A stretch of DNA of 63,062 nt, counting the filler, from Globobulimina sp. (Eukaryota): NCBI GenBank assembly GCA_003354225.1. It is 52 parts of 52 records of this genome, joined end to end, with 100 filler letters (N's around TTAATTAATTAA, not from the genome) between each part and the next. Parts side by side here need not be neighbours in the genome. Positions count along the whole stretch, not along the records: positions 29,162 to 30,276 come from PIVH01023126.1; positions 30,377 to 31,491 come from PIVH01023127.1; 50 more parts are not named here. One strand, given 5' to 3'. Positions within the stretch are counted from its first letter, which is position 1, and each line of letters starts with the position of its first letter. The notes beneath the pieces were generated by a model. It was given only the letters and a program-made list of their open reading frames with translations. It did no database searches and was not told where the DNA came from. Below, piece after piece: positions 1 through 63,062 of this stretch. A program made the translations under genes and the position numbers.

Positions 1-5
1 TGGAT

Positions 6-1116
6 TTGAAATTATTTTATTGGACGCAACTGAATAAATCTTTATTAGCAACGTGTTTTCCTGGATATACGCCGCGCGATGCCTGGGGAAATAAGATGAT
101 TTTGGAAAATGCTCATATTGGCAGTCAGATTGAACTTTGTTTTTGCAGTTTTGTGCGAAAAGATTATTATAAATTTATAGCAATTCGGCCTGCGATAAAG
201 CCAGTAATCCAACCAGTTGTCAACATTTATTCTGCCACATTTTATAATCCAGCTCCCATTCAGCAACATATTCATATTCATCATCATTATGATCAACCAC
301 TGCAAATTAAAAAGACATTGCCAGACCAGAACAAGGTGGATTTGATAGAGAGTGCTATGGATATTTCGCCGCGAGCTATGCGCGAATATAAGTTAAGAAT
401 CAAACAGTTTATGGACGTGTATAACGAAACAGTTTATGGATGTCGGTCTGACAAAGTTATGATAGAATTGTCTGAGAACGTTATCGAAAACGTTAATGTT
501 TATGATGTGGCGGAAAATATCAATGCAATGCCTGAAGTGGTGAACGATGGAAACGAGAATAAAGAAAGAAATGAAGAACGAACTGACGTGAATAATATGT
601 GTATGATGAACCAATCAAATAACAATAATGGCAGCAACGCAGAAGAAATAAAAAACGAATTAAAATTCAAAGTATTGCAATTAGGCACTGATGATTGCGG
701 AGGAACGAAATTCGCAATTTTAGATTTTTGTGGTGATTTGAATGATGATGAATTGTATGACGAATTGCAGGGATACTCGACTCAAAGTATTGAGGCGTTG
801 AAGCATATCCCAATTATTTCTTGTGTTAGTTATATGACAGAGGGAAATGATGATACATTCGATGAAATTGATGGGGATATAACTGAGTATAATGAAAATA
901 AAAAAGAAGATGAAAATGTTGGTACATTGGAGGAGAAAGAAAAAGATGATTCAGAAATATTTTTAGAGAGTGATATACAAAAAGTTGAGGAGAATCAGAC
1001 TGAGGATTTTTGTGAATATTGTTATACAAATTATGTTGACAAAGCTCACGATCATAACCCGAGCGAGTGTTGGAGTGAGCAAATATTGCCAGAATGCTAT
1101 AGTTTTTCAGCACAAA
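6..1116 (+). CDS. Hypothetical acidic, Asn-rich protein fragment
   Basis: Frame open across the whole contig; D/E/N-rich; small Cys/His cluster near the end (CEYC...HDH...C); no family recognised. Confidence 0.4.
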
Positions 1117-1216
1117 NNNNNNNNNNNNNNNNNNNNNNNNNNNNNNNNNNNNNNNNNNNNTTAATTAATTAANNNNNNNNNNNNNNNNNNNNNNNNNNNN
1201 NNNNNNNNNNNNNNNN
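1117..1216. other. Artificial contig spacer (44 N + TTAATTAATTAA + 44 N); first of 51 copies, recurring every 1214-1215 bp
   Basis: Identical N-flanked linker with stop codons in all six frames; unrelated sequence on either side; contig lengths decrease along the window. Confidence 0.98.
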
Positions 1217-1564
1217 GTTAGAAATAATTTTTTTTTTTCAAGATGGGGAAGGACACAAAAGCTGTAAGAATTTAATTTAATTCCTTATAGTAAAATGATA
1301 AATACAAATCAAACAAAACGGTTTCAGAGGTATAAAACTAATAGAATCCGGTGGTTAAGCTCGAGATCTATCACATACATTTTTTTTTTTGATTTTTCTA
1401 TCATCTGAATCCTCAGTATAAAGTATAAAGTGAAATCATTTGTTTCTCTCATGTTTAGCATGCTTTTTCGTGCTTTTTGCTTTTTGGTGACATATTTTCG
1501 TGCTTTTTGCTAATTCAACCACATTTTATCTTTTCTTAAATTTTCTAAATCTTTCTTAACTTCA

Positions 1565-1921
1565 CTACATTCTGCCTCTACCCTGTCTTAAAAACCCAAT
1601 TTGTCCATTTGGAATTGATTTTGGTACTTTCCACCCAAATTCGTTTTTTAAACGTTGTAAAATATTAACAGTTTCACGTTTAATTCTTTTATTTTCATCA
1701 TTAACTAATTTTTTAACATTTGGATTTTGTTGATTCTCTAATTCCAATTTTGCCTTCTCGACACCAATATTATTTGCTTTTCGTAAAATTGTATGTACTT
1801 TATTTATTCCAAATTTAAATGTAACCCAATGTTTTTCAAATATTTTTTTACTTAATCCTCTGTTCTTATAAATATAACGGTATTTGTCAGCTTTGGTTCA
1901 ACTATTTGTTTTTCTAGCCAT
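1565..1921 (-). pseudogene. Small basic ORF interrupted by one in-frame TGA at codon 8
   Basis: ATG at 1921 reads MARKTNS*TKADKYRYIY... and continues in frame into the listed ORF 1565..1747. Confidence 0.3.
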
Positions 1922-2942
1922 TGCTTTGATGTTTAATGTGAAATGTTTTTTTTTAGTCACTTCAAATTAATACTAGTGTTTACAGTTATCATGGAAAGTA
2001 TGCAAACTATGAGTTACATCAAGGTTATGTATTTACTTAAGAATATAATATACTTTTCCTGTAGATTGGTTCGGAGGGATTAGTTTTTAGACGTTTTAGA
2101 TCTTCTAAAAACCGTCTCCATCTCCATGGTGTGCGAGGATAATCTAAAAACCGGTACAATCAAAGATATTTGGACTTTCATTGGTTTGATCGGTGTCCGA
2201 TTGAGTCAATACATCTATGACAACATCGCCCACTGCAATTTGCGTCACATCACAAACATTGTCATTTGTCATTGCCGGACATGAGCCTTCTTCCATTCCC
2301 GCCACATCCATTTGGAAGGAACCTGTTGCACNNNNNNNNNNNNNNNNNNNNNNNNNNNNNNNNNNNNNNNNNNNNTTAATTAATTAANNNNNNNNNNNNN
2401 NNNNNNNNNNNNNNNNNNNNNNNNNNNNNNNATGTTAAAACGACAAACAATGGCAAAATGATTGTTGCTCCAGAAAAATGTCTGAATCGATGGCATATGA
2501 GATTCAAAACAAAATACATAATGGATCCAAAGTTTATGAAAAGTGGATGAATTCGTTGATTTGTTCCAAACAATCACCAGTTGGCTGTTGACTATGTAAT
2601 TAAATAATTTAAATTGTAATTTTGTCGGTGCAAGGATAATTATCTAACATTTAAAAAACTTTCATATTAATTTCAAACCATTGCGTCACTAAAATTATAA
2701 AAGTAATGAACCAGCTGTTTCTATACTATATCATTTACAGTGTGTATCTACCCAAAATAATAAACACCACACATCACAAAAACACTATATGTCATTAAAA
2801 CTCAAAAGTACGCATTTGTAACTCTCAACTGACTAATCAATGGATTGAACAACGAGCACCAAGTGAAGATATATGGCGTTCAACCTCAGATTTTATCCCT
2901 ACGCCATCCCAATCATTTGGCCACCTACGATTAGGGCAAATA

Positions 2943-3546
2943 ATGAGTATGGAATTTGATTTTGTATGGCATGGCAGGACCAATAATCCGCGCACTGGGG
3001 TTTTTGAGAACTTCTTCCGTATTGGTTTTACTGCCGCCAATGGCAATAACTGTAACGGTGAGGGCAGCAGATATCCCTCATTCTGGTTAAGCGATGTTGC
3101 AAATACAATGCATGTGTCAGTCTCCGCTGACACAACTTGCCAACCACACCAATCATTATCAGCATACGGCAATATCACTGTAGAAACATCATATCATATT
3201 AAAATCGCCTTTAATAACACACACTTAGTGGTGGAGGTAAGTGGTGCTGCTAAACCATCATGGAACAAAAGCTGGACTCGAGAGCCCACTCAATCAATGT
3301 ACCTCGGACAAAATGTCTCTGTGTGGTGGATGTCAGATAACTTTGACGACCCTCCCTTCAATACAGGCAATGGAACATTTTCAAATATCACTATAATATC
3401 CAAAATATTCCCAACTAGTGCACCCACGACACATTCACCGACAGTGAGTACTATGACACCGACGTACAATCCGAGCGAAACACCCACACAAAGTCCATCA
3501 ATTACTCGTACAGTGTATCTGAGACAGACACCGTATACCAGTCCAT
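2943..3546 (+). CDS. Probable extracellular protein: beta-sandwich-like domain followed by PTxxP mucin-like repeats (fragment)
   Basis: Beta-rich region with Cys pair, then PTSAPTTHSPT...PTYNPSETPTQSP. Confidence 0.5.
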
Positions 3547-4130
3547 NNNNNNNNNNNNNNNNNNNNNNNNNNNNNNNNNNNNNNNNNNNNTTAATTAATT
3601 AANNNNNNNNNNNNNNNNNNNNNNNNNNNNNNNNNNNNNNNNNNNNATGCGTCAGGCGATCACTCATATTGCAGCAAGTATGTTGTGTTCCATTTGTACT
3701 CCGTTTGGCGTAGGTTCGCTGTGTGTATACAAACTGGTTTGTAAGGTTTGCGTCTGACTATGGCACCCTGACACTCTTTGAATAGTTCGTTTGTGTTTAG
3801 TTTCCTTCGTAGTATAGGTTAGCGAATAGTGCCCTGTATTGACAACAAAGTCTGCGCATCGTCAGCGGATGTAAGTGGACTGTCATACATCGCTCCTAAC
3901 CCTCTCCTTTCGTCTTACGGACCGGGACTGGTCTTGGTTTGGCGCATTTTTCTTTAGGTTTCACTGTGTGTATGTTTCTGATGTGTGTCTCTGTGGTTCC
4001 ATCTCTCCAATGATGGACCATCTGCGATTGGGAGTATCCTGTGAGTCTGCCACCGTTTGTATGATATTTGTGAGTGAGTTTGTGGCAAATCCCTTGCCGT
4101 AGCAACCAGTCATAGTTTTAGCATATTTCT

Positions 4131-4761
4131 GTGTTAAAAGATCAAATCTTGAATCAAAAACGTGCCAAATCCGATGGATTGCTGATCGCAAAAGCAGCGG
4201 ATATCAAGTTGGCGTTGGATGAATGCGTGCATTTATTATTGGATGGGTTTGGTTGTGTTTTTACTCTGATTAAGTATACGTGGTACATGTATTGGCAGTT
4301 TTATCTACGATTTGGGCAATCCGTCAAAGCCGCGCTCAGAGCTTTTATGGCAAAGAAATCCAACTTTCATTTATTTTGGACTACGTTCACGGAGCGTGCC
4401 TTCGACACTTTATATCAGAAAGCCACAGCGCATCGGTTTGCGGGATTAGTTGGATTCATTACGCGACATTTGAAGGATTTACGGGTGCTCATCAATACCA
4501 ATGTGGTGCCATTAATCAATGACAAGAATGTATCGCCACCTATATTTTGGCAGAAGATTGGCATACTTTTCAGTGTCAATCGCTTTCGTTTTCATAGTTC
4601 CGAGCACAGATTATGTTGGAAAGGCGCCGGTTTTGCGCATGAATGGGCTCAAATGAGCAAATCAGAAAGTAAGTTATTGCAGGTCATCCAAAATGTGCCT
4701 GAAGAATGTTTATATTCGTTCAAGCAAACTATCAGAACCAATACCGTCTCAGTCCCGGCAA
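4131..4761 (+). CDS. Hypothetical protein fragment
   Basis: About 210 open codons running to contig end; no motif recognised. Confidence 0.3.
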
Positions 4762-5080
4762 NNNNNNNNNNNNNNNNNNNNNNNNNNNNNNNNNNNNNNN
4801 NNNNNTTAATTAATTAANNNNNNNNNNNNNNNNNNNNNNNNNNNNNNNNNNNNNNNNNNNNAAAACACCAATCAATGACTCGAAAGAAATACGAAAACAA
4901 TGTCAAAAGAAAAAAAAAAGCATCAAACTACACTTAAAAACATAATTATAACAAATGAAACATACTAAAAACGAAATCTATCTTTAAAAATAAAAAATAA
5001 TTGATCAATAAAACAAAAATCGGATATACACCACGAAAGTGACAAAAACGCGTCCACAAAATACGTAAAACTTTAACAAT

Positions 5081-5937
5081 TCAATTCCATCCCCAATCAT
5101 CCCCATCATCCTTCTCCTTATTCACGCCATGACTTCCTAACAAATCCAACATATCATTCCCTTCTTTTTTCTTATCATTCTCCACTTTTTCCTTCTCCAT
5201 ATCATCAAAAAACGCATCCAAATCATCACTTGAATTGCCATCCTTTTCTATTTCTTTTTTCTTATCCATTTTATTAATATTTTCATTAAAATCCAACAAA
5301 GAGTCCATATTATTCTCCTCCACGCCGGCAATCGCCTGCATTATATCCACCGGTTCCACATCAGATTTTTTTCTTTTTTTCTCAATGCCTTCCTCACCAA
5401 AGCCCCAATCATCAAAATCATCACTGTCACTCGGCTTTGTTGGCGGTGTATTCTTTGGAAATGGTGGTGCCACCTTATCCACATCGCACTTTTTCTGACT
5501 TTCATCAATTTTCGCATTGCTATCCATGCCCAAAATATCTTCGTTTATATGTTGGGACTGTGGCTGTTTCGGATTGTCGTTCTGGTGCTGGTTTGTGCTG
5601 CTTCCATATGAAGTTTTGCTGAAATATTGATCCGATGATAAAGCTGCCATTTTTTTCCTGTTATTGTTCTGAATGTCTTTGTTATAGAATGCGGGCGGAT
5701 TGTTATCATTGCTTTTATTTTCATTGAATGCTTCATTCACAACATTTGTCATCGACGTTGCAGCCGTACTCCACCACGACGACAATGTGGTGGTGGTTTT
5801 GCTCCATGTTTCTGCTGCATTTTTCTTCAAATTTGCCTGATACTCTTCATCCTCCAGTTTTGTTTTGAGATTGGCCGCTTTCTCCGAGGCCTTACTGCTC
5901 AAATTCACTGCGGCGGTCTTGGATTTTGAGGCAAAAT
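5081..5937 (-). CDS. Last exon of an ArfGAP-like trafficking protein
   Basis: Amphipathic WSKTTTTLSSWWST segment, ALSSDQYF (resembles the ISSxxxFG Glo3 motif), acidic DDWG motifs; candidate acceptor TAG at 5940-5938; GAP domain itself not in the contig. Confidence 0.5.
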
Positions 5938-6077
5938 CTAAAAGAACATATTATAAGTTTGCTATCAAACATTTTTNNNNNNNNNNNNNNNNNNNNNNNN
6001 NNNNNNNNNNNNNNNNNNNNTTAATTAATTAANNNNNNNNNNNNNNNNNNNNNNNNNNNNNNNNNNNNNNNNNNNNT

Positions 6078-6815
6078 AAATTTTTCGATGCCAGCTATGT
6101 GGTTCCTATTTTCCAGGTGATGTTGATTTTGGGTGCAGCGCTGATTGGAGCTCTATTCTTTGGCGAATTTGCTTCATTGTCTGTCATGGAGTTGACACTA
6201 TTTATCGTTGCGATTTTCATTACGGTTTTGGGTGTGGCAGTGTTAGCTTTTCAACTCGGTGCTGTATACAAAAAAATGTTGCAGAAAATAGATGAAAAAA
6301 CAGGGTCAACGTTCTCTGTTTCTGAGAAAGAGAAACAAATGTCTTTGAGAAGCAAGGCGAGGAAAAGTTTTTCAAAAAAATCTCACAGACAAACTAGATT
6401 GAACATGCCTGTATTCTATGACACTGCGGCAGCTGTCAACTATGCCAGGGAATGCACGTTCAGATCAAAGAGGAACGTGTTGGATGTAAAGCATTTTTAT
6501 GATCCAAATGATAGCCCGTACACTGGAATGGATTCGCAAAACGATTTTCCGGATACAAAAACGGTTAGACTGGATTTGCAGAGTCTTGCTGAAATCGAAG
6601 AAGATGAACACGAAAGCGTATCAATGGATATTTTAAAGGATGCATTAGAATCGAAAGAAAAAGTAAATGAAAAAAAATCAAACCATTATAGCCAAATATC
6701 TCATTCTGAGAGTACTGTGATTGGAAATTTGAAGGAGTTTCAACGTCTAAAAAGTATGTCCGTTGAAGAAGAATGTGAAAAAGAGAAAAATGAGAATCAT
6801 GACTCAATCAAATAA
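6078..6815 (+). CDS. NIPA-family (DMT superfamily) Mg2+ transporter, last two TM helices and cytoplasmic tail
   Basis: KFFDASYVVPIFQVMLILGAALIGALFFGEF followed by a final TM helix, matching the NIPA C-terminal pattern. Confidence 0.7.
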   Translation, partial: KFFDASYVVPIFQVMLILGAALIGALFFGEFASLSVMELTLFIVAIFITVLGVAVLAFQLGAVYKKMLQKIDEKTGSTFSVSEKEKQMSLRSKARKSFSKKSHRQTRLNMPVFYDTAAAVNYARECTFRSKRNVLDVKHFYDPNDSPYTGMDSQNDFPDTKTVRLDLQSLAEIEEDEHESVSMDILKDALESKEKVNEKKSNHYSQISHSESTVIGNLKEFQRLKSMSVEEECEKEKNENHDSIK

Positions 6816-7291
6816 ATATTTTTTTATATTATTATTATGTATATAATTATTGTTGTATTTATTTATTTTTGTATTTATCTCCATGTTTTCTTATCATCTC
6901 CATATTAGCACGAAATATGTTTTCATTTTGTAATATGGAGACGACGATAGAAACATTCTGACGCTAAACGTTCACCGCAACATATACAATTCTCATTATT
7001 GATAACTAAAACATGTCTAAGTTTACGCTTGAATAAGATCTTAAATTCTGGATTACTGAAAATAACGCCAATTCCAGTGATCATCGGCGCGTTTAAATAG
7101 GCATTTGCATTGCGGTTCAACTGGAAAAAAAGGCTGCTTTATCTTTACCTCTTTTTGATGCAATTAACCCATTCAATTGTTGCGATTGTATNNNNNNNNN
7201 NNNNNNNNNNNNNNNNNNNNNNNNNNNNNNNNNNNTTAATTAATTAANNNNNNNNNNNNNNNNNNNNNNNNNNNNNNNNNNNNNNNNNNNN

Positions 7292-7726
7292 GGATCATCG
7301 GGATTTGGTACTTGCAATAAAACCGCAAGGGACAATAATATTTTTTCAACGGTTAAAGCCGGCGAATAATTATCTTTTAATGTATCCAAAACATTGATTG
7401 TTTGCATCAACAATTGGTTCGCCACCGAATGGAATATATAAACCATTATCATTATTACTGCAATTATCCCAAACAAAAAAACCACATGGTTTCATATTCA
7501 CAATTTGCGAATCACATAGAAATTGATAAAAATGTGCTGAATAATCACTCTCATTTAATATTTCATAATAAATCAACCCATTTGCTTTCTGCCTACATTC
7601 ATCACTCTCATTATCCGTTTCGTTTGTTTTAAAAATATCAAAATCAATCAATGGTTTGGATGTATCATCGTTTTGTTTGTTTGTTTGTGTTGGTGGCACT
7701 GAGCGTTGTTTGTTTTCTTTTGACAT
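7292..7726 (-). pseudogene. Ubiquitin-conjugating (E2) domain gene, frameshifted next to the catalytic Cys
   Basis: LDTLKDNYSPALTVEKILLSLAVLLQVPNPDD matches the E2 consensus CLDILKDxWSPALTxxKVLLS...PNPDDP; removing one base from the run at 7388-7391 joins the upstream frame as ...NNQC-LDTLK. Confidence 0.7.
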
Positions 7727-8506
7727 CGCGTATTTTACCTGTTCACGAAAAAGAAAACTTTGAGATCGGACGGAAAATCTCAGATTTTAGACGACAAATT
7801 TAATTGTATTGATTTGTAACATATACATTATGCAAATAATGTTATATTAGATTATATGCATTCATTGCGTTGTGGATGTGATAGCATTCAAACAATAATT
7901 ATGCTGTATTTAGGCTGTGAGTATAATTATTGCCATTCACATGTTGACGTTGTGAATAAATATGTTGTCATTTGTCTCCGTTATTTTATGTCTGCGCAAT
8001 ATGTTTTGTATACATTAATGTGTAATTTATCTTATTTTTCAGTTCCAACCGATATGCTGAAAAATGCTGTTTTTTTTTTTCATTTTCAAACTATAGACAC
8101 CTGTCAGAGTTACGATTGATTGTTTCGTAGCAATCATAGCTCTGAGTTGCGGTCGAAAATGTCGTGGATGGTATCAGCGAATGATTTGTTGAATGCGAAT
8201 ATGCGTTGCAGCGTGATATATTTCTCTTGCATACGTATTTTGAAAATTGTATGTCAGTTAATCAGAGCCTACAAAAGTTAATTAGTCACTATGCGACTAT
8301 AGAATTTATGCAAAGTGAATATCGATATGTATACAAAAACTATACTGTAGAAAATAAGGGTCATTCTATTACAATTTTAGCAATCCACTCATCAAAAACA
8401 TTGGCANNNNNNNNNNNNNNNNNNNNNNNNNNNNNNNNNNNNNNNNNNNNTTAATTAATTAANNNNNNNNNNNNNNNNNNNNNNNNNNNNNNNNNNNNNN
8501 NNNNNN

Positions 8507-8538
8507 CCTGACCCAAACCTGACCCGTGCCCATGTATG
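8507..8538 (-). mobile_element. Candidate hAT-type transposon/MITE terminus at contig end
   Basis: Minus strand CATACATGGGCACGGGTCAGGTTTGGGTCAGG: hAT-like terminal CAnnnATGGGC followed by GGGTC subterminal repeats; other end absent. Confidence 0.35.
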
Positions 8539-9209
8539 ATTATAAATATAAATGACTATACAAAATGAAAAGGAAAAACAAATTTCTATTGAAAAGACAC
8601 GACTCTTTCATTGGAGCAACTTACTTCGATATGTAATCTATAGTTTCAAGAATTGGCCCTTTGAATGCTTGTGTTTTATGACCTCCAAAAGCTGTGTTTC
8701 CGGAAATGATGAACAATATTTCCCTTTTCTTGTTGAGAACTTGTTGAATCGAAAACATGGAAAATAGTAATAAAAAACAACATACATTGCGCATATTGAA
8801 CGTATTCTATTGGAGCTATGTATTAGGCGTCGGAATCGAGAAGAGTGAGGGCGAAGCTGGTTATAAATTCATATTTTTGTTGCTTTTACGTCATAAGACT
8901 AGACTCAATTTAACCATACGCGATCATTTTTCAAAACAGAAAAGGCCAATAAGTAAACATTTTCTTTCGGTTTTTATATCAACAAGCTCGTTCTTACGTG
9001 AGGGATATTATACGGATTAGCATAAGTAAAAAAAACAAGACTGATAAAAAAGTTTTTAATGCACGAAAGAAATTTAAACTTTAATAAATCAACAATTTAT
9101 GTACCTTACAAAATTCGGTCAAGTTTTTCATCGGCCATGACTAATCCATGCACCAGCCGCCAACCAACACATAGGAAAATAAGCTATGCCTAGGAAAAAC
9201 TTGGCCATC

Positions 9210-9618
9210 CACAGTGGGCGAGCAAAGTGTGAACAGAGGTTAGTATTATTTGCTTGCTTAGTGACAAAAATAATAATATATGATATTTAGCATAGTTTTT
9301 CTGTCGATTCTATTGTGGTCGTGTTTGAAATGGTAGAAAAACAACGTTTGCAAACATTTTTTGTCTTCGACCAGAGACAAGTGCCACATGCCATATAATT
9401 TGATCGTTCACAAACCATCGAACACGACAACAAAGCAATCTGCCCTTTCGTAGACTCCGGAGACATTTTAAAATTGGAAAAATTGAAATTTCCAAAAACC
9501 TACTTTTTCACTTTTAATAGTCTGAAATGGAGATTTTGCCGAAAACTACCTTATTTTAACCTATTACCCGCTTATAGCAGTGGTGCTACCCCTAAAAAGT
9601 CCTGATTTTGGCACTGTG
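9210..9618. mobile_element. Candidate non-autonomous Transib/Chapaev-like element with CACAGTG termini
   Basis: Begins CACAGTG (9210) and ends CACTGTG (9618); left flank CCATC, right flank CCA then contig end; non-coding interior. Confidence 0.45.
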
Positions 9619-10113
9619 CCANNNNNNNNNNNNNNNNNNNNNNNNNNNNNNNNNNNNNNNNNNNNTTAATTAATTAANNNNNNNNNNNNNNNNNNNNNNN
9701 NNNNNNNNNNNNNNNNNNNNNACATCAAATAATATGATATTATCGTATTATCCACAAAATTGGTGAAGTACCATTTTGGTATTTCACCATCGGTTCATTT
9801 GATGTAAAAAATCCGACATTTGCATGTGTAATATGGTTCACCTTCGCCAATTATGGCGTACTCCACTACAACCTTAATTATTCCATGTCCGTTATCTCCA
9901 GTATACTGTATACAATTAAAGTTGTTTGGCATGTTTGGTACTGTTTTTTTTTAAGCTCGCATAACATTAAAAAACTAATCATGACAAGGTTAAGATAAAT
10001 GAAACATGGCAATATAGCCATAAAAACTATCATTTTCTAATAATGCATAAGAAAAACAATGGTATGTTGATTTAATTTTTAATTTTCGTAATTATGCCAT
10101 TTTGAATTAATTT

Positions 10114-10836
10114 ATGTCAAAAGAATTGGTAAACAAAACGTCGTCATTTTGGAAATTTTTGGACGATTTGGCAGCGACTGATCCAGCAACTTATGCAGAT
10201 TTTATGTATAAGCACAAAAAGAGTCAACCAAAAATGATAAACAATGCAAGTAATTACAATGTAAATAATGCTCCTTTATTTGGGGAATTCGATAAATGTT
10301 ATTTTACACCAATTCCTTTTATGGTGATTAAAACAAAGATATCTGAAACAAAAAATATTGTCGAGACGCTATTAAACGTCAATGATTACCGAAATACAAT
10401 GAAAAAGGGACAAAAATTATACGTTAATTTGCTTGAATCACCTTATTGTAAGCCATTGCAATCGAAATCTAATAGCAAAATATCGCAAAAAACGCCAATT
10501 TCTGATATTTTAATTCCTATTCAAGTCTCTAAATTAATTAATGAGGATCGAGATGATAAATGTTGGCGATCTGATGTTGTTTATCATAATTCTGTCTATC
10601 AACACTTTAATAACAATAACAATAATTATAATAATAATAAATGCCAATTTTTTAAGAAATGGATCATTGAGTTCGCTTTGAGACAAATTGAAGCTCAAAA
10701 TTCATTGAAATTGCTCCGAGATTATAAAATATTAAAAACGAAAAAATTTATTGGAAAAACGCCACCAAATCCACATTTTTGCCAACATAAATTTAAAAAC
10801 CAAAATACAATTAATATTGAAAAGAAATGTGAAGGA
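10114..10836 (+). CDS. PIH1-domain co-chaperone (PIH1D2-like), N-terminal part
   Basis: FWKFLDDLAATDPATYADF, TPIPFMVIKTK, KLYVNL, IPIQVS, DVVYH, IEFALRQIE follow the PIH1 motif order. Confidence 0.75.
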
Positions 10837-10937
10837 NNNNNNNNNNNNNNNNNNNNNNNNNNNNNNNNNNNNNNNNNNNNTTAATTAATTAANNNNNNNN
10901 NNNNNNNNNNNNNNNNNNNNNNNNNNNNNNNNNNNNG

Positions 10938-12051
10938 GTCCATACCGACCATAAGAACTTAGAGGAGCTCTTTAACAGAGCCAAGAACTTTCGCGCCGGA
11001 AAACTATATCGATGGGCCGTACGTTTACAGGAATACGATTTTACAGCGGTCTATGTACCTGGTTATGAGAATATTATTGCGGACTATTTTTCCCGCAATT
11101 GATTATATAGAGAACATACCAAAAATGGCGTGATCATCAATGAGAGCCGCGAACGGCGCAAAATCGCAACTCATGATATCACCGCCATGTATTTAGCTCA
11201 TTTACATACACAAATAATTGATGGCGACCCCGTCGGCGATGATGGCTATGATTCGGACGAGACAATGATTGATATCGAGCCATCCCACACTAACTCCTCT
11301 TTACCACGACGCCGACATAAAACATGCATACATAATAAATCCGGAACACATACAATTCCCGGAACACAGCAATTTGAACCACTACGATTTGGCGATTACG
11401 CAAATTCGCACATAAAATATCGATATTCGCGGAATGACTCAAAATCGCCTAATTTGAGTATTAATTTGCATCAACATCGCCATCATTCGCATACTCATCA
11501 AATCGCATTTAATGAGTTTCTTAATGGTATAATACGGCCATCGCCGCCACCGCCATCATCGAGCGCCAATTCACGCAATGTAAACAATGGCAATTCGCGC
11601 CATTTGAACCACGATAATGATGACCACGAATTAATTCATCATCGCGATCTAACTCGATATTCGGATTGCGACCCAATCGATCATCACAACCGAACGCATT
11701 TGCGCATTAATAATGAATATGCTGACGCGATCGATTCAATTTCCTGCAATTTGCGACTCGATGGCGGATCGCATCATGCCCCGATGGACTGTGATGACTA
11801 CGATCAATCTGTACAATTTGCAACAGATTTAGACGTATCAATGGACGATGCGATTGGTTTAAGGCCACCAACACCACGACGCCATGATAAAGAGGAGAGG
11901 GAAGAAGAAGAGAGCTGTGAGTTTCTAGATAATTTGTTACGAAAACTTCAAGAGTGGCGACTCGTTGGCACCAACAAAAATAAAAATAAACAGAAACAAA
12001 AACATAACACAAAGAAACCACAGATACCAAAAACAAAAATAAAACACAACA
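10938..12051 (+). mobile_element. Ty3/gypsy-type Pol fragment: RNase H C-terminus, in-frame TGA, then a long His/Asp-rich frame
   Basis: VHTDHKNL...RWAVRLQEYDFTAVYVPGYENIIADYFSR is the gypsy RNase H signature; TGA at 11100-11102; same frame continues as ORF 11130+. Confidence 0.8.
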
Positions 12052-12151
12052 NNNNNNNNNNNNNNNNNNNNNNNNNNNNNNNNNNNNNNNNNNNNTTAAT
12101 TAATTAANNNNNNNNNNNNNNNNNNNNNNNNNNNNNNNNNNNNNNNNNNNN

Positions 12152-12427
12152 ACCCGTCTCCATACAAAATTCAACCGCCTTTTTGTCCACCGGCTTGGGA
12201 TTTTTGGGATACCACCTGAAATTCCCATACGTATTGCTCGCCTCATCCAGATCCTGCAGCTTCTCAACCATCTCAAGCGCCCGCTCAATATCTTCACCCG
12301 AACCGTTGTTCAAAACCCCTTCCATCACAAACATACCCATAATGTGTGTTTCAACCCGCTGCAATGCGTCAAATTCTTTCATGTTTTGTCGTCCCAAATT
12401 CGGCACATCCGTCTTGTGTTGATCCAT
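12152..12427 (-). CDS. Bacterial-looking hypothetical protein fragment joined to AT-rich DNA
   Basis: GC step at about 12427; LQDLDEASNTYGNFRWY...AVEFC resembles bacterial hypothetical proteins I recall, not verified. Confidence 0.4.
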
Positions 12428-13366
12428 TCCATATTAAAAAGAATTTAATGGTTAGTAATTATACGTTAGATTCCCGTGCTTTATAGCTTTCAAAAATATC
12501 GAAAGTTATCAATTTGTAATCGATTTTTATGGATAATAATAACATTATAAAATAATTGATACCTGTACATATAACCAATATTGTGTGTCGTGTAACTGGA
12601 TTAATGGCCCTTGATTTATTGTCAGCATAATATCTACGTTGTTCCCTAAAAAATACAATTATATTAATTTATTATTAAACTAAAGGAAGAACTTGCAGGT
12701 TTAAAGGGGGTCTAACATAGTCTTGATAACATTTTGGCAAGTTGGTTTTAAATTTTTTTATGCTCTTTCTGTTGGCTTAAAATTGTAAAAGTGCAAAATG
12801 TACAAATATAATGCACATACATTTGTAATCTAATGTGTTCAGCCCGCTCTTCGTCGATTTTATGCCTATCAGCAGCCTGACGTTTTGGTATCTTTTGTCG
12901 CTCGGTCTTAAACAATTGACAAATGTTACAAGCATTCATCTGGGTGGTATGCTAAAATAACTTTTATTATAAATCATTTAACTTACATGCACTACTATTG
13001 TACATATCGATGGCAGAGCCCCGAAATGGTCAAACTAATAAAAACACCCACTAATTAGTGAATACTACTATTATAATACTGTATGTATGTAAACTGTCAC
13101 TCGTGGCTACATTTCAATATAAAGCTACTGTACAGTACAGCAGGGTTAAAAATGAAAAGAATCCACTTACCGTCATTAATTTAACATCACCCTTAACACG
13201 CTCAAAAAGTGTACAGAAATATTTGTAGTCAATATCACGGTCACCAAACCAATCATCACTTCGAGANNNNNNNNNNNNNNNNNNNNNNNNNNNNNNNNNN
13301 NNNNNNNNNNTTAATTAATTAANNNNNNNNNNNNNNNNNNNNNNNNNNNNNNNNNNNNNNNNNNNN

Positions 13367-14478
13367 TATGATTTGTGTAAATTTGTTATAACCCCAACCC
13401 CACAAACGTTGTTTAGTATCAATAACGCAAATATGTCTGGAACCACTGCTCATTGTTATACATTCCACATCAACATCAACATTACTATTATCAGTATCAA
13501 ATGAAACCAATTGAGGTATTTTTGAGTGAGTAATATTTTTACCAACACCTAACTGTCCATTTTTATTCAATCCCCAGGTATAAATACAGCCCATTTTTGT
13601 CATAACACAAGAATGCCACAATCCACAATCTATTAATTTAACACTAATCAGCGGTGACACAAAATGAGTGACAACACTTGGATAAGCAACGTATGATTCC
13701 GATGCATCTGACTTTGTTTCATGATCATCCATCATTTCACTGCAACAATGATAGAGATTTGACCCCCAACAATATACATTATCTGTTTCTGATAAAGCAA
13801 TGTTATGAATTAATCCACATTCTATATTTATTATTTTTTCATTGTTAAACCATTTTGAATCTATTTTTGAAGCAATACATTCATTTTCAATTTCATCCAT
13901 TTTACTTTCATTATGTTCCCTGTTTATTTCTCTATTCTCTCCGCATTCATATACACTTCCATCGGAATCAAGTAACAATGAATATTTCTCTGCGCAAACG
14001 ATTTTATTTAGGTTTTTGTTGGGTTTGTTTAGGAATTTTGACATCGGAATAACACTATTTTTGTTGTAATTTGAAATATTAATATATTTATGAATTGATT
14101 GGGCATTAAACTAAACAGTGGAGTGTCCAGATATTGTTTGTATGATGGAGTTAAACCTAAAATTCCGTGTTGATTGTTACCAATTAAGATAATATAACTT
14201 TCGTTTTCTGAGTGATTAATAGCTGCCATCATACAGCTAAGATTGACGAATAAAGATGAAGTTATTGACGTATTTATGTTGATATCTTTTCTTTGTAATA
14301 AATTACATAAAATTGCAGTTAAATTGGTAGTTTTTATATTGGTGTCAATTGAAAATGGTAGCTCTCCAATGATGTGTATTTCAGAAGAGGTATCATTGGT
14401 AGTTTGTAATATTATGCACGATTCTGTGCAACATACAGGTATTCCTGATATTTTTGGAAACGTGGATGAACCAAGCAA
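13367..14478 (-). CDS. RCC1-repeat protein, split over two frames near 14029-14044
   Basis: IECGLIHNIAL..VYCWGSN, IDCGLWHSCV..IYTWGLNKNGQLG, SSGSRHICV..LWGWGYNKFTQ; upstream frame has GNNQHGILG. Confidence 0.85.
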
Positions 14479-14669
14479 GCANNNNNNNNNNNNNNNNNNN
14501 NNNNNNNNNNNNNNNNNNNNNNNNNTTAATTAATTAANNNNNNNNNNNNNNNNNNNNNNNNNNNNNNNNNNNNNNNNNNNNAATTAACTACCTAATCCGT
14601 GTAATTTTGTGTATACCATAATTTCAAATAACATACAAAAACATCGCGCAAATAACATACCCAAAAACC

Positions 14670-14709
14670 TTGCCAATCACAAAAGAAGTGTGAACCTAAA
14701 AAGTCAAAT
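14670..14709 (+). repeat. Dispersed repeat, copy 1 (shared with 46898-46977)
   Basis: TTGCCAATCACAAAAGAAGTGTGAACCTAAAAAGT occurs in both unrelated contigs. Confidence 0.75.
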
Positions 14710-14817
14710 GTAATGGTCACCTGAACGCAAAAAAAAGCCAGTAAAAAATAAATTAAATTAAATAAACTGTCAAAGCAGATATAATTATCAGGTCTGTATC
14801 GCAATATAACCAATTGA

Positions 14818-15696
14818 TTATTCATATTCTTCATCGGATTCATCTGTATCTTCATCGCTATCATTATCATTATTGTCTAATTGCTCCCAAAAATCTTTGC
14901 TTTGCTGATATCGTGATTTAATTTTTCGGGCTTTTTTTTCATATTCTTGTTTTCCTAAAATTTGTTTTGCTGATTTGGCACCAAATTGTGTTAAAATTTT
15001 AATTCCTTCACCAATTCTGAGTTGTCTTTGCAATGTATTTGATGAAAATATCGCCAATATAAACTGATCCATATTTGATGCATTGTTTTTTATAATTTCC
15101 GAGCAATTATTACATAAATCCAATGCGGACATTGGTGCAATATGGAAAAATTCATTAATGTCGGAAGATTCGCTAGTTGTATGAACAATATTTGTTATCT
15201 CTTTGTTGCAAACTAAAGCATTTATATCCATTCCATATTTAATTAAAAATTTGACTGTTTCAATGCAGCCATTTAATGCAAAAAAATGTAAAAACGTAAT
15301 ATTGTTTGAATATAAATTTAAATCCATCAAATTAATATTTTCAATTTCTTTTAATGCCTTTTCTGCATTAACAGCTGTCATAGCCGCATGAATTAATATG
15401 AAATCAATATTTTCTTCCTGTAACTGAGCCATTGCTGGCTGTGGTAAATACATTTTACTTCCTTTGGTCCTACCATGTTTCGGAATGCATTTTGTTAATA
15501 ATTTTTTTTCAGTTACTTGACTAGAAGTTTTCCAATGATTTATAAGTTGAAATAAATGCAACCAAAGTCCATGCTGTTGTTCATCTTTATTAATATATTG
15601 TATATCGTAATGATTATCGTAATTTGATCTTAATTCATCAGATTTTGATTTTTTCCATTCCCATTTTTTAGCACATTGAGCAATAACAGCATATAT
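14818..15696 (-). CDS. Ankyrin-repeat-containing protein, C-terminal part with acidic tail
   Basis: TFLHFFALNGCIETVKFLIKYGMDINA; frame open to contig end. Confidence 0.7.
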   Translation of the reverse strand: MYAVIAQCAKKWEWKKSKSDELRSNYDNHYDIQYINKDEQQHGLWLHLFQLINHWKTSSQVTEKKLLTKCIPKHGRTKGSKMYLPQPAMAQLQEENIDFILIHAAMTAVNAEKALKEIENINLMDLNLYSNNITFLHFFALNGCIETVKFLIKYGMDINALVCNKEITNIVHTTSESSDINEFFHIAPMSALDLCNNCSEIIKNNASNMDQFILAIFSSNTLQRQLRIGEGIKILTQFGAKSAKQILGKQEYEKKARKIKSRYQQSKDFWEQLDNNDNDSDEDTDESDEEYE

Positions 15697-15886
15697 NNNN
15701 NNNNNNNNNNNNNNNNNNNNNNNNNNNNNNNNNNNNNNNNTTAATTAATTAANNNNNNNNNNNNNNNNNNNNNNNNNNNNNNNNNNNNNNNNNNNNTATG
15801 TTTAATTTTTTAAAATTTTCATTTTTTATCCTTACACGCAATATTTTTTTAATTTTTTTCTGTTATTATATATAGTAAATATAACA

Positions 15887-16911
15887 ATGTCTTTACACAA
15901 AATACGTGTAATGAGACGAAGTAAACCTGTTTGTTGGCTCAATAGTACTGCACAATTTTTCAACGTCATTCCTTGGCCTAGTGCCTTTTACAATTATGAA
16001 AGAAAAGAAAAGGATGTATTCGCAGTTACATTTAATTTAATTGCGCAATTACGTGCCAAAAAAACACAACCAATTTCAGCAGAACAATGTAACAAAGCTG
16101 CACAATATTTTATTGATTATGTCAACTATCAAAAAACAAAAATAATAACAGATAATATTAAAATCTCCGATATAAAATGGGACATTGGTATTGAGCAAGA
16201 TGCTGAGGCATGTGTCGGTTATTTTTTGAACATGCTCGCCGATTTAAAAGATGACAGAGCCGTGCCCGATGCTTTAACTGTTACTGCTGGAAATATTACG
16301 ATAATTGACAGAATGCAAAAATTTATTAGAAATAATTTTGCCTTTGCAACAAGCGATTGGTTAAATTGTGAAAACAAACAAACTGGGCATGTTTGTAACA
16401 CAGTTGCACAATATATGTTGACTCTTGATTTACCTGTTGACAATTCAAGCTGTTCATTACAACAATTAATTGAAATGTATATAAAATCAGAGCCAGTAGA
16501 TTTATTAGAATGCGTGCATTGTAAAGAAAATCATTCAGATGTTAAACAAACCAAATTTGCACAATTATCAGAAAAATATTTGATGATTCATTTAAAACGC
16601 TTCGTCTTTGATGAGTCTATTTCAATGGAAGGCATGAAAAAAACCAATGCTGTTGATTGCACAAAACATGTTGTTTTAACCTGTAATGATACACACACTG
16701 CGTACAAAGTTATTTCGGTAATTAATCATTATGGACACAGTGTTCAATATGGTCATTATTCCACTGACATAGCAACAAGTAATGGTGTTGTAAATTGTAA
16801 TGATGACAGAATTAAAAAAGTTCCACATTTTAATTCCAAAGCATGTTATGTTATTTTATTAGAAAAATTAAATAACCAACAAGGTTCTGCTGCTCTATCT
16901 GACTATGTTTC
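15887..16911 (+). CDS. Ubiquitin-specific protease (peptidase C19), compact and intronless
   Basis: Cys box CWLNS, QDAE, CxxC, IHLKRF, His box HYGHSVQYGHY, CNDD. Confidence 0.88.
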
Positions 16912-17011
16912 NNNNNNNNNNNNNNNNNNNNNNNNNNNNNNNNNNNNNNNNNNNNTTAATTAATTAANNNNNNNNNNNNNNNNNNNNNNNNNNNNNNNNN
17001 NNNNNNNNNNN

Positions 17012-17382
17012 ATCCCCAGCGTGAGCAAGTTTTTTTAATTTTTATTTATTCTTAATAATTTTATTTTTTGAAGTTTTCGAAGTCAGAAGAAGTTGAAAAA
17101 CGAATGCCGAATAACATTAAACGTGGATTTGATGTAGTTTATGAAGCGGAGTCAATAAAATACCAGGTATCTAGTTTTACAATATAATACATATGTGAAC
17201 TAGAAGCCTAACAATAGTTGTCTCTCACCGCACTCGACTCCGCTTCATAAACTACATCAAATCCACGTTTTATGTTATTCGGCATTCGTTTTTCAACTTC
17301 TTTTGACTTTGAAAACTTCAAAAAATAAAATTATAAAGAATAAATAAACATTAAAAAAATTGCTTCCGCTGGGGATCGAACC
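17012..17382. repeat. Imperfect inverted repeat of about 140 bp (arms 17012-17153 and 17236-17376, 82-bp loop) ending in a tRNA-like 3' half
   Basis: Arms are reverse complements with scattered mismatches; minus strand 17382-17361 reads GGTTCGATCCCCAGCGGAAGCA followed by a T run. Confidence 0.88.
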
Positions 17383-18226
17383 TTTCGCGGCTATGTCGGA
17401 ATTTGTTAATTTTCATCTATTTGTGTTATAACTATCTTATATTGATGATAAATTGACATTCCCACCTTAAATGAAGCTGTTCAGCATGCACAACACTGTT
17501 TGTCGCACAATTCACAATTTTCGGTTACAGTGTGTCATGTTAGGTGAAAAAAATCGAAACGTGCCTCCCATTTTAGTAACTCACTATTAGCTCTATTTTG
17601 TGCAGCTTTTCACGTAGAATCCGATTCTGAAATAAAATGAGTGCGGATTTGAGTATAAGAGGCTCAAAATTCCATTTTTCGCAAATTTTTTATATTTTTT
17701 AAATAATTTTACTCATTTTATTGACTATTTAGGGCGAGCCAGGGGCAATTATGGGTGTATAACATCAGAATTAGTTACTATACAGTGAGTGCCAATTAGC
17801 AAATGTCGATTTAAAAGCTTTTGAAGCAATAACTAGTTTTTGTGCTGAGTTGGGCACCCAAAACTTCAATCTTGCGCAGATTAGTGTTTAAGTCTAAAAA
17901 TTGCCAAAACACGTTAGGATAGTTATTTTTTAGTCGAATGGAACCTGTTAGACGCAAAAATTAAAAAACTCAGAAAAAAATTTGAGAGCGAACCTATTGG
18001 TTTTGTTCCAATTTTACAGACCTTGGTATCTTAATGCTATTTTGTGATATTTCCTGATAATTACTGTTAATTATTCTTATGTTGTATTCTTTACAGTTTA
18101 AACAGACGTGTTGGAAGAAATGCGTCNNNNNNNNNNNNNNNNNNNNNNNNNNNNNNNNNNNNNNNNNNNNTTAATTAATTAANNNNNNNNNNNNNNNNNN
18201 NNNNNNNNNNNNNNNNNNNNNNNNNN

Positions 18227-18465
18227 CCGTGAGTAGTACGGTCACGCATCTTGGAAAAACCAGACCAATCAACGCGCGGGTATTTTTGTTTTATCTCTAC
18301 GGAAATATGCTTCATCGCCTCGCCAATGCGCTCAATTCCTTTCTCAACGGCCATTTGACGCATCTCGTCTTGAAAGAATGTTTCCTGGCTGATTTCAGCC
18401 ACAAAGCGGTTCAGTAGGTCCGCGTTATGCACAATATCGGCTAGAAAACTCTCGTCAGGCCGCAT
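18227..18465 (-). CDS. hepT: HEPN/DUF86 RNase toxin (HepT-like), 3' truncated; bacterial
   Basis: AVEKGIERIGEAMK...YPRVDWSGFSKMRDRTTH with the RX4H motif; start overlaps the end of the MNT gene. Confidence 0.88.
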
Positions 18466-18754
18466 AAATCACAGTCTTGTTTTGTAACGCCGTTTCTTTG
18501 GCAAAGGGCTTTAGGCTGTTTGGGGTAAACAAATCCACTTCACGCCCCAAGAGAGCGGTTAGTTCATCCTGAAGACTAAAGAAGCGTTGATAACCCACGC
18601 CGGCATCCGCTTCAAATTCTACCAGAATATCCACATCACTCTCTGGGCTAAAATCATCTCGTAATACAGATCCAAATAGGGCTAATTCACGAATGTGATA
18701 GCGCTGGCAGAAAGTTGTTATCTTTTCACTTGAGATGTTAATTTGAGAAGGCAT
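18455..18754 (-). CDS. mntA: Minimal nucleotidyltransferase antitoxin (MntA-like); bacterial
   Basis: LFGSVLRDDFSPESDVDILVEF (GSX10DXD), LLGREVDL; 99 aa; AAGGA 9 nt upstream of the ATG. Confidence 0.92.
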   Translation of the reverse strand: MPSQINISSEKITTFCQRYHIRELALFGSVLRDDFSPESDVDILVEFEADAGVGYQRFFSLQDELTALLGREVDLFTPNSLKPFAKETALQNKTVIYAA

Positions 18755-19341
18755 AAAGTTGTATCCTTCATTTGACTATAAAAAGCGGCGTAGAATATAC
18801 CGCCGTCTTTCATCTCTATTCCGCCTAAACCTATTTTTCCCGACGCATCGGTCTCAATTATTAAGTCCGAATTGGCCTTATCGTAAAGCAGCCATTTAAA
18901 TGGGATTTTATTCTTTGATGGATCCCTTATTGGCACTAATACCATATTTATATCTCGCGCCATTTCCACTGTTATCCTTACAGTGTCTTTTGGGTCTTTT
19001 CCGGCGACGGCCTCCTCCAACCTTCTTAGCGCCGGAATTATATAATAATGGACATATGATATATGTCTTGATATTCCTACAAAAGATGTTATATCTTTTG
19101 CCTTTGCATCGGTCTTTTTCTTGTGTAATTTTAATAAATATTCTCCTTTTATTGTTGTTTTGATTATTTTGGCTCTTGGGATTGCCAAATAATTCTCAAT
19201 ACAGTTTATTATAAATCCGATCCATATCAGTATTTGGGTCGGAGTTATCATTTTTCGTTTTTGTGTCGGAATTCCCAGCCAATTAAACATCCATTTTATT
19301 GCGTAATATTGCTGCCAACATTTATTCTCATCATGATGGCC
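18755..19341 (-). mobile_element. DIRS-like retrotransposon fragment (RT thumb to start of RNase H)
   Basis: TPTQILIWIGFIIN, LAIPRAKI, SFVG, IETDASGKIGLGG fit the tyrosine-recombinase retroelement RT-RH pattern; frame runs into the MntA gene. Confidence 0.7.
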
Positions 19342-19442
19342 NNNNNNNNNNNNNNNNNNNNNNNNNNNNNNNNNNNNNNNNNNNNTTAATTAATTAANNN
19401 NNNNNNNNNNNNNNNNNNNNNNNNNNNNNNNNNNNNNNNNNT

Positions 19443-19649
19443 TGATCATACATTTGTGTATGATCACACGCACTTGAGCCCCATGAGCAAAAAAAAAAAA
19501 TATGAATTTGTCCATATGAATTTGATCATACATAGGTATGATCATATATTCTGTACGTATAAATGTGATCATACATATATGTATGATCACATGCACTTGA
19601 GGCCCACTTGGTGCATAAATTTGATCATACATACCGCTGTGATCATACC
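19443..19649. repeat. Cluster of four 22-24 bp palindromes TGATCATAC...GTATGATCA
   Basis: Units at 19443-19466, 19523-19544, 19566-19589 (perfect palindrome) and 19622-19645. Confidence 0.8.
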
Positions 19650-20894
19650 TTAAAGCATACATTGACTTGTTTCGAATACGCACGGTACAAGACAAATTTT
19701 AGGTTCTGTATGTTATGGTTTGCTAGAGGTTCAACAAAAAGTACAAGTCTGTGGAATAAATTAAAAATTTAAATTTTATCAAAGCAATAAAAAAAATAAA
19801 TGTCATTCAAAATAAAATTTTATTTATATTTATGTCATTCAAAATAAATGTCTTGTATATTTTTAATTTTTCTTTGATTCAATATTTTATGCATCAACAT
19901 CCATATCCTCAACTCCATTTAACACTCTACTTAATAGATTTTCTTTAATCATTTCTTCAATAATTTCTTGATCGCTTGAATGTTCACTCTCATCAATTTT
20001 TGATGGATCATCTTCACTCGAGTCATCATTTTCTCTTTTATCACTTTTTTTTCCCGATGACTTCATTGAGTGTAACTCTAAATTTTCTTTTATTTGTGAT
20101 TTCTTTTAGTTGTGCAAAGAACACAACGACAACCTGCTTTATATCCATATTTACATTGTTTCTTATTTAAATCAATATCCATATCACTGTCCTCATCACT
20201 GTCCATATCACTGTCCATATCACTTTCCATGTCAGAATCTTCTTCACTTTCATTATTTTCTTTTCCAACATCAATAATCTTTGTTCTTCGATTAATCTCT
20301 CGTTCACATCCAGTTTTTTACATTTTTCTAATCTACTCTGTGTTATCCCTAAATGCAAAAAAGACCAAAGTCCACCTGCCTGTTGAGCTGTTACTCGTTT
20401 GGTACTATTATCTGAATTTTCTGCAACACACCGTGCAATTGGCTTTTTTAATCCTTCAAATTTTTCAATATTATGTTTCTGGCAAGCTTTTTTGCGTGCA
20501 AATAATCGCATTAATTTTTGATCATATTTATTTAATTAGCCAGGTGTAAAGTTTTGNNNNNNNNNNNNNNNNNNNNNNNNNNNNNNNNNNNNNNNNNNNN
20601 TTAATTAATTAANNNNNNNNNNNNNNNNNNNNNNNNNNNNNNNNNNNNNNNNNNNNCATACGCTGAATGGGAAAGCAGTGGCAGTGCTCTTGAATCCAAT
20701 CATTTCAATTGCAACACTTACAATTAATAATAATGACAGTAATGATAACAAAATTCTTTTGGACCATGCGATTGATGATACTGCTTTTCAAAAGCTTTTC
20801 AAAAATGAGATAAAATTATGAATAAATGAGATAGGTTATGCGATTGGGCGGAAATGTTATGTGATTGGGCGCAAATTGCAAGTTACTGTCGGTA

Positions 20895-21689
20895 AATGAT
20901 AGAGTAGCAATTGAGAATCATATGTTTTGTGATGAATGTTATTTATGTAAAATAAATCGAGGTGGTATATGCATGTAGGAATTTAAGCCAATTTGTTCTG
21001 GGCAGAGGAACTATGTATATGGTGGTTCATGTGAATATTTTTTAATTAAAGAGAAATATTGTTATAAAATATATAGATCAAACGTTGAAGAGTTATCATG
21101 GAGAAATGCATCATTATTAGAACCAATGGGTGTGGCTTATAATGCTGTCAATAACTTATTAGATTTAGATAATTATCATAATGATAATTTAAATTTGGAT
21201 GAGAGAATATTAATTATTGGATCGGGAACAATCGGATGTTTTATAATCAATATATTATGCAATTATTTTGGATTTCGAAATGTTGCAACTATCGATGTTA
21301 TTGATTGGAAATTAAAAATCGCAAAAACAATTGGGGCTAATTAAATATATATTTAATAATGTCACAGATTTGGTGGATAATATTGGATTACATGGATATA
21401 TGGTTTCGATAAATTGATTGAATGTTCTGGGAATATTAATATGTTAAATAAAACATTTGATTTTATCCGCAAAGGAGGTGAAATGGTTTGGATTGGAATG
21501 TATAATAAAAATTTGAATGTCAGCAATATAAATGATAAAATTATAAGGAAATCAATACGAATCAAAACTATTCATGGTAGAAGAATATGGGAAACCTGGC
21601 AAAAGTGCGAAACTTTAATGAATGATCCTAAAATCAAAGAAAATGTCGATAAAATTTACAGTCCTGGGTTAATATTTGATTTGTGTTGA
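20895..21689 (+). pseudogene. tdh: Zn-dependent medium-chain dehydrogenase (L-threonine 3-dehydrogenase-like), disrupted
   Basis: DRVAIENHMFCDECYLC...IC structural Zn motif, LLEPMGVA, IIGSGTIG, IECSG, IHGRRIWETW, spread over several frames with stops. Confidence 0.7.
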
Positions 21690-21915
21690 TTTACAGTCCT
21701 GTGTTTTTATTGTGTGCTGAGTGTGTTGGGTTTATATATTTATTTGATTTGATTTGTTATGTTTGTATATANNNNNNNNNNNNNNNNNNNNNNNNNNNNN
21801 NNNNNNNNNNNNNNNTTAATTAATTAANNNNNNNNNNNNNNNNNNNNNNNNNNNNNNNNNNNNNNNNNNNNTTTATCAATTTTTAATTGGTTGATGTGAT
21901 ATTTGCATACAACAT

Positions 21916-22675
21916 TCATCCAAACAAATTGCTGTAATCTATGGTGTTATGGTCTAATGGATGTTCATTAACTTTCTTGCATCGACCGTCTTTGTACAGC
22001 TTTAATAAATCAGATCTTGTGCCTTTGACATATTTTACAATGTATTTAATAATTTTTACTCGATCTTTGATATCGAGCTTAAACGGTGGAAAGAATAAAT
22101 GCTTTTGTACGTGTTTAATACCACCATTTTTGTCAAAGCCTATTTTGTATTTATCATCATTTACGGATTTATCATAATCATCATATATCACTTTGACTGC
22201 ATCCATTAGTATCAGGCGCGGAGTGATGTAGTGCTCAGCTTGGCATTCAACGAAATAATGCATTAATGTTTCGTCATATTGCTGTGTGTGACACTCGCTA
22301 TGCTGTATACAATATGGTTCATACGAATGGTCATTGGCTTTGAACGCCATATATGTATTTAATGGCAATTGGTCAGCCATACACATGACTCTTATATCGT
22401 TTTCTATAGCAGACAGATATGGAATGACCTGGGCGAATTTTTTTGGGTTCCAACCAACTTTTAATTCATAATAATGCCGCCCCCAGCCATACGCATACGT
22501 ACTGAAATGTAGTCCGTATCTATTGTTATTCCATGTTTTTTCATCATATTTGTCCGCCAAATAACGGATTTCGGACTTTATCGTCTTATATGCGATCATG
22601 TTATTGGGATTCAACCACGTTTTGGGATCATTGTGAACTAACTTAAATAAAAAAAGTGCAAAATTTTCGATAATT
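21916..22675 (-). mobile_element. Probable C-terminus of a non-LTR retrotransposon ORF2 (zinc-binding region)
   Basis: YCIQHSECHTQQYDETLMHYFVEC matches the C..C...ETxxH...C motif found after LINE RT/RNase H. Confidence 0.55.
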
Positions 22676-22919
22676 TTGACCCAACTTCTTAACAAAATAT
22701 TGCATGTTCTGTTCGCGCTGGCATTGACTTTTGTCGGCCTGATGGCGGTGACTTTTGTCATTGGTCGTGTGCTGCCAACCGATCCGGCAATGGCTATTGT
22801 CGGTAATCGCGCTTCGGAAGAAGTCTATCAGGCGATGCGCCTGCAACTGGGACTGGATAAACCGATCCTTGTTCAATTCTGGATATTTTTCACCAGTGCA
22901 ATTCAGGGCGATTTCGGAG
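22676..22919 (+). CDS. dppB: Peptide ABC transporter permease (DppB-like), N-terminal fragment; bacterial
   Basis: VTFVIGRVLPTDPAMAIVG...RLQLGLDKPILVQFW...QGDFG; raised GC; similarity stops abruptly after GDFG. Confidence 0.85.
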
Positions 22920-23302
22920 GGTATGCGGCGGAACTGCAAGAACAATAAGGTCAAGGTCGGAGGCATCGAAGGAAAGGACTCCGGCCNNNNNNNNNNNNNN
23001 NNNNNNNNNNNNNNNNNNNNNNNNNNNNNNTTAATTAATTAANNNNNNNNNNNNNNNNNNNNNNNNNNNNNNNNNNNNNNNNNNNNGGTCATAGCGTCTG
23101 CATCTTATCCGATACACCACTGTACGTATAAAAATTTTTCCCCTTAGATGTTGAATAACCCGATCACAAATACACATTTTTATGACAATCGTTTTTGCGT
23201 TTAACTGAAGCGAAGTTGAAAAAGCATCCCACCGTGTTTTGCAAGCAAAGCACATAAACCATACTTTTTTCGCAAAGCACACACAGCCACACAATCCACA
23301 AA

Positions 23303-24201
23303 ATGGACAGAGACAAAACTGAGGTGCCATTAGCCACCAAACGTGCGATGAGAGCCGCTCATTTATTGGGCAAAATCTTACGCGAGCATTTTGACGGCAA
23401 CCTCTGCGAATTAATGGTTTCCAAATCGTTTGATTGGAGATCCTATTCCTTGAACATCTTAGATAATTTGTTATTGGTCGGCGGCATCCCACGAGACATC
23501 TTATTAGGCACTGAAGTGCGAGACATCGACGTGACTTTCAACTTGCGGGAATTGACCAAAATCCAATTAAACCATTTGCGCAAATATCATAGCAGCAAAT
23601 CCGGTCAATCAGCAAATTGTAAATGTGCATATTGGCAACATTATTTAAACAAATTTGAGCCTCAAAATATCCATCAAGAAGAAAAAAACCAATCCTCCAA
23701 TTCCAAGAACCAGACCATCAAATTTCATAATTGCTCCTATATCTTCAACGCGCGATATTTCGTCGACATTCTCAGCGAATCCTCCTATTTGAAGGGCAGA
23801 GTTCGCATCACAGACTTGCCCAAACATGGCTTCTTATCCTTGACCATCACCGATAACATCCAACACGAATCCTACGACTTAAGAGGCACTAAATTCGAGT
23901 TTACCGACACCTTCGACAGCAACAAAGTCATCTCAGTGCAGAAAATGATGCAACAAATGGAAGCTCGAAGTATGACATTCGAATCTGACGAGAAAAGCAC
24001 TGCAAAGAAAAGCAGATCGCGTTGGAAGTCCATTGCGCTTTTCCCGTCCGAACAATTAGCGTTTTTAAACGAAGAATTCGATTCAGAAATACGTTTGATT
24101 GAGATTGAAATCTATCCCATTCGCTTAAAAAACCCATCGGAATGTTACGATTTCAGCACGAACACTGCCACCATACCGCCGAGCAGCATCACGGAGTTTT
24201 C
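23303..24201 (+). CDS. Class II nucleotidyltransferase (CCA-adding / poly(A) polymerase head domain), divergent
   Basis: LLVGGIPRDILLGTEVRDIDV is motif A with DxD; YDFSTN stands where RRDFTIN is expected. Confidence 0.75.
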
Positions 24202-25223
24202 NNNNNNNNNNNNNNNNNNNNNNNNNNNNNNNNNNNNNNNNNNNNTTAATTAATTAANNNNNNNNNNNNNNNNNNNNNNNNNNNNNNNNNNNNNNNNNNN
24301 NATTTAATTCCATTAATAACACATTATTAATCATGCAATCTCAGTTTAACTACAATGAGATGCATGAATGTATATATTTATAATAAATAAATTGTTCTCG
24401 GCAATTTCATGATGTTCCCGTGTTCCAGGAATGCGCCATGACGACGATAATGGAATAAAATGGCATAAAATGAAGATAAAGTGAAATATGTTGAAATTTG
24501 CAGGGTTTATGCGTTTTATCAAAGAATATCACGAGGATCCCCCAAAGCGAAAGGGTACCCAAGGCAGCCGGCAATATAACCCATGCATAGGGCGCTTCTG
24601 TGACCCATCAAAACCACACAACGAACAACAATGAACCACTGGCACAACAATCAATGATACAGATCCAATCACAAAGCGAATGCCATGAACGTATGCGCGC
24701 AGTGAGTGAACTACAGCAAATGTTCATGAATGCTCAAAGACATCGATACCAATGGCCAGGATGCGTTCAAGCGTCGCATGGCTCAATGGGTACAGTTTTG
24801 TTTGATTTATTTAAATTTGCTCTTCAACGACGAAATATTTGCGTACAATGCCCGAAATCGATGATAATTAATACCCGAATTTGCGTAATGGAAATAATCG
24901 CCGAGATAGTGCGAAATTGCGTGATATGCGAATTTGCGTGATCCAATAATGCGTTTTGTTAATTAATCATTGCCGCGATCGACAATGAGTTTTGTTAATT
25001 GTCAATTGCCGCGATCGGCGAATTGATTCGATTGTATTGGCCATGGTGGCCATTGTGATGATTTAATCCAAACATCAATTGATTACCAGAGCAATCAATG
25101 AATGGACTGGGAACCTGGTCAGGAACCCATGGTTGCCGAGGACAAGGCAAAGGAAAAGAAGTTTTTTGTTTGATGAAAATGAAAGAAAACTCAAAGACTT
25201 AAATAAAGACTTCGGAATTTCCT

Positions 25224-25416
25224 GAAAAAGGGAGTAATGTGGTATATTAACATATTGTACCCCCCCTATTGTAAGCCCCTTATTCTTAAGCTAGTCTTAG
25301 ACCTTAATTTAGTACTTAGTCATTCCTACTAAGAAGTTACGCTATACCATATTACGGCACATTGTAAACGCTGGGAATTCACTCTCTTGCTTTGACTGTG
25401 CTTTGTGACTTTAAAA
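25224..25416 (+). mobile_element. Candidate polypurine tract and start of a 3' LTR
   Basis: GAAAAAGGGAGTAA (25224-25237) directly followed by TGTGG; non-coding to contig end. Confidence 0.45.
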
Positions 25417-25794
25417 NNNNNNNNNNNNNNNNNNNNNNNNNNNNNNNNNNNNNNNNNNNNTTAATTAATTAANNNNNNNNNNNNNNNNNNNNNNNNNNNN
25501 NNNNNNNNNNNNNNNNGCATTCATATACATTCATGGTCATTCAATTCCATTTTTTCATTTTGTATCAAGAAATGACCCCAGAATGCCAGTCTCTTTTGGA
25601 TTGGGTCTAAGTATAACCATGGCAGAGCCCATTATTTCAGGATAATTTGTAATCTTTGCTGCAATTGGTTCTGATTTAGCAAATAATCTGCAACCAAAAG
25701 ACTAGTTTCTACCATTCTAAGACATCCAAAGTTTCAAAGTGAGGTAGCTACAGGTTTTTGTATTGAATAATAACGATAACGCATTGCTTTTTCC

Positions 25795-26631
25795 ATGCAG
25801 TCGACACAAGTTGGACACCGTACATCCACAAATGTTTTAATAGTTCAAATTCCATCAGCATCATCGCCTCAATATCAACGACAACGAAAGAAAGACTCGT
25901 TGAAAAGCAACGAGCGAAAAAACAACAACGACAGATCACCCCGTTCGCCCCGTTCACCATTATCACTCTCACCGCCACCCCCAACCCATATGAATATCCC
26001 AAACCATCCACTCGATGCAGCCCCAACACAATTACCCAGCATCGCTAAAATAGCCAAACACAGAATCGAACACACCATCGACAGTTCAGACAATTCAAAC
26101 AGCAAAAGTAGTAGTCTTGAAATACCAAATAAAGCAATTCCAGTCAGTCCCAAACATGCCGGCGCCTCTGCACCACTGTCACCCTCACCATCGGCAATTA
26201 CCACGCAAACGATTGACGAATGCCATACCGGTGACGGAGCAGACAATAATAATAACAATTATAGTGGTGATTCAATGTATTCTTCAGATGAGAATGACAA
26301 CGTTAACACAAAGAGTAAGCGCAGAGCACCAGAACATTCGCCCACTGTATCCCTTTGTAACTTAGACGTAGCGCAACAATATAAACGTTTTGGACCCAAA
26401 ATAAAATTATCCGGCGACAATTCAGCGCAGGATTTACTGCGATATTCAGCCATCAACAAACAGCGATTATCCTCCAAATTCATGGCACCCGTTGGACATA
26501 ATCGTGGCGTCAATATTGTTTTAAATGGCGGTATTGACAAAGGATATGGCTCTGACGGCTCTGACGAGTCTGTCTCTATGGTCTCCCAATCTAATGTGCC
26601 TATATTTATGATCAGATTTATAAATCTAAAA
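25795..26631 (+). CDS. Low-complexity Ser/Pro/Asn-rich protein fragment
   Basis: Long open frame with SP-rich disordered composition. Confidence 0.5.
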
Positions 26632-26962
26632 NNNNNNNNNNNNNNNNNNNNNNNNNNNNNNNNNNNNNNNNNNNNTTAATTAATTAANNNNNNNNNNNNN
26701 NNNNNNNNNNNNNNNNNNNNNNNNNNNNNNNCTGTATCATAACCTCCCTCATTCAACACCTCTCCAACAACTTTCCCGGCGCGATCATCATTGGACGACG
26801 ACTTATTGTCTGCAGCAAATAATTTATTTATTACTTGTGATGCTAATTCAATTTTATCATCGAAATCTAATTCCATAACTCTTTAAGTGTGATACAGGAT
26901 TGATGACATTTAAATTTTGTACGATAAAAGTTTTTTGGAGAGGTTTTTTTACAATTTGAAAC

Positions 26963-27652
26963 ATGACAGAAGAATCTCAACCATTAGTTGTTGGGAGTGA
27001 TAACAATAACAATAACAATAATAATAATATCCAAACTGAAAATGATAGAGCTGATCCAGTCGCGTGTTTTTTTTGTAATTTCTGTTGTTGTGATGATGAT
27101 GATACTGAGGTTTGTATACATATTACATATTTAATTGGGATAAATATATCAGTATAAATTAAAATATTGTACATGCAGGAAACTTTTGATGAGTTGGTTT
27201 CAGCTGCAAATGGAGTATGTTTGCAACTTATAAACATTTTGTAGGTGAATAGATTTGCTATATATGCTATATAGAAACAGAAGAATAAAAAGAGAGAGCA
27301 AACAGAGGTGAAAGAGGATGCAAATGATATATTTTCAAGTAAAGAGAATCAAAAAGAAATAGAAAATTGGTTTGCCACAAATCAAATGACAGCGAAAGAA
27401 TTCCGACATAAATATAAATCATTTGAGAGTTGGTGGGATGAATTGGATGAAGAACTTGAATTTGTTGGAAGAAATATGAAAAAATCATTTAAGGAATTTT
27501 GGGGATATTTAAATCTTAAAATAGATGATAATGATAATAATATTGAACAAGATCAAGATATGGTGCAAGTTGTTATTGTTTCAGGGAATGGATTTATTGG
27601 ACTGTCATCAGCCGGCGATCATGAAGTTGGTTTATCAGATGATGAAGATTGA
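26963..27652 (+). CDS. Spliced hypothetical gene (exons 26963-27109, 27179-27214, 27308-27652)
   Basis: GT-AG introns 27110-27178 and 27215-27307 join the two listed ORFs in frame; Cys-rich patch CFFCNFCCC. Confidence 0.45.
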
Positions 27653-27985
27653 AATCTTCGATATCTTTTTATATCATACTTATACGCGTTGTATCACAGT
27701 GTTTTATAATAAATATACTGGCTTAATATTGAAATACTGGCTTAATATCGAGTAAACTAAAAAATCAATAAAAAATAACTTGCAAATCAATATTTTACAT
27801 TTTCAATCCTAATCACATCTAATAAAACGCCAACAAATGTCCTTAANNNNNNNNNNNNNNNNNNNNNNNNNNNNNNNNNNNNNNNNNNNNTTAATTAATT
27901 AANNNNNNNNNNNNNNNNNNNNNNNNNNNNNNNNNNNNNNNNNNNNCATCGTGTTTTGAAGCGTGTCTAAACTCGAAAACTGAAA

Positions 27986-29061
27986 ATGAACGGAAAACGA
28001 AAAGGTGAACAAGAATGGCTTTGTCCACGTTGCGAAGGATTGAATGACGGACATTTAAATAAATGCAACATATGTTTATCATGGAGATGTCAATCATGTT
28101 TTCAATATAACTCAATCAATATCGGTAAATGTAAAAGTTGTCACAAAGCAAAACAGTCAATTGGTGTGATGCAAAAAAATAAGAAAAAAAGGAGGAAACA
28201 TAAACGAATCAAACAAAACCAAGACATACAAGATAGCCATGTCCATCTCCACCAAATTGAAGCAAAAAAAAAAGTAGCCAAACCTCCAAAAATTATCAGC
28301 TATTTCAATGCAAATAAGAAACTAAATCATAAGAATAACTCCCCGAAACAATCCGCATTCAAGCAACGGAATCAACCGCATAGCGCCAAAAAGAAACATC
28401 GAAAACAAGTCAGAGTAGCCTTAAACAACGAGAAAGTACTTAAAACAGATAATAATTTAAGTCAACGTTATGTGGATAAGACGCAATATTCGCCACCACA
28501 TTCAATGTATGGATATGCGAACAGTATAACAAGTCATAAGACTCAAAACAGTCACTCGCAAGCACATATTTATAGAAATAATGGATGTATTGATCGCAAA
28601 ATGAATGAGAATAATAATAATAATATTAATAAGTTACCTCGTCATCATGTCAATGTGGAACAGTTATTATCATTTGGATATTTATTGAAAAATATTGAAT
28701 GTGCCTGGCTTTTAATGAAACAAAGCAAGAAACACAACTCCATTCTACCAGATCATGGCCAAATATTTATTGAAACAATGTTGGATTATTTATGTAAAAC
28801 TGAAAATATGTCAACTGTTTCACACTCACAACATAGTCAGCATAGTCAACATAGTCAACATAGTCAAGAATCTGTGTCGCCATCGGAACGCAATAAACAT
28901 CGTCGTCGTTTAGCAACACCTCTGTATTGCATGGGCGATGAGGTTTATTTTCAATGTAAAAAGTGTGAAATTATTAGCATTAATGTAGAGAGTAACAATG
29001 TATTATATAAGGTGAGATTTTTAGATAGCAATAAAGAGGATATTGCAAAGGAAATGTATTT
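27986..29061 (+). CDS. Protein with two tandem RanBP2-type zinc fingers, basic region and (SQH)n repeat
   Basis: WLCPRCEGLN...CNIC and WRCQSCFQYN...CKSC. Confidence 0.75.
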
Positions 29062-29163
29062 NNNNNNNNNNNNNNNNNNNNNNNNNNNNNNNNNNNNNNN
29101 NNNNNTTAATTAATTAANNNNNNNNNNNNNNNNNNNNNNNNNNNNNNNNNNNNNNNNNNNNTT

Positions 29164-29277
29164 TGTATTGAAATAATGAGCACATTTGGAAAAATAACCA
29201 AAAACAAGGAATTGGACCAAAATAATTTGACGACTTGCAGCCAGTTCTGGGCAAATCCGTCTCCTGTAGTCGCCCTT
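29164..29277 (+). repeat. Shared 114-bp element, copy 1, ending 30 bp upstream of a SPRY-like gene
   Basis: Identical to the reverse complement of 31365-31477 except one extra A; ends ...CTCCTGTAGTCGCCCTT followed by TAAAA. Confidence 0.95.
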
Positions 29278-29307
29278 TAAAATATAATCATACATGCTTC
29301 AGCTTTT

Positions 29308-29973
29308 ATGGATTCCGGTTTGAATTTTGCGAGAATAAAAGAAATTGATCAATTTACCAAGGATATAGTTTATGGATTCATGAATCAACAAGAAAACATA
29401 GCACCAATAATTTATAGTATTTGTTTGTTATTTTATCATATCAAAGAACAATGGACAGATCATGACCAATGGATAATGTTAAGAGACGCAAATAGAGATA
29501 TTATAACCAACACTTATGGTCGCGATCGGCTAGGGACTGTGTATGGATATCATTGGACAAATAATGTAATTCCATGTATCTACAGATGGAAAATAAAAAT
29601 ATTAATGATACATAAATATTCAAATATGCTTTTAGGGATTAATAGTTCAAATAAAAAATATATGAATTCAGCTTTTCATACAGAATCTCTTAAGGATGAT
29701 AAGTCATTTTATGCATTCACATACAATTGTAAATATTATGTGAATGGAGACACAAAAGGTTGTTCTCAAAAACGCAGGAAATGTGGAAACATTATCACAT
29801 TAGAATTGGATACAAAAAGAAAGACTGTAAAATTATATGTAAATGGCATTGCTCAAGATTTGGAATATAGAAATGCTGATTGTGATGTCAATTATTGTTT
29901 AGCGGTAGAAATGAATAAACCAAATGATTCGGTGCAAATTGTCGATTTTCAACAGATTCATCAAAAAATGTAA
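29308..29973 (+). CDS. Intronless SPRY/B30.2-like domain protein (family member 1)
   Basis: N-terminal KDIVYGF...ICLLFYH, then YRWKIKI, LLGI, GNIITLELDTKRKTVKLYVNG, YCLAV. Confidence 0.75.
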   Translation: MDSGLNFARIKEIDQFTKDIVYGFMNQQENIAPIIYSICLLFYHIKEQWTDHDQWIMLRDANRDIITNTYGRDRLGTVYGYHWTNNVIPCIYRWKIKILMIHKYSNMLLGINSSNKKYMNSAFHTESLKDDKSFYAFTYNCKYYVNGDTKGCSQKRRKCGNIITLELDTKRKTVKLYVNGIAQDLEYRNADCDVNYCLAVEMNKPNDSVQIVDFQQIHQKM

Positions 29974-30376
29974 TCAAAATTCTGCACACCAAAACTTCAC
30001 AGAACATTTTTCGCAAAGTTCCTCAGCAAATTTTGACGTTCCGAAAGTGTTCAAACTAAATATAATCATACGAAGAAACCGGATTTGATGATCTAATTGG
30101 AATTAGTGTTTGGTATATAATCATATATTCTCTACAAATGGGAACTTGTCATTTGAGTTAAATCGATATTTAAACGCTGTCCTGGACTTGACAACGAAAT
30201 AAAATAGACAAATAACACAAAAACCAAATAGTTCATGCGTTTATTACTTATATATTAATAAACGATGAAAACATCANNNNNNNNNNNNNNNNNNNNNNNN
30301 NNNNNNNNNNNNNNNNNNNNTTAATTAATTAANNNNNNNNNNNNNNNNNNNNNNNNNNNNNNNNNNNNNNNNNNNN

Positions 30377-30635
30377 GATGTAATTGATGTACATCCAATA
30401 ATATTATTTGAATAATAATTGCCACGATAAATACAATTGAAATAAAAAATGAAATAATACCTACCAATGTTATGCTTATCATAAATAGGACTGCTTTGTT
30501 CTTACATCGTGATTTGATTTCACTTTTTTTATATGCTACATAAATTAAGTGGGAAATGATTGCCAGCACAATGGTTGCTGATAACGTAAAAAGGCATAAC
30601 ATAACGTATGCACTGGTAATTTTGAGTCCAGACAT
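30377..30635 (-). CDS. Multi-pass membrane protein, N-terminal fragment
   Basis: Two hydrophobic helices separated by a basic loop; ATG about 70 bp after the SPRY-like stop. Confidence 0.45.
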
Positions 30636-30703
30636 TGCAACAAACTGTTTAATAAGAAAAGATTTTGCTGTACCAAAACGCAGAAACAAAAAACACAAAT
30701 ATG

Positions 30704-31364
30704 TTAATTTAACAATTCAATCGCAGACTCGTTGCCTTGTAAACATATGGCAGCTCTATATTTTGCATTTTTAACACTGAATGCTTTGCCAAAATGCTGC
30801 CCATTTACAGCATAACTTATTTCCAATTTATCCAAATCTAAAAACATTTCAACAATGTCATTTGCTTTACATTTATCACAATACGTATATGAATGTTCAT
30901 AACTTCCTCCACCTTTTAAACTTACTAATTTCCCTGCTTTCAAAACTAAGGCATAAGCGACATCACCTCCACATGTGAAAAATGTATCAATTGGTGGTGA
31001 TAAATCATTTCGTATCCTCCATACACCGATTAAGCACCATATTTTTGACATTTTATGGATTTTAAATTTCCATCGATAGCATCCTGTATCACAGATATCA
31101 GTTAAAAATGCTGATTTATAATGTGTTGACCAACCGCCTGTGTCTTCTCCTATTTTAATAACAGTATTATGTTTGAGACTTAATCCTGATCCAATTTGCA
31201 ATGGATCCCAGGCATCCTTTTTCCAATAATACATTAGACAAATAAACCGAATAAATGAGAATACATTGTTAAAGTTACTCTCTCCAAATATTGCCATTGT
31301 AGTTTGCCTGATAAATCCAAATACTGTATCTTTGGTTTGTGCATTGACAGATTTCAATTGTTTC
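30704..31364 (-). CDS. Intronless SPRY/B30.2-like domain protein (family member 2); start codon replaced by the shared element
   Basis: KDTVFGFIR...ICLMYY, YRWKFKI, LIGVW, NDIVEMFLDLDKLEISYAVNG, YRAAI; in-frame TAG inside the element just upstream. Confidence 0.75.
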
Positions 31365-31477
31365 AAGGGCGACTACAGGAGACGGATTTGCCCAGAACTG
31401 GCTGCAAGTCGTCAAATTATTTTGGTCCAATTCCTTGTTTTTGGTTATTTTCCAAATGTGCTCATTATTTCAATACA
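31365..31477 (-). repeat. Shared 113-bp element, copy 2, abutting the 5' end of a SPRY-like frame
   Basis: Same sequence and same orientation relative to the gene as 29164-29277; ends ...GTCGCCCTT followed by GAAAC. Confidence 0.95.
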
Positions 31478-31613
31478 CACATAATTTTCTCNNNNNNNNN
31501 NNNNNNNNNNNNNNNNNNNNNNNNNNNNNNNNNNNTTAATTAATTAANNNNNNNNNNNNNNNNNNNNNNNNNNNNNNNNNNNNNNNNNNNNAATCACAAA
31601 AACAAAATAATAT

Positions 31614-32687
31614 TTAATGATAATAAAATGGAATTTGATCAAGCGATTCTTTATCAATAATAATATTATAATACTTATTAAGATGTTTAGACAACAAAAT
31701 AATGGGCACATTCAAATCATCCACGCCGCGATCAAACACAATATCCAATCGTTTTCCATTCACAATATATTTAAATATCCGTATCCGCACTTTATAAATC
31801 AGACACAACGCCAATATATCCACTTCATCCTCACTCACTTTATTCAATGCCACACTATCTTTATTATACCGTATATAGCGAATACATTCATTTTTTATAT
31901 GAATGGCTAGATTTAAATCGCCATAAATCATATACGCAAAACATTGAAAAATACTGTTATTTGTCGGTGTGACTTTAATTAATTCCCATCGCAATTTCTC
32001 CGCAACAATCGCATCTTCAATATATTTTATATCCTGTTCCAACTGCGGGAATATTAATCGTTTCGCATCAAAACAAACATGCAACTTTTCGTGGCTATTA
32101 TCTTTATAATAAATACTGATGCAATTCATGTCAATATCGCATATCTTTGCAGTCATCCACTGATTTTGTTGCATATTAAACACACGAATATCATCGCCAA
32201 TGTCATAACAATTATCAATATAAACGACCTCTGCTTCATTATCCAAATGCAGCCAATATAAATATGTACGCTTATCATAGCTATATTTGCATTGTATCTG
32301 TCCACTCATACTGTCCATGGCAAATATTTCGCCACATTGCCAGCCATAATATCCATGCTTTGGGTCTAATTTGTGGTATTTTTGTGCAATGGGTCGCAAT
32401 TCAACTAAACTGCCGACGCGCAAGAATCTAAATTTCCATTCATGCGAAACTCGCCGTGATACCGACTGAGATTTCGCGAATTTATATTGTGTTTCTACGC
32501 TAATATCGCACCAACCGTCCCATATCGCGTCCATTTGATATTGGTGCGTCCAGCCTTTATAATATATTTGTAAGCTATTTGTCTCCTCATTTTTAGCAAT
32601 GATGGTCGCACGGCAAAATTTACCAAATATATTGCGATGATCAATGCTGTCAAACTCCTTCAAATTGTTCACTTCGTCCATGCCCAT
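31614..32687 (-). CDS. Tudor/MBT-like repeats plus a degenerate OTU domain
   Basis: FDSIDHRNIFGKFCRATII...IYYKGW and WQCGEI / WMTAKI barrels; VTPTNNSIFQCFAYMIYGD, EVDILALCLIYKVRI, ILLSKHLNKYYNII align to OTU without its catalytic Cys and His. Confidence 0.65.
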   Translation of the reverse strand: MGMDEVNNLKEFDSIDHRNIFGKFCRATIIAKNEETNSLQIYYKGWTHQYQMDAIWDGWCDISVETQYKFAKSQSVSRRVSHEWKFRFLRVGSLVELRPIAQKYHKLDPKHGYYGWQCGEIFAMDSMSGQIQCKYSYDKRTYLYWLHLDNEAEVVYIDNCYDIGDDIRVFNMQQNQWMTAKICDIDMNCISIYYKDNSHEKLHVCFDAKRLIFPQLEQDIKYIEDAIVAEKLRWELIKVTPTNNSIFQCFAYMIYGDLNLAIHIKNECIRYIRYNKDSVALNKVSEDEVDILALCLIYKVRIRIFKYIVNGKRLDIVFDRGVDDLNVPIILLSKHLNKYYNIIIDKESLDQIPFYYH

Positions 32688-32806
32688 ACAGCCTACAAAG
32701 GGATTGNNNNNNNNNNNNNNNNNNNNNNNNNNNNNNNNNNNNNNNNNNNNTTAATTAATTAANNNNNNNNNNNNNNNNNNNNNNNNNNNNNNNNNNNNNN
32801 NNNNNN

Positions 32807-33091
32807 GCCAAGTTTAAATTTACTCGCATTAGGCCCAATCCCAACTACTTCACCTACCACATCACGTCCAGCTACAAAAGGGAACTCATTTGCGACTGCA
32901 AGTCGACGGAGGTTTGAACCATACCCTTGAACCATACGTAAATCGATAGGATTAAGTGAAGAATACTCAACACGCACTAGCATTTGTTTTCCGTTTGGTT
33001 TAGGAATAGGGAGCTCTTCAAGTTTGAGAAATTCTGCTGGTTTCCCATAACATTTTGCCTTTAGCACTGAAAGCGTGCGCTTTGTTTTCAT
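32807..33091 (-). CDS. NAD(P)H quinone oxidoreductase (RTN4IP1-like MDR), N-terminal fragment
   Basis: LPIPKP...MLVRVEYSSLNPIDLRMVQGYG...FPFVAGRDVVGEVVGIG. Confidence 0.8.
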
Positions 33092-33921
33092 TGTCAACCA
33101 CAACAAACTTCCCATTCATCTTCTCCTTAATGATGAATATTAATATGAATCCATTACGAAAAAGAAAGGAGAATGGATTGATATTAACCATCAGCAATGC
33201 CAAATATCCATATTATTTTGCAGCAAATTGGTTAAGTCTTTATTCATCAGAGAATGAGAAAATATTTTTTGGAGCAAATGAATTGGTCAATATACATTCC
33301 ATATTATTAATTGATTGTAATTATAAGAATTCAAATACACATATATTTTCAGATTATTTTTATTTTGTAAATGCATTCAAAATATTATCGCAAATCATCC
33401 ATGGCCAATGGAGCCAAGAATTATATGATACAAAAACACAGAAATCATTAAAAAAAATAATTGAATATGGTTTAGGAACAGAATGTGGATCACTTTTAAA
33501 TCGTGATATTACGCGAAGATATGATACAAAATATCAAGTTAAAAATCCATATGATGGATATGATGAAAATGATGAATATTTTGACATTGATGATGATGAT
33601 GAATTGGATGATATTGATGATGATGAATTGCCTCAATACATTCGCAATTTTTTTGATTGTTATTTTTGTCAACAAATAGATTTTATTTCAATCGATTTAG
33701 GAATTCTTGATTCTTGCTTTGGTGAAACCATTCGTAGATTTTTTGTGAGTCATATTAATGGTGGCGATGAAATTAAATATAATAATTTAATATCTTTATT
33801 TCCCAAAACAAAACAAATTAAAATCATTGGCAGACATGAAATGAAATGGAATAAATATGAAGTTGAGCAATTGATAGAATTCTTACAATTTGATAGTTAT
33901 TTAAATGATATTTTTAGAGAG
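33092..33921 (+). CDS. Protein with ADP-ribosyltransferase-like (R-S-E clade) motifs; 5' truncated
   Basis: LSTTT (STS-like), GLILTI, WLSLYSSENEKIFF (ExE); the upstream Arg strand is missing from the contig. Confidence 0.45.
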
Positions 33922-34021
33922 NNNNNNNNNNNNNNNNNNNNNNNNNNNNNNNNNNNNNNNNNNNNTTAATTAATTAANNNNNNNNNNNNNNNNNNNNNNN
34001 NNNNNNNNNNNNNNNNNNNNN

Positions 34022-34699
34022 TATTTCCATTTTCTCCCTTTTCCGTTGTTCCATATTATAAAAATCAACCAATACGAGATATTTCTTAATAACATCCAAT
34101 TGTAAATGGTCGAAATTCTCAATGTTATGCTTATTTGATTCATACTCATTCGTCCATTTTGTGAATATATCAATGGCATCGGTAATATTATTCATCTTCT
34201 CTTTGCTTTTTGCTTTTTTTAAGATACTCCGAGCGCCACAAAGAAAGGAAGAAACCATATTTCTTTGATATGCAACATCTCTCCCTTCAATAAATTGGAG
34301 TGTTTGAAGTGCTTTGGCTTTGCTCGAAAAACCGCCTCCTGTGCTATTCGAGTATTTATTCGGTCCTCGTTTGTGTTTTTTTTTATTTTTATTTGTGTCA
34401 AAACTGTTTATTTTGGTGTTGGAAGCATTTATTTTTCTCCGTTTTTTTGGCGGCTCTGCGGATATCGATGAGTCTGAATTACTTTCTCCATCCTTTGATA
34501 GCGGACATTTATAAGTCTCTAATTCTGCTAATTGCTCATTTAATGTATCCGTTCCACTCCCATTGGATTCGTATTCATATAAATCTGATGATTGTGGATT
34601 GTATTCTTCCTCCGCAGCCAATTCACATTCTTCAAAGGACTCTCTGCTCCTTTTTTTTGTGGCTGATTTCTTTGCGAGACGCGCACTTCTTCGCGGCAT
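34022..34699 (-). CDS. Hypothetical nuclear protein, N-terminal fragment
   Basis: Likely start MPRRSARLAKK at 34699; NLS-like PPKKRRK. Confidence 0.55.
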
Positions 34700-34758
34700 T
34701 TGAATTCCGATTAAATTAAATGAATGTTTTTGTTTTAGTCTAATCACTGCATTGCAAA

Positions 34759-35136
34759 ATGAAGCGAAGTTGGTCAGAAGTTTCCACAGAAACAGACACT
34801 GATAATAAACGAAGGAAATTAATGTTAGATGTACCAGAAACTTGTAATGATAATACCAACAACAAAGAGACTCACCATAATGATGATGAAGCAAAACATG
34901 AAATAAAAACTAACAACGCCACCACGAAAACCGCACAAGAACCCTTATCCTTCTCTGACAAACTCATTCTGGCACCAATGGTACGCGTAGGCACATTCCC
35001 GATGCGATTAATGGCATTAAAATACGGCGCAGATATCGTATACAATCAAGAATTAATTGATCACAAAGTAGTGCGTTTCATTCGTAAACCAAACCTTAAA
35101 TACCAATGTATAGACTTTCTTGACAAATCAAATAAT
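34759..35136 (+). CDS. DUS2: tRNA-dihydrouridine synthase 2, N-terminal fragment
   Basis: KLILAPMVRVGTFPMRLMALKYGADIVYNQELID. Confidence 0.88.
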
Positions 35137-35278
35137 NNNNNNNNNNNNNNNNNNNNNNNNNNNNNNNNNNNNNNNNNNNNTTAATTAATTAANNNNNNNN
35201 NNNNNNNNNNNNNNNNNNNNNNNNNNNNNNNNNNNNAAATCCATAAATTCCCAGCAGGCATCGGCTCCCAACAGAATA

Positions 35279-36351
35279 CAACAACAACAACAATACATTT
35301 TATTTATACTGCACTAAAAGCAGTGAAACACCGCGCGAGAAAGTACAGTTTTTAGTAAAGTTAATTAAATAAAGTTAATATACTATACTCTGTCACTAAC
35401 GATGCTTGACTGCTTTTTTAAAATTATTAAAATCCATATTTATACATTCGTCAGATAAGGAATTCCATAGTTGACAAGTTAGAATGAAAAAACTCTTATT
35501 ACAGCGGTCTCTAGTAAAAACTGGAATATAATACTGTTCTGAATTATTCAAATTGCATGTAGCTCTTGTTCTCACATTGATTATTCTCTGCTGGACAATA
35601 TCTTCTGGCAAATAACGAAGTTTGTAATGGTATTTGTAAAATAATAATAATCTTTTTTCTCTGGCAATATTCTCAATGGTCTTCCATCTCAACTGATGTA
35701 AAAGGTCTTCATATGATGACTGATGGTTATTTGTTGCTTGCCTGGCAGCATATTTGTGCACGGACTCAAATTTCCTTTTGTCCTTTGCATATACTGGCCA
35801 TATCACAGGGATAGAATATAGAAGAGATGGCAAAATCGTTTGACAATAAAGTTTCTTAAAAACATATTGAGGGACAAAACGTCTGCAAGTTCGTGAAAAG
35901 GCTCCAATTGCACGTTTGCACTTTAAGGAAGTCTTGATAGAATGTTCACTCCATGATAATTTTGGGTCGAGCCAAACGCCCAAATATTTGTATGAGTTAA
36001 CTTGTTCTAATGGAAAATCTTGTATAGTTGGAGTAAATTCCAAAGTGGGCTTGGGATTAGCATCTGACAATGTGAATAACATGTACCTCGTCTTTGAAAT
36101 ATTGAGTGTAAGACCAAGATAATGGTAACAATTTGTAATTAGCTTGATGTCATGCAACATATCTCTTTGTTCTGTCAATGTTTCTGCCTTTTTGAAATAT
36201 GCCAGATCGTCTGCATATCCAATAGAGCAAGCAGAATTAGACAATATTAATTGTTGAACAGGGGCAGTATAGGCATTGAACAAAAGGGGGCAAAAAATTG
36301 AGCCCTGTGGTACTCCAGAGATTACATCACGCTCAGTTGACACACAACCAA
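35279..36351 (-). mobile_element. Non-LTR retrotransposon 3' end: RT, 3' UTR and (TTG)n tail (CR1/L2/Jockey group)
   Basis: SGVPQGSIFCPLLF, YADDL, YKYLGVWLD, LWNSL; stop at 35396; AATAAA near 35304-35299; (TTG)5 at 35293-35279. Confidence 0.9.
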
Positions 36352-36460
36352 NNNNNNNNNNNNNNNNNNNNNNNNNNNNNNNNNNNNNNNNNNNNTTAAT
36401 TAATTAANNNNNNNNNNNNNNNNNNNNNNNNNNNNNNNNNNNNNNNNNNNNACTGCAATT

Positions 36461-36886
36461 GTGGTCGGAGATGGTTCAACGCCGAGAGTTGCTTCGTTTC
36501 TGTGCTATATTACCAAATGTAATAATGTGTACAGCGTCGATCCACAACTTAAAATAAAAAAAAACAAATCTTGGAATAATATCAAACGTTTACAATGTTT
36601 AAGAAGCAAAATCGAGGATATCAACATCAAAATAGATGAAAATAATAACGTAATTGTTATTTTTATGCATAGTCATGTTTTACTGGAACCATCATTGTTA
36701 TCCATATCCTTCAACAAACACAAGAAGAGCAGTAATAAAATGGCAGTGATCACTGTTCCGTGTTGTCAATTCGTCAAAAAACATAAGACATTATACCAGC
36801 AACAACCTGACTATACTTTCACTGACACCGCAATGGCTTCCAATAAAAACAAATTTTACGTTTGGAAGGATGTTACGCACTCATAA
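36461..36886 (+). CDS. Methyltransferase-like conserved protein, C-terminal part
   Basis: VVGDGSTPR, YSVDP, MHSH, VPCC pattern typical of Rossmann-fold methyltransferase-like proteins. Confidence 0.45.
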   Translation: MVGDGSTPRVASFLCYITKCNNVYSVDPQLKIKKNKSWNNIKRLQCLRSKIEDINIKIDENNNVIVIFMHSHVLLEPSLLSISFNKHKKSSNKMAVITVPCCQFVKKHKTLYQQQPDYTFTDTAMASNKNKFYVWKDVTHS

Positions 36887-36939
36887 ACCAAAAACATCTC
36901 TCACACTTATTCAAAAACCATCGTTTAACTAACTACACC

Positions 36940-37566
36940 ATGGCGGAGGCTTTAAAAATGCAAATCATTTCCCTATGGGGTCTGTGAAACATGAAAACAA
37001 TATCTCGACCAAAATAAAAAAAAATATAAAAAAAAAGGTATTGGTTTGGATGACGTTAACAATAAATTGCAAGGCCTAAAAGCATTCTTACCCAGCAACT
37101 CTGATGTTTATCTTCTAGACTTGCTGTTGCAATCAGACCTCGATGTGGAACGTGCCATCAATCTGCACTTTACGTCCGCATCTTCGCCAACTCCAAATCC
37201 GCCAATGCAGCCACAGCCAAACAATAACCACAACCACAATAACCACAATTTTGCATTTGAAGATTCCGGCGACAACAAATCGGCTCAGATTGCGTCCGAG
37301 TCGCCGTTGCAATTAAATTTAAGTTTGTCCCCACCACCGAATGGAAATGACCAGTCACCGAAGTCGCCATCCGTTGATTTCGCTCATTTTGACTTCAAAC
37401 TACGAGAGCAATCCTCCTCCGACGAGGATATCCAAGTACTTAACAACAACATCAATCGCAGCAATATGCACCGTAATCACCGTAAGAGAAAATACAACCA
37501 AGTTATATCTGACATTGATGTGCCAAATCGCAACAAAAGGCGGAAACTCAGTGCATTGCACCACGG
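36940..37566 (+). CDS. Protein with N-terminal UBA/CUE-like domain; intron 36980-37037
   Basis: LKAFLP...LLLQSDLDVERAINLHF; a 58-bp GT-AG intron joins ATG 36940 in frame to ORF 37046. Confidence 0.6.
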
Positions 37567-38016
37567 NNNNNNNNNNNNNNNNNNNNNNNNNNNNNNNNNN
37601 NNNNNNNNNNTTAATTAATTAANNNNNNNNNNNNNNNNNNNNNNNNNNNNNNNNNNNNNNNNNNNNTTGGCAATATAACCATAAAGTTATAAATTTGAAA
37701 ATAAACTAGGTATTCTAACTTTTATTTTTCATATTATCGACATCAAATCAAACTGTATAGATCACAAACTACAAACGTTACTCAGGAATCTTCTGAATCT
37801 GGTTTTTCGATGTGAGAAGTGATGTATTGAAGAGTCACAGTATCCGAACACGCATCAATTTGGCAATCATTCTTGTCAGCTGATTTCCAAAGTCCGGCCA
37901 AAGTCATATCATTTACTAATAGTTCTAAAATAAATAAATAAATATGATCGAATGACAGAATTGAATGAAAAAAGTGGGCTCGTTAATCTGAATATCACGC
38001 AACATTATTCATCATT

Positions 38017-38595
38017 TCAGAAAAAGCTAATCTTTTCATCAGTAAGATTGGTATTTAGAAAAGAAGTTAGAAAGGAAAAAAGTAAGATGCATGCTATGAC
38101 CGAGAGGACACAAAAGATTAAATCAATTTTACCCTTTATTTCTCTTGAGGATGACATCTTTTCCTGTAACTTTTTTCTCTTTTCTTCAATCACTTCCGCG
38201 CCAACACTACCACCGGTAAATGCATGTTGGGGATGCACACTATCATAATGTTTTTTCATTCGAGGTACTGTCTCATACCACGTCATCACTCCTTTGTTGG
38301 TTTTACAGACAGTGCAATAGCATGGTAACTTCTGTACAAACTTGCTAACAATAAATATAGCTTTCGGATTTTGTAAAATTTGTAATTCGCATAAGTTTAT
38401 GTCAATCCAGCGATTCCATATCTTCGGATCATGTATGGCACCATAGAAAAGCCGACAAACAGTTCGCAGTCGCCAAAAAACCATAATATCATCTATATAG
38501 CATAGTACACGTATCATCAATTCAGGAGGAAGGCTGTAAATGGGACATCCAATTATGTAATGGTAGCGAATTGCTACGTCTAATGAACATGCCAT
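38017..38595 (-). CDS. Small F-box protein with C2H2-like motif and C-terminal TM helix
   Basis: IYSLPPELMIRVLCYID...LRTVCRLF...IW; CTVC...HYDSVH; hydrophobic tail. Confidence 0.72.
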   Translation of the reverse strand: MACSLDVAIRYHYIIGCPIYSLPPELMIRVLCYIDDIMVFWRLRTVCRLFYGAIHDPKIWNRWIDINLCELQILQNPKAIFIVSKFVQKLPCYCTVCKTNKGVMTWYETVPRMKKHYDSVHPQHAFTGGSVGAEVIEEKRKKLQEKMSSSREIKGKIDLIFCVLSVIACILLFSFLTSFLNTNLTDEKISFF

Positions 38596-38687
38596 TATTT
38601 AGCCAAACCAAAAAACCTGAAACAAATTTTGCATGCAATTTGCAGTCACAGTGGAGTGGCAGTGAGACTCACAGGTGACATGTCGGT

Positions 38688-38781
38688 CAGCTACAGTAAC
38701 CACAATAACAGTGACAAAGTTGCGGTTAAACACCTAACCAGCTACAGTAACCACAATAACAGTGACAAAGTTGCGGTTAAA
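38688..38781. repeat. 51-bp tandem repeat running into contig end
   Basis: CAGCTACAGTAACCACAATAACAGTGACAAAGTTGCGGTTAAA at 38688 and 38739. Confidence 0.85.
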
Positions 38782-38947
38782 NNNNNNNNNNNNNNNNNNN
38801 NNNNNNNNNNNNNNNNNNNNNNNNNTTAATTAATTAANNNNNNNNNNNNNNNNNNNNNNNNNNNNNNNNNNNNNNNNNNNNAAGATCATACAACATACAC
38901 AAAATTAAAATCACATTAAATAACTATGAAAATCGAAGAAAATCCAC

Positions 38948-39896
38948 TTAATTATACATTATAATATAACGCAACCTATATATAAACACAAATGTATACA
39001 AACCAAACAAATGCGATTTTGCGCACAGTACTAAACATGGAGTGGTGTCAAGATCCAATCTCTGCTGTAAATAATCGTACACGTCCTGGTGTTTATGCTC
39101 CATGGCATACTTAATGGGGGTCTTCCCCTCGTTGTCATACACCCTCAGCGCAGCCTTGTTCACCTCAACTAACTGCTGCACCAACTCCAAATTGCCCTGC
39201 GCCGCGCCACAATGTAACAAGGTGCGATTGGCGAACTTTCCCGCATAATTTGGATTGGCGCCATGGTTCACTAAACGCACCGCAGAATCAAAGAACTTGG
39301 GCTCTTTCTTAGACACAAAGTCGATGCAATAAGACAACGCCGTGTGATGTTCCCGATCCTCTGCGTTTACGTCTGCGTTGTTTTGGACCAAGACGTCGAT
39401 CACTTTGATACTGCCGATCTCGGCCGCATCCATCAACGGCGTGCGGCCCAATTTGTCCCTCTGGTTCACAGAGCAGCCCTTCGAGATCAAGAACTCGCAC
39501 ATTTCGCTCTGGTCGTTGGAGGCGGCGTGATGTAGACAAATGGTGCCATCGAAGTCCATCTTGCGATTGATGTCGGCGTGATGCTCGATTAATAGCTCGG
39601 CGATGTCTTTATAGCCTTTGGAGGCGCAGAGGAAGATCGGTGTGATTTCGCCTAAAGCTAAGCGAAATTGCACCGATGGGTTGGCGCCATCTTCTAATGC
39701 TTTCTTGGCGGCGTTAAAGTCGCCGACCCGACACGCATCACATAATCTGTTGTAGGTGGTACTGTGCAGTTTGTTGATACGCAAAATCGCAAATGGGCAC
39801 AAACCGTTGGTCGTGTTCTAGGATCTGTACTGACGGAGCGCCTCCGCCCCATTGGGCGGCTCCAAAGCTCTTCAATGTGTCTTGCATTGTCGACAT
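38948..39896 (-). CDS. Ankyrin-repeat protein; intron 39834-39747
   Basis: About six ankyrin repeats (TPIFLCA, CLHHAA, TPLMDAA, TLLHCGA); GTCAGT...ACAG intron links ATG 39896 in frame. Confidence 0.9.
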
Positions 39897-40096
39897 ATTT
39901 TATAGTGTGTGTTGTTGTGTGCTATGGTTGTAGATTATATATATATTGTTTCCTGCTTTTGTAGTATATTTTAGTTGATTTGAATCAGCGATGATTNNNN
40001 NNNNNNNNNNNNNNNNNNNNNNNNNNNNNNNNNNNNNNNNTTAATTAATTAANNNNNNNNNNNNNNNNNNNNNNNNNNNNNNNNNNNNNNNNNNNN

Positions 40097-40408
40097 TGTA
40101 AATAATCCAATAATTGAAAGCCAAGACACATAATTATCCAAATCAGTGTTAAATGATAACGAATATGGCATTTCAACGACAGAATATGCTAAAATAAAAA
40201 ATAAAAATAAATTCCAAATCGATTTAAATCTGCCAAATGGTAATAATATTGGTAGTTTAATAACTGCGCACTGTTTATTCCGATTCACTGTATGCATTTT
40301 CGATTTGTAGGTTGCAAATACAGGTGCCATTGATCGATTTAATTTCACCGAGTATGTACCAAATTCATCAGGCTTTGCTTTTTCTGCCATAACTATGTTA
40401 CGTGCCAA
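40097..40408 (-). CDS. EAG/CNG-type cation channel fragment (S1-S2 region)
   Basis: ILLPFGRFKSIWNLFLFFILAYSVVEMPYSLSF. Confidence 0.65.
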
Positions 40409-41334
40409 TTCGAAGTAGTGCAGTTTTCAGCACAAACCCAAAGTCATACCATGACACCGTGTACATAACAGTTGTGATTAGTGTCCCTGTTCTGAGAGAA
40501 AATATGCTCCAAATCATGCTGGTAATGTTACGGTGTATAATGAATATGAACAAACGATTTTTCAAAGCGATTGGAACTATCAAGAATTTGCTGTGACTTT
40601 GTTGACTGCACAGTTATATTTTATCCAACATGAGAGTTCCGAATATGTAGCATCTTTTGCTATATCATTGGCAGCGTTCACTACGATGATTGATATCTGT
40701 TTGACTCTAACTAGTAATGTCATTATTGTTGATACACAAATAATTGATGAAATGGATAATTTATATTCGTATAATTGTTATAATAAAAGTACATTTGAAG
40801 ATACATTGGGATTTTAATAATGGACACATTGGAGGCAACATTAGATGTTAATTATTGCTTTGGTAGTTTTGTTTGGTAGTTTTATTTCGAAGAGTATAAA
40901 GTTAAAATTTTGTGCAGATGCAATCCATGGTGGTTTATTCGGACTTGATCGGATATTGACATCTGTCAATTTCTTTTCTTTTGTGTTGCCATTTACAACA
41001 ATGATGATTTACTTTGTTATTATGAAATAAATGATATTGGCAAGAAACAAAGCAATGGAATAATTTGGTGGGTTTACATTTTGTCATTGTTGGTTTGGTG
41101 TTATGTATTGCTGTGATTATATTCATTGTTAAATGCTATCACAAACAACATCAACGTGATATTAAATCAGCGTGATATTAAATTACAGCCGAATTGACTG
41201 AAACCAATAANNNNNNNNNNNNNNNNNNNNNNNNNNNNNNNNNNNNNNNNNNNNTTAATTAATTAANNNNNNNNNNNNNNNNNNNNNNNNNNNNNNNNNN
41301 NNNNNNNNNNTTTCCATGTCCATATTGATAAAAA

Positions 41335-42424
41335 GTGTTTTGTGTAAGCACAGCTGGCCTAAACCCTACTAAACACTCACATTGTTACACAGATATAATT
41401 TTCCATCTATTGGGCGGACAAACATCTCTCTTACAAATATACGACAGCAATATTATAGATATTATCGAATTAAACAATGTAATGATATCTTGTTATTCTT
41501 ACTGTTTATCACCAATTTCGATTCGTTATTTATCATCATTTGAAACCAATCCGTCTGAACATTACTTTACATTAAATTCGATTGGATTCAATAACATCGC
41601 GTTACCACTCTACATAGTCAACGGAGGGAACATTAATTTAAATAACATTGTTGTAAACGAGTGTATTTCCGGAGGAACAGACGATTTATTTCATTTTGAA
41701 AACATATATAAATATAATATAAGCAATATGGAAATATATAACAGCATCGGGTTGTCGCTTATCTATATATCAACCGCTGCATTCACCGCATCTATCAATC
41801 TATTTACCGGCGCAATATTTAATAATAACACAGTGTATAGTGCTGCGATACAAATACAACATGGATGGTCTGCATCGAGCACAGATATTTGGACAAACGT
41901 AGATATCTCAGATATATATTATGCGGCATTTGATTATGGACTTATAAACTTCGAGGGCAGCCTTACAAGTTTATATCTGACGAATGTTAATATTCAGGAC
42001 ACATATGACAGTTACTGGACTTTCTTATTTTGGCAGGTTGACACTGTTTATATCGATTCTTGCTATGTTTCAGACACATTATCTCAAGCAGGTATGTGCC
42101 GGTGTACAGGTCTCATTATCTGACAACATTGATTTGTTTTTACTGCTAACAAAGGTGTCATTGGTTCACATGTTGTATCCTTATATATTCACAATTCAAT
42201 CATACAGCACACCCAAGGTTTTGGTGTATATTATTATCCATACTATGGGACTCATGAAAATACTGTGATTGAGAACACATTATTTCAACACAATACGCAC
42301 ACTGCAGTATCTCCAACGAGTGTTAATAATATGAACATTACAAATTGCACATTCATAGAGAATAGAAATGCAATATGGAGAAGCAATGTTAACAATATGC
42401 AGATTACAAATTGCACATTTACAG
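41335..42424 (+). CDS. Parallel beta-helix (pectin-lyase-like) repeat protein, spliced fragment
   Basis: I/N-rich repeats (ITNCTFIEN, ITNCTF, IFNNN); candidate donor GTATGT at 42092. Confidence 0.55.
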
Positions 42425-42828
42425 NNNNNNNNNNNNNNNNNNNNNNNNNNNNNNNNNNNNNNNNNNNNTTAATTAATTAANNNNNNNNNNNNNNNNNNNN
42501 NNNNNNNNNNNNNNNNNNNNNNNNTTGCATGCTTTTGGTATATGGTTGGATATCAAACCCAGAAAAACGGAAAAGAATCATGGTTGCAAATAATTGATGA
42601 GAATCATGAAAATGCTTCAAACTTTACAAAGTATTCATATTCGGTGTAATATTAAATTAATTGGATTAGATTAAATTTGGATTTAATATGAATTTAATTA
42701 ATTTAATACTTTAATATGGATTTAATACTTTAATGCCAGATTTAAAGATTTAATAATTCAATGCATGTCTTTCAAGGATGAAAAAGAAGAGTCTTTGTTT
42801 TCAAAAAAAAACTTTGTTTGTTTGTCAG

Positions 42829-43320
42829 TCATTGTGCTTGGTCTTGAATAACTTCCTCCAATGTCAAATCATAATTTCTCTCCAAATCTCCAATTAAACC
42901 CAATGCTTTCATATTTAAAACATCACCAGTACCTCGACCAAATTCCTTCCAATCTACACCTGGATGATTATCCATATAATTACACATTTTCTCTCTACCT
43001 GCCGGCGAATTTTTATTCCAAGTTGTCGATGGCGAAGAATATGAAATATCAGCAGTCCAATTTGGATAACCTCCATAAGATTTTACTTTGTAGGTTTCTT
43101 TCGAGATTGTAACAAATCCAATTCGAGCCAATGAATGAACCGCATGATATGTTAAATTTGTCGGGCCATTGGGGAATGTTCCCGTTTCTTCATCATAATC
43201 ACATCTCACCTTTGCAGATACACCAGTTTTTGTATTATTATCCACCACGCCGCGTAATGCTTTGGCTTTAGTGGCGCGAGATATATTTATAACTATATTT
43301 ATCACCTTATCTCTTACCAC
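42829..43320 (-). CDS. Hypothetical protein fragment
   Basis: 163-codon frame with protein-like composition; no family recognised. Confidence 0.35.
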   Translation of the reverse strand: MVRDKVINIVINISRATKAKALRGVVDNNTKTGVSAKVRCDYDEETGTFPNGPTNLTYHAVHSLARIGFVTISKETYKVKSYGGYPNWTADISYSSPSTTWNKNSPAGREKMCNYMDNHPGVDWKEFGRGTGDVLNMKALGLIGDLERNYDLTLEEVIQDQAQ

Positions 43321-43528
43321 ACGCCTTATCTCTCACCATACAAATGGGAAAATCAATAAATCATTTGGAAGTCATCAGTTTTTATATAATTTCCAATACA
43401 AATTGGCCGAATATTATAATGACGGTTTGATTGAATATCAACAATATAAACGACATGGAGTTACAAATAAATTATTGGAAAAATGTTGGGACTTTATTGA
43501 TTCGAATCAAACGAATGAGGATATTTTG

Positions 43529-43638
43529 ATATTGGGAGCATATTAAGCATATTGGTAACATATTGGGTGCATATTAAGCATATTGGGAGCATATTAAGCA
43601 TAGTGGTATCATATTGGGTGCATATTAAGCATATTGGT
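43529..43638. repeat. Minisatellite of 9-11 bp ATATT-headed units with a 51-bp higher-order period
   Basis: ATATTGGGAGC / ATATTAAGC / ATATTGGTAAC / ATATTGGGTGC / ATATTAAGC repeated to contig end. Confidence 0.85.
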
Positions 43639-43739
43639 NNNNNNNNNNNNNNNNNNNNNNNNNNNNNNNNNNNNNNNNNNNNTTAATTAATTAANNNNNN
43701 NNNNNNNNNNNNNNNNNNNNNNNNNNNNNNNNNNNNNNA

Positions 43740-44000
43740 GAAATTACACTTAACATACCCGGACTTGAGCCAACTGATCTTGGCGCTGAGATTGTCATGG
43801 GGAACAAAGCGAATGGTGAAGTTAAAAAAATCATTTTTAAAAGCATACTTAAACTTGCCAATAGTGATAAGGGGAAAGTAAAATTCAAATGCGAATTTCC
43901 CCTTGAACATACGGGAGTTTACGATTATGCCTTCAGAATCTTTCCAAAAAATAGCCTGTTGAGATATCGTATGGATTTCCCATTAGTTAAATGGATATAA
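43740..44000 (+). CDS. glgP: Alpha-glucan phosphorylase C-terminus; bacterial, Bacteroidota-like
   Basis: GVYDYAFRIFPKNSLLRYRMDFPLVKWI matches the C-terminus I recognise from Bacteroidota glucan phosphorylases. Confidence 0.7.
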   Translation, partial: EITLNIPGLEPTDLGAEIVMGNKANGEVKKIIFKSILKLANSDKGKVKFKCEFPLEHTGVYDYAFRIFPKNSLLRYRMDFPLVKWI

Positions 44001-44258
44001 CTATAGATGTTGCCGTTAATAATATCGTCTATTGTGAATAATGAAAACCGAATAATAAACACAAGTTGGACATTTGACTATCACCATCCAAAGTGGCCAT
44101 AAGGTCGCCAAGAAACTGTGATATTATAACAATATGCAATACTAACAATCAATTAAATAAACAACAACTCGAACACTGAACAACAATGAGTTTTTTTGTA
44201 TTTTAGTCGTTTCTACTCTGCTTTAATGGTTAAAACAGAGATGTTTATATCTTGATAA

Positions 44259-44852
44259 ATGTTACTTGCAAAAAGCTATTATCGCATATTTATTCCAACT
44301 ATAGTATCTCTAATGTTTTGCTGTTCAAGCCTTTCATTATCTGGAAATGAAAGCGGAAATTCAGTAAACGACAGCCTTTACAACATATATCTTGTTTCAA
44401 AAAGCGATTCTTCACAGGCTGCCCTGCTTGTTAAGCTGGCAGCAAACATGGAATCCAACTCGATTTTACGTTATAATAACAATACAGTTGATGATTATAT
44501 TCAACTGGCGAGCCTGAAATCAAACGATTCAACCAGCATAAACAAACTGGTTTTTGATATTGACATGACAGGTGTGATGTTTCGGAATAATGGTAATTAC
44601 GTTTCAGCACTAAAGTTTCACAATTGGGCTCATGATATTGCAAATCGAATTAACAATAAACATCAACATTCTATTATCAACAATAATATTGGTGTAGTTT
44701 ACAGGCGCCTCGATGATTATGAGACAGCACTTACTTACCATATAAAGGCTCTCCAATTATCTGAGGAAACAAAAAATGTACAAAGTCAGGCGATCGCAAT
44801 CAACAGTATTGGAAATATTCAAATGATGATCGGAAATTTAGATGAATCTTTG
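44259..44852 (+). CDS. TPR-repeat sensor protein (probably histidine kinase type), N-terminal part; bacterial
   Basis: Signal/TM segment then NNIGVVYRRLDDYETALTYHIKAL and INSIGNI TPRs. Confidence 0.75.
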
Positions 44853-44954
44853 NNNNNNNNNNNNNNNNNNNNNNNNNNNNNNNNNNNNNNNNNNNNTTAA
44901 TTAATTAANNNNNNNNNNNNNNNNNNNNNNNNNNNNNNNNNNNNNNNNNNNNAA

Positions 44955-45134
44955 TCAACACTAGTTTCACAAAAAGAAATAGATAGTTTTCTGTCAGAAA
45001 CTGATTCTTGTGTTGGGTGTAAACAAACATCTGCAAAAACACAGGAGGGAGTTAAAGAATGTTTTGAATTTGCAGTAAAGCATGTTTTGTATCCAAGGAA
45101 TAATAATGATGGATGTACATGTATTGTATTATGA
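44955..45134 (+). CDS. Small GTPase (Rho/Rac-like) C-terminus
   Basis: TSAKTQEGVKECFEFAV (G5 motif) and CAAX box CIVL; not in the ORF track. Confidence 0.75.
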   Translation, partial: STLVSQKEIDSFLSETDSCVGCKQTSAKTQEGVKECFEFAVKHVLYPRNNNDGCTCIVL

Positions 45135-45345
45135 TGTAATAAATTTGTGTTTTTGGTTCAATTTTTCAGCGTCAGAATGTTTTCCCTTTTCTTTCAATCC
45201 GCTGTTGCTGTGTAAACAAGATGAAAAACAGAGGAAATGATCATTATTAACTGTTAATTTGTCGAGTAAATGTACATTAAAAAACATATACACAATGATA
45301 GCTGTATTGGTTAGGCAAATGCTGCAGAATTTATCATTATGGATA

Positions 45346-46065
45346 TTAAACATTTTTATGCGTTGCAGACTTAATAACACTAAAATGAAAATTCAAATCA
45401 CAGTCAACAATCATAATAGCTCCATCATTCTCAAATTCACCGCAATAATCAGGCGAAGAAAATAAAGTCACCAATTTATCATTAACAAACCATTCAAAGC
45501 CATCCTCAGTAACTTGATGAGCTCGAATAATACAATCCAAATCATTTTCCTTTAACCATTTGCAAACAATATCAGCTCCAAATACATAAGAAACGCCTTT
45601 ATCCATTTCACCCCAACCGCTGTGATAAGAAGCGGGGTCGCTCCATAATAAATCACACAATAAACCCATATCTGGCACAATAACTGGTCTCTTATACTTG
45701 TCGTGATATAATATATCCAATCTTGTTAATTCTGGGCTTAATCCGCCATGCACAGCAAACCACTTTGTATTTATCAAACAAGTGAATGGCATCCAGTGGA
45801 ATGTGTTACTCGTTCTCTTCCAGAGATAAATGCCACTTTTCTCACCTGCCGTTTTTGGATAACATCGTTTCAATTCATCATAAAAGCCATATATTCGACT
45901 AAGACTCGCACATTCTTGAAATCCTCGGAGTAAATAGATATTTTCGGGAAACATTATTTTTAAGCAATATAACAAACAAATACATTCAGTTTGATATTTC
46001 CCGCGACTTACATAGCTGCCTAGAAATAAATATATATCGTTATATTTATGAATTTTATCAATTAT
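45346..46065 (-). CDS. PP1-like Ser/Thr phosphatase paralogue with degenerate active site
   Basis: RIYGFYDE, HGGLSP, GLLCDLLWSDP, RAHQV, FSSPDYC retained; GDYVDRG reads GSYVSRG and GNHE reads GFQE. Confidence 0.88.
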   Translation of the reverse strand: MIDKIHKYNDIYLFLGSYVSRGKYQTECICLLYCLKIMFPENIYLLRGFQECASLSRIYGFYDELKRCYPKTAGEKSGIYLWKRTSNTFHWMPFTCLINTKWFAVHGGLSPELTRLDILYHDKYKRPVIVPDMGLLCDLLWSDPASYHSGWGEMDKGVSYVFGADIVCKWLKENDLDCIIRAHQVTEDGFEWFVNDKLVTLFSSPDYCGEFENDGAIMIVDCDLNFHFSVIKSATHKNV

Positions 46066-46897
46066 GNNNNNNNNNNNNNNNNNNNNNNNNNNNNNNNNNN
46101 NNNNNNNNNNTTAATTAATTAANNNNNNNNNNNNNNNNNNNNNNNNNNNNNNNNNNNNNNNNNNNNATCGATACTTATTAATTGTGATTTCTGCTTTGCG
46201 TTTGCGGTTTGTTTCTTTAAGTTAATTGAGTTGGATAGTTTTTGTGTTTGTTATTTCTAATTATCTAAATATATCGATTATGCTTCATAATGTCCGTTAT
46301 GTTTTCTAGCAGCTGTTACAAGTTATGTTGAGAAACGCATGCGTAAATGAGAATGTAATCCAATTTACTTGCGCTTTGTTTGTGTATTTTCTTGTTTCTT
46401 AATACTTGCTGCTTCAAGCATGTGTTGCTGCTTCCAACATTAAATTATAGCGTTTCAATTCTGTCGATTGTGCAATGGATATTGATATGTGTTTGTAAAG
46501 ACGTGTTAATGTGGTTAAAATATCTGATCGATGAAAGCATATACATTGGATTTGTCAGTAAAAATGTTTTGTATGGTGGTGCTCTGACTTATTCTCCGGA
46601 AATTCTTGCACTTATTCAGTCATTTGTGTCTCAATCTATCCTTGCACTGTCGTGTATGAGGTGACCATGATATTAAGATTTTCTTGAAGTGAGCTAGTCA
46701 TCATTTACTTATGTTCATATGGAGACCAAATGAGACACCATTCACTCGTTATCTCATGATCAATCGACTTTTTGGAAAAATTCCATGGGGAGAGCGTAGA
46801 GAAGGCAGTTGTGCCAAGTACTTATCAGTATGAAAGGTTTTTAGTGAAAACTCGTTGGGGATGCAGGATTAGGGATGCACTGCCCGGTATATATAGG

Positions 46898-46977
46898 TTG
46901 CCAATCACAAAAGAAGTGTTTAGAAGTGTGAACCTAAAAAGTTAAATAGAATCCTAAAAAGTGTGAACCTAAAAACT
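46898..46977 (+). repeat. Dispersed repeat, copy 2, with internal re-duplication of AAGTGTGAACCTAAAAA
   Basis: Matches 14670-14709; preceded by TATATAGG. Confidence 0.75.
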
Positions 46978-47380
46978 TGTAACTGCATTTTTAATCGTAT
47001 TGTTTTTAAAACAAATATTATGAGTACAATTATGTTATATTCATTAGTCTCAAAATATTTGATTTCATTTAAAGCGAATAAGTTTAGTATTTTGGTTATT
47101 CATTATGACAATTCCGATGTGGAACGATTGGTCGGTAATAAATTAGAGTCAGAATTACATGGCGCATCGTTGAAAGAGTCGAAAATTTTGGAAGGAAAAT
47201 AGGTTAATAATAAAATGTTAATGGTTCCCGATGAAACACAACCTTTAAGAATTCAATTTTGACTTTCAATGTTTTTATTTNNNNNNNNNNNNNNNNNNNN
47301 NNNNNNNNNNNNNNNNNNNNNNNNTTAATTAATTAANNNNNNNNNNNNNNNNNNNNNNNNNNNNNNNNNNNNNNNNNNNN

Positions 47381-48194
47381 TCAGAATTTAACATTAATAT
47401 TTCCCTCCCTCTATCAACACTGATCCACTCCCATAAACCAGTTGGACTCAGTCGTTGTTGCCACTCAAAATTAAACAAATTCTGATAATATTCATTATTT
47501 AACTGATCAGGTCCTCTGCGTTTCCATCGAATACTGGAATAGCCAGAAAATTGTTGATGGCATTTCCCCAAAGTATGAGCACCTAACTTGCCATGTAAAT
47601 AAATCAAACGTTATGTGTAAAATATATCTATATACCTGCAATTGTTACAGTTTCTCGCTCAGTAAAATTAATTTGCTGCTGGAACCATCGTGAAACGTTA
47701 TTCCATCCCCAACCAGCTCCGACGAATTGTTTCGTATCCACCGCTTCTGGGGCCGTGGGACAAGCAGTTCTACCAAAATAATATGGAATTGATGGCAATG
47801 TGTCGCCTGGATTTGATACATCTAACTCTTGTGCATATTCAATAGCAAACGTTGCTGCCAATGCCCAAAAATCTGCGAGATTCATGTCTTCTGTCCATGC
47901 AGCATACACATCTTCTAATGGAGTTATTGCGCTTTGTTGTAAACCAGCATGTGCAAAAATATTGTCTCCATCAATGCAACCATTACATCGCGATATAGAA
48001 TCGCCTGCAACATCAATTGGGCCACCACAATCATGGAAAATCAAGCGAACAATGGGAGCTAACATCTGACGATTGTTGCCAGAATCGTCAATTTTGGCTC
48101 GTATTTCGGCGCGTAATTCATCAATCTCTTCTGATGTGATTTGAGATGCTATCAATCGAAGTAGTAATATCAACAACAGTACAAAAGGTGTCAT
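47381..48194 (-). CDS. Secreted non-animal haem peroxidase; intron 47635-47583
   Basis: Signal peptide, distal RLIFHDC, CNGCI, ADFWALA, GRT, proximal GAHTLG after a 53-bp GT-AG intron. Confidence 0.88.
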
Positions 48195-50096
48195 GGATGA
48201 TATTTGTCACTGAACTTAACAAAAACTAATAAAGAAAAGCAACACAAAAACAAATGTTTCTGTAACTGATTGTGTAAAATCCACATTTGATTCCTCAAAA
48301 CAACTGTCAACGTCATACCATTGTTGTATAAAAACAACAAGTGCTTTACTAAAATCATTACAAAAAGTATGGCGTAGCGTTTCATTGAACCTTAAATCTC
48401 TATTTATTTCCAATTGAAAAAAGTCAATGATTCCGCCATATCGTGATCCATGAATATTGATTGCAAAGGGACCTCCCGCATAATATCCATCACTNNNNNN
48501 NNNNNNNNNNNNNNNNNNNNNNNNNNNNNNNNNNNNNNTTAATTAATTAANNNNNNNNNNNNNNNNNNNNNNNNNNNNNNNNNNNNNNNNNNNNGAAAAT
48601 GTAATAATAAAATACTAGTTAGTAATGACAAAAACATAGAAAATATTTAGAATATTCAAAGAAAAACAAAAAGGAACATCCTAGCTTGTACCGATAATTT
48701 GCTTTGATTACTGCTTGAAAATAACACTAACCAAAACAACTATTTTTTTCATTTACAAAAGAGAGAGGAGGAGAAGGGAATGAGTCAAAAAAACACACAC
48801 AAAATAAAAAAAATTGTTTTCGAGTTATAAATTGCTTTCGCAAAGTAATAAACATATATGAATTTTTCCAGCACATTGTCGATATTCATGATAATGAATA
48901 TATAAATTTATAATGTATTGATGCGTCGTGTTAACTAAAACATGTTGCTGTCTTTTATTTGCATAATTTAATATTAGCGTTTCTGGATTGAGCTACTTCT
49001 TTCATTCTGCGAGGGATAATTTTAACTTTAAAATGTTTGAAATATCCATTGCTGCGTAATTTGGTTTGATTACCTTCATCGCATTGTATTGATATGAATA
49101 TCTGCGATAATTTAAGTCTAAACTATCGACAGTATTAACAAATCCAAATGGTGTGTCACAGGATGGAGTTGCAGTGCATTGACGGATTATTCGTTCATCG
49201 TAATCTAATACTTGTATATCGTCATTGTAATACATATTCGCAGTCTGTTGCGAGAAATTAAAAAGTGTATAGTCTGTAAATTCCGAATATCTGAGAAATT
49301 GTATTGATTAAAATGTGCATAGTCATAATTTCTCGTATTCATTTAGTACAAATTTAATACAATTTTCTTCATTATCTATGTTTTTAGTTCGTTTTTGTAT
49401 TAAGTATAATGGAGAAGAACATGTAGCCAATGATATATGCAAATTTTCTCTCTGTTCCTGTTCGTTTTTAAATAACACATTCGTGATTGCTGCACGTACA
49501 AAATTATGTACGTAAGGCATTTTTGATTAATCCTAAAAATCTATTTTCTAACCGAAAAAACAAGAAAACGTTTTTTTAGCTTAATTTTAATATGTTGCTA
49601 TGGAGGATGTCCGAGTCTGTTTGCTCTTGAAATTCACATTAATAAATTATGGGTAACACAGAATCAAAGGTTAATTTAAGCACAAATGTTAAATATATAC
49701 AGCAACAANNNNNNNNNNNNNNNNNNNNNNNNNNNNNNNNNNNNNNNNNNNNTTAATTAATTAANNNNNNNNNNNNNNNNNNNNNNNNNNNNNNNNNNNN
49801 NNNNNNNNTTGTTTTTTTTTTATTTTTATTGCAAAATCGCATGTTGTTTTTGAGATTGCTTTTAAACCAAGATAGCATATGCTTATGTTGCATAGATGTT
49901 TCGTATGTAAAGCGCTATCGTAGTTTAAAAATCCAATCTCGGCTAGAAGTGACTGTAAAAGTGACATGCTTTCAAATGTTAAGCCTCCGAACTTAATTGG
50001 CAGTAGTCAATTATGTTAACCAACATTTTCGTCTGCTAAGCTAAGCTTACATCACTAGTGCACTAAAAATAAAATCAATGATCTTTAACAAACCTC

Positions 50097-50922
50097 ATGC
50101 TGGCGTTATTATTTGCTTTTTTACCGGTTAACGTATTGTCAATCTCTCCATACGATGAAGTGAGCACTTCTATCATAGCACAGCAAGTGTCAAAGTGGTA
50201 TGCAGCCTTCGATGAAGCACTACATCTGAAACCAGTGGATCAAGAACAAATTTATAAACTATGGACTCGAGGATTAGTACTAAATTATCATCAAAAATAC
50301 GAGCGTGATATAACGGAGAATATGTTTATAAATGCATATAAATTCATATGCAACAACACCAGAATCATAAAACGAATGGTCGTTAATCCTAAAAATGGAG
50401 TTCCGAATCCATTTCAAACTTTGTATCGACGCTCAACCGAGACGCTGCAAAAAGAATTGTATCCGTTAGCAATGAAAGGAAAATGGGATGTAACTTTATT
50501 GCAAAAAAGACAAAAACAAGCGCATATAGCCACAAATCAAGAAACTCTGCGTTTATTAAGAGACAATTTCGCTAAATATGTGTCTACAAAACTACCTCTT
50601 ATACCGTCAGTACTCCGCGCATCAAAGGAATATTTCAGAAATTTAAGCTTATCTTCGCCATCATGGACACAAATAGAAATCGCAATTACTACATTTCGAT
50701 TAAGCATACAAACATTACCATTGTCGATGCATTATTATCCTGAGATTGCTGAGTATTATTTAACCGATATTGCACAATATATGGCGTTGATAACTATTTG
50801 TAATCTAAAGCAGGCGGAGAAAATCATGAATATCATTTCCGATCAAGCACCAGAACTTACTAAATCTTTCATGGCTAAGCGGCAACAATTAGTTGATGAG
50901 GCCGCTGTTTCTTTGAATAATT
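50097..50922 (+). CDS. Hypothetical secreted helical protein fragment
   Basis: Signal-peptide-like N-terminus; frame open to contig end. Confidence 0.5.
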
Positions 50923-51022
50923 NNNNNNNNNNNNNNNNNNNNNNNNNNNNNNNNNNNNNNNNNNNNTTAATTAATTAANNNNNNNNNNNNNNNNNNNNNN
51001 NNNNNNNNNNNNNNNNNNNNNN

Positions 51023-52124
51023 TGCGTAAATAAAGACTTTCTTCGATTCTAACAACAAACAACAAACAAACAATTTTATCAAACAACTGCAATATACAAT
51101 ATAACCAAACTAATACGACACTGTTTATATAATATTTCAATGCATTTCTCATAAATGGAGGACCATGCATCCATAGCGAACAATTACCATATTGCTCATC
51201 GATGGGAAACACACTCAATCTCAGCCCTTCCAACCAAAATGGATCAGAACACTCATTTTCTTCAACCTGTTCACTCTCAAAATATTGTTTATATTGTGTT
51301 CCATCAATAAATTTACTCTCCACCTCATTAATAATGGCATATATTGTCCGCTTATGCTTTCCTAAAATATGCGCAAACTCTTGTTTTTCGATTTCAATCT
51401 CTTGTGTATCCTTTAAAAATTCGTATAACATTTGATTAGCATTCATCGTAATTTCCTCACTCTCGCCAGATATCAACAAGCGTGATTTCATCGTATTTTC
51501 TATGATGTCTTTGATTAAACCATATTGTTCTTCATTTTTGTTCTCATTTAATTCTTCAATCTGTTTTATTTTACGTTTGTATACTTCCGTTGGCTTCAAA
51601 TCTAAGCCAACAATAAAAGCATTGCTATGCTCGCGTATGAAATTCAGCCAATACGCATTGTCAATAATTAATAGTCCATATTGCCCGATTGGCAGCGATA
51701 AAATCGATGTGCGCTCCAATACACTTTGTATCATATTACATGCTTTAAATCCATTCTTCATATTTCGATCGTAAATGTGTATTAAACCCGGAACAGTATC
51801 ATCCTCCCAAATATATTGTATATCGCATTCATTTTTTATCATTTTCAAATTAAGTCCACCCGCACCAATCACTGCACATTTTTTATCACTGCATTTTATA
51901 GAAACGATTTTATTTTGAACATGTTTGATTACATATTGTCGTATTTTGGTGATATTGGATTTGTTTGCAGCTGATATGAGCACTGAGTATTTATGAGGCG
52001 TTGATACGTCAATCTTGAATGGCGTACATTTGTCAGCAAATTCTGCAAATAGTTGGTTTAAAATACGTGGCTGTTGCAGCAAATAACCGGTGTTACCTTT
52101 TATTGATACACGTTGTGTCAACAA
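51023..52124 (-). CDS. Multi-KH-domain RNA-binding protein fragment
   Basis: AVIGAGGLNLKMIK (GxxG loop) and degenerate HILGKHKRTI. Confidence 0.7.
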
Positions 52125-52516
52125 CTTATTTGAATGNNNNNNNNNNNNNNNNNNNNNNNNNNNNNNNNNNNNNNNNNNNNTTAATTAATTAANNNNNNNN
52201 NNNNNNNNNNNNNNNNNNNNNNNNNNNNNNNNNNNNTGGTGTCTTAACAGAGGACGATATCCAAAATTATAGAGATTTAGCAAGGGTTTATCTGGACGAC
52301 GATGGGATACATTGGCTGGAAACTGGTAAATTTATTTGATTATATATTTATTGGTTGAATTTTCAATCCGTCAATTAATAATTTGGAAAACAAAAATAAT
52401 TTAAAAGAGACATGAAATTGAGTTTTTATTTGTATACAACACAAAACACCTAAAATCACCTAAAATCATGGCAAGGCTTCAGACTTTTGCAGAAACGCAT
52501 ATATCTTTTTTTATAA

Positions 52517-53350
52517 TTAAGATTTTTGCATAATTTTTTGTAGTCTTGTTTTATATTGATGAGGTAGATGATTTTTGGCAAACAATATCAGTAAATTTCT
52601 CATATTCCTACATTTATTATTCCAGAGATAGTTTGCTCCATTTCTTAGATAGTTCTCATTGATAGCATGGTCATGTTCCATATTAACACATTTATCTTTC
52701 AACAATGCATAATTATTTCCAATATGTTGATTGGATGCAATTGCTAATTTTTTTTCCGTTTGACATTTAACAACTTCTCTAAAGGACACGTTTGTTGTTT
52801 GCAAATGTCGATTGATTCCAGTCAATAACATTGGAACTGGATCATTTTCATCGTGGAAATTAAAAATTCTTTGACTCAAATCATAAAACCGATTACAGTC
52901 GGCATTCATACGCAGTTTAAAGTATTTTTCAACATCTTTACAATAAACAAATGACGGCGAACCAAATGTAATTACAAATACATTATCTAAATTTGCTGGA
53001 ATTAAGTCCGTCAATCTCCGTCCATAATAATCACACTCTGAATACATTAATAAATAAAATAACTGAGACAATGCGCTGCCTAATGATTGGCCAGTTACTA
53101 ATAATCTTGTTTTTGATGCAATATTGGTATCATATTCATGTATTTTTTAATAGCTTTAATTGTGCAGAGATATTTTCAATAAATTCATTATTTTCATTCA
53201 TTAAATATGAAATAAATCCAGAATGAATGTTAATGTTTTTGTTGTTTAATTGTATTGTTTGATGTTTAATATTTAAATCCGTTGCAATGTCAATATATGT
53301 TGGGTCTGTATGACGAAAATATATGGAAATAATATCTGAATCTTTTGAAT
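52517..53350 (-). CDS. Class 3 lipase with an apparent frameshift near 53143-53150
   Basis: IHSGF, LVTGQSLGSALSQL (GxSxG), VITFGSP, DPVP, late H...Y; first motif lies in a different frame across an A run. Confidence 0.78.
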
Positions 53351-53929
53351 NNNNNNNNNNNNNNNNNNNNNNNNNNNNNNNNNNNNNNNNNNNNTTAATT
53401 AATTAANNNNNNNNNNNNNNNNNNNNNNNNNNNNNNNNNNNNNNNNNNNNACATATGACCGTTTGTGCGTGTTCCGTATGTAGGTTTTGCTCCGTTTCCC
53501 GTGCTTCCAATGCCAATGGGTATGTATTATGTGCTTCATACATTCCGTTTTGTACACCAGTACGTTTTATGATGATTATAAATCAGCTCCTTTACCGGGC
53601 GCAGCACCAATACCATTCGGTATGCCTCCGCTTCCTCCGCTTCCTCCGCCAGTCCCAAAAGCGCCGCAACCATTCGGTACGTCTTCTTTTTTGTATACAC
53701 TGCGTTACTATATAACAAAAAGTAAAGATGTACGTAAATAACGTAATTATGTCGGAAAAATGTATTTTTGTCTATAAAGAAACGTTTTTTCTTTTTTCTG
53801 CCGTAACCTACATCCGCATGTAACCAATTTGTATAATTTGTAGCACGGCCTCCTCGACGGCCACCTCTCCCGACTGGATATCCTAAGATTGCTGACTCAG
53901 TCAGTACCAAAACCGATGATGGCTCTTTT

Positions 53930-54430
53930 TTGCTGTTTGAAGATGACATGGATGAAAAAACAGTTGCTCCGCAATCCGCAAACTATGCCGTGGATTACAG
54001 CCATGTTAACACAAAAATAACTGAGTTGACTGAGGAAATAAGCGTAACCGATGACCATTGCGGTCTTAAATTACTGGAAATATGGGATAAAATTAACATA
54101 AGCACTGAGCATTTATCTATGTGGGTCCGTTGGAGTGGCGGCTCGTTCCCAAACAAAGACGCAGCTCGAGCCAGTTTAAAAACTGTGGTTGATTATGCTG
54201 AGAAAACGCCATCGTCGCCGTTGATTAAAACACAATTAAGAGTTATTACTAAATTAATCATTGACAAAGGTGTTGGGAAAAGTGAAGAATATGTCCATTT
54301 TATGTTGTTATTGGCAACGCACGGAAAGGTATGTAATGTCATGAAAGATATTGCCATTAACAATGCGTATGGAATGATGACAGAGTCCTTGACCGATATT
54401 ATTAAGGTCGGTAGTATGCAATTTGTATAA
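53930..54430 (+). CDS. Hypothetical protein exon, preceded by a Pro-rich exon near 53570-53677
   Basis: 166-codon frame; upstream PLPGAAPIPFGMPPLPPLPPP followed by GTACGT donor-like site. Confidence 0.4.
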   Translation: MLFEDDMDEKTVAPQSANYAVDYSHVNTKITELTEEISVTDDHCGLKLLEIWDKINISTEHLSMWVRWSGGSFPNKDAARASLKTVVDYAEKTPSSPLIKTQLRVITKLIIDKGVGKSEEYVHFMLLLATHGKVCNVMKDIAINNAYGMMTESLTDIIKVGSMQFV

Positions 54431-54719
54431 TAATAACACAAAAAGGAACACTACGGAAATATGATACGTTTCTGTATATTCCGCACGCATAAATCGTGTT
54501 ATTGTGTTATATAAATTGCATATTTATTTTGTACACTTAAGCTGCAAACATTGGAACATATCGTNNNNNNNNNNNNNNNNNNNNNNNNNNNNNNNNNNNN
54601 NNNNNNNNTTAATTAATTAANNNNNNNNNNNNNNNNNNNNNNNNNNNNNNNNNNNNNNNNNNNNAATTATTTTATTGAGTGCAAGGATAAATTCTAAGCG
54701 ACTTATTTTGTTCCAACAG

Positions 54720-54845
54720 AGGTTTATTAACTTTCGAGAAGGCTCATCTTTGGGTGGTGGCCCTCCTGGAAAAATTAAGCGGAGAAATATTAAAAGAAAG
54801 AAAAGCAAAGCGGAGGCTGCCGCTGCTGTGTCTGATGAGGATTAA
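54720..54845 (+). CDS. RPS9: 40S ribosomal protein S9 (uS4), probable last exon
   Basis: After CAG acceptor: RFINFREGSSLGGGPPGKIKRRN...DED, resembling HIDFxxxSPxGGGRPGRVKRKN...EED. Confidence 0.55.
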   Translation, partial: RFINFREGSSLGGGPPGKIKRRNIKRKKSKAEAAAAVSDED

Positions 54846-55089
54846 ATGGACATAATTTCTAAAAATACAACACTACAACACAACATTTATCATTTTGACA
54901 GTTTCTTCTTCTTTGTATTGCAATCAAATGTTTCTCAAGAACAAGAAAAGTTGTTTGTATTTTTAATTATGTTTTGATTGAGAATAAATTGTAAATTGCA
55001 ATATTTATTCGAATGCACTAAGGATTGTTAAAATTTACGTCCGTGATTTAACATAGAAACGAAATTAAAACAAAACGCATTTCACAATC

Positions 55090-55629
55090 TCAAACGTATG
55101 CGATTTTCGGGATCAAATAATAATAGTTTTTATTTCGGATAAATTTTTCTTGGCATACACCACATTTTCGTTTGATTCTAAGCTTTCTTCGACAAGAACT
55201 ACATAAACAATGTCCACAAGACTTAAATCTGCACATTCTTTTGCTTTCTATTGGATTTGCACATAAATCACAATAAAAGATAATATTTTTACTTCCAAAA
55301 TAATAGCAATTAAATCTGTTATTTACAGTCGATGTTTGTTGTGATAATAAATTTGTTTGCATTTCATTAACAATCTTATTTTTCCATAATTTTTGAAACT
55401 TCCTATCTTGAAATAAATTTTTAACATTATTCTTAAGTTGTTCGTCACATAAAAACTTAGCCAAATTCCTTTTTGTCGCTTTTAATGTACTTAACTTAAA
55501 TACAAACTTTCTTAATTTTACATTTAAAATATCATATTCCTCCTCGTGATAAAACTTATTTGCAATTAAATCTTTTAATTGTTTTGGAATATAAATATTT
55601 GCACAATATGCCTCATTTAGCTCCTGCAT
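55090..55629 (-). CDS. C3HC4 RING-finger protein, C-terminal part
   Basis: CDLC...CGHCLCSSC...CGVC. Confidence 0.78.
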   Translation of the reverse strand: MQELNEAYCANIYIPKQLKDLIANKFYHEEEYDILNVKLRKFVFKLSTLKATKRNLAKFLCDEQLKNNVKNLFQDRKFQKLWKNKIVNEMQTNLLSQQTSTVNNRFNCYYFGSKNIIFYCDLCANPIESKRMCRFKSCGHCLCSSCRRKLRIKRKCGVCQEKFIRNKNYYYLIPKIAYV

Positions 55630-55878
55630 ACATTGTCGTATATATCCATGACATAAAATGTTATCTTTTTCAATAATAAATCAAATGTCTTTCCAGAGAT
55701 ATCGTAAATTATACTGCGGAATATTTCACACAATGCGCCATCAAATAAGGACAAAAATCCGTAATTTTGTATAATTCCNNNNNNNNNNNNNNNNNNNNNN
55801 NNNNNNNNNNNNNNNNNNNNNNTTAATTAATTAANNNNNNNNNNNNNNNNNNNNNNNNNNNNNNNNNNNNNNNNNNNN

Positions 55879-56806
55879 GAAATCGAGGTAGGGAGCAACC
55901 AGATCACGCGCAAGAAAAACAACTCAATGCGAGATTGCCATACCATGTCAAATAAAATGATGGAGATGGTATTGTTGCATAATTGTAAGCCAATGCCAAT
56001 GCCGATGCAGGCGCCGATGATCTGATTTATACATTTGTACTGGTTGCTGTTTTCATTGTTATTGTTGCTTTCGCGAATTTCATCGATGTTGCTACCCCGT
56101 GTCAAGAGATAATATTTCAACCATTCTTGCAAGAGGCCGATGGCGAGGAAGGCGATGACAAAACACTCGATGATGGTGGTGTAGGATTGGTAGTATTCGC
56201 TGTAATATAAGGTGTAATATGTATAGATGGAGGTGGGTAATCCCATAAAATAATAGATGCCGATGCCTAATATGAAGGTGATGGCGCCCGTTATGAAGAA
56301 ACCTGTGGATAGGAACTTAATGCCTTCGTTGATCTGTTTGTCAGTGCAAGGATGACGTGAAGGAGTGCCAGGATGTGATGATAGATGCACTTAACTGAAG
56401 TGTGGGCATACCATTGATACCAAGCACAATAAAGGATAAATAATGGGATGTTTAATGCGAAAACGATGGAGGTTGAGCCATCTTTGATGAATGGTATGAC
56501 GACCATTAATATGATATATATTCCGATACAAAACCAAGAGGAATGGTCCAATGTTGGTAAATGCCAACAAGATAAGCTGTTGACAAATGAGACCAATGGA
56601 AATGTGCCATCATCATCCAATATTTGGCTAGAAAATTGTGCGCCATTATTATTCATATTATCGTCGTTTAATTGTCTGTCGTTGTTTACATTTTCAATGT
56701 CTTGCAGTAATTCATTATATGCCTCTTGTTGGTACGCACTGTATCGTGGTACTACTGGTTGCTCAGTAACGAAATTGTCGTCTTTAATTTCGTCGGTTTC
56801 CAGCAT
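55879..56806 (-). CDS. PrsW-like intramembrane glutamic protease homologue; intron 56395-56334
   Basis: GLLQEWLKY (EExxK position) and GIGIGLQLCNN (GxGFxxxEN position); 62-bp intron GTTAAG...CTGAC...CAG joins the two ORFs in frame. Confidence 0.6.
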
Positions 56807-58306
56807 GATGTGTTTTTGAGCTTAATATCTTTTATGTAAAAGTTTTAGTTCAGATATCTTGTAGCCAAATCAAATTAAATGGAACACTTGAATTGGAAAG
56901 TCATAGCATCGGCGAGCGTGATATCAGTAGCGGCCGTAGCACTTATTTACAAACTCAATACCGACAGTGCACCACTATCATCAGTTGCAGATNNNNNNNN
57001 NNNNNNNNNNNNNNNNNNNNNNNNNNNNNNNNNNNNTTAATTAATTAANNNNNNNNNNNNNNNNNNNNNNNNNNNNNNNNNNNNNNNNNNNNAATGAATA
57101 AACAAACTCATCACCGATCATTAACAAACAACAAATGAATGCTTTTCATCATAAATATCGTATTTGGAAATCTGTAATATTGTTTGTTGTCATATCCCCT
57201 CCAAATGGCTCCAATATTCATTCATATGATAGTACATCAAACATATAAAAATGTCAAATTGGCTAAAAAACCCAAAAACCAAATCTTGGTACACTGTGAA
57301 TCGAATTTCTTGATTTGGAAATAGGACTGAAGCATGTTTTTTCAGTGTAAACTGTTTTTTAATCGTAGCAACAATCCATCTGGTCATAATAACGGGCGTC
57401 GCCTTCATTATTCCTTGAACTAATTACTGGTATGTCATTATTCTATGCACAATTAAATTGGTAAAGCTTCTAAACGATGGAATCGGTGGTGCCAATCTAT
57501 AGATATGTAATATGTTTGAATCAAAGATATGAAATGTTTATGTCAATTTATTATTTTGGACAGAGAGATCCTGTTGTTTTGAGGTGGCGTGAAGGAGCTA
57601 TCAATGGATATGATGGTGAAACAACATTGGATACGCACATGCATAATGATGGTTTGATTCAGTTGTTTGTGAAAGGAATGAAAAAAATAACATGTTGCAA
57701 GGGGTTATATTTTCTCAAACCAAAATATTTTTAGCATCCTTTTTTGCAGAGAAACGCTGCATATTTTGAAGCTCTCCTTGCACTTTCTAATTATTGTATA
57801 AAGCTATGAATATTCAGCGTTTATCTGCCACAACGGATTTTAAAAATATTTTGGTTTGAAAATAACCCTGACAACGAGTTATTATTTTCTTCCATTTTTC
57901 GACACCTTCTCTCAAGTCTCAATTCAATCATTCCAATGTCATATCCAATTCAACTCATTTTATTCAACATATTCATTTCAAAACACCAATGTGTGTACCA
58001 ACCATTGGGTCACAATTCTTGACAATGCACGCAACCATGATCAAAGTGACTAGATTAGAAATGTTTTTCAAAGTAACTCTGTCTCTATTTGTATGTGTTT
58101 TGCAGGTTGTAACTAACATGTACGTGTTTGTTAGTTAATATAAGTTAAGTTTGACTAGTAGTAGTGTGACAAAATCCGATTCTAGACTCACAAACTCACA
58201 GATTCANNNNNNNNNNNNNNNNNNNNNNNNNNNNNNNNNNNNNNNNNNNNTTAATTAATTAANNNNNNNNNNNNNNNNNNNNNNNNNNNNNNNNNNNNNN
58301 NNNNNN

Positions 58307-59349
58307 AAATCATACAATTTGACGCAGATATTCCTGGTGTCGATGCTGTAAATACCTGTATTCAAATCCATTTGCAATTTGGCGTTCTCCACCACGATGT
58401 TCATGGTATTCAGCTCCAAATGACACACTTTCATATCCTGATGCATCCAATACAGCGTTGCTATCAACTGCCAAAACAAGTACTTTACGATCATGCGCCA
58501 ATGCATTTTTTTCATGCGCTTTACGCTTAAATATTTGTGCGCGCTCAAAATCAACTCGTCCAAAGTGATGTATTTGCCATATTCCTGAATCAGATAATAC
58601 GCATGTTTGGTCTCTACAAAATCCATATATTTGCAGATGTTGCGCGAGGGCGGAATGTTTGTCATGGTGAGATAGTGTAAAATGAGCGCTTCAGTGATGA
58701 TTCCATCGCCGTTTGCTTTCTCGAACTTTTTGATGCGCACTGTCGACTTCTTTGCGGCGGCCCGATTGGAAGACGGCAGATTGATTTTGTTGCGATTCTG
58801 GTCCTGATGTTGACGGAAATTATCCTCCACAATCTCCGCCGTGTAAATACAGCCATTAATGGTATGCGACAGCAATTTACTGATTTTGTAGCCGTATTCT
58901 CGCAATTTCTCTCCGTCTGTTCCTTCTAACTCTGTCTCGCATTTTCGTTCTAAATCGAAGGAGGAAGAGGCGTCAGACACGTCGTCGTCAGAAAAGTAGG
59001 CTCGCTTTTCGTTGGGGTCGATACTCGATAAATAGGCAGAATATTCCACTGTGGATTGGTTGGCGTAGTGTTGATGTGGGGGCGATTCTTGTTGAATGGA
59101 CCACTGATTCGCGGGATGGTACGATAGAGCTGGCTTTATTGGGTTTGCCAACAAGACGGCTATGTATGACTTGTAATCATCCAACGACATTCGATTGCGA
59201 TTGTCGGTGCTTCTGTAGGTGTTTATATGTAGCTTTGCCTGAATGCAATTAAAAAACAAGTAATAAATTACTTTACTTTTTGGGTGCCTGCTGCGGGCTC
59301 GTACTCGTTGTCGTGATGGCAATGGTTGCCCGCTTGGTAGGGGTTGCAC
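58307..59349 (-). CDS. Protein kinase-like protein, probably catalytically impaired
   Basis: TINGCIY, VRIKK, EALIL, YLIQEY, VCHLELNTMNI (HxDxxxxN position), KLYD at contig end. Confidence 0.72.
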
Positions 59350-59521
59350 AAGTTGCCATTATAAAAGGTTAAAAAAAGTTTTCGAAAGAATGATTAAATT
59401 TATTAAACAAAAGGTTGTACNNNNNNNNNNNNNNNNNNNNNNNNNNNNNNNNNNNNNNNNNNNNTTAATTAATTAANNNNNNNNNNNNNNNNNNNNNNNN
59501 NNNNNNNNNNNNNNNNNNNNG

Positions 59522-60634
59522 CTTGACGAAAGACTAAATTTTGACGCCCATTTTGATAAAATCCGAGCTAAATCCATGCGTAGTTACTGGCGTTTGTACT
59601 TTACAATGAAATCCGGTATCAAATTGTCCCCACTGTCGATTGCAATTCTGTATAAATCCTTGGCCCGTTCTAGAATTGAATATGGATTATGCCACTATTT
59701 CCCTTTTGATACAAACAATCTTTTAAATGTCCTCCAAAATAAATTCCTCCGACTTGCGATCCCCTGCCGGCTGGACTCACCAATGGACATTATCCAATTC
59801 CTCCTAAAAATTGAACCAATTGAGCATAGAGCCCATTATCTAACAATGCGCCAATTGGCGAGAGCTTACTATAACAATCGATACCATCCATTAAACAAAA
59901 CTCTCCATTCCCTAAATAGATATAAACAAACCATACAGTCCCATCATTACAGAAAATCCAATAAAAATAAAACAAATAAGTTTACAAATTTAAATAAAAA
60001 TCCATTAATGATTGCAGCCAAATATTGTAAAAATAATAATGAAATAAAAGCGCTTACACAGAAATTCAATAAAATGAATAAAATCCAAGTGACAGCCTCT
60101 CCTGCATATAACCTAAAATCTATCCCATCGAACTTTGATGTCAATCTATCGCCGGCTGAGCCAACAACACCCTCCGATCCAACAATTACCATATCTTTTA
60201 CCGATGGATCATGTGACCCCAATCCAGGGAAAGGAGGCGCAGCAATTTATATTCCAACCATCGCATAGATCCCCTTTCAAACAAGTTTATTATTTTAAAA
60301 TCCCAGTAACAATTACAACCGCCGAAATTGAAGCCGTCCATATGATCCTAAATTATATATTAAATAATCCAAATAAATTATGCCGACATTTTGCCGCTCC
60401 TCCAATTTATTAATGGACAAAATTACCCGAAATATAATGATACAAAAATTCTAATTGAAAATATTTATATAAAACTTATGCAAATCCAGCAATATCAACC
60501 AAACCTCGTAATATCTTTTATAAAAATAAAATCCCACAATAAATTTAATGATGAAGTTGATAGAATGGCCAACTTTGCAGCAAAAGATGCAATGTATGAC
60601 CGAGCTCTATACAACCAAATCTCTTATAATGCCA
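59522..60634 (+). mobile_element. Degenerate non-LTR retrotransposon: RT thumb plus RNase H
   Basis: LDERLNFDAH, LYKSLARSRIEYG, LQNKFLRL, FTDGSC..GKGGAA, AEIEAV, IKSH..NDEVDRMA; stop at 60266-60268 and frame changes. Confidence 0.85.
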
Positions 60635-61328
60635 NNNNNNNNNNNNNNNNNNNNNNNNNNNNNNNNNNNNNNNNNNNNTTAATTAATTAANNNNNNNNNN
60701 NNNNNNNNNNNNNNNNNNNNNNNNNNNNNNNNNNGTGATCGACATTTGCTAAAGCTTAAGGTTTTTGGGATTATGTTAGATGTTTTCAGACCGGATGACA
60801 ATACAAACACTTTGGTTCATGTTCACAGTCTGGCTCTGGGATGCTACTCAGGTGATTTTTAATCATCTTTTTGTGACATTTGATTTCTAGACAAGTTTTT
60901 GCTTTGTAGTTCGTCCGTTATATGATCTTTACTTTTACACAAAGATCTCCAACAAATGTTTTTTACACAAACGTTTCCATCTGTTTCTAGTTTTTATCCA
61001 GTTCACAATTAATCTTTATATACAAATGCCGTCTAAAATGAAAATATTTGTTGTCATAATGCTTGCTTTGTACTTCTCGTTTTTTGCAATAATGTATACA
61101 TTTCGATGGGATTCATATGGTTGGCCAGTTTGAGATTAATACCACGTCTTTAATTACAAGTTCATATCGGATTATTGCCATTTTTATATGGAAGCAAACC
61201 TATAAATTGACAAAAAAAATGGATTCATGATTATTATAATTACTCCGAAAATTAATATTTTTATAATGTTCTGATTCTTTAACACCAATTAAATCAACTA
61301 AAAAACTGTGAAGTGGGTAAAACGCATC

Positions 61329-61848
61329 ATGGCAGCTCGAAACTATGAGTTAGATTTTAGGAAATGTAAAAAAGTGCCACTGGAGGTAAGGGATACAGTA
61401 TTTGGATTTGTACGACAGTTTGAAAAGGAATTGGCAATAAAACAGACAGTGTCAGATCTTATTCATCATATATGTCTATTGTATTATTATGAGAATGATG
61501 AATGGGACACAAATAATTTACAAACTGCTGGATATGCAATTAATCAAAATGTAATCACAAAAACAGGTGAAGATTATGAGTGGAGAACTGTCTTTTTATC
61601 AAAGATTGTAGCTAATGGTAAATATGAATGGTCCTTTAAAATTAAAAAATATACTGGCAATAATGCGGTTATGTTTGGTATTTGGGACAATAGCTATGAT
61701 CCTAAAGCAATATTGAATAAACATTTGAGTGCCATAGGAAACAGAGCATATGCATTTTATTCTTCTCGCACGTATGCAAAATTACGGCAACATGAACAAG
61801 ATGGAGTTGGTCCAAATTATGGCATCTCCCTCGTCGAAGGCGATATTA
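61329..61848 (+). CDS. SPRY/B30.2-like domain protein (family member 3), 3' truncated
   Basis: RDTVFGFVR...ICLLYYY, YEWSFKI, FGIW, EGDI; the shared 113-bp element is absent from the 594 bp upstream. Confidence 0.75.
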
Positions 61849-61950
61849 NNNNNNNNNNNNNNNNNNNNNNNNNNNNNNNNNNNNNNNNNNNNTTAATTAA
61901 TTAANNNNNNNNNNNNNNNNNNNNNNNNNNNNNNNNNNNNNNNNNNNNAT

Positions 61951-63061
61951 TTCAGTCTGTTAGATGTTATATTGTCTCTTGTTAGAAGATTGGAATGGAA
62001 TTTATATTGGAGGTCCTAATGATGCCAATGGTAATAAAATCATAAATAATATAATTACAAATTCCGTTGGAAATACTGAAGGTATGCCAAGAGAAAAAGA
62101 TGGAAGGCTTGCTGAAACTAACATTGCAGGTATTAGAGTAGAAGAAGATGTACATAATGTAGAAGTATTTAACAACACCGTTGTTAATACTGATGTGGGA
62201 ATTACATTACACAATTCGTCCTATAATGAAATTGCAGGTAATACCGTTTATGGATCAAGGAAGACTGCTTTGTATTTAAATCATAATAAGGTTCCTGATC
62301 ATTTGGGAAATGTTATTGGCAATGAGAACGGTGAAAACATATTTTTTTCATTCAGTTATGAAAATGCTTCCATTCGTGAAATTAGTACAATAACTATCGG
62401 TGAGGGTGAGGATGTAAATGGAGAAGACCTGAATACTTTTGCCGATTACAATTTCAATTACTATGCACATCCTTATTTTAAAAATACTTTTCTTAGAGAG
62501 TATTTGGATAAAAATAAAGCGCCAAACATAGATACATTAGTAAGAGAAATATATAGTTTGTCTGAATGGCAGGCTAAGGGAAAAAATCCAGAAGATGACA
62601 TTGATTCTAGAATATTAGATTCAATATATTATAAAAACTACTATACCGTTACTAATACTCTTCCAGGAGATTTTATAACAGATGGAGCTATTGATTATAT
62701 TGAACCTGCAGATTACTGGAAGTTAGCTAACTGCTCCGTTGGTAGTAGCATAACAGTGGATTCATGTGGTGTAGGGAATAATTGTCTTAGAATAGAACCA
62801 GTAATTAATGAAAGCTCTATCTATGGGGGAAGCTTAGAATATTATAAGCCAAAAATTTCTGTGGTAATAGACCGAATGTATTTAATAAAATTCGATATTA
62901 AATCCATAGAAAAAAATGTTTTAAGAGTTGATGTTTATGAAACTTTGCCCCCTAATTGGGCAAATCTTGGTATAAAAAGGTTTATTGAAATTGGAGGAGG
63001 TGATACTAAAAGCTATGAATTGATATTCAGAGCAACAAAAAATTCATCTGATGCCAGATTA
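61951..63061 (+). CDS. Right-handed beta-helix protein with a CBM4/9-like domain, internal fragment; probably bacterial
   Basis: Frame open across the whole contig (missed by the ORF track): GIYIG, NNIITNSVG, NNTVVN, GITLHNS, GNTVYG, NYYAHP, SLSEWQ, then YLIKFDIKS...YELIFRAT. Confidence 0.7.
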
Positions 63062-63062
63062 G

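Follow-up and report, generated by a model that had tools for sequence, protein, structure and literature searches.

A sharply bounded end of a high-copy repeat beside two SPRY-like genes of Globobulimina

Several transposon families are known to prefer the 5' ends of genes, and one such element, mPing of rice, inserts at TTA or TAA. Kolobok DNA transposons have terminal inverted repeats and a DDD/E transposase. In dinoflagellates, relict spliced leaders, each a few tens of nucleotides long, precede genes recycled from cDNA. To our knowledge, trans-splicing has not been documented in foraminifera.

Kolobok transposons are defined by a TTAA target, and their termini read 5'-RR at one end and YY-3' at the other, in the part of the published account drawn on here (PMC9587614). 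Copies of mPing are enriched in the 1 kb that precedes transcription start sites, according to a portion of the relevant report (PMC4065317). Chimeras that arise by template switching during reverse transcription display direct joins in one orientation, with a 3' part that is 5'-truncated at varying sites; further features are short direct repeats that flank the whole chimera and a 5' part that represents a full-length cellular RNA (PMC2104539, from a part of that source).

The window analysed here, 63,062 nucleotides with filler included, joins 52 contigs of a Globobulimina sp. assembly (GCA_003354225.1). Two of these, each of about 1115 bp, share one sequence: contig A, which starts at position 29162, and contig B, which ends at 31491. 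By BLASTN, positions 29164-29277 and 31477-31365 are identical at 113 of 114 positions, and the sole difference over these 114 bases is an additional A within an A-run. Similarity persists as far as the start of contig A, at the cost of one further mismatch, at 29163. The boundary 17-mer has exactly two occurrences in the window, one on the plus strand (29261-29277) and one on the minus strand (31365-31381), and had no match in any of 100 shuffled sequences. A preliminary description of this DNA had reported the shared 113 of 114 positions and their common end base, and BLASTN and the 17-mer search bear out both. It had also called the two contigs independent. Independence is not assured, because the contigs are adjacent in the file and form the only contig pair in the window with any common repeat. 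Moreover, both copies of the element occupy the extreme end of their contig, in an assembly that is size-sorted and highly fragmented. Coordinates are collected in Table 1.

Table 1. Features of the two contigs and of the related genes, in window coordinates.
Feature	Position	Strand	Remarks
Element, copy A	29162..29277	+	116 nt; truncated by contig start; terminus ..GTCGCCCTT at 29277
Element, copy B	31365..31491	-	127 nt up to contig end; terminus at 31365
Element, outermost 40 nt	31365..31404	.	deepest part; sole portion retained by a diverged subfamily
Spacer, element end to gene A ATG	29278..29307	+	30 nt; in-frame TAA at 29278-29280
Gene A	29308..29973	+	221-aa uninterrupted ORF, SPRY-like
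Gene B	30704..31366	-	SPRY-domain ORF; its initial codons share bases with the element end
Third family member	61329..61848	+	own ATG; about 590 nt of upstream sequence without element
Fourth family member	57193..57423	-	weak, possibly decayed; N-terminal profile E 3.7e-4; without element
14-nt direct repeat, first copy	29280-29293		within gene A spacer
14-nt direct repeat, second exact copy	30058..30071	+	85 nt past gene A stop
14-nt repeat, third partial copy	30115-30125		57 nt beyond second copy
Candidate splice reading, gene strand of copy B	31373..31482	-	predicted: ATG 31482-31480, one codon, GT 31476, AG 31374-31373, 104 nt between

Depth was read from word depth and from contigs of public runs, aligned to contig B only. 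Summed over the public-run contigs, word depth in the element exceeds that in the neighboring gene B by a factor of about 130 to 860, although summed contig depth is not equal to copy number. Over 31365-31402, word depth reaches 4584 in run X1 and 2810 in run X2, against 5.35 and 21.3, respectively, in gene B. Single exact contigs of the terminus, 49 nt long, have depths of 523.7 (X1) and 800 (X2); relative to the gene contig from the respective run, these are factors of about 98 and 38. In X1, depth declines inward from the terminus (4584, 3544, 2107, 1208), a pattern that 5' truncation would produce, as would divergence among subfamilies under a 90% likeness cut-off. Contigs sharing 31365-31404 diverge inward at 31404/31405 in both X1 and X2, and so define a subfamily. 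The one-base indel is private to neither window copy: both forms are abundant in X1 (1042 of 2070 depth units), and one of the two was recovered in X2.

The runs also reveal what lies beyond the terminus. Five additional, unrelated flanks end at 31360-31371; together with those of contigs A and B, they make seven different junctions to one terminus. One of the five, a variant terminus, was recovered from X1 and from X2 alike. The X2 run, which comes from a different study and a different year, also joins the contig A flank to the element and so confirms the contig A junction independently. The additional flanks are visible for only 25-30 nt, too short to reach the motif of the gene family or to identify gene starts. 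An ATG lies 14-16 nt from the element in two of the five, where an estimate from composition gives about four in ten flanks with an ATG within 30 nt by chance. By eye, no two of the seven junctions pair as the two sides of one copy. Exact terminus patterns had no match in public metagenome, genome, and viral contig collections; a 20-mer match in public contigs, inside a bacterial recombinase-like gene of about 50% GC, was put down to chance.

The extreme depth, the five further unrelated flanks, and the subfamily that retains the outer 40 nt together identify the shared stretch as one sharply delimited end of an interspersed repeat with a high copy number. This repeat is most likely a transposable element. 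High copy number, a sharp conserved terminus, and varied flanks are what a TIR transposon or MITE displays, here with one end of the element in view; known from that end, it may be a TIR transposon, a retroposon tail, or a template-switch chimera. The preliminary description had taken AGGG beside TTAA as a fit to Kolobok/T2-type transposons. This assignment is not supported, because the four nucleotides before AGGG are TTAA at one of the seven junctions, that of contig A; the others read TTCA, AACA, TGAA, GGTA, TTCA, and AGCA. The terminus (AAGGG or AGGG) does begin with two purines, a feature that many sequences share. The same description had named the outcome that would count against its own models: most copies followed by unrelated sequence at ordinary TTAA sites, with no SPRY enrichment. 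The unrelated sequence is present, as the varied flanks attest; ordinary TTAA sites are not what it adjoins.

Two genes adjoin the element. Against the Pfam SPRY profile (PF00622), gene A scores 19.6 bits, under the gathering cut-off of 26.3 bits, whereas gene B passes it (28.0 bits, E 2.5e-6). Both are uninterrupted ORFs. Their proteins are 28% identical over 120 residues, and BLASTP links gene A to gene B (E 7e-7). The preliminary description placed the element end 30 bp ahead of the gene A start codon, which agrees with the coordinates. Gene B has no ATG ahead of its conserved N-terminal motif, and an in-frame TAG lies within the element. P0001, a protein 67% identical to gene B, has eight extra N-terminal residues, and the element boundary falls at about codon 8 of gene B. 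The earlier view that the element replaces the first codons of gene B is upheld by these last observations. Among the 52 contigs, the family has three clear members, a base rate of about 6% of contigs, and one weak member; two of the three clear members carry the element, the same count as before. A profile of the family found only four matches among public proteins. The AlphaFold model of gene B is poor (mean pLDDT 44.3).

As a whole, the locus is best explained, at a probability of about 0.62, as the terminal part of an abundant transposable element at which the contigs broke, and which inserted in ordinary fashion near gene 5' ends. The outer 40 nt would then be its best-conserved, functional terminus, and both contigs of about 1.1 kb would stop inside it, since a short-read assembler would be unable to traverse the repeat. 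One copy would have settled upstream of the gene A start codon, in the leader or promoter; the other would interrupt gene B near codon 8, so that the codons before this point would be lost or situated beyond the element. The SPRY-like association would reflect insertion near gene 5' ends, a presumed preference, together with a gene family that is common among these short contigs. It is best read, then, as neither family-specific targeting nor a cassette site, and there is no sign of a special docking site. Nevertheless, both window copies lie within 30 nt of the starts of genes from one family and face the same way. Random insertion makes this unlikely, so a further link to the gene family may exist. 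Of the transposon model put forward in the preliminary description, the broad part stands, in that the stretch behaves like a terminus of a mobile or interspersed element, with its very high depth, one sharp end, and at least seven flanks; targeting of SPRY-like starts is not supported, since it still draws on the same two junctions.

Does the element derive from an RNA gene, or encode protein? Rfam searches found no RNA-gene family for the element on either strand at E up to 10; the 2.3-kb region and the element alone returned sub-threshold noise only (SNORD34, fragments of the ST7 lncRNA, a CRISPR repeat model). ARAGORN found no tRNA gene. The recognisable RNA-gene head of a tRNA-, 5S-, 7SL-, or snRNA-derived repeat is absent from these results. 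A resemblance to the central stem of U4 snRNA and to an Sm site was dropped, as Rfam lends it no support. Folding of the element yields no significant structure relative to shuffles (z of -1.03 as DNA and 0.56 as RNA). Two of the three antisense frames were searched against proteins: one gave nothing among proteins of 73-2000 residues, and the sole match to the other, P0003, is a spurious repetitive protein. The antisense strand is stop-free for 117 nt, a length equalled by 0.3% of shuffles; it was given no weight, because the window has 15 stop-free stretches of at least 123 nt.

The first of the alternatives in likelihood, although itself unlikely, has an RNA origin: on the gene strand, the element would represent a 3' end, either of a retroposon or of some abundant cellular RNA, with retrocopied genes joined to it by template switching of a LINE reverse transcriptase. 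Such an origin would account for three features: joins in one orientation, a leader whose 3' end is sharp, and genes truncated at variable 5' points. Both window junctions are direct joins in one orientation, with gene parts that start differently: gene A in its 5' leader, and gene B at about codon 8. Both genes are uninterrupted, as retrocopies are; the climb in X1 depth toward the terminus, from 1208 to 4584, is what 5'-truncated retrocopies would give; the gene strand folds into a terminal hairpin ahead of a short tail; and some window ORFs resemble, by eye, fragments of reverse transcriptase. However, no A-rich tail or microsatellite follows either gene or the element end, where unrelated flanks follow directly; the fold is no better than that of shuffles, and neither Rfam nor ARAGORN recognises the element; and the membership of both genes in one family is left unexplained. 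That membership, along with the shared orientation, would follow from a single insertion into a paralogue pair, if contigs B and A were the left and right flanks of one element with inverted ends of about 114 nt or more, situated between head-to-head paralogues. This reading, also unlikely, comes next in rank. The two contigs adjoin in the file and alone share a repeat, as already described, and their copies are mutually inverted, like the two arms of one element. Moreover, the two indel forms are equally deep in X1, as a fixed difference between left and right arms would give, and the flanks TTTCAA and TTTAAA agree at five of six positions if the element starts at GGG. Yet that agreement was picked after several boundaries and lengths had been tried, and X2 shows just one of the indel forms. 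In addition, the empty site, once reconstructed, offers gene B no start codon in its frame, and the two genes would stand just about 30 nt apart. File adjacency, for its part, may come from an assembly program that sorts contigs according to how they end.

The remaining alternatives assign the element a function at these genes. That it furnishes the genes downstream with promoter, start codon, and small intron, or else is drawn specifically to the starts of this family, is improbable. Two of the three clear family members in the window do have it at their start. In copy B, the AG that closes a pyrimidine-rich tract lies 8 nt short of the terminus, and the predicted splice would leave gene B in frame with an ATG; the same frame is open through the visible 25-30 nt at five of the seven junctions. 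But five open frames are near the chance expectation of about three, and a chance in-frame fit is estimated not to be rare when a single usable acceptor can pair with either of two possible donors. X6 and X7, guessed to be RNA runs, cover parts of the gene B body at 95-99% likeness, but none of their contigs covers 31293-31491, and neither reports a splice joint. For gene A, the same splice would yield no more than an upstream ORF of seven codons, closed by the TAA at 29278, and the third and fourth family members are without the element. The most explicit version, that of a mobile 5' gene module made up of a start codon, one further codon, a 104-nt intron, and an acceptor 8 nt from the end, is a long shot read from sequence features. 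If true, insertion of a copy among the opening codons of a gene, as at gene B, would re-head the gene instead of killing it, and spread of the element before the fast-diverging SPRY-like family would amount to transposon-driven acquisition of a new promoter and first exon. The fixed recombination or expression site proposed in the preliminary description, which would accept variable SPRY cassettes, is scarcely credible. Identity does stop at one base ahead of two divergent genes, and an exact 14-nt direct repeat lies on both sides of gene A. However, no comparable bracketing repeat was found for gene B, and the third, partial copy of the 14-mer fits local duplication better than a cassette boundary. 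Above all, a sequence whose depth is about one hundred to several hundred times that of the gene, with at least seven different flanks, in two studies, is not one fixed site; copy number and the many unrelated flanks contradict the proposal.

An abundant repeat, probably a transposable element, that ends beside genes is a feature of an ordinary kind. It represents a repeat family that is very abundant and as yet uncharacterised, in the genome of a poorly known protist, and the repeat is the reason why contigs A and B break where they do. It also carries a caution: in a fragmented assembly, sequence shared at contig ends beside genes is first of all a repeat boundary. If a bias toward gene starts, or toward this family, proves real, then the element would help to show how, in Rhizaria, an expanding gene family has its 5' ends remodeled by transposons.

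How, then, does the element compare with the described systems? With Kolobok/T2-type MITEs it shares a purine start (AG or AA) and, at the contig A junction, TTAA before AGGG; it differs in that the TTAA target occurs at only one of seven junctions, and in being known from one end, as far as the part of the account used here allows the comparison (PMC9587614). The U6-L1 chimeras and the WEIRD-MGL chimeras of Magnaporthe likewise have a constant 5' part with a single end base, joined directly and in one orientation to uninterrupted genes whose starting points differ, whereas here there is no A-rich 3' tail and the 5' part has no Rfam RNA match, a comparison limited to the features given in part of that source (PMC2104539). 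The relict leaders of dinoflagellates offer a parallel in genomic DNA, with one leader that ends at a single base ahead of divergent intronless genes; however, the shared part here is at least 113-127 nt long. In contrast to mPing, TTA/TAA targets are not seen at the element junctions, and the element is seen from one end. Its high copy number, its sharp and conserved end, the recurrence of that end across subfamilies, and insertions near gene starts are nonetheless shared with MITE-like or other TIR transposons such as mPing, as portrayed in the portion of the mPing report drawn on here (PMC4065317).

Contigs A and B each end in one copy of an element that adjoins a SPRY-like gene, and this element is an interspersed repeat of high copy number whose terminus is functional. 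The two copies, 29164-29277 and 31477-31365, are identical at 113 of 114 positions, the sole difference being one A in an A-run. The 17-mer at the boundary occurs exactly twice in the window, at 29261-29277 (plus) and 31365-31381 (minus), and in 0 of 100 shuffles. Count and match together confirm a preliminary description of a near-identical element with a common end beside two SPRY-like genes. The likeness of copy A continues to the first base of its contig with one mismatch, at 29163; both copies lie at the extreme ends of their contigs, a point left unweighed in that description. (The window comprises 52 size-sorted contigs of 1114-1116 bp with N spacers between, rather than a single locus; G+C is low, about 0.29-0.46 per contig.)

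Logan contigs from four public runs were aligned to contig B. Summed word depth in the terminus bin, 31365-31402, is 4584 in run X1 and 2810 in run X2, compared with 5.35 and 21.3 over gene B; although summed depth is not copy number, single contigs taken alone still give a ratio in the tens to hundreds. Single exact 49-nt terminus contigs, for example, have depths of 523.7 (X1) and 800 (X2). From the terminus inward, depth in X1 drops from 4584 to 3544, 2107, and 1208, and contigs that share 31365-31404 diverge at 31404/31405 in both runs, their interiors being only loosely similar. The outer 40 nt are the most conserved part of the element. The one-base indel between the two copies is not confined to them, its two forms occurring in X1 at depth 1042 of 2070. 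Five further, mutually unrelated gene-side flanks, seen as loose ends of Logan contigs, end at 31360-31371; one carries a variant terminus and is present in X1 and X2. In X2, which comes from another study and another year, the contig A flank again adjoins the element, and junction A is therefore independently confirmed. Seven different junctions (A, B, and the five new ones) share one terminus. Depth, flanks, subfamilies, and the shared indel together establish the high-copy repeat and explain why an assembler would stop at the element.

These results partly support the interpretation first offered: the mobile-type repeat is supported, but its Kolobok assignment and the alternative of a fixed site accepting SPRY cassettes are not. 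The defining marks of Kolobok elements are duplication of a TTAA target site and RR..YY termini (PMC9587614). With the boundary placed at AGGG, as originally proposed, TTAA precedes it in contig A only (1/7 junctions), the others reading TTCA, AACA, TGAA, GGTA, TTCA, and AGCA. AA precedes GGG (GAG in the variant) at all seven, and so more likely is part of the element. Neither the copy number nor the variety of flanks can be reconciled with a fixed acceptor site. Targeting of SPRY-like gene starts is not supported. The new flanks are seen over 25-30 nt each, too little to reach the family motif, which starts about 17 codons into the gene; an ATG lies 14-16 nt from the element in two of the five, and base composition predicts a chance ATG within 30 nt in about four of ten flanks.

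Contigs, SPRY-like genes, and candidate splice features, in window positions
Feature	Position	Strand	Remarks
Contig A	29162-30276		
Contig B	30377-31491		
Gene A	29308-29973	plus	221 aa; start 30 nt past element end
Gene B	30704-31366	minus	
Third family member	61329-61848		own ATG, without element
Weak fourth family member	57193-57423		
Candidate 5' module, copy B	ATG 31482-31480; GT 31476	gene strand	ATG plus one codon; sequence reading
Candidate acceptor, copy B	AG 31374-31373	gene strand	ends pyrimidine-rich tract, 104 nt past GT; sequence reading

The SPRY-like family is common here, with three clear members and one weak member among 52 contigs. Gene B scores 28.0 bits against Pfam SPRY, above the 26.3 cut-off, and gene A 19.6, below it; the two are 28% identical by BLASTP (E 7e-7). 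Close relatives of either were found among EukProt entries only, including P0001, which is 67% identical to B and has 8 extra N-terminal residues relative to the homologous part of B. An in-frame TAA of gene A lies right at the element junction. Gene B has no ATG before its conserved N-terminal motif, and its frame, followed upstream from the first sense codon, meets a TAG two codons away, inside the element.

A minus-strand ORF at 55093-55680 has a GYIRQ-type N-terminal motif that resembles the family's by eye, without an ATG ahead of it, and a cysteine-rich, RING-like tail; its family-profile E value, 0.56, is not significant. Gene A lies between two exact copies of a 14-nt direct repeat, at 29280-29293 (3 nt past the element end) and 30058-30071 (85 nt past the stop), with a partial third copy (11 nt exact) 57 nt beyond the second, at 30115-30125; the 11-mer core occurs exactly three times in the window, always in contig A. 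The repeat may have arisen by local duplication or as the target-site duplication of a gene-sized insertion, or it may be a promoter-like motif. Downstream of gene B, 30377-30660 encodes a hydrophobic 125-aa ORF (minus strand). Its depth is close to that of gene B in X1 (6.1 versus 5.35) and far greater in X2 (137 versus 21), and in two runs guessed to be RNA it reaches 85-260, versus 3-6 over gene B; at 30658 one X2 contig runs out into sequence resembling an Illumina adapter. This stretch may be a highly expressed neighboring gene.

If the candidate stretch in copy B were spliced, the start codon of gene B would come from the element, a putative family-linked 5' module, and the gene B frame is indeed open from 31372 on. 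This is very improbable: the same splice in gene A would yield only a 7-codon upstream ORF; among the Logan contigs aligned to contig B, no RNA contig covers the candidate stretch and no joint was reported; and an in-frame fit is not rare when two donors are on offer for a single usable acceptor. Alternatively, since contigs A and B are adjacent in the file and their copies mutually inverted, they could stand on either side of one copy lying between head-to-head paralogues, and the coincidence of same family and same orientation would dissolve. They are also the sole pair in the window sharing any repeat, and the flanks TTTCAA and TTTAAA agree at 5 of 6 positions if the element starts at GGG. 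That match, however, came after several boundaries were tried, the rebuilt empty site leaves gene B without an in-frame ATG and about 30 nt between the genes, and file adjacency might merely reflect contig ordering by the assembler. A single copy is unlikely, if less so than the splice.

What kind of repeat is it? Searches of metagenome, genome, and viral contig collections did not find the terminus (a shorter pattern matched once, by chance, in a bacterial gene); Rfam and ARAGORN found nothing in the element, and its folding is not significant. The strand antisense to the genes (31365-31481, plus) runs 117 nt without TAA, TAG, or TGA in any frame, equaled in 0.3% of dinucleotide shuffles; the window has 15 other stop-free stretches of at least 123 nt, so this may mean nothing, and two of the strand's three frames, searched in translation, gave nothing usable. 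Besides the putative 5' module, one alternative is a retroposon, or an abundant RNA, whose 3' end lies on the gene strand, with the genes as template-switch retrocopies. Such chimeras show direct joins, same orientation, and variable 5' truncation (PMC2104539), features that fit both window junctions, but an A-rich tail and a recognizable RNA are absent. (ORFs at 35237-36351, 59521-60634, and 18227-19341 resemble non-LTR reverse-transcriptase and RNase H fragments by eye, and share no sequence with the element.) A TIR DNA transposon or MITE is favored, short of proof: it agrees with the conservation of the terminus, with the subfamily structure, and with the copy number, and also with the 1:1 abundance of the two indel forms, provided that these represent the left and right arms of long inverted ends. 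Imperfect palindromes occur elsewhere in the window: one of 365 nt opens contig 15 (17012-17376, 84% self-complementary), and one of 225 nt lies in contig 48 (57672-57896, 72%), near the weak fourth family member.

When an assembly is fragmented, repeat boundaries and multi-copy genes are over-represented among its short contigs. Such enrichment and a common family soften, without removing, the coincidence of two copies within 30 nt of member starts; to explain it, either the element must favor gene 5' ends in general or a rival reading must hold. Promoter-proximal insertion is known for TIR DNA transposons and MITEs, as with mPing (PMC4065317). The element is a new, unclassified repeat of a familiar kind.
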